Below are positions 1-64,000 of a stretch of DNA of 64,000 nt, in pieces. This DNA comes from Zygnema circumcarinatum SAG 698-1b (lineage: Eukaryota > Plantae > Zygnematophyceae), in contig CM074808.1 in assembly GCA_037447605.1 (NCBI GenBank), positions 1,612,001-1,676,000 of the forward strand, written 5' to 3'. The notes beneath the pieces are model-generated. The model had not been told where the DNA came from. It worked only from the letters and a program-made list of their open reading frames with translations, and did not search any database. The stretch's first letter is position 1. Every line of letters starts with the position of its first letter. A program made the translations under genes and the position numbers.

Positions 1-407
1 TCTAAACCACTTTAGGTTTGGGCGGGTCCGCTAAGCGGAGTGGAGTGCGGTAACAAGTGCATGGCGCACACCTTCGAATGCATCCTGGCATTCAGGGGTC
101 CATGTAAAGGGGACACCGGAACGTGTCAAATTAGTCAAGGGAGTAACCAGTTTACTAAACCCTTGGATGAACTTACGAAAATAATTCGCAAAGCCTAGAA
201 AAGACCGCAACTGATGCAAGTCAGTCGGTGGCGCCCAAGTTTCTACCGCGGAAACTTTGGCAGGGTCAGGCCGAAGGCCCTGATCATTGAGAATATGCCC
301 AAGATAAAGCAACTCGCGCTGCATGAAGTGACACTTCTTCCTCTTGGCATAAAATTGGTGTTTCCTCAGGGTCTCAAACACTTTCCGAACGTGTTCAAGA
401 TGTTCCT

Positions 408-417
408 NNNNNNNNNN
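408..417. other. Assembly gap (10 N) inside the RT region
   Basis: Run of n characters. Confidence 1.
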
Positions 418-1725
418 AAGATGGGCGCCCCAAAGGGGCTTTGACTGGGTTCTATCCAGCCCTTTTCACGTAAAGTTGCCAACTGCTTTCGCATCTCTTC
501 GGTTTCTTTCGGGCTTAACCGATAGATCGGCCGCCAAGGCGGCTTTTGCTCAGGCTCAAGAGGGATTGTGTGCCCCACTCCTCTAGATGGTGGCAACCCT
601 CTTGGAAGGTCGTCAGGGAAAACATCCCTGAACTCATCCAACAGAGGTTGGATTTTGGGTGGAACGGCCGAGAGCACATCCGTAGATGTGATCTGCCATT
701 CCTGATCTTCGTCATGAACATCCTCAGTGGCTGCCATGACATGCACCATGAACAAGGTGCAACCTTCCTTAACTGCTTTGGCCAATTGCATAGCTGAGCA
801 GAGATAAGGAGTGGCAGGCTGCTTGATAGCAGCGGATGTGGCTCTGCCAGGGTGCAGGGTAAGCCGCCTATCACCACTGTGCAGAATGCAATGTGGGACA
901 GAAAAGTCCATTTGTGCCTTGACCATGGTTAACCAAGCACTCCCCAAAATAACATCAGTACCAGGGGCCAGTTGTGTTAGAAGACACTTGACTGCCCCGG
1001 AGTAGGATTGGAGCTTGATTTTGAGTGTGACGCTACCAGAGATCTGGCCCTTGCGTCCATCCCCGAAAGTAACACTTTCTGAATGGGGATCTGTGGTCAA
1101 CTGAAATCTCCGGGTGAATGCAGAAGTAACAAAGTTAGCATCTGCCCCAGTATCTAGCAGTAGAACTGCTGGGTGACCATTGGCTGATCCGATGAAGGTC
1201 ATGGCACGATGGGCAAGGTGGAACATAGATCGCACTATATGCGAAGGTTGAGGACGAGTCGTCCTCCACACCAATGTGTAGGGTGAGCCAACCAGCAAGC
1301 TGGTGGATCCTTCCATGTCTTGCACCAACGTGTGCCCTTTCCTCAACTGTTTCACCAACCGCCAAGTGGCGTTGGGAAAGATGCGAACTGCCATGTGCTG
1401 AGGAACCAGCACATGCAGCCCAAGGACATGGGAGGTGTTTCCCATGACATGCAAAGCATCCATGGCACATTGCATGAGAACATCATTGCCCATGACATTG
1501 AGGATAAAGACATACCAATCACCATTCATCACTACATCCATAAACCCAGAAGGAGTCACTACAGTGGCAGGGGAAAGAGAAATGGAAGAAGGGAGTACAT
1601 CAAACACAAAGAGATCTTGCACTCCCAAAGGCCTGTCCACCAAGTTAAGAATGTCCAGGGTTCTAAGAAACAAGAGTCTTTTATCCCTGATGGCAGCCCC
1701 ATTCCCTCCCCCTAGCCTAGCATGT

Positions 1726-1769
1726 CCACCAGCAACGACCCCTAAGCTGCTGGTGGGTTGGGGTTTTCC
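1726..1769 (-). promoter_or_regulatory. Putative -1 programmed ribosomal frameshift signal at the gag/pol junction
   Basis: Minus strand reads G GAA AAC (1769-1763), a 6-nt spacer CCCAAC, then stem CCACCAGCAGC / GTTGCTGGTGG (11 bp with one G-U) around a 9-nt loop. The gag stop TAG is at 1744-1742, and the -1 frame is the open pol frame. Confidence 0.75.
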
Positions 1770-1794
1770 GGCCCCTTGCCCTTCTTGTCCTTGG

Positions 1795-1804
1795 NNNNNN
1801 NNNN
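1795..1804. other. Assembly gap (10 N); probably hides most of gag
   Basis: Run of n characters. Confidence 1.
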
Positions 1805-3084
1805 CAATAAGCAACATGTGACAGCGCAGCCTATTGCTGTGTGCCACGTGTCCAACCTAGATTCCTCCAGTTCAGACCATCAGAACAGGACCTAGCGCCC
1901 TGTTCCCATTACAACTAGATCACCTAAGGACGACCGACACTACTGAGGATCGTACGGTGTACTTTCTAGGCTTAGATCCCTATCGTACACTACACTTTCC
2001 GAGTTGAAACTCATAATTATTGGATGTTTCAGAACTGACGTTTGTTAGTGGCTGCCTTCACCAAACAGGCGATGTGACGCTGTACTGTTCTCCGAGGATC
2101 AAAAACGACAGTCAGATTGCAGCTAACGCCGGTGAGCATTTTTCCATATGCGCCGGTATTTTCCCCTCATGCATCAAACAGTTTCAGTGGACGTCTCCCT
2201 CATGGTTGGGAGGCAGGACGCCGATCCCGATCGGAACAGTGCAAGTGGCAGGAAGTAGTTAGCATGTGGAAGCATGTGACGAATGAAAAGGAGATTTCGG
2301 AAACCCTGAATCTGCAGGAGTTCTTTCAACCAGTTTGGAGATGTAATCTGATATTGTGAGAGGGTGAGATTGGCAGAAAGAGGAAGTAGAGAGACAGAGA
2401 GAGGAAGAGAGAGACAGAGAGAAAGGTAGTGAGCAACCATAAGCAAACTTGAAATTCAGTAGGAAAGAGAGGGTAGTTCCGGGATATCCTCAACTGCTGC
2501 TTCCCCAGTCTTCTAGTGCACATCACACAGAACGGGGATTCAGTATAGTTAAGCGTGCTGCGACCGCCGTGCAGCGTAACTGTAACTGAAACGTAACTGT
2601 AGCTGCGACATTGTTCGCCCGCCCGGTACATGTACGGATCACGACCGGGGTTCCATCGAGCGGGCGTAAAATCGTTTTACGGGAGAATATCGGTTTCCCT
2701 GACATCAGCGTTTCGCAATCAGCGCTCGCCACGTGCTCGCCGCCAATTTGCTGTGAGCTCTGCGGCCTCAACCGGCGGTCACCGCGCGTCGATGGCGGAG
2801 AGCCAGCGTGGCAACCCCATCCGACGTGGCGACGCGCTATTGGGCACTTCCTTTTCGCCACGTCAGTGTATTGCCACAATTGTGTCGTGACATCCACGCC
2901 ACGTCGGCGCCACGTTGCACGGAGGGTGCGATGTGCTTCACGAGCTGTTGGGACGACAACTTCGGAATTCCGCGAGTGGGTTGGGCCGACGTGGCGTGCT
3001 TCGGGCCGCCTGCACGGCCGCCCCGCCGCCTGCCTCCGCGGGGCCGTTTGGCAACTGCCTCTCACTAGGGTTGGGGGCACGGTC

Positions 3085-3152
3085 CCCCTCCGACCCGTGC
3101 CCAGGGGCACGTGGGGGGGGGGGCATGCCCCTTTTTCGTGCCCCGTGACGTG
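3085..3152. repeat. GC-rich palindromic repeat unit (GTGCCC/GGGCAC, GGGCATGCCC), related to 3650-3885
   Basis: GTGCCCAGGGGCAC...G-run...GGGCATGCCCC TTTTTCGTGCCCCGTGACGTGA; the end is an inverted match to TCACGTGACAGGGGGCACG...GGCACGAAA at about 3689-3720. Confidence 0.65.
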
Positions 3153-3206
3153 ACTGCATTGAGCAATTCAAATCGGCCCCAAAAAGAATATAATATTTTA
3201 AAAATG

Positions 3207-3299
3207 GTACGAATGAAGGTACGGACAGTACAGATGAATGTACGAAACGTACGGATCAAGGTACAAATGTACGGAAAATATGAAAAGTACGGACAGTAC
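3207..3299. repeat. Degenerate short tandem array with 9 GTAC cores
   Basis: ggtacgaa/ggtacgga/agtacaga/tgtacgaa/cgtacgga/ggtacaaa/tgtacgga/agtacgga/agtact within 93 bp. Confidence 0.8.
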
Positions 3300-3649
3300 T
3301 CAACACAACTCTCAAAACTGAGGATCCAGCACAGAACAGTTTTTTAGCTTTTAGTTCTCACCTCTCAACTCTCCTAATGCCTCTTCTCACTTGTATTACC
3401 CCTCTTATCGCTTGTCTGCCTCCCACTCCTCACCCTAAGAGAGAGAGAGAGAGAGACAGACCACATCTACAAGGGTGTGTTAAGCAGGTCGTGAAGACAA
3501 CAAAATCGAACAGATTTTTGCGTGTTACTATTACTGTACACATAGTTACTGAGTGAGATCAATGCCAAATCATTTTACTGAGTGCTTTTTCTCTCTTTTC
3601 TTTTTTGTTAGAAAGAGATAGTTGCGATGCGGAACTGAACGCTGTCTTC

Positions 3650-3885
3650 AATCGTCACCGGCCCGGGCCCGGTCGTACGAGGTAAGCGTCACGTGACAGG
3701 GGGCACGGGGGGGCACGAAATATATGGGGAAAATTTTTGGAGGCGTGCCCCGGGCACGGACGGTCAAAAATGGGGGGCATGCCCCCCCCCCCGGGCATGC
3801 CCCCCCCCGGGCATGCCCCCCCCCCGGGCATGCCCCCCCCCGGGCATGCCCCCCCCCGGGCATGCCCGTGCCCCCGTGCCCCCAA
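3650..3885. repeat. Tandem GGGCATGCCC(C)n repeat with flanking GC palindromes
   Basis: Six consecutive gggcatgccc palindromes at about 3775-3866, separated by C-runs; also gtgccccgggcac nearby. Confidence 0.85.
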
Positions 3886-4041
3886 CCCTACCTCTCACTC
3901 TCGCTCTCGCTCTCACTCTCACTCCGTCTGAGGTCGACCCTCGGAGCGAGGGAGGGAGGGAAGGGCTGCCCGCCCGCGCGCGACGGACGGTTCCATGCTC
4001 CAACACGGCGACGACTCCGTTCGGTATTATATTCCAAGGAG

Positions 4042-4275
4042 CCTGGTTGCCAACCATTGGCGCCCGATCGAAACAACCATTCGAATGGTTCGGAACCAGT
4101 GGATGCCAATGGTTGGCAACCATTCGACTGGTCGTCAACCAGTAGACGTCCAACCATTGCCATCCAATGGTTGTCCAGTGGTTGCCGATCCACTGGGTCG
4201 ACCTGTGCAATGGTTCGCAAGCTCGCAACCATTCCAACGGTTGATCCAACCAATGGTCCGACCTGTGCAATTTTT
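4042..4275. repeat. Truncated copy of the hairpin/foldback repeat family of 11661-12314
   Basis: caaccattcgactggtcgtcaaccagtagacgtccaaccattgccatccaatggtt is the near-perfect reverse complement of about 11695-11748. The copy ends in ccgacctgtgcaattttt, like the 12290-12314 terminus. Confidence 0.85.
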
Positions 4276-4387
4276 CCCTCCGACGGCGACGGCCGGACCC
4301 GCACCGCTATTCGACAGATTGCGCGGCCATACTGTCAAACTGGGTTTGAGCGGGCGCCGGGGAACAAGGAGGCGAGGCAGCCATGAC

Positions 4388-7300
4388 ATGAGAGACATGA
4401 GAGCCATAGTCATGGGCATGGCGGGAGCAGTCACGGCGGGCGAGGCCGCGCTCTGGCCATGGCTGCTCTGCCTGGTGCTCATTCTCGTTGTTATTGCTGG
4501 CGCGCTTTATGTCGTTGTTATTACGGAGGGAAGGCGCCTTCCCGGAAATTCGCTGCTTGCTTGTTGCGCTCCAAGGGCGCAAAAGCGGGATGCTGCGGGA
4601 GAGGAATTGGTGTTCCTGCAGGGAAGAGGCATGGATGGGGTTCCCAGAGCGGTCGTTTTTGAGCAAGAGCTATGGCAGGCGTCTTACGGCAGTCTGCATT
4701 CTGGATGGCTGCTCGGATACCGTCTGGTAGTCTTTCTGTATGACGTGATAGTGCTTCTCTACGACCTTCTTCAGGGCGAGGGATTGCACGGTTATTTATT
4801 TTTCACACAGTAAGAGATTGCGCGGTATTTATTTATTTAGTTTGTGCATGGAGGAGACCGATGAGGCAATTTTATGAGATGCTTTCTTGTCTGAGGTAGG
4901 GAATGCGAGGGAGAGAAAAATTGTCCATGATGATCAACCGGGGTGTTGAGGAGGGTTGCAGATGGAATTTTATCCTTCTGACCATTTATTTTGCGGTAAG
5001 CATATTCGTCTCTTCTTCCTCTCGTCCTTTCATTGAGTTGTTTCAATCATATCTCTCATTCTATGATCTCCTTCGATATAGTTTTCTGCATTAGCCAGAC
5101 TGGCTGCGTGTAGGGTTTGAAGTCGCAAATGACGTTTGGACCTTGCCTCCTGTCGCGTGGCCAATCTTACTGCTGGTTAACGGAAGGCTGCACTTCCAAG
5201 TTTATCATGTTGTCAGGTTATTCGATACTATTCAGTGCTCTCGATGTGGCAGTTTGCAGTAATGTAATCATACACCTAGCTTAAACAGGCCTTGGTAGCC
5301 TGCAGTGCTTTGCCAGGGCTCAACACAATCTAGCACATTTGCAAATTTCCCCTCAGTAGCATGAAATGGCCCACTTTAGACTTTAGCGCCGCAGGTGCTC
5401 GTTTGCTCCGGGAAGTCTGAAAAAACTTTTTATTCTGCTTTCCACTTTCTCACCTTTTTTTGGTATGTCCCTGTTTGAAACTCTTAGCATTTCCATTTTT
5501 TCTTTTTGTCTCTGCATCCAAACGTCAGATGCTTTAACAATTGTGACGCACTCTGGAAAGCAACTTTGATTTTACAAGCAATTGGTGACCCTTACGTTTT
5601 AAAGAAACTGATTTAGTTATGTGATTCAGATAGGCTCTTGGTTCAGCTTCAAGGCCATCGTCCTGAGCAAGGCCATCAACGAGACCGAGGAGTCCACTTT
5701 CTTATCATGTGAAACTCGTGAGGACATGGACCCATGTTTGGATTTATCCAGAGGAAGCCGGAAGACCTACCTGAGGAAACGCGTTGCTGAACAGGAGAAC
5801 GCCGGCTTTCTCGGCTACACAATGCAAGCATTGTATCAGGTGTCTGATCGTTTTCTAGCATTAGCTTTTACTCTATGGTGTCCACTTTTTCGTCTTTAAG
5901 AACTTTGTCCTATCTAGTGACTGGGTGACTGATGGTCGGAAGTGATTTTCCTGTGCAGATAATTTTACCCATGGCGCTTCTTGTCGACGGGGTCTTTTGG
6001 GGAATTCTCTATCCCGAGGCTGTTAGAGATCATCATGCAGCAGCGCTCTTGAACTTTGTGAGACTTTGATGATTTCCCTATTTGTTGCTCTGAGTTGCAA
6101 ATGTCTGACTGCAAGCACTCCGCTCCCTACACCTTGTCGAAACCCTGGAGACTGAGGACTGCGGTTACGCATTGCAGGTCAGCTATAACGAGCATGGCGC
6201 AAATCTAGCAATGTGTATTGGAGAGTTCGCTTTGAACAGCATGGTGAGACTTGTGTTTCACCCGATGTACTGAACCGTTTTTACACCTTGCATGCTGTCA
6301 AACACAATAAGTTCAAGATAAGAAAAAAATCGAATTGTCTCTTATCTTGAACATATTGTATCTACACACAGTGCATAGAAAGTAAATTAAGTGTAATGAC
6401 ACTATAATTTAGACACGAAAATTATTAGTTCATTTTTGGATTGTATACGCAGAAGACTTAAACGAAAGACGAATTTCAAGTAGTTTAAAAGTTACTCAAA
6501 CCTCTTTGTGTTTAGAATTGAAAAAGCGAAACCGTAGTTGCGTGTTTATGTCCGTCCAGGTTAAGGATATACCGAAGCCGTAGCGAAGCGAGTCGTGATA
6601 TTTTATTAATTCGATCTGTCTCCAAAAAAAGCAGAGTGACTGTTTAACAAACCACAGAAGTCGAGAGTGCATCTGATTCATTACTGCGCGAACATGGGGG
6701 CAATCTATGCAGCGGTTTCCGTGGTTTCGTGTGGCCTATGTGTTGCTTTGGGGCCTCACCTATTTGCTTTTCCAATGGACTATGCACGATGTCTTTGGGC
6801 ACAGGTGGGTCAACGCCATGTCGGCATTGAATTCCTTCAGATCACGCCCTTTGTGGACTTTGCACTTTATTTTTCATCAAGCCGCAAACAATAGTTTATT
6901 GCTTAACTAGATTCATGTATGCGATGTTGCTCTAAGGTGCATGTGTTGGGGAGAACTGACGAGCAACTGGACGATGGGGTACAGATGGGCCTACAGCTTC
7001 CTCGTAAATAACGTTCCAACTGCCCCTCTCTGGTGAGTTGCATCCTCCCAATCCATGGCGTTGCTTGTGCTGCCTGTATATGGCATTCCTGCATCATATT
7101 TGTTATAAATTGACAAGGTCCCTGGCCTTTTTAGGCCTCAGCTTTATCATCATGCAGGAGCAGGCCCTAAAGTTGATTGTTGATTAAAGTTGATTTGTGA
7201 GTAATGGGTTTTTTTGTGGATTCAGGTACATCGGTTTGCTCCTTTTCCTTCTGGCATGCTTCGCCCTCTGGTTGCAGCTGCATAACCTTCACGCAGCACT

Positions 7301-7406
7301 TTCTCCCCGCTCGCCCGAGTGGTTGCGGTATCTCACCGACGGTGCAGAAGTCCTCTGCGCTTCATCCCCACCAATGCCAACTGATCGGAATGCAAGCAAC
7401 ACTTAG
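4388..7406 (+). CDS. Multi-pass membrane protein of the plant/animal rolling-stone-like family (8 exons)
   Basis: Spliced reading gives YLFFTQ|WNFILLTIYFA|IGSWFS...AGFLGYTMQALYQ|IILPMALLVDGVFWGILYP...LNF|VSYNEHGANLAMCIGEFALNSM|RFPWFRVAYVLLWGLTYLLFQW...|WAYSFL...APLW|YIGLLLFLLACFALW...*. All introns are GT-AG and in phase. The motifs (FTQW, HxxN, FPWFR, WxYxFL) match the family from memory. Confidence 0.85.
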
Positions 7407-8363
7407 TTTATCACTATTTTGTTTGTAAAATTTAAGATTGACTCGGCTCCTCAGCAGCAGTTTGGCATCATCCGTCTGCAAACTCGCGTTTTACAGTGAC
7501 CACCTCACCACAACTGCAGAGTTGCGTTCGCATTTGAATTGCCCCTTTTTAAGGTGAGACGCGCGTAGGTGGACAAGTGACCGTCTGAGCCCCCTCCTTT
7601 TTTGGAGGGCTCACATGGAGCCTGTATTTTTCAGGGTGATGAAAATTCCTTAGTAAGTTAGCAGCGACCTTACATGATATGGTTAATGTGCGACTAGGAA
7701 CCACAGGAGTTGCAATGTCACCTTGTAAATGGCCACATATGGAAACTATCACTTTGTAAATGATCAAAAATCAACCTTTTTGTGGCTCGTTAGATGTTGA
7801 GTTGGTCACGACTTTTTTTCAGAGAACAGTGGTTTGAAACACGATGAAGGGCTGTTCATGCTTGTTGTTTGTGTCGTTCATGTTTTCGTTCAAGACTTTG
7901 TTTTGCTCACAGTGTGTTGTCTCCCATGTTCGTTTCGTGCATGCACCTTTTGTGGTTGTTGTTGGAGTAGAGGGATTACTCCTGCACGGAATCTGTGACC
8001 CAAACTGCCATCATTTCTGCATGTTGTTCCTTCATGCCTGTGCTCGTGCAGCGAATGGACTCATGAGATCAGAACCTTCTGAGGGGGCGACTGAAGTGCT
8101 CTGTTTGCAGCCCTCCGCCTGCAGGACCTGCAGAACGCAGGTCATTGGAGCACAGTACTGTGTGCCAATGCAACTAGAGTTACAACATTGACTTGTTGTA
8201 CAATGTACAAACAATCTTGGCATTTGGAAGCAGTAGAGTTATCTTTGCCGATAAGTGTAGTGCAAGCCGCGTGCGTCGCCTTCACTTGAAACATGAAAAT
8301 GAAACAATGTACTTAGCCTGACGATTCGAATCTTTTCGATATAGGTAATGGAAGAAAAAAAAA

Positions 8364-8532
8364 GGGTAGTGATATTTCCACCCCTTTTTTGGATCCAAAC
8401 ACCCCTGCCCGGCCGGGCAGACATAAAAAAGGACAAATAACGGAAAATGGCGTTTTCACACATTCTTAGAATCGATACAACACCTTTTTCCGTCGGGCAA
8501 ATTTTATTTTACAAAAAAAAGGTCGAAACCCT
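8364..8532 (+). repeat. MULE left terminal inverted repeat
   Basis: Reverse complement of 11432-11599 with only a few mismatches. Confidence 0.95.
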
Positions 8533-8595
8533 AAAGAGTGCGTCCGCCCTGCCCCATCAACCCCCCCCTTCAAGCAGTTCGCGCGACGCACCAGA

Positions 8596-10514
8596 TGATG
8601 GAGTTCGCCACGCGGGAGGAGTTGATTGAAGATCTCAGGAACAGCCATAAACAGGAAGGAGTGGTACTCACCGTCAAGAGGAGCAAGGAGAAACGGGTGG
8701 TCCTAAAGTGTGACCGAGGTGGGCTGTATGAAAACCGTTTAAACTTGACAGATGGAACTCGTCAAAGGAAAACGCATACAAGACTCACTAACTGTGAGTT
8801 TGAAATCATATGCTCATCACTAAAGGGTGTTTGGGCAGTTCGCAAAATTTGCGGCAGTCACAACCATGAGCTAGATGTCAACTTGGCAGGCCATGCAGTG
8901 ACACGACGCTTAAGCAGTCCAGAGAAGGCTAGAGTGCGAGCACTTAGTGGCCAAGGCTTGGCACCAAAGAATGTTATCAGCGTTCTTCGAGAAGAGTTTG
9001 GAAATAGCCGCTCAACAGCCAGGGACATCTACAACGAGCTTAAGGTTGCTCGAGCAGAGGAGTTAAGAGACCGCAGACCCATTGAAGCATTAGTGGAGCT
9101 AATCTCCTGTACGAACTATTTCAGTAAGGTACGGCTGGTGGGAGGCGTGGTTGATTGTGTGTTCTTTATGCACCAATCATCAGTCAATATGTGCCAGACA
9201 TTCAATACAGTCTTCCTTCTTGACTGCACCTACAAGACTAATAAGTTTGGCATGCCTCTACTGAATGTGGTTGGCATCACATCCACGTATGCAACATTTA
9301 ATGCTGGCTTTGCGTTCATGCACGAGGAAAACGAGGAGGCATACACCTGGGTTTTGCAACAATTTTCTGTGGTTGTAACTCCTAAGGTCCTATGCACGGA
9401 CCGAGAGTTGGCTTTAATGAACGGGATTGCACAAGTCTTTCCGGGCTGCCACAATATCCTTTGTTGTTGGCATATTAATAAAAACGTGCTTGCTAATTGC
9501 AAGATAAGCTTCTCTGATGTCGAATGGGAGGAGTTTATGAAGCGATGGAATCTGGTTGTCTCGAGCAAATCGGTTGAACTCTTTGAGGCGGCTTTAGGTG
9601 CGTTTAAAGAGACTTACTTAAAAAGTCACCCAGCTGCTTGGCATTACGTTAACAAGACATGGATGCCATACAAGGAGAGATTTGTAGCATGCTTTGTAGA
9701 TGAGTTTCCCCACTTTGGTAATGCTAGCACATCTCGAGTAGAGGGAAACCATCATAAGATCAAGTCATATCTTGGTGTGGGAACATTGCACTTATTTCTG
9801 GCAACAAAGCGGTTGGGGCTTATGCTGGCTAATCAACAGGTAGAACTCAATGCTGCTATTGAGAAGCAGAAACAACGATTGGCACATCGTTTCAACCATC
9901 ATTGTTTCAAGGATTTGATCTTCAAGGTTTCTGAATTTGCTTTGGACAAACTGTTGGAACAGTTAAAACTGGCTGAAAATGGGGGATATGAAGAGCAGAT
10001 ATGCAGTATGCAGTTCAGAAAGTCATGGGGACTACCCTGTCATCATTATATTCGGGGCTGTTTAGAAACCAAAACTCCAATCTACTTACAAGATATTCAT
10101 GAGCAGTGGCTATTGATCAGGAATCCTTTGGCTTTTCCAAGTGTCAATGTAGTTGCGCTACCATATGAACCATTTATGGAGAAGATGACAGGTACTTTAC
10201 AAGAAGTACTCAGTGTTGGGAATCCTCGTGCAGGCAGCTTGATGGCTCGCCTTAGTGAAGTCCTGGATACGCCAGAAGTCGAAATTCAAGAGCCTTTAGT
10301 TGTAGTTAAGAAACGTGGTAGACCAGCAGGTTCTAAGAAGAAGACAAGCATCATCAGAGATAAATCTCACTTTGAATATGTAGAAGGACCTAAGTGTAGG
10401 GTTTGTAGTCAAGCAGGGCATAACTCCAGAACTTGCTCGCAAAAAGTGATCACCATCGATGAAGGACCTTCCCAGCTGCTTTCAGAGGGGGCAGGGTGGT
10501 TGAGCTTAGGGTAA
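8596..10514 (+). CDS. MULE/FAR1-type DDE transposase (first ATG at 8596; C-terminus may be extended by splicing)
   Basis: N-terminal FAR1/WRKY-GCM1-like zinc domain (C...C...HNH), catalytic LLDCTYKTN, TDRELAL, CCWHINKN and SRVEGNH motifs, SWIM-like CSMQFRKSWGLPCHH, AT-hook-like KKRGRP, zinc knuckle CRVCSQAGHNSRTC. No internal stops. Confidence 0.95.
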
Positions 10515-11431
10515 GTTTCTACCCTTAACTTTTTTTTTTGTCCTTAAGTCCTTTGCAATGAGTTCTTTGCGGTCCTTTATGCAGTTGTTTTTATAACAGC
10601 CAAATACTGGTGGTTTGGGAGGGCTGCAGGTGGGGGTAAGTGTTGTCATGAAAACAACATCTGGCGATAGAGCTTCAATAGAACATCCATCTAGAGGCGA
10701 GAGAGCTATCACAAGAGAGTACAAAATCGAGGAACAAAAGAGTTTGTTGTAGATTGTAGTAATGTCTTGCTTAATCTTTTGGCTCATTTACACACCTCAG
10801 TGGGCTGCCAGTTGACAAGTGTTTTTGGAATAGAAGCAAAGCTTCAGACTGTGTAGAACCAATTCTATCTTTTGAGGAACAGCCTGCCTCTTGCTGAGCG
10901 GCAGGAACCCTATGGAACATAATTTGTGTTCAAGAAGTCGATTCACCAAACAATGTAAGCTTTATGTTCTAGAGGATGTATGTTAAGCCTTACAACCTAT
11001 GGGGCTTACAACCTATGGCTTGCTCTGGCGATGGCCATGCTCAATATGAAGCCATGCCCATGGCTGGACCCCATCCATAAGTCCATAATGTCGGCCTGAC
11101 TGAAAATTTCCATAGAACATAGCCAGTTTCGCAACCTTGGCCTGATCTTAGTCAGTTTTTGGTCTTGTTCCGTGGGGCAGTTACAAGAACATAGGACCAT
11201 AAAACGGCCGTTAATCGGCTGCACACGTAGCGTCGGGCCTTGACCTATAGCCAATGGTTATCCGCCACGTGTACAAATTTGTACACGTGCCGTGTCTCAG
11301 TTGGATCTTACGTTCCTGGATTTACTGGCGAGTAGAGGTTCGGATCGAGCTTTAACTCAACGGAACTGATAGGATGCCGTACAATACCGTACAGGAATGT
11401 ACCGAAATGCAAGTACAGTACATCTTGTGGC

Positions 11432-11599
11432 AGGGTTTCGACCTTTTTTTGTAAAATAAAATTTGCCCGACGGAAAAATGTGTTGTATCGATTCTAAAAA
11501 GGTGTGAAAACGCCATTTTCCGTTATTTGTCCTTTTTTATGTCTGCCCGGCCGGGCAGGGGTGTTTGGATCCAAAAAAGGGGTGGAAATATCACTACCC
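11432..11599 (-). repeat. MULE right terminal inverted repeat
   Basis: Reverse complement of 8364-8532. Confidence 0.95.
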
Positions 11600-11660
11600 A
11601 AAAAAAATAGGTGATGGTTGTAACGTGAGGACGCACGCATCCTAGGAATTAGAGCAAAGT

Positions 11661-12314
11661 AAAAGTTCCACAGTTCGGACCAGTGGATCGGCAACCATTG
11701 GATGGCAATGGTTGGACGTCTACTGGTTGGCAACCAGTCGAATGGTTGTTTCGGTCCGCAACCACTGGTTGGCAACCAGTCGACTGGTTTGGAACCAGTG
11801 GATGCCACTGGTTGGCAACCAGTCGACTGGTTTGGAACCAGTGGCATCCACTGGTTGGCAACCATTCGACTGGTTGTTTCGGTCCGCAACCACTGGTTGG
11901 CAACCAGTCGAATGGTTGTTTCGATCCGGCGGCACTGGTTGGCAACCAGTGGATGCCACTGGTTGGCAACCATTCGACTGGTTGCCAACCAGTGGATGCC
12001 ACTGATTGGCAACCAGTCGAATGGTTTGGAACCAGTGGCATCCACTGGTTGGCAACCAGTAGAATGGTTGTTTCAGTCCGCAACCACTGGTTGGCAACTA
12101 GTCGAATGGTTTGGAACCAGTGGCATCCACTGGTTGGCAACCATTCGACTGGTTGTTTCGGTCCGCAACCACTGGTTGGCAACCAGTCGACTGGTTGTTT
12201 GGAACCAGTGGCATCCACTGGTTGGCAACCATTCGAATGGTTGTTTCGGTCCGCAACCACTGGTTGCCAACCAGTCGACTGGTTTGTCTAATGGTCTGAT
12301 CTGTGCAAAGTTTT
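11661..12314. repeat. Foldback-like element: imperfect terminal inverted repeats enclosing about 14 modules (mostly 42-43 bp) made of nested palindromes
   Basis: Left end aaaagttccacagttcggaccagtgg versus reverse complement of the right end aaaactttgcacagatcagaccattag. Modules are GGCAACCAGTCGAATGGTTGTTTCGGTCCGCAACCACTGGTT (42 bp) and GGCAACCAGTCGACTGGTTTGGAACCAGTGGATGCCACTGGTT (43 bp). Confidence 0.85.
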
Positions 12315-12380
12315 GAACTTTGAACCCTTTGTGTTTGGGACGATGGCAAAACTTGAAACTGCGAACGCTGCGGTTCGAGA

Positions 12381-12536
12381 TAAACCTAAACCCTCAACCT
12401 TCAACCTTCAACCCTAAAACCCTACACCCGGAAGCTTCAGCCCGCAACCCTAAAACCCTAAACCCTGAAGCTTCAGCCCTCAACCCTTAACCCTAGAGCT
12501 TGAACCCTCAATCCTAAACCCTGAACCCTGAACCTT
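12381..12536 (+). repeat. Degenerate interstitial telomere-like tract (CCCTAAA/CCCTAAAA/CCCTGAA/CCCTCAA units)
   Basis: About 20 variant 7-8-mers, e.g. accctaaaaccctaaaccctgaag and atcctaaaccctgaaccctgaacc. Confidence 0.8.
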
Positions 12537-12909
12537 ACTTTTGTGGGCTCGTGCTGCTTCAGACGTACTGCATGTGACAACTGTCAAGCTGAATTTCATT
12601 GGCTGACGATAGCCCTTTAGCTGTGCCGCTAATGGATACCGTCTAACAGCACCACAGTATCTCGATAATGACCCCCGGCCGTCCGATGGAGCTGCGATGG
12701 ACGTACGGATTTCGCTTGTACATTTTAGAGTGTGCCCCAATCGCATTCAGCGGTCACTGTGCTGTGGACCCAGTGTTATTCGTACGATAACCGTACGGAC
12801 GGCCACTTTTCAACGAGGCCGGAAAACCTGAAACCCTAATTCACGCCGCGCTGCGTTTATCTCCGGCGCCCTCCGCGGCTGCTCCGCCCTCTCTCGCGCT
12901 CCGGCGGCC

Positions 12910-16232
<3,323 letters not shown>

Positions 16233-17526
16233 TGCTTAGCAGTGCAAAACATGAGCAAACAACATGTTGTCGGAAATCACTCGATGGGCTCATAACTTAA
16301 TCACTTCACTTCTGCCAGCCACATCAGGGGAGTGCATTATTCTGAAGCCCATCTCTTTGAGCAAGCCATCCAGTCGAAGGGTTGACAAGCCAAAAAAAGC
16401 TGTTAGTCGAATGAGGGCTTGGTTGGCAGCCTGAGAGTGATTGTAAGTCGGAAAGAGGAGTGTTGCGGAGGTACAAAGGACAGAAGGAAGAATGCTGGCG
16501 ATTCTTTTGGTCCTGAAAAAGGAAAGTTCGAAGAGGCCACATCTGCTCTGTTCATTTGCAGCGGAAGTATATGGACTGGTCGCGGAGTCTGTCTTGGAGT
16601 GGAAGACGGGGTTTTCGATAGAAAGGACTAGAAAGGTTTAAGTTTATGGGTATCATTTTGTACTGTCCTAAAGCCTGGAAATGAATGAATCCCCTCGCCC
16701 CTTCCATTTTGATGCCCCCCCAGAAAACGTGTTGGTTGTCATTGATGTTGGGAATGTCAACAAGCTTTTCCTTGTTGAAAGCATTTCACTATATATACTG
16801 TACAGGTGTAATACTCAATTCTGTGTGCAAAAAGCCAACTTTGTCTGTGATACAAAGGACGGGTTTGAATCGAGAAGTCGCAGCACACAGCTGCGGATAA
16901 TTGACGGGAGAGGAACGCGGGGAAAGAGGGAGAGCTGAAGTGGGAAATGGGAGAGGGGGGGGCAGAAAAGGGAAGGCTTTGGGAAGGTGGGCGAGGCGAG
17001 AAGGGGAAATCAGCGACTGCAAAAACGGTTTGAATTGTGCTCAGAAGGAGAGATTTACAAAAGCAGTATTGACAACCAGTATTGTCAATCGGAGGTGCTG
17101 AGTCAAACAGACCGCAAGCATTGGTGCGCAAGTGAAAGGTAGACGCAAATAAGTTTGCCACTGTATCAACAATTAGAGATACAGAAGACATTCAAAGGGA
17201 AGGACGATGAAAAAACAATCGGTCTGGAATTCACAACACTTGAAGCCTAGTTGCTACAGCTGGAAAGCTAGATTTTATAACTGACTCCTGACCTAAAGCA
17301 TCTCGTCGGAGTTCCATACTGAATTACAAGCGACATTTTGTATAGACTTTCGTGTTGTAAATTCAGCACTGGTTACAGCCCCGTGAGGTGGTACTCAGCA
17401 TATTGAACTGCACAAGTGACTGTTATTCGTGAACGTCACAAAAAAAAGGGTTTTCATTCACAGAGGGCAATAGAAATAAGAGAGCGCAAATGCAAAGAAT
17501 CAGAAATAGTTATTGCCTACGGTTTG

Positions 17527-18501
17527 TCAACTTAAGGGAGGTGCGATTAACGATATATTTGAAGAACTTTGCAGTTGTGAAGGCAGTTCTGTCTGTTGTT
17601 CTTGAACTGGTTTCTTTTCAGAGTTTCCAAACAACTTAACCAATCCCTGGAATAAGATATTATTGACAAGAGTGAGAAGGAGGAGGGCTACTCCCGCGAA
17701 CAAAATAAAACCATTATCTAGTTCTTGAAACTCCCGAGATCTGAATTGAAATTCTCGTGGGATTTCCTCATCTGCAAGTGTACATAATATATCATTCAGT
17801 CCGGCAACAAATGCAAGCAGACAGACAGTCATAAAAAAACTGAGTGTTGGCAGAAAGATGGCAGAGGGAACTGCACTAAACTGCTAAGAAACGAAAAAGA
17901 AAAAAAAAAACGACTTCGTTTTCATTAATCCTGAATATGTCGTGTGAAATAACAGACGACCCCGAAGTTTATGGCTTCAGCAAGCGATGGATTTCGTCGA
18001 GAAATGGCTTCAAGAAGCGCAGATCAAGAGTGTCACTGAAGGCAGATAGGCAAAGCGGTGCTTGCCTGAGCTTGCGGGTTCCTCCACCGCTGTCACCCTC
18101 CGAGAAGATCCATTCTGGTCGGCAAAGAAGCGCAATTGCTCGTCCAAAGCACGTAGCCTTGCTTTGGCATCCTCCTGCTTGTCACTGCTTCCATTTTCTT
18201 CAGAGCCCTGAGCAACCACTCTCTTGCGTGAAGCACCTGCGCCAAAGCTGGCCCTCTTCCAGGGATTCTTTCTCTGACCTCTAAGCTTACGAGTCCCGTT
18301 ACATTTTTGGGCATGCACAGACAGCTCGTCAAATGCCGAGGAGAAACGAGTACTCAGCTTTGACCTTGACTGCCAGCATAAATTTTCAGTGCTCCCTGCT
18401 AAGCAACAGGGTTCGAAGAAAGCTCGTCGTTCGCCTAATGGAGAGAGCGCGGAAGCCATGGGCGCACTGCAGAAGTGGACGCCCATGGCTAGTGAAAACA
18501 T
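17527..18501 (-). CDS. Small putative plastid-targeted single-pass membrane protein (2 exons, GC-AG intron 17772-18065); start may be 18501, 18486 or 18459
   Basis: Ser/Arg-rich transit-like N-terminus, then SSDKQEDAKARLRALDEQLRFF, then spliced in phase to DEEIPREFQFRSREFQELDNGFILFAGVALLLLTLVNNILFQGLVKLF (one TM helix). Confidence 0.65.
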
Positions 18502-18686
18502 GGTCTTCTCTCCTCCCTCCCTCCCAGTCCTGAGCAGGTTCAGGGCCAAACGCGAACGACGCTTTCAGAAGTATTGACGAGACGATGCGGCGCAAATATC
18601 AGAGAGCAGAGAAAGCAGTACTGTACGTCCAGTCCGAACATACTTATTAGGTCTGCGTGATCTTGTCAGTCCGCGTGACCCCAGCC

Positions 18687-20590
18687 ATGGCATCTTTGAC
18701 AGCGTCTCTACCAACTTGTGCCTCTGTCAGTCTTAGTGCCGGAAGTTACTGCCAGAGAATCGCATGCTCAGGGAAGTTTGGAGGTGGTTTCGGGAGACAA
18801 AGTGCGCCTGAAGCGAAAAAGGCAAAAAATGGACAAAGTCTAGAGGCTGGACTGTCTGTAAACTGTTCGCCATCGCTGCACAACTCGCAGGCATTTAAAG
18901 GAAGGAAAGGAATCCGGGTGATAGCATGTGCAGTAGAGGCAACAGTCGACAAGAATGAGCTTTTCAAAGATGCTGCAAAGGCTGGGGACCTCAACCGGGT
19001 TAGGGAGCTCCTCGCTTCTGGAGAAGTGGATGTTAATCTTCCGAGCCCAGAACGATCTGGATGGACAGGTGCATTTACAAAACACCAGTTTTTCCTATAC
19101 AGGCTTCAATTGTGTCGGAGAGCATCCTTGTTGTCAACATTCGGACATGCGTTGGGTAACAGTATACTTTTCCTGAGCCTTGTGCCGGAAATCATTGTTC
19201 TTTGCAGCATTACAGCTAGGCGTGTTCTACGAGCATCCAGAGGTTACGAGCTACTTGTTGTGGGCTGGCGCTGACACAGAAGCACGGAGTGACAGTGGCA
19301 ATACAGCCCTACAGGTATGGCTGCAATTACCTCACCGTTTTCAAAAACATGGGGTATTAGAGCATTAAGATTATATTATCTGGCGGCAATAGGCCGCAAT
19401 TTCTGGTATTAGACCTAAGAAATTTTGTTTGACAAGGAGTGTTCTGTAGGAATGAAAAAAAAAAAAAATTGTGTTTGTGTAAATTGTGTTTTCTGCTTTT
19501 TTGTGTTTTCTGTGTTTGCTCCGTACTCACTATATGTGGGACGATACATGTGCCTCGAGTTTCCAACCTGGCTTTAGTGTTCACGCTGCATACCCTCATT
19601 GTGCTGCGTGGTAATCGAATGGGCACACACGGTGGCTGTTAAAAACTGTATTTGGCCAGTTCTTGTGCCGACTGGCTTCGTCAATCTAAAGAGCAGCCTA
19701 GGCTAGTTTTGAGCCTGTCAGTCCGTTGAACAGAGGCCTACCTAATGGCTTACATCACAGACTGGGCAACTAGAGAATGATGGAAGCTCTTAAAGATGCA
19801 GAATTCTGCACTACACCTTGAGGGCCTTAACCAGCATTGTCTCGCCCAAGCTTTCTTCATATTAGCAACTTCAAAGTGGTCGAATACATACGATTTTATG
19901 AAACATTGAAGTTCTCAACTGATTGAAGGCATCTATGGCCATCTGATTTTGTGCTGCCCCCTGGAGTGCATAGCACTTGTCAGCAGTAGCTGCCTTCTAT
20001 TTGAAGGCTTGTCAGGCTGCTGAGCACAAGCATGTCTTGCTCATTCATTCGTGTTTTCCTCCTGTGTTTGGCCGTGCCTGTGCCAGTTTGCCTGTCTGAA
20101 GGGTAACGTGCAGATTGCGAAAATGCTTCTTGAGGCTGGAGCTGATCTGGATGCAGCTAGCAATGACAAAGGCACTGCCATCGACTACGCGCAAGGTCAG
20201 TGGACCATCTTATCATGCCAAATCATCTACACCGCGTCAGTCCTGGTTGTTTTGAACTTGTATGGGTTGAAAGAGCTGTGCAAAAACTTTGGATCTCATC
20301 GTGAGATCAATGCCACTTCCTTTGTTTGGACCTTAATCCTACAAGTGCATTATTCTTCACCCTTCCTTGCCTTTTACCTTGTCGTCAATGTTTAACTGCA
20401 CGAACCTCTCATGAGATTGCTCTTGATGCCGAGCATCAAGAGCAAGCTAGCTTATGCCTAGTCACACAGTTTGCAACATTTTTCCACACACTGGCTGAGA
20501 GATTGTCCACAAGGCTATCTTGCAGAGTGGGGAGGAGAGGAAATCGTGGACTTCCTTCTTATGTGGGCAGCTCATACAAGGTCGGCGTAA
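18687..20590 (+). CDS. Ankyrin-repeat protein with plastid-type transit peptide (4 exons)
   Basis: ELFKDAAKAGDLNRVRELLASG..VDVN...GWT|ALQLGVFYEHPEVTSYLLWAGADTEARSDSGNTALQ|FACLKGNVQIAKMLLEAGADLDAASNDKGTAIDYAQ|EWGGEEIVDFLLMWAAHTRSA*. Confidence 0.85.
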
Positions 20591-21109
20591 CAGCTCTCAT
20601 CTATAGATCATGCTCCGTTTTCTTTGCCGATGGCTGGCAATTGCCTCCACCCAACATGTACATACACCGGGCTATTGGCACCAAAGCTACACCCTGTGGC
20701 AACTAAGGGAAGAAAGCAGACTTGCATCACTTTCATACCTTCTCCTTATGACTACATTGATTACAAGGTACACTTGTACACAGGTACCGCGGGCTTCTCG
20801 CCCAGCGGATAGTGCTCACCTTTGAACTGTTTTTTCTGTGCCACACACCGTCTCTACGGTGCCAGTACGAGCAAATTTCATATAGCCGAAAAGGTTGACA
20901 TTACGCTAATAATACCACTATTACTACAACCTAAGCGAAGGTCCGCTGGCTTATATGTGAGGCTTGTACCCAGAACAGAACTAAAAGGTGGCTTAGCGAG
21001 TAGCCGAGTTCCATCCAGGTGTGGTGTACCTTAAATTACGAACTTCATTGTTCCAGCGCTTATGGTTGTAATTGTAATATGTGCCACACGCTGCTGCGAA
21101 GTGCTGCCT

Positions 21110-24100
21110 TCAGCTAGCAGGGGGCGGGGGGGAGGAGAGGGAGGCAGCCCCTTCCCCCTCTTCCCTTCGGCTCGCGGGAGGGGCAGCCGCGACCTTCTCT
21201 AGTGCGCCCACCACCTCCGCGGCAGTCAGCCTTCTGTCATCAAACTGCCACGCAAAGGCCGAGGCTTCAAGCCGTCAGTGCCGTAACGCGGAGCATAACG
21301 GAGCATGGAGTCCCCACACGTGCATAACCCAAGAATCAACGCCGCAAACGGAAGGAATGCGGGTGGTGCACAACGAGGCAGAGGAGCCTCACAGTCGCGA
21401 CCACATTAAAGAGAATGACTTGGCCGAAGGTGGAAGTAGAGGCGTGCTGCACGTCCAACTGGAGGTCTTCAAGAGTCAGCATGAGGTCGGACTGGAGGCG
21501 GGGCCGCTTTGTGCTCGACATACTGATGATGGCAGTGTTGTCAAGCACACGCACTTCCACGCTAAGCCTCTCCTCAGAGCCTGAGGCAGCGGTGTCCTGC
21601 TTCCCACGCCCGGACCCCTCAGCATGGCGGCCATAGTCTACAACTTCATGTTCACCTTCCGTTCATGCTTTTTCCTCACTCTACTTCCCCATGACCCCTG
21701 ACCACAGTGAGAGGGAGAGCCTACTTGGCTTCCGAGCAGTGAGCGCGCCACTCCTGCAGGGCAGTCCGGGGGGGGGTCCTCGCTGTTGCGCAAATCCTGC
21801 CCTGCCGCGTGCGTCTCCAAGTCCGCAATCTTCTGCTTTAGCTCCTTCACATATTGCACCGCATCGCTGAGCACTGAGGCCTTGTCCATCTGCCATGCAA
21901 ACAGCTCTCCTGTTATAATCCTCCAAACCGCACAAACAGCTCCTTGTGCTAGCTATCAAGGCGAAGCAAACTCTGCTTCAGAAGTTAGCTACCGTCAAAG
22001 CTCCAATTATCACCTTGCTGACACGTGGCACAACAGCCCGCAAGGCTAGGAACTGCGCGTTCAACTTCTCCCGTCTCCGCCGCTCCGTAAAAATGTGTGT
22101 CATGGAATCGTACGCTGCCTTTGCGCCTGGTTGCCTAACACTACCTGGAGGGGCTGCTCTGCCTCCCTCCCTCTTTCCCAGACCTTCAGAAGCTCCCCCT
22201 ACAGTAATAGGCCAGCTGCTTGTCTCAGTAGGCTCTGTATCTCCTTCCATATCTCCCACTGCGACCTCTCCATCCATTGCAGGCGAGGAAGCCCCCTCCG
22301 CCCTTGCCAAGCCCCTTCCAAAGCCTGTCCCTCCCCCAAACCCCACCTGCCCTAGCAGCTCCGTATCCATGAAGGGCAATTTCGCAAGCTCATCATCCGA
22401 CTCGTCGTATAAAACAGGCAACGGTGGCGATTCCGAGTTTCTTCCTGTCAGGGAGTCCATTCGTGAACGCTTCACCGAGGAAAGAGGCAGTCTACTTCGA
22501 ACCACTGCTTCTCGAAAGCCGACGTTTCCTAAAGCTGTTTGGGATCCAATCAAGGAGAGCTCCCCTGCCCTTCCTTCTAAGTGTTTGGGTTGCCCCAAAC
22601 CGCCCGCCTGCTGAAGGAGCTGCAGATGCCTCTGCCTCTCTGCCTCCTGCTGCTGCAGGAGCACATGCAGGAAGCCCTGCTGCTGAAGGTGCTGCACGTC
22701 TCTTTGATGCCTTAGCACCTCATCCTGAGAACCACCACCCTGCTGGAAATATGCAGAGGGTTCACGAGGCATTACTGTGGAGGTAAGCAGACCTGTGGAA
22801 GAGGTTCCACTTGCATGCATGTTCAAAGGAGGTGGTAAAGTTCCCTCGGAAGAAATAGAATCCGCCATAGCCATGTCTGGTCGGAACTCCTGAGGGGTCG
22901 GGCTCTCGTCCTTCCCTCCCAGCAGCGCCTGCATGAGGGCCTCCATGAAGTTGATCGCTTCAATGTTCTGCTTCAGCTGTGCGGATGTCATGCCCGACAG
23001 TCAGTGTATAAGTCAGTGTAAACTTTAATGATGCGGAGACTTCCTCAACAATGGAACAATCTCCTATCTGAAGTCCTCATCTGTACGTCTCCTCTGTCCG
23101 AAAGGAAAGTTTGATGAGTCCAACACAAGTCAGCAATGTATCACAAGTAGGTCGATAATACACAAAAAAGACGCCGTGTAAGTACACACAAAACGGAAGT
23201 ACCTCCTCACACGCGCCAACCTCCAGCACTCCTCCGTTGACAGGCAATGCTACAACAGTCTGCAGAAAGGCGCTTGTGAATTTCCGTCAAAATGACAAGA
23301 GAGGAAACCAAATTCTGCCCGCAACCTTATTCTCTGATCATTCTGCCCAATCACTTGCGAGGCGACATGCAGCCAGGCGGCCGACACAACTCACCCGAAT
23401 GTTTCCAACCTGCCCGCTTCTCCCGCCCTCCGCAAGCTCACATTAGAGGCTCTCCATGGTCAGAAAACAGTAGCACCTACTATATCACTCAGTTCACTGC
23501 CCGCCATTAGGACTCACATGCTGCTTTGCCGTTTCACTCAGACAAAAGAATGAACCTCAGTACTTTTCCTTGGAACATTTTTTCAGGGAGGCGTTGATAT
23601 GGAAACGCCAGAATGTCATTAGAAGTGCCCCATTTCATCAATAAGCAAGATAAAGCAAGCTTACGCAACACGCTTCATTGGCATATTTGTCCCATTTGGT
23701 GAATTTCTTTCAAAAGAAATGGTTTTCTAAGGTTACAGTTGATATTTATTTCCCCCTGGAAGAAAGTCAGAGCCTCTCACCTTAGCCAGCTCCCAGCGTG
23801 TATACACCTGCGGCGCTGCTTTGTCAACACTCTCCAGCCACTCCCATTGCCCAGTGCTCAACACGCGACCAGGAAGCCTGTATCAATGAAAGCCTGATAC
23901 AAAAACATAAAAATATTATCACAGTCGAACAAACACTCGAATTAGACTCATGCCCCGCAGCTCAAGTCCAGGTATGGTCAAACTGCGGTGCTGTGGAAGT
24001 ACCCGAAACCCGTCGCAAAAGCGCAGCACGAGGAGACCAGGTAGAACCACTCGGATTCAGCCATTTCCAGACCTCTCTCCAGCAGCTGCGCTTGCCCGCA

Positions 24101-24472
24101 ACCTTCCATGATCAGCCCATGCGCCTGCAGGCCGTGCAGCACCTGCACCCGCTCCTGCCACATACGCGCTTCCTCCTCCGCCCCCCCCGCCCCTATCGCT
24201 CGACCTGCAGGCCCCGCGTAGCATCCCTCCACCCAGCGCAGCTCACTGCGCCCTCCCCACCTCACACAGCCAGCACCCCCCCTCTCCCCCTCAGCACCTG
24301 CCCAGGCCGCCCACTCCCCTTCCCTTCCCGGCCCAGCCCTGAGTCCTGAGCCCTGAGCCCTGTACCCCCGCACGCACCCCCCAGAGGGACTCCAGAAGGC
24401 GGCGTAGGCCCAGCCCCTCTGCGCGACCACCCGCAGCGCGCTCCGCAATGCCGCTCCCCCACGCCGCGCCAT
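21110..24472 (-). CDS. MYC-type bHLH transcription factor (bHLH-MYC_N domain + bHLH + C-terminal ACT-like domain)
   Basis: N-terminal WAYAAFWS...ELRWVEGCY...ESEWFYLVS..CAF; bHLH THIFTERRRREKLNAQFLALRAVVPRVSK|MDKASVLSDAVQYVKELKQKIADLE; ACT-like EVRVLDNTAIISMSS...LMLTLEDLQLDVQHASTSTFGQVILFNVVAT|...RLTAAEVVGALEKV. Internal exons between about 23000 and 23980 are not fully resolved. Confidence 0.88.
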
Positions 24473-24936
24473 GGCCCGCCCGCCCCAAAGCGAGGCAGGG
24501 AGGGGGGAGGGAGGGAGGCCCCGCCCGCCCCGCGCCGTACGGGACACCAACTGCCGTCCGTACAGCGTGGGACCTCATTCAATGAAGCGTGCCAGCATAA
24601 TATCCTGCCGCCATCACGGGACGCGCCACGTGGCACACGCAGGTGGCGCCTCCAGCCAGCAAAGTCAACTTTGGACACGTGTCGCGCCCTGAAAGCGCCA
24701 CCTGGCGCTTCACGGCCTTTTGCGGATAATTTACCCGCCTGCCTAACGACCTGGCAGCCGGTCGTTTGATTCTGTACGGATGTTGCCGCTGTCCGTACAA
24801 GCGTTCTGAGTCCTGACAGCTCGCACGGTCGACTCTCTCCCTCCCAAAAGGTTCCTAGTTGGAGATTGTACCGCCGCCCCCGGTCCCGCCCGTTGTCAAG
24901 AGGGAGGGAGGGGAGGCCCCCAAGAAGCCAGAAGTC

Positions 24937-25426
24937 GTCCGTCCGTCCGTCCGTCCGTCCGTCCGTCCGTCCGTCCACTCGCCGGCTGTGGGCCGCCCGA
25001 CCGCCCGTGGCTTGGCTGCCTGGCTGCCTGGCTGCGGCTGCGATCGCGGGGGGCGGGTAAGGGCACAATGACATGGCCGGCGACGTGTCGGCGCTGTCTG
25101 TCCGCCTCGAGGACGTTCGCTGGCTGGCACCGGCCGGTCGTTCTGTCGGTCGGTCGGTCGGTCGGTCGTGAGCCGGCCCGGCGCCCGCCTACCTCGGGGA
25201 GCTGGCCGGCCAGTGGCTGCGCCAACCCGGTCCTAGAGGTCCGCTCCGCGCGGGAGGACCGTACCGTACAGAGGGCCCCTACCGTACAGAGCCCCCTCCC
25301 CTCCCTCCCCTCCCTCCCTCCCCTCCCTCCCCTCCCTCCCCTCCCTCCCTCCCCTCCCTCCCCTCCCTCTCCGTCAGCAGTCCGGACGCGTTTGGCCCTC
25401 GCCAGGCGCCAGCCAGCCAGCCAGCC
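24937..25426. repeat. Cluster of simple repeats: (GTCC)10 at 24937-24976, (GTCG)6 at 25145-25168, (CCCCTCCCT)n at about 25292-25368, (CCAG)n at about 25409-25426
   Basis: Directly visible tandem units upstream of the bHLH gene. Confidence 0.9.
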
Positions 25427-26584
25427 AGCGCCGGCTGGCCGGTGCCTACGTCACCAGTTCCCTGTCCTCGAGCTCCGAACTGTCAACGCCTCGCCGCCTG
25501 TATAATTGAGGCGATACGAAAAGGAAGCAGCCGCCCTGCGAATTGGCGCCCGGCCGAGCCTGCCGGCTTGCCGCGCTGCGAGCCTGGGACACGCTCTAAG
25601 TCTCTCGCTTGGAGGCCTTTTTCGATACTCTGAAGCAGTCCGTGGCCACATGGCGTCATGTCGAGATTCTTAACGCGAATTAATTTTGACGCAGAGATTT
25701 CCCCTTGAGGTGATAATTAATACAAAAGGAGCTCAAACCAGACACAAACTAATTATTAATTACTTAGTTGATGCTGATATTGTTGCTGTCGGTGCTTAAA
25801 TAAAAGAACCATACACTCGAAATCCAACAAATACGAAAATATATACTAAGAACACAGTCAATCTAGCATCAGGACCGAAGGAGAAAAAAGGCAATTCCTT
25901 TCACATAATACAGTCCAGCCTGAACCAAGGGAGCGTAGGCGGAAGGAAAACTGGTGTAGAGTGAAAAGGCATCTGACTGCAACACAAGCATTTTCTTCTC
26001 AACCACCACATTCTGTCTCCAAAGCCTGCAGCAGCGTGAGAAAGCGGGCAGAGCATAACAGTATCCCATGAAAATCCTGAGCAGTTTCTACCAATTTTTA
26101 AGGTGGAAAAATAGTTCGGATAAAGACCACCCCCTTCATTATTATCATGTCTATTACAATCACAACCAAAACTGCTCAGGGCCCGACCACTTTGATCCCC
26201 TTTCTGCGCTAAGAAATACGTGGTACTCGAAACAACATGCAAACTGTAGATAGGCAAGCGCAAGAACAGACAGATGCGGACGACAACGACAAAGGCGATT
26301 AACGAGCAAACATCTGAACAGGAAACGAGAGCCACTTCAAACATGCACCACACCCAGACCTGAGTAGGTTATCTTCCTGAACCAAATCCTAGAATCGACG
26401 TGTCAACGGATGCTATCAAAAAGTGAACCTTACCTAGACCGTTCTTAAAGGACTTCCACAAAGCAGCTCGCAAACTAGCTACCATATGCCACGACGATCG
26501 GCAAATGAAGCATGCAAACGTAATGCAACAGAAGCAGAAGACATTTGCACCCCAACCAGATCGACAAGCCTGCAACCACCCACC

Positions 26585-29500
26585 CTAGGCCTGGCTACCC
26601 GGATTACCGCCAGTGGTTTGTGCTGTGCCATAGTCATAGGTTCCGCCAGCACTCGAGGCATCAGCAGCAGGTGGCGCATAGCCGGTTTGAGCGTAACCTT
26701 GCTGAGAGTATCCCTGCTGGCCATATGCTGCTTGGTCGCCAGCACCCGCACTCTGCTGAGAATAATTGTATCCATTGTACGCCGTAGCCTGCTGCTGCTG
26801 ACTTTGCTGCTGAGGAGGCTGCTGCCCAGCGTAGGCGGGCTGAGAATACGCTTGCTGTTGCTGCTGCTGTCCATAACCTTGCTGTTGATAGCCGGCAGCA
26901 GGTGGTTGGGTTTGTGGCTGCTGATACCCATAATAGCCCTGACCTTGCTGGCTATACGAGTAAGAACTGTCGGCTGGAGCAGCACTAGCAGGTGCTGGAG
27001 CTGGAATGGCCTGGGTCTGCTGTCCATAATAATCATAGCTTCCTGTCTGTTGCACTGGTTGAGAGGGGGCTGCAGGCCGCTGATCCCAACCAGTTTGAAA
27101 GCCAGCAGCTTGCTGCTGTGGATAGCCAGAGTACTGCTGCTGGGGAGGGGCTCCGTACTGCTGCTGCGGTGGAGCTTGATAAGGAGGCTGCTGGTAGCCA
27201 CCATAACCACCTCCCGATTGTTGCATTGGAGGGCCAGAGGGAGGACCCCATTGAGACTGACCGCGGAACCCTCCACCACCACCATAACCACCAGTTCCCC
27301 CCTGCAAAGGAGGCCCACGCCGATTCTGCAAAACAAATGATTCAAGAATGACATTCTCAAAAAAGAATGGGCCAAAGGCAACACATACCTTCATGCATCA
27401 ATCGGCCCGCCAAAAGAAGCAATGTTCGTACAATCTTCACAAGCATACCAAGAGGCACAAACCATAACCAAGGCAGCAAGTACATACGCGAATTTGATGT
27501 TTCATTTGATTCGAAAGGTGACTCCACCAAGAAGACGGGTCTTGCGAAGAATGTGCAAGTCATGCTAACGAAGAATTCAACCACGGGCATAACATCCTAA
27601 ACAGGCGGTGAATAGCACATACCTACAAGTCTAACCAATTTAGTCAACTAGCCTGAGAGGTAGCTCAAGCATTGATATCGAGCATCGCGTTGATAACGCA
27701 TTTGAAGGACTGGGTATCACTCATACCTTTAAGGGACTTGAATTCGGGGGTACCAACGTGACGGTGAGTTAGCACGCCTGTAACTTTCCTACAGGTGGAA
27801 GACCAAGCCTTTCAATACCCCGATACAATAGATAACATATCTACTTGGCCAGTCACAACCGCACATTGGCATGCTGGCACTAACGGAGCATTCTCTCTCC
27901 TTCAAGAGCAAAGCTTCCAATTGAAGTTTTAGAGGAAAGGCAATGCCGCACAATTGCAGTTGCACTTGCTAGCATGATGACAGCCTCATCAATATTCGAT
28001 TGCAATCAAAGGATAAGCAACCAGGGAGGCTACCTAGCGTTTGTTGGCAGTGATTAAAATACTAACTCTGCATCTCGGAGCAAACCATTCTTTCTAAGAT
28101 ACTGTGAGCTGACCTCCAGAAGCATGGGGCGTATCGAGCTTGAATGAAGGACTCAGCGGAACTTGGGACTAGGATCAAAGCTGCCTGAAACTAAACAGCC
28201 AGCTTCAAATATGCAATATATGTAGACATGTTTGAGTCCGTACCGGATCCTCTTAGCCGTGACATCAGACACCACCCGGCGTCCAAACATTTGTCAAAGA
28301 AAGAGGATGGAAACCACTTCACAGTCTTGAGTCAGAAGTGACGGCAAAGGTTGTCGAGAATCATTTCAGAACGACGATGGCAGAAACAATCAAAACACCT
28401 CACAATATCATCAAAAAGTCACAAAAAAAAGAGCAGCCGAGACAAAGACACAAAGCAATCATTCCAGTCACCAACAATACTTCAATTTCAAGAAATGATC
28501 ATGAATCAACACTGATAAGCAGGCTCTGACCATTTGGCCATCATCGTCACTGCAATCACTATGCAACAAAGCTGCAGAGGAACTTATGGGTTCTGTGAAC
28601 GAGGCACCTACATCATCCACCACCTCAGCAATGAGTTCGGAAGCCATATCAGTTGCCTTCTTGTTCCCAATCAGTGTCACGGACCTATCATGCGACCCTG
28701 GCTCGACCTCCCGATCACTTTGGACCTGCCATCCAAATCTCATCAATGTCAGTAATGGGCATGCCATGGAGTTTTCAATACCATGATGCTTCTCTGAATA
28801 CACTTTCCGTCGTCAAAGCTAAACGATAAAAAATAAGTGGGAACGAAGACCTTTAAACCCAGGCCGAAGGGTCTGAAGTGACCTAAGTTACTCCACTTAC
28901 CTGAATGCGGGCACCAGACCGATTTTGGAGATTTTTGATAGTTTCTCCACCACGACCAATGATCAAGCCAACCTGCAATAAAATGGTAACGAGTAAATAC
29001 AATAGCTAACTCGTAGAGAAGAGTCTAATGAATAAAACATCCTTCGATACTTGATGGAATACACTCAAAAGGCCTTTAACGACATTACACCTTATTATTG
29101 GGCACTTTGATTGTAATAGAATCTCCGGGCGGAGCGAGACCACCAAAGCCGCGGGCGACCAAAGCGCCGGATCCTCCAATGCCAGCCTGCTATGATAGGG
29201 AGAAACCTATGTCAGTCAATAAGCACAAGCAATAACTCAACTGGAAATAGCAGTTCAATCTCAGCAGACTCAACTGTCGGGACAATTTCAGCAAATGACT
29301 TGAAATACACCAAACGGAGCACACATAGCTCCAGGTGGCTAGAGCGGAGGGCATGGCTTAAAAGTAGACACCTCAGTAATGACATCGTTGATTAACTTCT
29401 CCGCCAGCTGGATCTGTTCCGGTGTCCCCATCAGCTCCACCGGCCTGACTTGTTGCCTAGGGTCAATGTCGGCATCTCTGGTGACCTGAATTCTCGCGCC

Positions 29501-30366
29501 AGACTGTTGTTGCAGGTACTTGATTGTCTCACCGCTTTTTCCAATCACTAACCCTACCTGCGTTAAGAAACAAAAATAGGAGGTCAGACTCTTGCTTCGA
29601 ATCGTACTCACACTTGTACCTCCAAGTAACAAAAAACAGAGTCCACACCTGCCTCGACAAACGAATATGCTGCGTCACGAAGTTCTGGTGCTTTTTCCCG
29701 AATCATCGACATATACTCAACAGCCGAGTAGGGCATAGCGTTAGCAAGGACAGAAGTTACCCTTCCATCAAACTTAAAAAAGCAGTGTCCCTGCACGACT
29801 GATGGCCTCAAGGTCAACCTGTTTATCTATGGTGGCTTACCTTGGAGTTAGGGACCTCAATTTTCTTAGATGATGAACCGCCATCCTGCTGGTATTGCTG
29901 GTACTGCGGCATTTGGCCGGTCGGCGCTTGACGTTCTCCACCAGGGGGTGGATCTGCATGAAACAGAATCTCCATAAGGCCACGTCCCGACCAGATCAGC
30001 CGTGCAGAACGTGCAGATAGTGCCCTGGCCCAGCTTACCGTCAAAGGCAGGGGGCAGATCCTGACTGGCAGGGATGTTGGCAGACGCATCCTGATCACTG
30101 CGTGCATCCTCCAACTTCGACCGCTTTGCTTCCCCGTCCGCTGAGAACTTGGCAGCAAGGTCAGCCGCTTTCTGCTTCAATAAGTCGAAGTCAGACACAG
30201 GCGGGGGCACGCTGCTATACATGCCTCCTGGCTGGCCACTCGCAGGGGCAGGCGCCGAGTCTTCAAACTTGCGCTTGTTGCCTTCAGTGGGCTGAACAGG
30301 GACCGGAGGCTCGCCCTCTTCATTCTGAAAGTTCTCCACTGCGGCAGCGTCTTCTTGTTCAGCCAT
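26585..30366 (-). CDS. KH-domain RNA-binding protein, FUBP/KHSRP-like plant type (two KH domains, Gly/Gln/Tyr-rich tail)
   Basis: KKIEVPNSK|VGLVIGKSGETIKYLQQQSGARIQVTRD...VELMGTPEQIQLAEKLINDVI; second KH VGLIIGRGGETIKNLQNRSGARIQ|VQSDREVEPGSHDRSVTLIGNKKATDMASELIAEVV; low-complexity QQPPY/YDYY tail. Confidence 0.93.
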
Positions 30367-30876
30367 CGTCTCTGTCGCCCGAGCTCTGCACGTGGAATCG
30401 CGAGTAACAGAGGGAGAACAAGAGGGCAGGAGGAGGCCGCCAGACAACCCTAACGCTCTCCTTGCTCTGCGCGAGGCGACGGCTACTGCTGCTACGAAGG
30501 CTCCGTGCGGTCAGTGACACAGGGTCCAGGCCAGGGCCGAGGGTTTGGTCGCTTCCAGGTTCCTTGTTCCTGTTAGCGTCGTCAAATTACGAAATTTGCG
30601 CCATATACCCCTTTCACGCACGTACCACATGGCAGGTGACTGTCGTAGACGACGAGGTCATAACATTACGGAGCGGGCGCAACATGGATCGGAATGTCTC
30701 CCGTGAGGTGGAACAGTCGCGATGAACGGGTTTTCAAATGGCGCACATGGAGGAGCTCAGGCTGGAGGTGGTGGGGAAGGGACGGGAAGGGACGGGAAGG
30801 GAAAGGAGAGGGAAAGAAGAGGGAGGGGAGAGTGTGCAAGAGCAGCAATCGCAGTAGAGTAGCAATAGCAATAGCA

Positions 30877-32936
30877 ATGGCGCAGACAGATTGGCACCTG
30901 CGGCAGCAGAATCCCAAGAACCCCATCGTGTTCTTCGACATAACTATCGGAGGAGTCGCAGCAGGACGCATCAAGATGGAGCTTTTCGCAGACATTGTTC
31001 CGAAAACGGCCGAGAATTTCAGGTGAAAGGATTTTGGAACTTCCTGTTGCTCACTTCTACGATAGATGCTTTTAAACACTCATTGTAAGAGTCTGATCAC
31101 AAGCTGCGTTCCTTCAGAAGTGAAAGCTAGCAAAATTGTTCTAATTGTTCTGTTCTTATGCTACCATTGGGACCTAGTTTGCACCAGTTGACCACTATGA
31201 TCAGAAAATAGGGGATGGGGCTATCTTTCTGTGTTTGCAGGCAGTTCTGCACAGGCGAATACAGGTTTGTCCATGTTTACTTCTGTTCAAATGCTAACTC
31301 ATTTTGTAGCCTCTAAAAGGTACTTTAATGCCGAAGTTTTCGATGCATATGCATGCTCCTTCCTTCCCCTTGGCGCAAGATTTCTTCAAGTCCCGTGTTT
31401 TGAGACTTCGCTTTAGTAAAATTTTGCAGCTGCAAGAGCAAACGTAGAGTGACGAGGTTGGTTGTTTGCTCATACAGAAAGGCTGGAGTACCGCAGGGGT
31501 TTAAAGGGGTTGCATTCCATCGTGTTATTAAGGAGTTTATGATTCAAGGTGGTGATTTCTTGAAGGTAAGGATTTCTCTATAGCTTGAGGCTATAAAAAC
31601 TGTGTGCTTGCAATTCAAAAAAAATTCCAGTCAAAAAGAGTTTGCAATAGCTGGTCAACCTGTGGCGTTTGGCTTTTCATTTACACTTGTAGTATCAAGG
31701 AAACAAACTATACAAGCTGATCCTTTATTGACAAAGCTTTTTGGGCAAATGGGCAGGTTTGCCATTTCATAAGGCTCAGTTTTAATAGCTGCTGATAGGA
31801 TCATATAGGTGGATTTGTTTGGAGGTCATCCCGGTGGAGGTTGCAGATGACGTTTGGTATTTGCTGAAAGACTTGCCAAGCTGTTTGTTCGTGTTTTCTG
31901 CCTAATCAATTTATTATTTCATGAAATGCAGATGGAAGGGCTATGGTCATTGAAATGATGCTTGCTTCTAACTAAACCCACTTTCATGCGATAGGGTGAT
32001 GGGAGTGGGTGCATCAGCATTTATGGCAGTAAACTCGATGACGAAAACTTCATTGCCAAACATACGGGACCTGGCTTGCTGTCCTCAGTGAGTTGTTGGA
32101 TGCTTCTCCCTATAACTCATAAAGTAATCTGGAGTCTAGTCTTTGAAATGCTTTAACTTTGTGCATTCCTACCTCTCCCTCCCGTGCGTGTAGTTTTGAA
32201 ACATGCTGGGTTGGGAGGGCTGTAATAGTCCAAAGGTTAGCGCCGACATTGTAGACATGCAGTTCACTTCCTTTGAGGAAGTTTCCATTCTGGTGCAAGT
32301 GTTTGGTTGTATGTGAACCGTTCTTCGAGCTGCACTTGCAGTGAATTTGACAATAAGGTGCGGCTTTACAGGCAAACAGTGGACCCAACACCAATGGCTG
32401 CCAAGTGAGAACCTTCATCTATTTTGCATTTCTGAATCCAGAGCCGAGACTATTTGTGTTTTTTGTCCGGTGAAGGCAGACTTCGTTACCTCCTTCCCAC
32501 AGCTTTGTCTGCGTGTGATTGTGTATCTGTTGTTGTTGAAAACCCTATGGAAGGTCTGCTCTTAGGCAAGATCTCTACTGCGTGGATGGGCTATCCCTTA
32601 CAAGTGTTTCCGTGTATGGTGGGGCTCTGTCTGGTTCAGTTCTTCATCACATGTGCTAAGTGCGACTGGCTTGACAACAAGCACGTTGTATTTGGAGTGA
32701 GTGCAGCCTTTCACTTATGACCTTGATGCATTGCTATTGAAGCGATGCCCAATGGTGAACTTGTGTCAGTGGTCGTATCAGCATGGAAGCGGCTCTGTAT
32801 TGACCGGAAATTCTCGTTTTTGCAGCGAGTCCTCGGAGATTCTCTTCTTATTGTGAGGAAAATAGAGAACGTACAGACAGGACCGAACAACCGACCTAAG
32901 CTCCCATGCGTCATCGCTGAATGTGGAGAGTTATGA
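30877..32936 (+). CDS. Cyclophilin peptidyl-prolyl isomerase, CYP22/PPIH-like (7 exons)
   Basis: [38 protein letters not shown]|QFCTGEY|[30 protein letters not shown]|[11 protein letters not shown]...[16 protein letters not shown]|[11 protein letters not shown]|[19 protein letters not shown]|[36 protein letters not shown]. Confidence 0.95.
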
Positions 32937-33865
32937 TGCACTCTTGACTAGATTTCAAGCAAAAGTGAGCCATAGCTTGCTTATCCTAAGGACAGGCAAC
33001 TTCTAGTGCTACCTCGGTGACATCAAGTCTACTAGCGGAGCAGGCCGGGCATGGCCTGGAACTTTCATCAAAAATGTGTTGTCGTTTTGGATATTCAAAT
33101 TCGTCGTAGCTCATTTCAATGTCACGCGCTTTCATCGACAGCCAAGTGGCTTGACTCGGGAGCAGTACCCTTTCTTGAGCCCTTTTTTTGTAGTCCCACG
33201 TAGGCACCATAGGTGTACAGAGCTGGTTATGTGGAGTAATCTTCTGTAGTTACAGTTACATCTCCGACTCTACTCTAGTGACTGCCCACAGCTGATGTCA
33301 GCCAGTCCCTGCTCTCGGACTCGCGAATGTAACGTGCGATCAGTAATCTTCATGCACGACTCCGTGTTGCCCTTCCATGCCGGTGTCGAGTCTGTCGACT
33401 CACCCACATAAAGTTGCATGTGGTCAACATTGTCGTGACCATGTGGCATGGTCGTGCATCCATTAGCAATGCGATCACTGTCCCCAACAAAGAATTTGTA
33501 GCTGTAATGCCTCTCATTCTGTACTATACAGTAGCAAGCTTACGCTTACATCCACTTGGGAGGCCCACCCCACAAGGGGGTATCACTGTATCATCCGTCC
33601 ACACCTGAAGAGTTGGAAACTTGGAAATAAGAGCGTCCAAATCGTAAGGCGGCAGAACATGTACGGCGTCTCCGTGCCTGAAATCGAAAGAATTCCGTTG
33701 GGGGAGGGGAGGGAAAGGATGCGGATAGCGCCTTCCTCCGCCCTAGCGACTAGCGCCCTGCCTGACTGCCACGTGGCGGCGGCCTGCCCTCCCTCCCTGC
33801 CGCTGTCCCTCGTCACTAGCATTAGGGCGGCCTTCGTTGCACTTACCTGAATTGCTCCGACCTCC

Positions 33866-35839
33866 ATGGCCGCAATGATTGCGTCTCCCCTTCAGTCCGC
33901 CTTTCAAGCAACGTCGTTAACAAGAGGAGCGCGCGCGTCTGGAGGTCTTGATGCTTCTTCGAGGCAGTATCGGCGTAAGGCGGTGCTGGTGAGGGCAGTG
34001 CAGTCTGGAAGCGCTGCTGCGGCGTCATCTTCGACTGGTAAGAGCTCTGGCTCACTCGTTTCCGCTCCGTTTTGAAGACCGATGATACAGGGCGATGTTG
34101 CTTCGCAAGCTTCGGTTGGGTTTGAGTTCTGTGTATAGCGCGTACAGGCGTTGCTTCCATTGTCTTTATTGTATCATTATTGGTTATGAATGCGGTCTGC
34201 TTGACGAACCTTTATTTCTGTGTTGCTGCATTTGGCAGATCTTGTCCTTGTAGATCATTTCTCTCGTCTGGGCGTGTCTCGCGATGCGACAAATGCTGAG
34301 GTGAGCATGTCCGTGACCATCACTGCATTAAATTTGCCGAAAGGGTGGATATGGGGTGGATATGCAATGTCATTTGGAGGGTGTACAAGGTGTGAATCGG
34401 AAAAATTATGCAACGAGCCCTGCTATCTCTTCCATAGTTACTCTATCGCCTAATGTATCATTAAGCCAGTGGTAAATGTTCCTTAATGCATTGCCCTACA
34501 TCCCCCTTGTTACGTGCCAACCGCGTTCGATTAAAACTGACCATTATCCTTTGCGTAACTTGCTTCACCCGGGAGGTCGTCAGTCTATCGTCTTTTCTTT
34601 TTTTCGTCTACGCTTATTGCACTTTTTCCACTGTTCCCCCTCTTTTTGGCACAAGATCGGATGAGAGCTTATTGGGACATATCATCTAGAGGATGGCAGA
34701 TAGCTGCAGCATACCAGGCTCGCTGCAAGGAAATCACCGCAGTTGAGGACAAAGCAGAGGTGGCTCGCCAGCGACTTGAGGCTCTTGAGGTACAGTATTC
34801 GTTCCCTTTGGTGCTTGCTCCGGTCGAAAGGTTGTCATTAGGTAGAATAATTTCTTCATCTCTTTTGTTTTAGTTCAACATCCTTTATATGTTTCGGCTT
34901 TCACAAGGCTTGAATTGGAAACAACAAGTCCTGAGCGAGAATGGATGAATTGCCATTACTTTTCTTTGGGAGTCGCCAGCGCTTGATGAATACTACGTTT
35001 GTAAAGTTTTCTCCTAGCGAAGTCTGGTGGGGTGAACATGTATGCGATGTTGTTACCTGCGTAAACTGCACCGACGTATGTAAGGCATTTGCTTTGCTGA
35101 TAATGGAGCCTCACATGACGCTTCAAAACCGGAACTTCTCCTCGAGTTTTTGACGACGTAAGAAGTGTCTACTATGTGCTGCCTATACTTTATTGCACAG
35201 ATCTCCTTCGATGTTTTGATGTCTGAGGAGGAGAAGCGACTGTATTTGTGGGGTCTGATGCAAAAGGAGAGGCCAAGCAGCAACTATGTATGGCCTTATG
35301 AGGCAGATCCCTCACAAAGAGTTATTACAGGCACTCCTCCACGGGAGGTGAGAGTTCCTTCTATTACCTAGATTAGGGTGAACCCAGTCCATTGTTCAAG
35401 TGATTCTGTGCAAATTGACCGAATAATTATGGGAACCTTAAGCGAGGCTAGGGTTATTGACTGCAAAATCGGCATGTGATGATGTGCATGTAGACGATCC
35501 TGTCACTCCAGCATTACTGATATTTCATGTTCATGTCAGACCTGTTAGACTTGAGTGTCCACAGTTACAGGAGAGACAGTTACTTACCTGTCAGCGGCAA
35601 ACAATTGAGCAAATAGTGCTCTGCCTGGAGTTAGGTCGTTAGGAAACCGCTCAGGAGCAGACTGATATCGTTTAGCTGACTTATAGGGTTGTTGCAAGCT
35701 AACTCCATTTTCTTGCCTTTGGTTTTGGTCAATGCAGCTGGCGCCTGAGGACGCAGAGGGTATACGGAAGGTTGGCTACTTCGTCTTGGCATGGTTTATT
35801 CTTTCAATTGTGTTGAGCCTCACACTAAAGCCGGTGTGA
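33866..35839 (+). CDS. NdhU: Chloroplast NDH complex subunit U (J-like domain protein, CRRL) (5 exons)
   Basis: Transit peptide, then VDHFSRLGVSRDATNAE|IAAAYQARCKEI...LEALE|ISFDVLMSEEEKRLYLWGL...NYVWPYEADP...TPPRE|LAPEDAEGIRKVGYFVLAWFILSIVLS. This follows the NdhU pattern (DHYxRLG, ERRxYDWxL, YVWPFExD, PEDxGPTRxxGYFxxAW) as I remember it. Confidence 0.88.
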
Positions 35840-35908
35840 GCTCCAATAGTTATGGCGGCTAGAATGAACAAATTTGTTTCCCTCGAAAGGTAGGAACATT
35901 ATGTTCGT

Positions 35909-35939
35909 GGGCTCACCTGTTCACTGAACAGGTGAGCCC
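35909..35939. repeat. Perfect 31-bp inverted repeat (15-bp arms, 1-nt centre) just downstream of NdhU
   Basis: GGGCTCACCTGTTCA C TGAACAGGTGAGCCC. Confidence 0.95.
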
Positions 35940-36564
35940 ACTGAAGTTCACTGAAGACAGTCTGATTGCCACTTAAGGTATCGATGTCTGGCCAAGTAAT
36001 GAAAGCCGTGTAGGCTGTCAGTCACGTCCCATGCCATGCAAAGGATGAGCTGCTCGGAAGCCGTGTACAATTGTTGGTGCGCGATTCCACTTCCTGGTTG
36101 GCGCCCTTTATTTCAGGAGCAAAAGTAATTTATGTGCATAACTTAATCTATGTGCAATCTCTGTCCATCTCACTCGTTCCCTCCCAATGCGGAAGTGACA
36201 CTGCATGAGGTGTATGTGTGTGCTTCAAGTGTGTGGCATTGGCCTAAGATTTGCTGGAAATTGATCCTGCGGTGGTTGGTTGAAGATTGTTTCCCCTGTC
36301 GTGAGGCGAGGGACTCGCTCCCCTGTGATCGTACAACAGAGCTGAAAAGAGCTCACTTATAATTTAGTCGATGCCTACGACTTCCCTTTAGTAGTTCAAC
36401 GATGGCCGTGAGTTCCCATGAAGGAAGAAGGCACGTTCAGAAATGTCCCTGGACACTCCACACCTCAAACAACCAGTAAGGCTTTCATAGTCGCGAGTCG
36501 CCCAACGCCAGGGAGGGAGGGAACAGTCTCCAGGCCCAGTTGCTGGCCCCCGCTCCATCCCCCA

Positions 36565-36715
36565 TGTGACCACGTCCCATGCGACCCATCTCCGATGTGA
36601 CCATGCGACTATGTCCCATAGCCATGGCATACCACTAGCGACTATGTCCCAGGCCCATGGCCATGCGACTATGTTCCATGGCCATGCGACTATGTCCCAT
36701 GCCCATGGCCATGCC
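36565..36715 (+). repeat. Degenerate minisatellite of about 21 bp (CCATGGCCATGCGACTATGTC-like)
   Basis: gcgactatgt(c/t) occurs 4 times with ccatggccat linkers. Confidence 0.8.
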
Positions 36716-37024
36716 CGCCTGCCTGCCCGCCGAGAGGCGGGGCGCCACGTGGCCCCCGCAACGGTTCGTTTGCAACCGCCCCCCCCCCCCCACCCGGCCA
36801 GTTTGAAATCGCCTCTCTCGCCGGCGTCGCCGCGGCCGCCCGGGCGGGCCCGCACGCGCCAGCCGTGCCCCGCCGCGCATCCGCGCGCCGCCCGCCACGT
36901 GGCGCAATAGAAGCCGTCGATTCGCAGTGGACGGCCCGTCCGGGCGACGACTCCCGCTATGTGGCCGTTGGCTGCTGCACGCGCGGTTTGGTTTGGTTTG
37001 GTTTCGCCTCTTGCCGAGCCTCGG

Positions 37025-37031
37025 GCTGCTG

Positions 37032-37062
<31 letters not shown>
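37025..37062 (+). repeat. (CTG)n trinucleotide tract in the MYB3R 5' leader
   Basis: gctgctgctactgctgctg...gctgc. Confidence 0.9.
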
Positions 37063-37265
37063 CGCGGAGCCCTGCTGGCGCGATGAGCTTCAAATTTCTG
37101 GCTAGGGTTTGGGTTCTGGCGAGGTTCTCTTGCAACTAGTTGCCGTTCTGGTGGCTGGCTGGAGTTTAGGAGGGTGTTTGGGGGGTTTATGGGCGTGCGG
37201 TGGAAAGGAGAGGCTTGAACTTTGTGACTTCGGTTGGAAGCTGTTAACAAAGATTTTTTTGGAGT

Positions 37266-40200
37266 ATGATTAAAATGGAGGACGCTATGACTGAAGATTC
37301 GATGTCGAAAGAAGTGCCAGAAGCTATGGATGAAGGGGGATTGTCCGAAAGGCAGGAAGGCAGCCCGGGTCCGACAAGCAGGGATGAGCTTAATGGATCT
37401 CAAGGAAATGGAGTTGCCAGTACATCAGAGTCTGAAGACGACCGTCTTCTCAAACTTCCACCCGTTCAGGGGTGAGAGAGCTAGCGCCAGTACTCTTTGT
37501 TAAGGTGGACTCAGGAGTAGAGAGGAAATGTATGGAACCTTCTGCTTTTCCCTGATTGGAATATAAAGGGTATTTTATTTGCAGGAAGACAGGGGGGCCT
37601 ACACGAAGGTCTTCAAAGGGTGGCTGGACTCCGGAAGAGGCAAGTGTTGAAGTTTTGTTGAAAGGCCGCAATATGTGTAGCTGCTGGACGCACATGCACT
37701 GACGATTATGTTACTCAGATAGCTCGCACGAACTAGTCTTAATATTTCTTTAATGTGTGAGAACGGACAGTTTTTAACAGTGCAGACAGAGCTCTGGGAT
37801 CACTTTGCTTTTGGGATAGTTGTTTAGGAGATACAGGCTTTTCTTCCTCGTTATCTGCAGTGAAGTATCAACTAAATAGCATGGAATAGTGGTGTTGACT
37901 GCAGCTCCATCTCGATGGTATGCCTCTTTGAGTGGTATTCTTGGACAGTGTATTAGTAATAGGAATGTTGGATGTAACCTGCTTTCCCATTCTGAGATGC
38001 CACTCCATGTTCAGTGGATAGCCACCAGATGGATTGAGTCTAGACAGTTGAAGGCTTGGAGTTTTCATTACATGCAATAAGCTTTGCAGAGTCAGGGTTG
38101 GTTTTGCCTTTTCCCAACCTTGCTCACGCAGATTAGATTGTATGTTAACTATTGACGGTAGAATAAGTCCCAGAGGCGCTTGGCTCGTTCGCTGAAGGGA
38201 CACCGTGGCATGCTGTATTGTCTGTCGCCAGGATGAAATACTTCGACGAGCTGTTCAGTGCTTTAAGGGCAAGAACTGGAAGAAAATTGGTCAGTCCTCA
38301 TTCCTGGTTACAACGTCCACTGCTTAACTGTTTGCATGCCCGTCTCAACTTTCGGGAAAGTTGCACAATTATTGGCGATTTCTTTGAAAGCAGCAGCATT
38401 GAAATTGCTCTCTGTGGTTAACAGCAGGTGAGGTTTTTGAAATCTGTAGCAGTTCAGAGTTTTTGCTGAATCCCTTTTTGGTGTTGTATGCAGCCGAGTT
38501 CTTTCCTGATCGTACCGACGTGCAGTGCCTGCATAGGTGGCAGAAAGTTCTCAATCCCGACCTTGTGAAGGGACCTTGGACCAAAGAGGTGCAATTCCCG
38601 TCAGCTTACCGACTAAGTTATTCGTAGGTGCTTGGAGGATCTTGGCATAGAAGTTCACTTGTGTCGAGGTGCCGTTGCTGGGGCTTCCGGTTACGAGAGG
38701 CCGTTACGGCACATAACGGCACATCCCTTGTGTCTTTGCCAAGTCAGCTGTAGGTTTTGGATAGCGAGAATCTGAGTTCAGATAACACTTTTGAGGAGAA
38801 AACTTGTAATCTGGAGTGCTTGCATTTGAGAAGTACGCCATTGTTTAGGCAGTTCTTTGTGGATTTTGCAGGAGGACGAGAGAATCGTTGAGCTGGTGCA
38901 GAAGTATGGGGCCAAGAAATGGTCCATCATTGCGCGAAATCTTCCTGGTCGGATCGGCAAACAGTGCCGAGAGAGGTGCGTGTGTCATCAATAATCATTT
39001 CTGGGTGCACGTCAGTGTCTCTGAAGTTTGTGGTTTTATTCCGTGGATATCAACTGATGAACTGGAATGTGGAACCGGTTCCAAACATGAGTAGCACAGG
39101 TGAGGTCGATGAATACTACTTAGGTCTTTGCCACAATGTGGAGATGCGTTGTCATCCTTTTGAGTTTTTAAGAAGACTTTTTTGTTGCTTGCAGATGGCA
39201 CAATCACCTGAATCCAAACATCAAAAGAGATGCATGGTCGGAGGAGGAGGATCTAGCTCTGATAAAGGCGCATCAGCTATATGGCAACAAATGGGCAGAG
39301 ATAGCAAAGTTCTTACCTGGAAGGTGAGTGCCAAGGAGCATGCCTTATGGCTTCGGTCTGAATTAGAGACACGCTGGCCAGAGATTGCGATGGCACTCTC
39401 AAATGCGAATTGCGATAAAAATCAAGTGTTTGAAGCGTGCAGTGTCTTGCTGGGCTTCCAGGACTGATAACTCGATCAAGAATCACTGGAACTCATGCAT
39501 GAAACGCAAAGTGGATCCTGAAACAGCCACCGATCCAGTTTCAAGAGCTCTTGCTGCATACCAAGCGCGGGAAGATGCAGAGGATGCTGGCATCACTGGA
39601 GAAGACTGCCAAAGAGCTGGAATGGTTCCAGATCCTGCAGCTCCTGAGTCTTTGACTGTTTCAACTGAGGCCATAAGCGCCGTGAAGGAAGAGAAGGATG
39701 AAGAAGTGCTTGAACTTCCTATTAACAGTATGAATCAACCCGAAAATCTTAAATCTATATCTTCCTCAAAAGGGAAACCTGGACCCGCATTTGCTGGCAA
39801 TGAAACTGGGAACCCAGGAGGAAACGAAGAGCCGAAAGTAATCCGTAAGGATGTGAAAGGATCGAGATCTGTTGGTGCTGCATCTGGAAAGGGAGGACCC
39901 AATCGCCGACCTCAGGCCTCAGTCAATACCCCATATAGTCTTGAGGGAAAACAATCATCAGTGCTAGCAATGCCATCAGCCATGTCTGTTCCACCTGTTC
40001 CAGTGCCGATCATTCCAGTCTCGTATCCTTTACCCTCAGAGATCCCCTTGGCCCCTGTCCCCAAAGCTCTCGGAGCTGTTCCAGCTCCAATGATGCCTCT
40101 TCCCCTCTCAATGAATATACCTTCATTACCTACCTATTTTGGTGGAGTAGCTGGTCCTCGGATGCTCTCCAACTTTTCTTCGGCAGTGTTAAAAGCCTGT

Positions 40201-43200
40201 GAACAATCTGTAATTCACCAGCCTTTGGGAATCGGTGTCAAGACTGAACCAGTTACATATGAGACGTTAGCAGAAGGCCGAGTTTTTCAGGCTTCCTGCC
40301 CAGTAGAAGTTGTTATGAGTGACGAGCATGACTCGGAAACTGGGAAGGTTTCCCCTCGTGGCGATTGCGTGCACAGAGAAGACGGATTCCAGCCTTGCGA
40401 GGTGCCAATGGAAAACTTTGATACGACAGTCAAGGTGGAGGCTTCCTCTGAGTTTGAGGCCTTCTCCCCTGCAGTGAAGAACTCAGTATGTTACCAGAAC
40501 GTACAAGACATGGATGTGCCTTTCTTCAATTACAACCTGTTGAGCCCATCGGATCCTACCAGACTGGCCTACTCTCCTTTAGGTATGCGGAATATTGCTC
40601 CAGCATTTTGCAGTACTCCCATGAGTTTGCCATTGTCCTCCTCTCCAGTGCCAGGCAATGGCAGCCCGTTATCAAAGCTACGAAGTGCAGCCAAGTCATT
40701 CAGTAATACACCCTCTATTTTGAGGAAAAGGAGACGACTATTGGAACCAAGTCTAGGTACCACAAGTGCTGGCCGTGAGGAACCATCATCGTCTGCTCCT
40801 TTGGCAGAAGCCGGAAAGAAGTTAGACGATGGGCAGTTTTCAAACGATTCTCATCAGCAGCCAACCTCGGCAGTCACAGAGTTATCTACTCCTGCTGCAT
40901 CTCAAGCGCCGAATTCTTTGAACCCTTCCAGTCTGCAAAATGCTCCTCTGAAGTCAGCAAGTCAAGACTGCCAGACAAGGGCTGATCCCATGGCAATTGC
41001 TAATGCACAGTCAGATCCAAAACTGACAAACCCTGGGAAGCAGCCACATCCCACTTCCAGTTCATCTGGAGAGGATTTTAATAAAGGAGGGAGGGAGGAC
41101 TTAACGAAGAATGTCGGAGGTTCATCTGGTGATAGCTACCAGCAGTCTTCTGATCGTCCACTCCCATCTACACCTCCGCACCGATTGCCGTCTAGAGTAT
41201 CTGGTCTTACAGGAAACTCACAACCTTCTGGGTTTGTTTACGGAGCTATTCTGCCGATGCGAATGCCACCTCAGCTCCAGCCAATACAGCTGAGAAAGAA
41301 TACGACAAATAGCGAGACTAGTGTCAATGGCGGGAGAAACCAGCAGGTTAAAGAAGGGGTTGCTCTGACAGTACGAAATGCTGAGATGGTTTGTGAGCCA
41401 AGAAGCTTAGGGAATGGATCTGGCAATGTAGGAGGCAAAGAACGGGATTCAAATGTAAATGGACGAGGAGAAAGACGGATGTTACAACTTGTTTCAAAGG
41501 TGCAGTAATTCATTCCAACGCCTTCAATTTCAGTATTTCCCCTCGCACAGTAATGAAAAGACGAGCAAAAAAAAATGTGTGGGGTCTCTGTTGCGTCTTC
41601 TGTACGGTATTCTTGTTTTTGTAAACGATTGCGTGTCATATTCAATCTTTACGCCCTGCAGAGTGAGGGTTTGACTTTCTTGGAACTGAGGCTATCAACA
41701 AAAAGAGCTCTGCACTATTAGCCTATGTGGCAGGGAGTTCTGCTGGCCAGAGTGATACTCTGATATTTTAAACAGTCATCGATTTGTGCTGTCTTCACCT
41801 TCTGGGAATTGCTCAATCTGTGCCAAAAGCTCACTGCATTGGTGTCGTCCATCCCCCCCCCTCTGGTGGTGCAGGAAGTGGGACGTGATGGAGTGTCAGT
41901 TGCAGAATCCTCGGTGCTTGTGGAGCAGCGCCTGAATGTTCCGCCAGCAAGCATGCTTGTGGAAGGCAGCAGCTTTCACGCACCTGTCCTGTTGAGAGCA
42001 TCTGTGGGAGGAGCCCCTGCCTCCTACCTGGTGGCTCCTGTTGGCCCTGGGTTTGCAGGGTTGAAGGCAGCTCTGACAGCTGCCGGAGGCTACGAGCAGA
42101 TCCGGTTTGAAACTATGCAGGTGCCTATGTTGAGGATGTCAGCACCTACATGTGGGAATGCATCAGAATATGAGACGCTGCCTGCTACTGTACCGGCGCA
42201 GAAAAACATTATGGCTGCGATGAATTTGGCAATGGGAGGCACTGAGATGACGCCCGAGAAGGAGAGCTGCCGATCTGGAGTCTCTGATGCAGAAATGGAC
42301 ACTCAGCCTCAGTTTCATGCACCTCCAGTAGTTCGGAGTCAGTCGTTTGACGGTGCAAGAGAGGGAGGAGAGAGTTTCGAGGTTGATGCCGGGCAAGATT
42401 GGGCCAACGATTCGTCCGTGCCGCCCCCTGAGCGGTTGACACCTGGACCCCGCTCAAGAGGGGCATGGCATGTCACTTGTGATGGATTGGCCGGCAATGA
42501 GCCAGATGGACCTGCTTTGTGAGAATCACTCCCCTGAACGGCTTTTATAAGATGCTTTCTTACGCTGCTATTGACTTGCCACTATGGCCATCTTTGACAT
42601 TGCCTCTGTTGCTCGTTCCATAACTTTTGCCGATGTTCTTTGCCCTTTTTATGAGGCGTCCCTTTTCAAGACACTAAATTTGGCAGCTGACGGTTGGTTT
42701 GCATATTGCAGTGTGAGCGGTGTGCTAAGGGTGGAAGGCGTAGTGGACTCTCCGGCATCCACATGGAGAACACCGTGGAAGCTGGAAATTCTGGGATCTG
42801 CACGCAAAAGTAGTGATTCCCTCATGGAGGTTGGCGACATATGCCCAATGCTTCGGGAATGTCGCAAGCAGGTTACCAATGATATGAGCGCAGGAAGTTT
42901 CTGCATGTTGGCATTATTGTGATTGTGGTGCTGATGACTCTATGACTGGACAGGGAGCGCGCATGGAAGTGAACTGTGCTCTTGACCTCACCCTTTTGCG
43001 GCGTCAGCTTTCGGTTTTAACGCGGCTGGGCGGTTATGCAGGAACTTGATGGCCTACTTGGAGAAGACCCCCCCAAGCCTGTCAATCTGATGCGGCAGCT
43101 TGATGAAGACGACACTGAGGATCCGACAAGGCCAGATGCAGAACTTGCAAAGATGCATACTCCAGTGTCCAAAATAAAGCCTGAACGTTGGGGCACTCCT

Positions 43201-43660
43201 GCCAGCAATCTTCTTGGTTTCAGTGTTCTAAAGGAAAATCATCCGGTTGACAGTCCAATGTCGTTGGGAAACCTACCGTCCCCTTTCGCCAACAACTGGC
43301 TTTCGGTGAGTGTCAAACAAACGACAAGTTCATGGTAGTGGTCGTTGTTTGCTCTCATGCTCTAATCGCCACCGTGATCCTCCCATTATGTCCCTGTCAC
43401 TAGGCCGGCAACTTAAGCTGTCCACATGTAGACATGCACGGCAGGCCTGGCTTATTTTGCCCTTTGGAACTCTTGCTTTCTTGCAGCCTTTTCGACCCCT
43501 TGATTTGAGCGGGACCGAGCTATTCCCGATATCCCCTCTGCTTCCTGTTCGGAGAACAATTTCAAGTGGTAGCGTTGATGCGGATGACGGCGTTTCACGG
43601 GGAGGGCCCGCTAATGAATCGTTTAGCCCGTCAGTATACCTACTGAAGGAATGCCGGTGA
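37266..43660 (+). CDS. MYB3R: Three-repeat c-Myb-like transcription factor (R1R2R3)
   Basis: RRSSKGGWTPEE|DEILRRAVQCFKGKNWKKI|AEFFPDRTDVQCLHRWQKVLNPDLVKGPWTKE|EDERIVELVQKYGAKKWSIIARNLPGRIGKQCRER|WHNHLNPNIKRDAWSEEED...GNKWAEIAKFLPGR|TDNSIKNHWNS; later KLRSAAKSFSNTPSILRKRRR and a terminal SPSVYLLKECR*. Exons in the distal low-complexity part are approximate. Confidence 0.95.
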
Positions 43661-45296
43661 AATTCTCACAACCGAGGTGGAACCTTGGTACGTCTCATTC
43701 CTTGAGAACGTGCTTGTGCAATAGTCTGCACTTGTGTGGTAGGAGCAAATATAAGTTTGTATCCTGAGTGACTTCCCTGTAACAATGTTGTAAAAGGCTT
43801 GCCTCTATGAGGGCTTCTAGTTGCTGCCCGAGGGTGCTCAGCTAGAACAGGCCTAGTCATTGCAAACTGTACCAGGCGCACGTCCTGTGGCTTTTTTGTG
43901 CACTACTTAACTTCGCTTGTAGCTTAGACTCCTGTACTTAGGACCTGCACTACTAGCCATGCATATATTCGCTTTGCTTACCTTAGTCAGAGAGAGTTCA
44001 TACCTGTTTGCTTAAGCGAGAGTTGGGGCTTTCTTTGTTCAAAAGGGTTTCAATCCCGTGTAAGCTTTTAACTGGTCAATGATAATTTGGTACCATCCTT
44101 CGTATTGCGTCCAAATGTGCTGGCTGCAATCAGCCTTCCTTGCCCTGTGTTGATTGGTTTTGGGAATCGTTGGGTTCCTGGGCTAGCCTGCTCAGCTTAG
44201 AAAGAGGTTAATTTCTGAGAGTTCCTTGCCGCCTTTGAAACTCGGCAATTATTTCTGTCCGACAAAGCTGGACTTCCGCTGGCAGATATGAACGAAAAAC
44301 AAGGAAGAAGAAATGTAGCCCAAGTAGAACAGCCACTTCGAGTGTCTGTGCAGGTGCAGCCCCTGATAGTGTGGGCTGTAGAAGCTGGTGAGATGCCGAC
44401 TTGGAATCCATAGACGCAAAGGAATGGAAAGGTCACGCCGATCCAGAAAATAATGCTTCACACGCGGAGAAAGGCGGCCTGACGATATGCAGTGCGTCGA
44501 GTCTGTGACTGACTGCATTTGGACACCCGTTTTCCTCACAATTGGGAGGGCATAGCCTCTCATGGGGTCGTGACTAAGGTCCAAGAAAGGTCCAGGCACT
44601 GTAAAGCTTTACAGGAAAAGGGGGGCAAAAGGCAAAATCCAGACGCAAACATAACATATATGCCAAGGTTCAGAAGAACAATACGGTTGCTCTTTAACGA
44701 ATTCCAGAACGGCAAACTCCAGAGCATTGAAGAACCAAACAAGACGAATATCTAACTGTACATGGAATCACCACACCGTCACCACTAGATCAGGTTATTT
44801 ATCGAGAACAGTCTACTAGCTGACTGTCTACAAATGTATATCCCAAGGGAAGGAGAAGGTTGCTTATTGGAAGATGAAAGAGAGCTCCTCTACAACATTT
44901 TAGCATTGATGAGCAAATCGGATGTCCAAAACACTTCAGGCCCTTCCAGGTGAAAGTGATTGACGAATCATTAGCCTCAATATACTTCAAGATTGATCTC
45001 TGTTCTGGCGGTGTAAGGAAAAATTGCAACTGCTTCTTTACTTCTGATTGCCCTAAAGTACGCATAACTAACCAAGATACAGCGTCTGTGTGATCAAAAT
45101 TAAATGTCAAGTTGAGAGCCTGGCAACAATATGCTAAAAGGAGAACAAAGACAACTGTTTACGAAAATATACCTATTCTGCTCTCAGCAAATAGAAAAAC
45201 CTAATATTGCCACACCTCGCCATATTCAACCATGTAAGCTGTGAGAAAACGCCAAAGGCCACACTACCCGAGCAATATGGGTAGTTTAGTGCCACC

Positions 45297-45976
45297 TCAC
45301 TGGCCTCGTGATTCTTGTTGTCGTCGCTGCTCTTCATACTTTTGTGCCAGCAGCAGCTGGTCTCGGAGTACTCCTCGGTGAAGATTCTGCACAAAGCCAA
45401 GGGAAGTGCTTCCAAACTTAGACCAAGGGCCCTTTAGCTTAAGCTTCCGAGTAATTGCAGTATCAAAGAACACAAAAGAGCTAAAACTTTCCAAGTCCTT
45501 CATCCGCAGTGTATCTCACTTAAGCCTTTCCCTCTCTCTCCTTTCACTTTTCTCCAAAATTCGCCTGTCTACCTCCCCAATTTATATCCTGCTCCCCCCC
45601 CCTCCACCACGCCTCTTATCTTCTTTCAACTTTTCTTCCCTGTTCTTTCTGCACAGCTACAGCCAGCCACATTATTACTTCCAACGACACCGGACTATAA
45701 AAACGTCAGAAGCAGTTGCTCTGATAACTGTGCCCTGGTTAGGTTGAATATCCGCGTCGTCAATTCATCACAAGTTCAAGTTTGTTGCAGAAGGCGCAAA
45801 GCCGAGCAGCCCTAGTGGAGAAGCGCCGCCTCTCTGCCGCGGAGCAGCAGTGGCGGTGAGCACAGAGAGTAGGCTCATACCCTGCGCTCCAGCTTCTGGC
45901 TGTAGTGCACGTAGTACACCCCCGCGCCTGTCACCGCAGCCACAGCGAGCAGAGTCACAGCAGCTCCCCGCGACAT
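45297..45976 (-). CDS. PET117: Cytochrome c oxidase assembly factor PET117 homolog, 61 aa (exons 45976-45881 and 45386-45297)
   Basis: Spliced product MSRGAAVTLLAVAAVTGAGVYYVHYSQKLERR|NLHRGVLRDQLLLAQKYEEQRRQQESRGQ*. It has the MSR start, a hydrophobic helix, VHxxQxxER and LHxGVxRD, typical of PET117. The intron is GT-AG in phase 0. Confidence 0.85.
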
Positions 45977-46167
45977 GGCCGTGAGGATGAGGGCTGATCA
46001 ATGAGCGGAGGGGAGCAGAGAAGAGGGGAGGAGAGAGAAAGAAAGGAGGGAAAAAAACACAAAAAACAAGGGGAGAGAAAGCACCACAGGACCGGGAGCC
46101 TGTAGCGGGCGTATTCGCGGGGGCCTTGCCAAAGCTGAAGCTGTAAGTGGAGGAGATTGCCAACTCC

Positions 46168-49100
46168 ATGGCTACCAAAGCTCCCTCAGCTATACGCGCA
46201 GCCCTTCGTTACCCCTCCTGGATGATCGCTTCTCTGAGAGTGAGTGATGCCGAGCTCCCCTTTCAGCTTGTTCTGCCTGAAAACCTTCGGGGATTTCAGA
46301 GTTGTTGGAGGATTCTTATTTGCCGAAGAGGCCTGTGAAGCTGGTGGCAATTCTCCGTGGCATTAGCTTCACCAATATGGCATCGGAATAGGGCTTGGAA
46401 ATTGCCAACTTTTGGCTCTAAACTATTCATTTTTTTTGCTTACATTGTTATCCATATAGGGAGATACAAATCTTCTAAGCGGAGCGGCTTTTCAACCGTG
46501 GCTTCTTCAACAGTCTCGTTCAAAGCGGAAGCTATCTGTCGTATTGATTTCAGTAAGTGTTCACAAGATCCATTTTAGTACCTCCATCTAACTGCTGGAA
46601 ACTTCACGTTGATGTTCGAGAGTGTATGAAGTTGAAAGTAAGAAGAAGAAACAGCGAATCTTATCTCGGACTGTAAAGCCATTTGGATTGGCTATGGCTC
46701 TATGATATCTTGTAATCCATCCTGGAAGACGGAAAAGATATACAGCTCGCCATCTTGGCATGCCAGACGCAAAAGCATTGCCATTTCTACCAATTGTAGG
46801 AAGAATTGTAGAGATTTTCCATTCTTCATTAGGAATGGAGAATTTCATCGCCAAGATGTGACTTGAGAATGTAATTTCTATTCTCAATTGGAATGGAGTT
46901 GACCATTGAGATGATGATTCAGCTGCTTCTTGTTCACTGTCTATAGCTCTTGATTAATTGATTATTTTTTGTGTCCTTGAACGCGCCAACATGGCTGCCA
47001 CCGTGCTTCTGGAAGCCTTCTCCATAAATCAATGGGCGTTGAAATTTCTAAGGGAGGACAAGCAAGTCCGTCACCTAAATAATATTGCGGGTTTAGGTAG
47101 TTCCCATGCAAGTCAAATGTATGCACTAACCTATCGAATTGGAGATAGAAATGTTGATCAGCTCATGCATTCTGCATTGGCATCCTTATTTGTTGGTGTT
47201 ATTACTGCGTGTTTTCTTTTTTTTTTGAGAAATGACATAGGGACTTGTAGTATTAAGCACAATTAGATTTGACCATAGAAGGGTTGAGAGACTGAACTAT
47301 ATGGGTCCACCCTTAATGTTGCTATTGAAACGCTCAGTTTCAGGGAAAGTATACGAAGTCTTGGTCAACAGTGTTTAAAAGTTGGCAACTAATGTGAAAC
47401 AAATATTGTAGATGCAGCTGTTGTGAACAAGACCTTCCCTGCTCCAAGCTTTTGAATGCCAAAATTTGACGTAAAGTTGATCGGTTGGGTGTCTTCTGCA
47501 GCACGTAGAGCCTCTTGGCCGGCCCGGTGAAGTGATCCAGGTGGCACCTGGGTATGCACGAAACATGTTGTTACCTCAGAAACTGGCGTTACCTGCAATT
47601 GATAAATATCTGAAACAGGTGGAGGCAGAGCGCAAGGTAACAGGACTTGGGGCTGAGCACAATTGTAGCTTGCATTTAATTGGTGCTTCTGCCAAATTTA
47701 AGCTGTTGCCTTTTCAGGTTTCCCTATTTCTTTTATGTGTGAGAACAAGTCGTCTTTATTCACGTATCTCCACATTAAACAGAAAATGCACGAGATTTGC
47801 ATGTTTTGTTGTGCATCCTGAAAGCCTAAATTGAACTTTCCCTATGTCAGCTTTATCTCTCTGTGCCCCCCCACTCTCTCTCGCAATTCTCACTCTACAA
47901 TAGGGTCTTCACTAGAAGTTCAAGTGCAATCTCTGTGCCAAGGTGCCCATCGTGCTTCAAAGTTCAGCCATAGTGGTAGCACCGATGCAACTTACCTTTC
48001 ATTCGACGAACAAGAGTGCTGCTAGGAAGTTGAAGACGTTACTGTAAAAAGGTCTTCACTTATGGGTTTCGTCGTTTAATTCTCCTACACATCCTCCGTT
48101 TGCGGGGAGCGATGCGCAGAATCAGTTGGTCGAAGTGGTCGAGCAGACAGAGCCGACGAAGACAGAGGAGCGAGTGATCTCAGATGACGATGTCTTTAAG
48201 GAGGCGGAGGAAATTGCAAGGCGACTAGATACAGTGAGACTGGTGAGTTTGCTGGTTCCTGCGCAATAGATTCAAAAGATTACAACTTGCAATGTGTATC
48301 AGACTTGATTGCCTTTTGGTGGATGTTTGGATATTGTGTTGTGTTTGACTCTCGGTTTCAAACCCAGCGTTCCTGCCGGCCATTTGTATTGACGTGAGAC
48401 AGATTCTGGTCAGTCCGTAGGGAAGCAGTGCAGCAAGTCAACAAGAAGCAGGTGGGAAGATGCACGTAGTTTCATGATTTCCAACGTGGGATGCCCCCAC
48501 ATGAAGTCTGGCAAGTTGCAGCAGGGTGCTATGCTATGTTGTATTCGCCATGGTTTTGCCAATCTTTTTGCAAACATATAGGGAAAAACGAACATATCGA
48601 CTGGGGCTGATACAGTTTTAACCAAACAAAAAGAAAGAGCATTTGATCATTTCAGGGAGAGGCTGTGTTAAGTTCCCTCCGGTTTTGTTTTCTTATGGGA
48701 CGCTCATTTTCCCTGACTTGAAATTGAGAGCAGTTATACTAGCTGTTAAATTTTAAGACCCTGCGATTCCATTCGCTTGCAGAACATTCGATGCAATACA
48801 CCCCATAAATCAAGCGAAGTGCGACAGCCTGTCACAGCTGCAAGTATCGTGAGTGAGGTGAGTGAAGTTTGCCCATAGTCATCTGTCATTCGCTTTTTAC
48901 TCCATTCTGCTTAGGATGCACCTCTTTTGCTCACTTATCTCAATTTGGCTTCCTTCCTTGGCATTTCTCCACTTGTTTTGTGCTGCTACGGAGTGGGTAT
49001 GCAGACTGCTACTGAAGCTGCTGGGATTCAGAGATTCTGAATGTTGGCTGTTGTGATTCAAGCAGGTGCGACGGCAGTTGGGTATAGAGATGGCGGAGGG

Positions 49101-49230
49101 AAACCTCAAGCTGGCAGCGGAGCTCACAACAATTGGAGACTACGAGTTGCCACTGCGCTTTCCGAAAGGCGTGAAGCTGCCGGGAGAAAAGGAGGAAATA
49201 CGGCTGAAATTGCGGTTACGGAGAAACTAG
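46168..49230 (+). CDS. RPL9: Ribosomal protein bL9, probably mitochondrial (6 exons)
   Basis: QQSRSKRKLSVVLIS|HVEPLGRPGEVIQVAPGYARNMLLPQKLALPAIDKY...|...EEIARRLDTVRL|...VRQPVTAASIVSE|VRRQLGIEMAEGNL.LAAELTTIGDYELPLRFPK. The GxxGExxxVAPGYxRN L9 signature is present, and the C-terminus is of the plant mitochondrial type. Confidence 0.9.
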
Positions 49231-49700
49231 AAAAGTTATCGGACAGTTGGTAGGAGTTCCAGAATAGAACAAGGGAGCCGCATTGCCTGCTCTAGGGTAT
49301 AGAGAATCGTGTTTCTTTGAGAGCTTAGTTGCTTGTCATTTGTCTGTACCCATTGAGCCCATTGAGCTGCAGATTGGAGCATAGAGTCGTCAGTGTGAGG
49401 CGAGTGCTTAGTAGAAAGGCAACGCATCGCTCATTCTTTTCAACAGGACACTCGGACATGAGAGATGGTCGTTTTCTGTGCTTGCTGCTCCAAACGAGCA
49501 AGATGTTGTGATTGATGGAGGAGCAGCCAACAGAAGAGTTGAAGTCAGCAGCAGTTCAGCAGCCATCCATCGTCAAGCGCTGAACGGAAGTTGATTCGGC
49601 TTTGCGAATTTGTGACTGAAACGGCCTCCAACAGGAACTGGCTCTGCTCCTTTGCTTCTGTAGGCTCTGCTGCCATGAAGCGTTAGTCGATAGGGCTGAG

Positions 49701-49768
49701 ACGAAGAAGACGAAGAAGCAGAAGAACGAAGAAGGGAAGAACGAAGAATACGAAGAAGACGAAGAAGG
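49701..49768 (+). repeat. Degenerate (ACGAAGAAG)n purine-rich repeat
   Basis: acgaagaagacgaagaagcagaagaacgaagaagggaagaacgaagaatacgaagaagacgaagaag. Confidence 0.8.
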
Positions 49769-50216
49769 GACATTTTTCTTTTCGGACGATTTCAACCACA
49801 CCTAATTCGTAGAGACAAAAACTTAGCCACCGACTAATTACTAGACACATCAATTTCTAAAGAAAAAAGTTAAAAGGTATGACTGGTTACTTCATAGAAG
49901 TCAATGCAATTAAAATGACGGTAAACACATTTTAGTAAAATGCGAGAGAACTTGCATTTTAGTAAAACCGGTTTGATTTCTTGTTTCATTTGACTCCCCG
50001 CACAGACGAACCGTCCTTACAGTTCATCTCAATACTCATTGTGCCGGAAAGTATTGCTTTCTCCCTCTCCCACCCTTCTGCCTCTCCCTCCATCCTGCTC
50101 TTCTCTGTGCTACTGTTCGGCAAAAGCTTTCGAGGGAAGGCGAGGCGAGGGGGTGAGGGAGGAGAGTTTGGGGGGGGAAGGGGAAGGAGAGGGAAGGAGA
50201 CGCCGCGGGGCAGGCC

Positions 50217-53200
50217 ATGGCGAAGGGCCGCGTGGTGCTTGTTACGGGATGCTCGCAGGGCGGAATTGGCTACGAGCTCTGCCGGGCGTTTGCATCTGCC
50301 GGTTGCCATGTCTTCGCGACGGCAAGGCGGCTTGAATCCATGGCGGGCCTGGAAGGTGCTGCTCTCCCAATTCGCTCAAGTACAGATTCGAGAGGTTTAT
50401 GAGCAGTGAACTTCAGATAATCCGGTGTGTGAATCCTAGCGGTCATAAGGATGCGGGAGACAGCTTGAAAATGCAGCAATTCACGAGAGTGTAGTATTAG
50501 CCTCTACAGCTGTCATTTCTTCCTTGTTGCGAGCTTGTTATTTTTTTTTTAAGCTCCATTTGAACACATTGTTTAATGTCTTGCAGAAGCCATGCAGTCT
50601 CATTTAGGCCCTTACCTATCCTGTCTCGTAGGTCCAGAGCTGGAAAGTATCCCATTCTGGTGAAGTTCTCCCGGTGGAATTCCCACAGCTGGAATCTTGA
50701 AACTAGATTGCCGAGGATCGAGGGAGCTTAGCATAACAAATGACGAAGAATGAAATCTTTTCGTAAGGCTTGACGATTGCTTCAGTGGACAAAGGGAGCA
50801 GACATGCACCAGTTCAAACTTTTTTGCAGTGCAATGTTATGACATGGCGGCCAGGCTTTCTTATTTTGACGGTTTATGATTTTTCTTCAAGGTTTACTGC
50901 TTACGCGCGTTGTTTTGCTCCCTGCATTGCAGAGCTCGGCTGTGAGACACTGAGGCTCGACGTCACTTCGGCGGAATCCATCAAGTCTGCAGTGGATGCT
51001 GTTATCGAGAAGGTGTGGTGTTGGCTTTCTTTTGGTCCCCTATGGCGGCCTTAACGTCAACCAATTCATCCTCTAGCAGTCTCCAAAAAGAAATAAAAAC
51101 AAAAAAATAAATAAAGAAAAATAAAAGAATAAATAAAATAATAAATAAAGGAATTAGAACCATTTTTTGACGCAATGTAGTTGTAGAGTCTTTCAGGCAT
51201 CCAATCATTTTCTACTAACTATTTTTCGAACGTTGATATGTGAAGGATCACTTTCCGTCAGCTCCTCCGCTGTATCTAGAGTCATGCACCAGTTTTTGGG
51301 TCGATTGTTTAACAATCCTTTAACTGCCGATTTGTAAACCTTAAACTGAGCGAGGGAGCAAACCTTAACAGACAAACCTGTTTGTTCTGGGAATGCTCTG
51401 CAAAGTATCTGCTTCAGCACAGATGTATTCGCTCCGCAAAGTCGTTAGTGTGCTCTTGGATGTGAATACTACACATGTCCCTTTACCTTCTACCCCAAAC
51501 TCTCATCCAACTGAGCAGCTATAAGATCACTATTAAACTTATGTCATGCTTTAGTTCAATATTTGCATACCAAGTCCGGCGTTGATGTAATGGCCGTCAT
51601 TTTTCAATGTAGATTGGTCCCTTCTTCCATTGAGACAGTCGTCAAACTAGGGGAAGATACATGTCTTCCTCTTTCGACCCAGTTTTTTAATGTTTGTACA
51701 TTTAGTTGGTGGTTTCACTGAATTTAGGGACTTCTGCGGTGCACCGAATGTGACAGGCAGGACGTGTGGACTTGGTTTTGAACAATGCGGGAGTCAGCTG
51801 CCCTGGGCCGACTGCAGAGATGCCTTTAGAGGACATTCGGGAAAACTTTGAGACAAATGTATTTGGAGTGATTCGAGTTGTACAGACAGTGGTTCCTCAC
51901 ATGGTTCATCAGGTGAGTCGGAAGAAGGAACGAAGACTCGTTTCATTTCAGAGAAATCAACTGAATCCTCGTTAATCCTCTTTCTTTAGGGAGGTTGAAA
52001 GGAATGCAGTTCCAAAGTGCGGAACAGTTTTCTTACATTAACAAGTCATTTCACCCACTCACGAGGAAGCGAAAGCTTTTTAAAAAGTATACCACGATCG
52101 CAGCTGCTCTCGGCGTCATTTGTCCTGGAAAATACTTTCCAGAGTTGAACTCTGCGTATTGTGTCGACTTTCTTGATCTCCAGGTTTCTGTGTTGTTTAC
52201 ATCTGGTGCAGCAGCGCCTATAGGGAATTTGAGCGGCGGTTCTTAGAAGCTCAAAGAACCCACAATCCCTTCTCCCGTGAGCTTAGCGCAGGGTGGGCTG
52301 TCTATCTCTGACGAAGCAGGGTACCGGCACTATTGTCAACGTGGGTTCCGTAGTCGGCTATATCTCCACACCCTTCAACGGTATCTATTGTGCGGCCAAG
52401 GCTGCGCTGCACTCCTTCACTGACACTCTTCGCTTGGAGCTTATGCCGTTGGGGATCAAAGTCATATTGATTGCGCCGGGGGCAATCAAGTGAGAATTTG
52501 CTCACAGAGGCTTGGCTCCCTGGATTGACTCTGGCAGATGGGAAATGCATGCATTTTTGCAGTCTCGTGTGTAAGACAATCCTTATCCTGAATCGTTAGC
52601 TGTCCCATGCCTGGATATCAGAGGGAAGCATATGTGCAGGAGACAATAAGGGGAATCTCTGAAGTGTGACCAGGGCTGTGCCATGTGCAGGTCCAACATC
52701 GCCACCAACAGCTTGGGCCCACTCTCCCGTCGAAAGTGGACCATCTATGCTCCATTCCAGCAGCAGATTGACGACCGTGCAAAGCTTTCGCAAACTGTAG
52801 ATAACACCCCAGGAGATGTATTTGCTCGGAAGATCGTGCAGGTGAGTTTCGCATGCCACCATGACTCGAATTTCTTTGCTTTGCCCGTCCTCGCATTTGC
52901 TGCCCATTTCAGAAGCACAAGGAGACGTTTACTACAGTAGAAGCCATAATGTGCTGAAGGACGCTAAAACGGCGATACACAATGACCAGAGTTTTAGAGA
53001 TAAGCATAAGTGGTAGCGCTTGAAGTGTGCTGCTTCATTTATTTGAAGTGTGGTCTCTTTGGTTGCCTTGCGCCGCTTCATTGTTGATATCTACTGCGCT
53101 GCAACCTCAAGGCACGGATGGCCCACAAAATGTTTATGAATTCTTTCACCCTGTGCATCATTATTTCACAGCGCCCGTACAGATATCCTCTCTCCATTTG

Positions 53201-53489
53201 CACAACCGACGGCCTTCATATTTTGTCATACAAAACGGAAAAGCTAGAAAAGAACTGAAAAGCACGGCCAGGGATGTGAATCGTGGGAGCACGTTGTGTG
53301 CCTTACAGTGTTGAGTTGCTTGTTGCTTCTTCGGAGCAGGTGGTGCTCGAGGCCGACCCTCCCCGCCATTTTACCTACGGGAAGTTGTCATTCGGATTCA
53401 CTCTCCTGCGGTGCCTCCCCCTCTGGCTGGTCGACTTCATCCTTGCGCGGCAGTTTGGGCTGAACAGCCTGCACGCTAAGGCGGAGTAA
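50217..53489 (+). CDS. Classical short-chain dehydrogenase/reductase, Ayr1 (acyl-DHAP reductase)-like plant type (6 exons)
   Basis: [12 protein letters not shown] (Rossmann motif), [26 protein letters not shown], catalytic [24 protein letters not shown]|S and a C-terminal amphipathic helix. Confidence 0.93.
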
Positions 53490-53996
53490 GGGGGCTGCTG
53501 CACCAATGCTGTAAAGTACGCGTCACGACCTGTGAAAAGAGCCACTGATTTTGTGTACAAAAACGATGAGAAATCAAGTTCCGCTTTCGGACATTGTCTT
53601 TATCCGCGTGCGAATCTATCTCGGTCTCATGATACACATTGCAGAGGCTCGTGGCTTTGTCGGACCTTAGTTTACTTAATAGCTGGAAACGTCAAACATC
53701 TTTGAGGCTGCATGCTCGTTCCGCAGATCCTAGCACAAACAAAATCAACAAATAACGCCCATGCATCCAACTTGAGCTGAACTCTCCATCTGAAGCTCGG
53801 CGTCGGCATCCACATCCGAAGGTCGGCAAGATCAGACAGACAGACAGCCACATCACAGCTTGACTCCGCAGCCGTTTCCATGTAATCACCAGTTCCGTAC
53901 ATCTGTGCGAGCAAAACCCACAGAAGCACACGACTGTAAGCAAAAAATGTGGCATTGATCGCACGATGGCGATGATGAAATCAAGTGTACATGGCC

Positions 53997-54122
53997 AACA
54001 TCAGCATGGGGAACCACGACGAACTGGTCGCAAAGGACCTAAGGACAAAAGAAAAAGCTAGGAGCGGAAGGCTACGCCTAGGCTCAAGAACGCAGCCCTC
54101 CCTCGAAGCAGCCGCGAAGGTC
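53997..54122 (+). repeat. Dispersed copy of the MULE internal segment 10465-10589 (inverted)
   Basis: Hand alignment gives 92/126 identical positions with one 1-nt gap, including the core GCAAAGGAC(C/T)TAAGGACAAAA. Confidence 0.75.
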
Positions 54123-55619
54123 ACCGATGTGCGCCACATCGCGCGGAGGGAGGGAGGGAGGGAGGGAGCGGCGGAAAGGCCACCGACACGCACGGCCACC
54201 AACAAGCAAGCGCGGCTTCACGCCGAAGGAGCGGAGAAACGAGGAGGACAGCGCTGAAGGGCGACGGAAATTACAAAACAAAACAAAAAACAAAAAGTCA
54301 CACAGGGATGGAGCAATGCAGCGGACACGCCAAACAGGAAAACAAAGCAACAACGAGAAGCTGCCACGTGGCTGCAGAAGAGGCGACGACAGCAGGCGCA
54401 ACGGTCGGAAGCGGAGGCGGGGGGGGAGGGGGCACTTTAGTTCGGCTTACTGTAAGCGCTCCTCCAAGATGAAAATGTGCCCTGAGATCAACGGCACTGC
54501 TTGGCCATACAAACCTATCAACCCCAAAAGATCAGTCCGCTCACACCAAGCAGGTGGAACACCCGCTAGCGGCCATCAAGTGACCAAAGCACAAGAACGT
54601 TCACGTTTGCACGTACGAGACAAAGCAGTACAGTGACTATGCATGCAGAATAAAGGCATGTAGGAAGGCACATAAAAAGGCACCAAACAAACGAAAATGA
54701 AAAAAAACAGCGTGCTTCATAGTTTTCAACACCTACAAAATCCTGATTTTGGAGGTGGTGTTTCGTGTAGTTCTTCTTGTTAAGCCAGCTGCTGGCGAGC
54801 ATCTCCTTTGGCCCGCAACGTTATTTCTCATTCGAGAATGTTTACAGACAGACAGACGAGCCACGGAGCCCAGGAACCCCATTGTCAACACATGCGTTAG
54901 CGAAGTCATGGTTAGCTATCCCACACGCACACTGAATGGGTGTTGAACTCACTAAATTATCTCAAAGTTGGTCTCTTCAATTGCCGACGGTTACAAGACC
55001 TGGCATGCGACCTCCCTCTTGAAACTAAGACAATTTACCCAAGCACTCGTGCCTGGTGCATGTGAGCAAAGTACATCGGAACCCCAAAACGGCGCAGGAC
55101 ACCACGCTGCATACGTGACGACTTTCCAAAGGAACAACGTGAGAACAAGCAGGGCACTTCACAGGGAAGGAGCGCTTTGGGTCCCTCTCCAACCGCGCTC
55201 GAGAGAAGCGCGGCATGAAAACTTTCTATTCAACTCATCGTGAGGAAAAAGTGAGAACCTCAGCTTTGTAACGGACAAAGCTAAGGTAAGCTAAGTAACG
55301 GACTCTTTATGAGTGTCTGGCGACCCAACATCAGAGCTTCTATGGCGGCTTACCCTCCATACATTTCGCCCCTACAGCAGTGCATTGCTCACACCCACGC
55401 CCATCTGTCTTCTGTACCACAACGACTGCTCTAGACATCAATACTTTACAAGTAATCACAAGCGTATCAAATACCCGTTCCGCAGAGGATTCCAAACTGC
55501 CTTCGCATCAGCTGTCCAACGAATAACCACGACCAAAAGAGTGATTTTCTCAACTTCACTTCGCTCTTCAGGGCATACAATAGACACATCTTGGGAGCGT
55601 GCAGGTGCTTGGGGCAGCA

Positions 55620-58600
55620 CTAGCATGAGCTCTCCGACGGTGAACGGGTTGGAAGGTGCAGCTGACAGAGAACTTCCCGGGCCGAGGCATCCCCAAGCTC
55701 TGCAGCAACAGCAGTGGCAAATGCGAGATGATCGGGCGTCCATGGATAGGAGCCCACAATGTAGCGAGCACGCTGCATCGGAGTGAAGATCTGTACCAAT
55801 AGCCACGTGCACCGGCAATCAAACGTCGGTGCCACGAAATAGCAACGATGCACTCCTCACAGTCACAACAATATCATATTCTGCCTCCTAATATTGCTTC
55901 TGGAGGCAACTGACAGAGGAATGCCCGACAAACCTTTGTTCTCCATCGAGGTCGACTGAACCATGTCCTATACTAGAAAGGGAAGGGAAGAAAGGTACAT
56001 CAGCAGTTGCCCTAACTCAACAAGGTGTAGCAGTGAACAAACTAGAAGCAGAGCCGTGTACCTGCTCGTATAGAGCCCGGATGAAGTCTACCACCATGCT
56101 CGTCTCCTCATCCATCGACTGCTCAAGTTGCTTCACAACGTTTGAGCTCTGCAGGCTTCACAAGGCCCACCGTCAGCGCCATCATTAACAACTAATCTAT
56201 GTTCGACAGTCATCGGATTTAGAGAAATATCAGAAGACGATCATCATACGCTTCCTTCAAACCAAGAGCCTGTGCAAACCTGCACATCCTGTAGCATCAC
56301 GATCCAGAAAGCTATTACTTTTTCCTTGTTTGCAACTAGAAGATATGCTGTGCTCTTGGGCGCCCTAAATACAGAGAGCAGAGGTAGGCTAGCAACTAAT
56401 CTTTCGAAGCATTCTTGATGCAAGGATGCGTGGATGCTTTCTTTGTGCTCCACTTCACAGGAGGAGTCATCAATTCCATAAAAGCCAAACAAAAGACTGC
56501 CCTGCCAACTTCAAATTCACTCTTAAGATCCCACCTTTACAAAATTTGCAGCTGTTATGCGCGTGCTGAGGGGACTAGGCAAATGGTCCATCAGACACTG
56601 TAGTGTCTCCTTGCGAGCCTGCAGCATCTGGCCCAACCTCTCCACATAAGCTGATCGTAGCTGCCGAATGCTCTCCTTTTGCTCTCCAGTAAGCGAAAGC
56701 CTGGCTGCAGTCTGCATCCAAACCTCCGAAGTTTCCTCTCTGCGCCCATCATGGCTAGCTCTGGTTGGTGAACACAGTCATGTAGCAATACACACCCTGA
56801 GCTACTGCATCATAATGTGGGAATGCAGATGACCTATCTAATGATTTAGGAGCTCGTATCATGCCTACCTGGACAGCACACTTCTGTCGTCTTCCAACTT
56901 CCGTGCAACAAAGTTCTTAACGCCGAGTGGGTTCCGAACAGTCACTCTGGTTATCAAAAAACCTGCTTCCTTGGTAAGCTGCTCTATCCGCTGTACCAAA
57001 TGGCTCTGCATGGGCCGGCTGTCAGCAGCTACCAGTAATAACGCCAGCTTGTTTACGTAATCTCGCCATAATCTTGCAAGCTCCTCTTGGGAAAGCAACT
57101 TCACCTGCAGGAATCAGACGGAGATAATGTTGAGTGCCAAAGAAAGCCGCTTCGCCGAGGGTTACGGAAACCCCCTGCTTGCTTTCTGCAGGAAAGGCCA
57201 AGATACAAAGCTACAGACTCACCAGAACTGAATGCAAATGACTAGTAATGTATGTAACTAGCAATGTATGTTCTATAACATTGCTAAAAGATAGAAGTCC
57301 AACCTTGTGTAAAACACATCCTACGGATGTTACATGTCACATTGTCTTACATCCTGTTAACGAAGTCATCCGGACTTATCCTGTTGACAGAAGAGAAATC
57401 TTCCAGAACCTAAACAAAATTGCTTAGAAAATTGCAGAAGCTACTTCTTGGATTACAACAGCTGAATCTCTCTCGGTGCGAGGTGCCTCCACCATAGTCG
57501 GTTTTCCAATGTCTTTTACCATTGAAATTTATTAACTAACTTGAAGTCCTGACCTACTTGTGAGTATTTCTCTTTGCATCGAGGATATTAACTAAGTCAG
57601 GTAGTTGCTGCCAATTACACTGTTCAATGACAAACAGACTAAAATATTGAAGTTCAAATGTTGACCGGATTATGAGTCCTCACGAATCAAGGCGTGAATT
57701 AAAAAACAAAGGAACTGGCTCTAAAGTTCTCTGATCAGACCCACTAACCTGCTCAGGACCGAGCTCAATAGGCGTATCCTCCTGTAACGTTAGCGTCAGA
57801 GATCCTGAGAATGCCTGTGCTAAATCGTTGCCATTTTGCTCACGGCCATCCTGCAGAAAAAAAATAAGTGGCGTATCAGCAATAGCATTCCCACCGTCAC
57901 AACCCACCTGCCTGTCAGCAGAATCTTCACATCGGACACAACTGAAACATGTAAAGGAGTCCAGTATGGTGCCTCGTAGTTTAGACGACCACATGCACAG
58001 ACTCAAATAGTACTAAAAAAGGAACGAACGATACTAGTCATAAGCAGACTCTAAGAATCAATAAGCGTCGCTTGGAGTTAACCATTTTTCTGATTGGTGA
58101 AAACGCAAAGAAGGTCTAGTGTTTGCTCAGTTCACCATTGATGCACGAGCAGTTCCTGGAGATTTCGGATGCTCCACATTAACCTTTGCGTGTACATCAG
58201 CAATATGCTTGTCACGCTGCTCTAATAGCTGCAAAAGGACACTGTTTCGCCCAAGCAAATTCGTGCGTTCCTCCAAAAGAACTCGATTTTCCTCTTTTAG
58301 CTGCTGAACGGTGCTCTCGAGGTCTGCTGTTTTTGCCTATCATCACCCATGCAAGAAAGTGCATTGAGTTGCATAAGTTACAAATTCAATTGTTCAACTT
58401 GCGGCTCAATTGTGTCATCCTTCTCAAAGGAAGAGCAAATTCCATATACACATAGTCCAAATAACGTCGAGACTGGCATTGCTCATTCGCTTGGTGAGCA
58501 TGGAAATGCATCCTGTGTCAACAAGTTGCGGGAAAATGTTACCCACCTTTTGCCGCTCCCGATACCTTCGTTGTGTTAAGTGACTCCTATTGACAGGCTT

Positions 58601-59152
58601 CATTGCTTTCTCCAAACCTGGCTTCTTCCCAAACCCACTGTCCGCCATCATTGCACTATGATGCTTGTAAATAACCTCGTTGTTTGCGGAATTCCCGCCA
58701 CTGTTGGCAGGAGGTGACGCATTGTAGGGTGCATCGCCCATGTATGCAGTATCTGGTGCAGCCGACGGGGACCCGTCAGGTTGTCGAACAGATTTGCTGG
58801 ATGCATCATTCATCAAATTGCCTGGAGAGGCAACCAAAGCATCGCGCATAGGAACTGCAGTCTGCCATGGAGATCCGCCGATATTGCAGCTAATCGGGCT
58901 ACTAGAAAATTTAAAGGGCACTTGATGAGCTACAATGGGAGCATTGAACGCCTCACTCTTTCCATGGGGTTCAGATGCAGTACCAAAAGGTGTGGAAATC
59001 CATTCATCCACTTCATCTCCAAGCAAAATCGAACCACTAAAAGCTCCAGCTGCACTAAGCTCGCCATGCTTGAAGGTCTGCGTAGGTGCAGCTAGAGAAT
59101 AGTTTTGCAGATAAGAATCCATATCCAGTGTCTCGCTGCCTCCACGTAACAT
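55620..59152 (-). CDS. bZIP protein with atypical basic region and long helical C-terminal domain (algal type); 5' end uncertain
   Basis: SHLTQRRYRERQK|AKTADLESTVQQLKEENRVLLEERTNLLGRNSVLLQLL (leucine heptads); C-terminal exons LARLWRDYVNKLALLL...RIEQL, LSLTGEQKESIRQLRSAYVERL, VKQLEQSMDEE..MVVDF, IFTPMQRARYIVGSYPWTPDHLAFA. Confidence 0.8.
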
Positions 59153-60909
59153 TTTGACTCTCGTCACTTATATGGTAAGGTAATGACAGTCCTCCCTGCC
59201 ATGAATGCTCGCATGTAGCACAAACTGTTTGGCAACGACGCGGGAACAAACGCCTGAAGCGATGGACATATAGCGGTCAAAAACCAACATCGTTATTTCC
59301 AAGTAAATTTCCAGCGTTTCAACAATATTGATCACTGTTGCTGATAGATGGAAACTCGGTCCGAATATGATGCCTAAACTGAAAGCAAGGTATACTGATG
59401 AAAACGTCATAAAAACCCTCCATTCGAATCCCGCTTCAACAACGAACAGGCGAATTGTCTTCAACCTGCAGAGATTTTGTACAACACAAGAAAAAACGAA
59501 AAGTCTGTAGGAAGCCTACGGGAGAGTCGTCCGCACTTTCTTCATTCACAAAGACAATTGCTCCCAAACAGCTAGATCTCCTTAAAGAAACCGGAAGATT
59601 CAGAAACCCATCCAAGCATGAAGATGCTGTTTAACAGCACTAAAGCTCGCCAGCCTGCACAAATTCATAGTCTGTCTAAAAGAATGCCCTTTCCCTAAAC
59701 ACATCTTCCCTTCGTGTTGGCTCTCCTCGCACTCATCCATGTGCAAGAGCATTGCATTTAAAAACTCACTCGATCACCGCGTACTCAAGACGAGTAGTCA
59801 AATCCTATTCCAGCACCTTCTACGAGAGGACTTCTGGCGGCAAGCTCTCTCCCATCGCGCCCTTCCAGCGGCGCTGCAGGGCCTCAGAGCTTCAAGGCTC
59901 CCCTGCCCTTTGTTCAGGCCTTCAGGAGCAGCGCAGGAACATGACGTGCACCCGGCGGCCGCCCCTCTGAGGGCCAGTGCAGGCAGGCGGGCAGCCCCCC
60001 CCCCCCCCCCGCCGTACTGTGAGCGCGGCGGCGCCACTGCACTCCGCCTCATGTTTGGATGCTGCTTCTGAACAATGTTGTGTTGTGGCGGCCATTACGA
60101 CCATGCAATTAGGAATGAATTTGACGCCAACACGAACTCGATGACCGCTTCCACGCTCCTTCGGTAGCTACGGCTTGTGAACGAGACCTTCAATTGCCGC
60201 CTTAGGTTTTGGACGGGCATAGGAGATTAGACATGGTGCATTTATCGGCACTAGTTCATGCCGGAGTGGTTCTTGTCATGTGCCGTGTGAGAGATACTTC
60301 GCTTCAAGGTTCCTCGCATGCTTTCTTCCGAACGAACGATGGTGCTCTACTGGCATTTTTGAAATGATGGCTGATTGTATCTCAAGCACTGTTGTAAGTG
60401 GATGTATGAACAGCACGATAGCTTGCTGCCACAACAGACTTCAGTGGGCTAACTGCTCCTTCACCTGTTTTCTTTCCATTTCCCACCTTTGAAGCTTTTC
60501 GACCCAATACAATCGAAAGGAGATAAGTACCCAAGAAAGTAGGAGAGCCCAGCACGAAAGTAAACTAACTACAAGTGCGCCTGGACATGACAAAAAAAAT
60601 CCTTTTCACAGCACTTTCCATATATCGCGCAGCAGTCAGCTCGCCCGCTCCTTGTCCCCGGCATAGCATTATGCGCAGCATACGCCAACACAAACGCCCG
60701 AGCGACAAGTCAATTATATGCCCCAGCACAGTAGGATGCGGCTCGCTTCCAAGGAGGGCACCTGCTCTTACGAAGCAGTTTCGCCTCCCTGCGTTGTTTC
60801 TCAATGACTTCCGCTACAGCTCAGCATGACTTCTGCTCTACTTGGACAAAATCAAAGTTGCATATCCTTATACATGCATGTAGTGGCTGACAACATTCGA
60901 GCCTAGTGA

Positions 60910-63670
60910 TCATTTCATTCTGATCCTCTTTATATCCGCATTTGGGACGCTGGCGTCCTCGGCCACATCCATGGAACTTGCATCCAGCCTGGGGACAGCC
61001 TGCAAGCACAACCCCACCGGCCAACAACCACAGTAAAGAACACTACCATGCTGCGTTTCATTATCACACGCAGTGCTGCTTTCTAAAGAAAGATAATGGA
61101 TAATTGGCTAATGTGCAATTGCAAGCAGTTCCAACTGCAAAAAAAATCATGCCATGCTGCTCACATTCATAAACGAGAATTTGAAAGAACCCAGCATGCC
61201 TATTACAGAGGGAAAATCTGCCTACCCATTCATCCGGAACAACAGCATAACGTTCTGAAGGGGAAACCCAGTTCGTAGCTGCACAAACCAACAACATCAG
61301 CTATTAGGGTAAAAGGGGAATGCACTATGCCAGGAAACCCTAGCGACTCCATTGACTAACTTCTGTAAGCGAGTCACATCACATTCTTCTAATTTTCAGA
61401 CATTCTGGGCAAAGCATTATAAGCGAAGTGCAGAGTAATTCACCACGCAACGACCTGATGCATTTCGATTCTCCGAAGCTGCCAATTTATGTCAAAGACT
61501 GCCTACAATTTCAGGTCAATTTATCCTCCACCGTCCGGCGTACCTGTAGTCCTTGGCTCTGCAGCTCGCTGAATATGACGGCATGCTTCACCAACCGAGC
61601 TCAGTGCCTCCACACGCTTAGGAAGAGTCCTGCATGAAGCAATGGGTGACAATAAAATGAATGCATAAAGGGGTTACAGAGCTAACAATGAGGAGTACAA
61701 CAGACAAGACTTGCATCCGAGATACAAACTAATGTAAGGCGACCTTCTTCACAGCCTTAAGCTAGGGGTGCCCAATGGCTCTGCTTCACTCTAAGACAGG
61801 GGTGGCTTGGCTCACGTTCGACTTGACTCAAGCCAAGCCGAATAACAGTTGGCTCTGAGCCAAACTCGAACAGGATTCTTTTCCACGCAAAATAAGTCCG
61901 CCAAACAAAGTGACGTCATACGAAAGGAAAAAGAAGGGCACAGAAAGGATCCGGCCGCACGAGAGAATGAATTTTGGACCAGAGTTCGTTTGACTTTGGC
62001 TTGAGTCGATTCACACATGAACCACAACCACTACTTCTTCTTCTGTAAGTAGCCATGGCAAGACTCCGTCTGACGTAGACATTCAAAAACTGGTACACCA
62101 AAACATGGTCACCAATGCAGCAATAAGTTCGCTCTCTTATCCTAAAAACGACCAGTCAAGATTCAAATCGGAAGCCTCTCTGCAACTTGAGCTGGCACAG
62201 TGGCTACAAGACTCGAAGATTGGAGCCCTAATTCTGGCAAATGAAAACACAGCCACCATAGACAATATTTCCCCACCTATCCACAGTGTCCCCGTGGCCA
62301 AGTTGGCCGCTTGTTCCCCTGCCCCATGAAAAAACATTTTGGGCTTCGCTAACCGCCACCGTGTGCCGCCATCCACAGGCCACTTGTATAATCCGCTGCG
62401 GCTCCAAAAGCACAGGAAATAACCATTCAGCTGTGCTGTGAAACAAGCAGTTATAGATTGTTGAGTTTACGGATAGAGTTTGCAGAGTTCGAGGTACAAA
62501 AACCTCATTGTCCAAGAGCAGTTGAAATGGGGGAGCACTAAATGAAAGCCCTTCCAACCGAAAAACAGTTTATTGAGAAAGAGGACACACCTCAGTCAGA
62601 GTCTTGAGTTGCTGAGGACTGTTTTGATCTTCATTGTTACCGACACCAACTTGCCCAAACTGCACAGATCCCACAGCTTCAAATCCGCTCAAGCCACCAT
62701 TCAAGCTGACGTCTACAGGTCATATGAAGTAAAATGCCCAATTGGAGCAGTCTTTCACAAAGACAGAGGGCATTAGCAAATGGACTGATCAGTCATAATA
62801 AAGACCGGATGCAGACCTTGTTCCAACCCCATGCATGAAGTCGGCCTTCTGTATCGAGAGCCACTGAGTGTCTCCATCCACCAGCTATCTGCACAACCGC
62901 CGTACAAAACTAACACTAAGTTACATCAGCCAACCAAACAGAAAGCTCCAACATGTCTGCCAGAATATGCCAAAGACATAGAGAATCTCGACAACGAAGA
63001 TAGCTTAATGAGATATAGCACGAATGGCTGGAAACTCAAAAGTCCCCTAGAAAAGTACTCCCAATTTGTAAGATCGTGTACCTGTGCAATAGTCTGATCC
63101 TTGAGAGCCATGACTGGGTGTGGCACAAGATGGTCCTCAAAATCGCCGTGCCCAAGTTGACCGTACTTGCTCCATCCATATGTGAACAGTGTTCCTGAAG
63201 CTGCCACGCAAAGTGTATGCCTCCAGCCACATGCCACCATGAGCATGTTCTCGCCCTGCAGAACCACAACGGGGATGGGCAACTGAAAGCCCGAAAATCG
63301 AATGCCCACTTCCGAAAGGACTGCAGAATCTGCAGCATCTACGAGCAGCACACACGTGCTCACCAGGACTGCAGACTCTCAACATCAATGAAAGGATTCT
63401 AAACTTCAGCATTCGACCGCCTGTAGATCAGCCAAGGCATCTTGTTTCGAACAAAGTAGATCGTCGTGAATGGGAAAACAAGATGCCTTCAGAGTCCAGT
63501 CCTCTGAAGCTCACCGCAACGGATGTCACTTCTTCAGGAACGAGTCTGTCCTTTCGATCGCCAAGGCCAAGATTTCCATATCGACCCCATCCCCAGCCAT
63601 AAAGCTTTCCAGAATCCGTGACAGCTGCAGTGTGCTCTGCACCGGCCGCGAGCATTTTTACCTTAATACC
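60910..63670 (-). CDS. UVR8: UV-B photoreceptor UVR8, 3' part (5' exons lie beyond the window end)
   Basis: GIKVKMLAAGAEHTAAVTDSGKLYGWGWGRYGNLGLGDRKDRLVPE; three motifs GWRHT/GWRHS/GWRHT; C27 region WVSPSERYAVVPDE and terminal SVPNADIKRIRMK*. Confidence 0.97.
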
Positions 63671-64000
63671 CTGGAAGCCGATCACCATGACAAACATGCC
63701 CATAGTCATGCATCCTGGTGTAGATAGAGACTCGAGTGGGCTGAACCAGACTGCAATGAAATCCTCAACAATCCCTGAAGCCTCCTCTATACAAAACCGG
63801 CAAATCACTTGGGAAAAAGTAGAGGACATTATCACCAGCAACTACTGCACAGCTTGAACTGAAATGCCCAGAAAAGCTAGTCAGGGTATAGAAGAATGGA
63901 GATCCAAATAAAACCTCTGCGCAGCCCACGAAGACTATAAAAAAAAAAAAAAAAAACTCTTTTGCAGATCTTCAGATTAAAAGAGCTGGAAATCAGCTGC

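Follow-up and report, generated by a model that had tools for sequence, protein, structure and literature searches.

The window analysed here, a 64,000-nucleotide stretch of the genome of the alga Zygnema circumcarinatum, starts with a gypsy-type retroelement. Further right it carries an intact MULE on the plus strand (8364-11599), a dense repetitive block (11661-12314) and the exons of an adenylosuccinate synthetase gene, which start at 13988 and whose best solved relatives are the plant enzymes 1dj3 and 1dj2. Within the block we recognize one element copy of 637 bases (11669-12305), non-coding and bounded by 13-nucleotide inverted termini that start with CACAG. A truncated and inverted second copy (the left copy) lies at 4043-4267 on the minus strand. 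The MULE, identified by its terminal inverted repeats (TIRs), its open reading frame and a Pfam domain, is separate from the element. Its TIRs are 156 nt long and 98% alike, and they end at 11599, 61 bp from the start of the block at 11661, which agrees with the original prediction that the block adjoins an intact MULE. The MULE reading frame is uninterrupted (639-658 aa, 8538/8595-10514; 639 aa from the first ATG at 8595) and encodes a transposase domain (Pfam, E = 4.7e-25), with weak FAR1/AFT-type matches at the N-terminus. The flanking 9-mers, A9 and A8T, form a 9-bp duplication of an A-run. This MULE is probably young.

Other repeats and reading frames share the window with these features. 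A second non-coding TIR element, 825 bp long (3066-3890), has perfect 17-nt inverted termini starting with TAGGG, a perfect 8-bp flanking duplication (CCTCTCAC, at 3058-3065 and 3891-3898) and, in its interior (3775-3867), a 16-bp array with a C-run and GGGCATG palindromes. It looks like a recently inserted hAT-type MITE, and lies 150 bp from the truncated copy of the CACAG-ended family. On the other side, 76 bp to the right of the 637-base element and some 1.4 kb upstream of the adenylosuccinate synthetase gene, a degenerate tract of telomere-like 7-mers (12381-12534; variants CCCTAAA, CCCTCAA and CCCTGAA) is organized in a 36-bp higher-order unit containing GAAGCTTC. This tract could be what remains of an interstitial telomere, or else a group of promoter motifs resembling telo-boxes. 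Further to the right there is an imperfect minisatellite of 21-27 bp (36555-36714), rich in CCATGG and CATGCGAC units, and an uninterrupted reading frame of 707 aa (39385-41508) that belongs to no Pfam family, its Myb-like match being sub-threshold (E = 0.2). The reading frames beside it (38919-39467 and 41809-42522) likewise have no family.

Termini, flanks and the second copy

The 5' terminal inverted repeat of the element (CACAGTTCGGACC, 11669-11681, plus strand) and the 3' one (CACAGATCAGACC in the minus-strand reading, 12293-12305) were delimited by pattern search and by the alignment of termini. They are identical at 11 of 13 positions, as fits the earlier claim that the block has imperfect terminal inverted repeats. 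The inner part of each terminus is a half-site, (G)ACCAGT at the 5' end and (G)ACCATT at the 3' end. The CACAG terminus is also present twice in the left copy, on the minus strand (4255-4267 and 4195-4207), and a pattern search allowing up to one mismatch found none elsewhere in the 64-kb window. All four termini have the half-site, as ACCAGT or ACCATT, for their inner part. Between the two termini of the main copy we distinguish, all on the plus strand, a 5' subterminal region with degenerate half-sites (11682-11721), common to the left copy and recognized by its complementarity to it; a tandem array of 14 modules of 42/43 bp (11722-12258), delimited by Tandem Repeats Finder, motif scan and module alignment; and a final partial module (12259-12292), obtained by cutting the sequence into modules, which runs into the 3' terminus.

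The element is flanked on the left by the 8-mer AAAAGTTC (11661-11668) and on the right by the 8-mer CAAAGTTT (12306-12313), both on the plus strand, which are a candidate target-site duplication (TSD). In this single complete copy, whose flank is AT-rich and nearly palindromic, the two 8-mers match at six of eight positions, and among registers of 2 to 12 bp a good match was obtained only at 8 bp. The empirical probability of matching at six or more of the eight positions is 0.005, rising to 0.015 among AT-rich pairs. That the flanking sequences are a decayed 8-bp TSD is thus suggested by one complete copy, not proven. The 8-mers found outside three termini, from two insertions (4268-4275, 11661-11668 and 12306-12313) are alike; each read towards the element, they are AAAAATTG, AAAAGTTC and AAACTTTG. 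This likeness may reflect a preference of the CACAG-ended family for A/T-rich, near-palindromic targets.

The termini of hAT elements are of the YARNG type, and CACTA elements have 3-bp TSDs. The CACAG termini depart from the hAT consensus at the third base, which is C and not the expected purine. Set against the hAT criterion of an 8-bp TSD, the observation is a flank match of 6/8 at 8 bp in a single complete copy. A length of 8 bp is compatible with the P superfamily (7-8 bp), in which the partner transposase would have a THAP domain. The TIR and candidate TSD of the element match neither CACTA nor canonical hAT ends.

A truncated relative of the block had been predicted at 4042-4275. Alignment and terminus search show that it is present, its element part spanning 4043-4267. 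It contains two termini, the shared subterminal region, one inverted A-type module and a B'-type spacer (the module types are described below). Its homology to the main copy stops at 4043 without a terminus. We searched 3090-4060 for the cause of the truncation and found no element boundary at 4043, so truncation by the adjacent retroelement or MITE was rejected. The terminus of the left copy is duplicated, at a distance of 60 bp (4195-4267), with CAAT after each instance and a small palindrome in the 47 intervening bp; this doubling could be a tandem end duplication or the product of an abortive repair. No additional copies of the family were detected in the 64-kb window beyond these two (blastn with word size 7, and terminus search), and a 20-mer scan of metagenomes for copies elsewhere returned four single chance matches in unrelated contigs. 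Our data support the presence in the window of a non-coding element with defined bounds and flanking TIRs, and of a second copy that has diverged from it.

The two blocks are mutually inverted and 96% complementary over 57 nt (4117-4173 against 11692-11748), and might on these grounds be taken for the arms of one foldback or composite transposon of about 8 kb, with the MULE as cargo. Such a construction is scarcely credible. The terminus of the left block (CTGTG, ending at 4267) and that of the right block (CACAG, starting at 11669) point inwards, towards each other, which contradicts a single element made from both blocks. Moreover, the right block has both its own termini and a candidate flanking duplication, and the outer edge of the left block, at 4043, has no terminus. 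A relation between the block and the MULE was rejected too: TIRs and a TSD of its own delimit the latter, and nowhere outside the two blocks is there an enrichment of the half-site. The MULE is an independent insertion beside the element. One might also think of a sequence that was never mobile, i.e., a host cis-element or local satellite, such as a phased array of binding sites for a host factor acting on the adenylosuccinate synthetase gene. The block indeed lies about 1.7 kb upstream of this gene, beside the telomere-like tract, and has no known transposase. Yet, the defined inverted termini with their flanking 8-bp match, and a second copy with the same terminus at an unrelated place in the window, make this explanation very improbable.

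A direct array of palindromic modules

The block (11661-12314) is a dense lattice of one 7-mer, ACTGGTT / AACCAGT. A scan for A[CA]TGGTT / AACCA[GTC]T returned 52 matches in its 654 bp, against about 0.2 expected, and just a handful in the remaining 63 kb of the window. Successive half-sites alternate strictly in orientation, with spacings of 10/9/10/14 (43 bp) or 10/9/19/4 (42 bp). The alternation has four breaks, which correspond to the 5' subterminal region, the divergent tail of the module called B' and two half-sites with a point change.

Tandem Repeats Finder identified periods of 42, 43, 85 and 194 bp. We defined modules by cutting the sequence at each copy of a 17-mer palindrome that has a single central base (14 copies, with G at the centre in 12 and C in two), which resulted in 14 modules of two kinds. 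The A module has 43 bp and terminates in a hairpin with a 9-bp stem and a 3-nt loop, whereas the B module has 42 bp and terminates in an asymmetric 10-nt spacer. With the loop given in brackets, the first seven modules are B, A(ATG), A(CAT), B, B', a 24-bp piece and an A(ATG) with a GCC spacer; the following seven are A(CAT), B, A(CAT), B, a 46-bp A(CAT), B and the partial module that runs into the 3' end. Within the array, an 85-bp higher-order unit can be recognized, as can a duplication of 194 bp. Apart from the 17-mer, the modules include a TCGA palindrome, present in 12 exact copies and one variant, and the GTGG-loop-CCAC hairpin with the 9-bp stem, present in seven copies. The loop of the latter reads ATG three times (at 11798, 11949 and 11992) and CAT four times (at 11841, 12035, 12120 and 12208).

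This architecture confirms that some 14 modules are assembled from three palindromic sub-blocks, for which we counted 14, 12-13 and seven copies. The further claim that pieces of 42, 43, 24 and 19 bp are combined in different orders was correct for 11934-11957, a true 24-bp piece that is an A module without the 19 bp between two direct half-sites. It was wrong for 11958-12000, where the supposed succession of 19 and 24 bp is a single, ordinary 43-bp A module in which the 3-nt spacer is GCC instead of TGG. The long reading frames of the block are read-through of the repeats and have no relatives: a protein word search with the 204-aa read-through frame gave 587 word candidates, none of which scored. 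No Rfam family was found for the block. A site-specific invertase switch and a CRISPR-like array were set aside, given the eukaryotic genome, the loops of only 3 nt and the lack of a recombinase nearby.

The block had been described as a foldback element, which in the strict sense it is not. Its interior is a direct tandem array, in which the 10-nt B spacer occurs six times in one orientation and never reversed, and GTTTGGAAC five times in one orientation and never reversed. The TIRs are just 13 nt long, and the element is only 35.5% identical to its own reverse complement when the two are compared in register. The unidirectional spacers and this low identity exclude a true foldback symmetry. 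Folded as single-stranded DNA, the block is very stable (-251 kcal/mol, against -113 for shuffled sequences, z = -28). Because its spacers have a fixed orientation and its self-complementarity is low, this strong fold must come from local palindromes that pair with one another and not from two long arms. We thus describe the block as a non-coding, non-autonomous element with short TIRs, in which palindromic modules repeated directly in tandem make up the body.

Variation at mirror positions and its origin

The column-by-column alignment of the 12 full modules (six A and six B) revealed that non-singleton polymorphisms are restricted to columns 16 and 21, which are two mirror positions of the TCGA palindrome, and to the loop columns 39-41. 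The other differences consist of five isolated singleton base changes, the replacement of the spacer TGG by GCC, and the B' tail. Across the first 26 columns, no difference separates the A from the B modules. At the two mirror positions of the TCGA palindrome, 5 bp apart, all four arm states are present: GC and TA make perfect palindromes, and GA and TC make imperfect ones that are mutual reverse complements. The ATG and CAT loops are exact reverse complements inside identical 9-bp stems, and the passage from one to the other by point mutation would require three simultaneous substitutions. Likewise, the GCC spacer corresponds exactly to the adjacent palindrome centre, GGC, in reverse complement. 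The hairpin with the 9-bp stem, whose loop is found in both directions, is the strongest of the modules (-8.3 kcal/mol). The hairpins with 7-bp stems have stabilities of -5.0 and -4.4 kcal/mol, and two of them have multi-base spacers that are never found as the reverse complement.

Comparison of the halves of the 194-bp duplication (11762-11917 and 11956-12111) revealed differences at 11 of 156 sites. Four of the differences are at the eight TCGA mirror positions and seven at the other 148 (Fisher P = 8e-4), where they amount to four isolated base changes and one replacement of a 3-nt spacer. Of four TCGA palindromes compared, three are in a different state in the two halves. In each of the two A(ATG)-A(CAT) pairs, one loop mirrors the other across the dyad that lies between them, and the two pairs are copies within this one duplication. 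The three CAT modules that come last are part of the 85-bp higher-order repeat.

The original prediction had stated that the hairpin centres occur in both orientations, independently of their neighbours, and had attributed this to repeated micro-inversion or template switching. Both orientations are indeed found for the ATG/CAT loop and, in the form of the four arm states, for the TCGA palindrome. The G/C centre of the 17-mer is ambiguous, because the flip of a single base is indistinguishable from a point transversion. The loops are independent in the sense of being uncoupled from the spacers of fixed orientation. Yet, both mirror-image pairs lie in one 194-bp duplication, which leaves repeated and independent flipping unsupported: all seven loops can be derived from a single loop inversion and a later duplication, so that they do not show recurrence at the loop. 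Recurrence is arguable only for the two TCGA mirror positions, and there too exchange between direct modules is a rival. Nevertheless, inversion or template switching at hairpins accounts most economically for the ATG/CAT loop, the four arm states and the TGG-to-GCC spacer; it is the words repeated, independent and foldback that were overstated.

Our results lead to an account that we regard as probable in its entirety, that of a non-autonomous CACAG-ended transposon whose array of half-sites was reshaped by slippage or unequal exchange and by template switching at hairpins. The block would be one copy of a non-autonomous cut-and-paste DNA transposon with 13-nt termini of the CACAG type and a decayed 8-bp TSD. 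Each of its modules is a chain of inverted copies of the 7-nt half-site, which recurs as the inner part of the termini. Changes in the number and order of modules would be due to slippage, or to unequal exchange among modules in direct orientation, and the pattern of the array shows the traces of these processes: the 85-bp unit, the duplication of 194 bp, a loss of 19 bp and a gain of 3 bp. While the DNA is replicated or repaired, template switching inside a hairpin arm, or from arm to arm, would either copy one arm from the other or invert the spacer. Judging from the pattern, it may have produced the ATG/CAT loop, the four TCGA states, the GCC spacer and the inversion of the A module in the left copy. 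Template switching between short inverted repeats is reported to cause both the homogenisation of arms and the reversible inversion of spacers (PMC8604942).

Within the limits set by one full and one truncated copy, from which the mechanism is drawn, template switching at hairpins is the best account of the variation at mirror sites. The sequence of the main copy calls for at least three templated events: one at the loop, one at the TCGA mismatch and one that gave the GCC spacer. The inversion of the A module in the left copy is a fourth, and further events at the TCGA palindrome are likely. In the left copy this module is inverted whole, together with both flanking 3-nt spacers, relative to the terminus and the B'-type spacer. 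Hence, inversions in the CACAG-ended family are not confined to loops.

The same element might have reached its present state without any ongoing flipping, if one ancient loop inversion and one inversion of the TCGA mismatch provided variants that were then shuffled by unequal crossing-over or gene conversion. Exchange among direct modules that already differ could reshuffle the states of mirror sites without new template switches, and it is favoured by the identity of A and B modules over their first 26 columns. The placement of both ATG/CAT pairs inside the 194-bp duplication, and of the last three CAT modules inside the 85-bp repeat, fits this scenario as well. Nevertheless, we think it unlikely. 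To obtain the four arm states by exchange requires crossovers within an interval of 4 bp. The high proportion of changed TCGA palindromes (three of four) contrasts with four base changes and one spacer swap at the other 148 positions of the duplicate pair. Finally, the passage from TGG to GCC is a change of three bases precisely to the reverse complement of the adjacent centre.

These patterns might also have been created by assembly or polishing, if quasi-palindromic reads were aligned in the wrong orientation and the consensus was switched at asymmetric positions. Pile-ups of mis-oriented reads would indeed also give variation confined to mirror-asymmetric sites. However, the fixed spacers of 10 and 3 nt, found every 42-43 bp, would make it costly to align in reverse any read of more than about 30 nt, the modules include ordinary unique substitutions, and the diverged second copy has its A module inverted with its flanking spacers. 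We find such an artefact quite improbable.

Function of the lattice and comparison with known systems

What might be the use of such a lattice? Since every terminus has the half-site as its inner part, the array most likely multiplies the binding site of a putative transposase. On the same grounds, a protein-binding reading of the half-sites is plausible. Helical phasing was rejected as evidence for it: the best period of the half-sites (10.75 bp, R = 0.59) merely reflects 43/4 and drifts from the 10.5-bp helical phase, at which the coherence is nil. There is a precedent in Galileo, where a THAP domain binds sites inside internal tandem repeats (PMC3688188). No candidate transposase associated with CACAG-type termini was found within the window, and neither an excision footprint nor an empty site was seen.

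The element is ordinary mobile DNA of a known kind, shaped by known processes, and we found no published description of a family that combines CACAG ends, a candidate 8-bp duplication and a half-site lattice. Its interest lies in that some 640 bp display both outcomes of template switching, the homogenisation of arms and the inversion of spacers, with a dependence on stem length that resembles what was reported in yeast. A genome-wide census of the family could provide a measure of template switching in a genome of the plant lineage, and the half-site is a bait for finding the partner transposase. A bolder view, possible but doubtful, is that the modules are mutation hot spots caused by hairpins, where changes at mirror sites exceed ordinary substitutions more than ten times, and that the lattice loads a multimeric transposase of an unrecognised lineage characterized by CACAG ends and an 8-bp duplication. 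If this were true, the genomic copies of the family would be a readout of hairpin or cruciform formation in vivo in a streptophyte alga.

The 12-bp TnpA motifs of En/Spm and the hexamers of Ac/Ds are short motifs that lie near the ends of these elements in both orientations and are transposase binding sites. Our element resembles these subterminal arrays in the reiteration of a short motif in both orientations, and differs from them in that its motifs fill the whole element in a regular lattice of 42/43 bp.

A closer likeness is found in DTC84 of Donax trunculus and in the pearl-like elements, which are MITEs containing tandem repeats (PMC3879986). Like our element, these are small, lack coding capacity and end in short inverted repeats, and they are flanked by a duplication, for which our element has a candidate. 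They also share with it a central array of core repeats in variable number, and the palindrome of each repeat is thought to drive the variation in length (PMC3879986). Here, in contrast, the core repeat is a chain of four inverted half-sites, the candidate TSD has 8 bp instead of being AA, and the repeat variants follow no fixed order. In the FB elements of Drosophila, in Galileo (P superfamily) and in Tetris, subrepeats reiterate a motif found near the ends, as they do here, and Tetris has seeded a satellite (PMC3688188, PMC4079207). These elements have long inverted arms, whereas ours has TIRs of 13 nt and a direct array whose orientation markers never invert, and can therefore fold only via local palindromes.

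As for the variation between modules, the nearest parallel is template switching at quasipalindromes (Ripley model; PMC8604942, PMC5453318, PMC8794818). Both of its outcomes, arm homogenisation and spacer inversion, are present in our array, and the inversion of the spacer at the hairpin with the longest stem is like that observed in yeast (PMC8604942, PMC5453318, PMC8794818). Homoplastic microinversions at hairpins have also been described (PMC3123225, PMC6824564). Those cases concern orthologues, and ours concerns paralogous modules within one mobile element, so that the template-switch events can be neither polarised nor counted on a tree.
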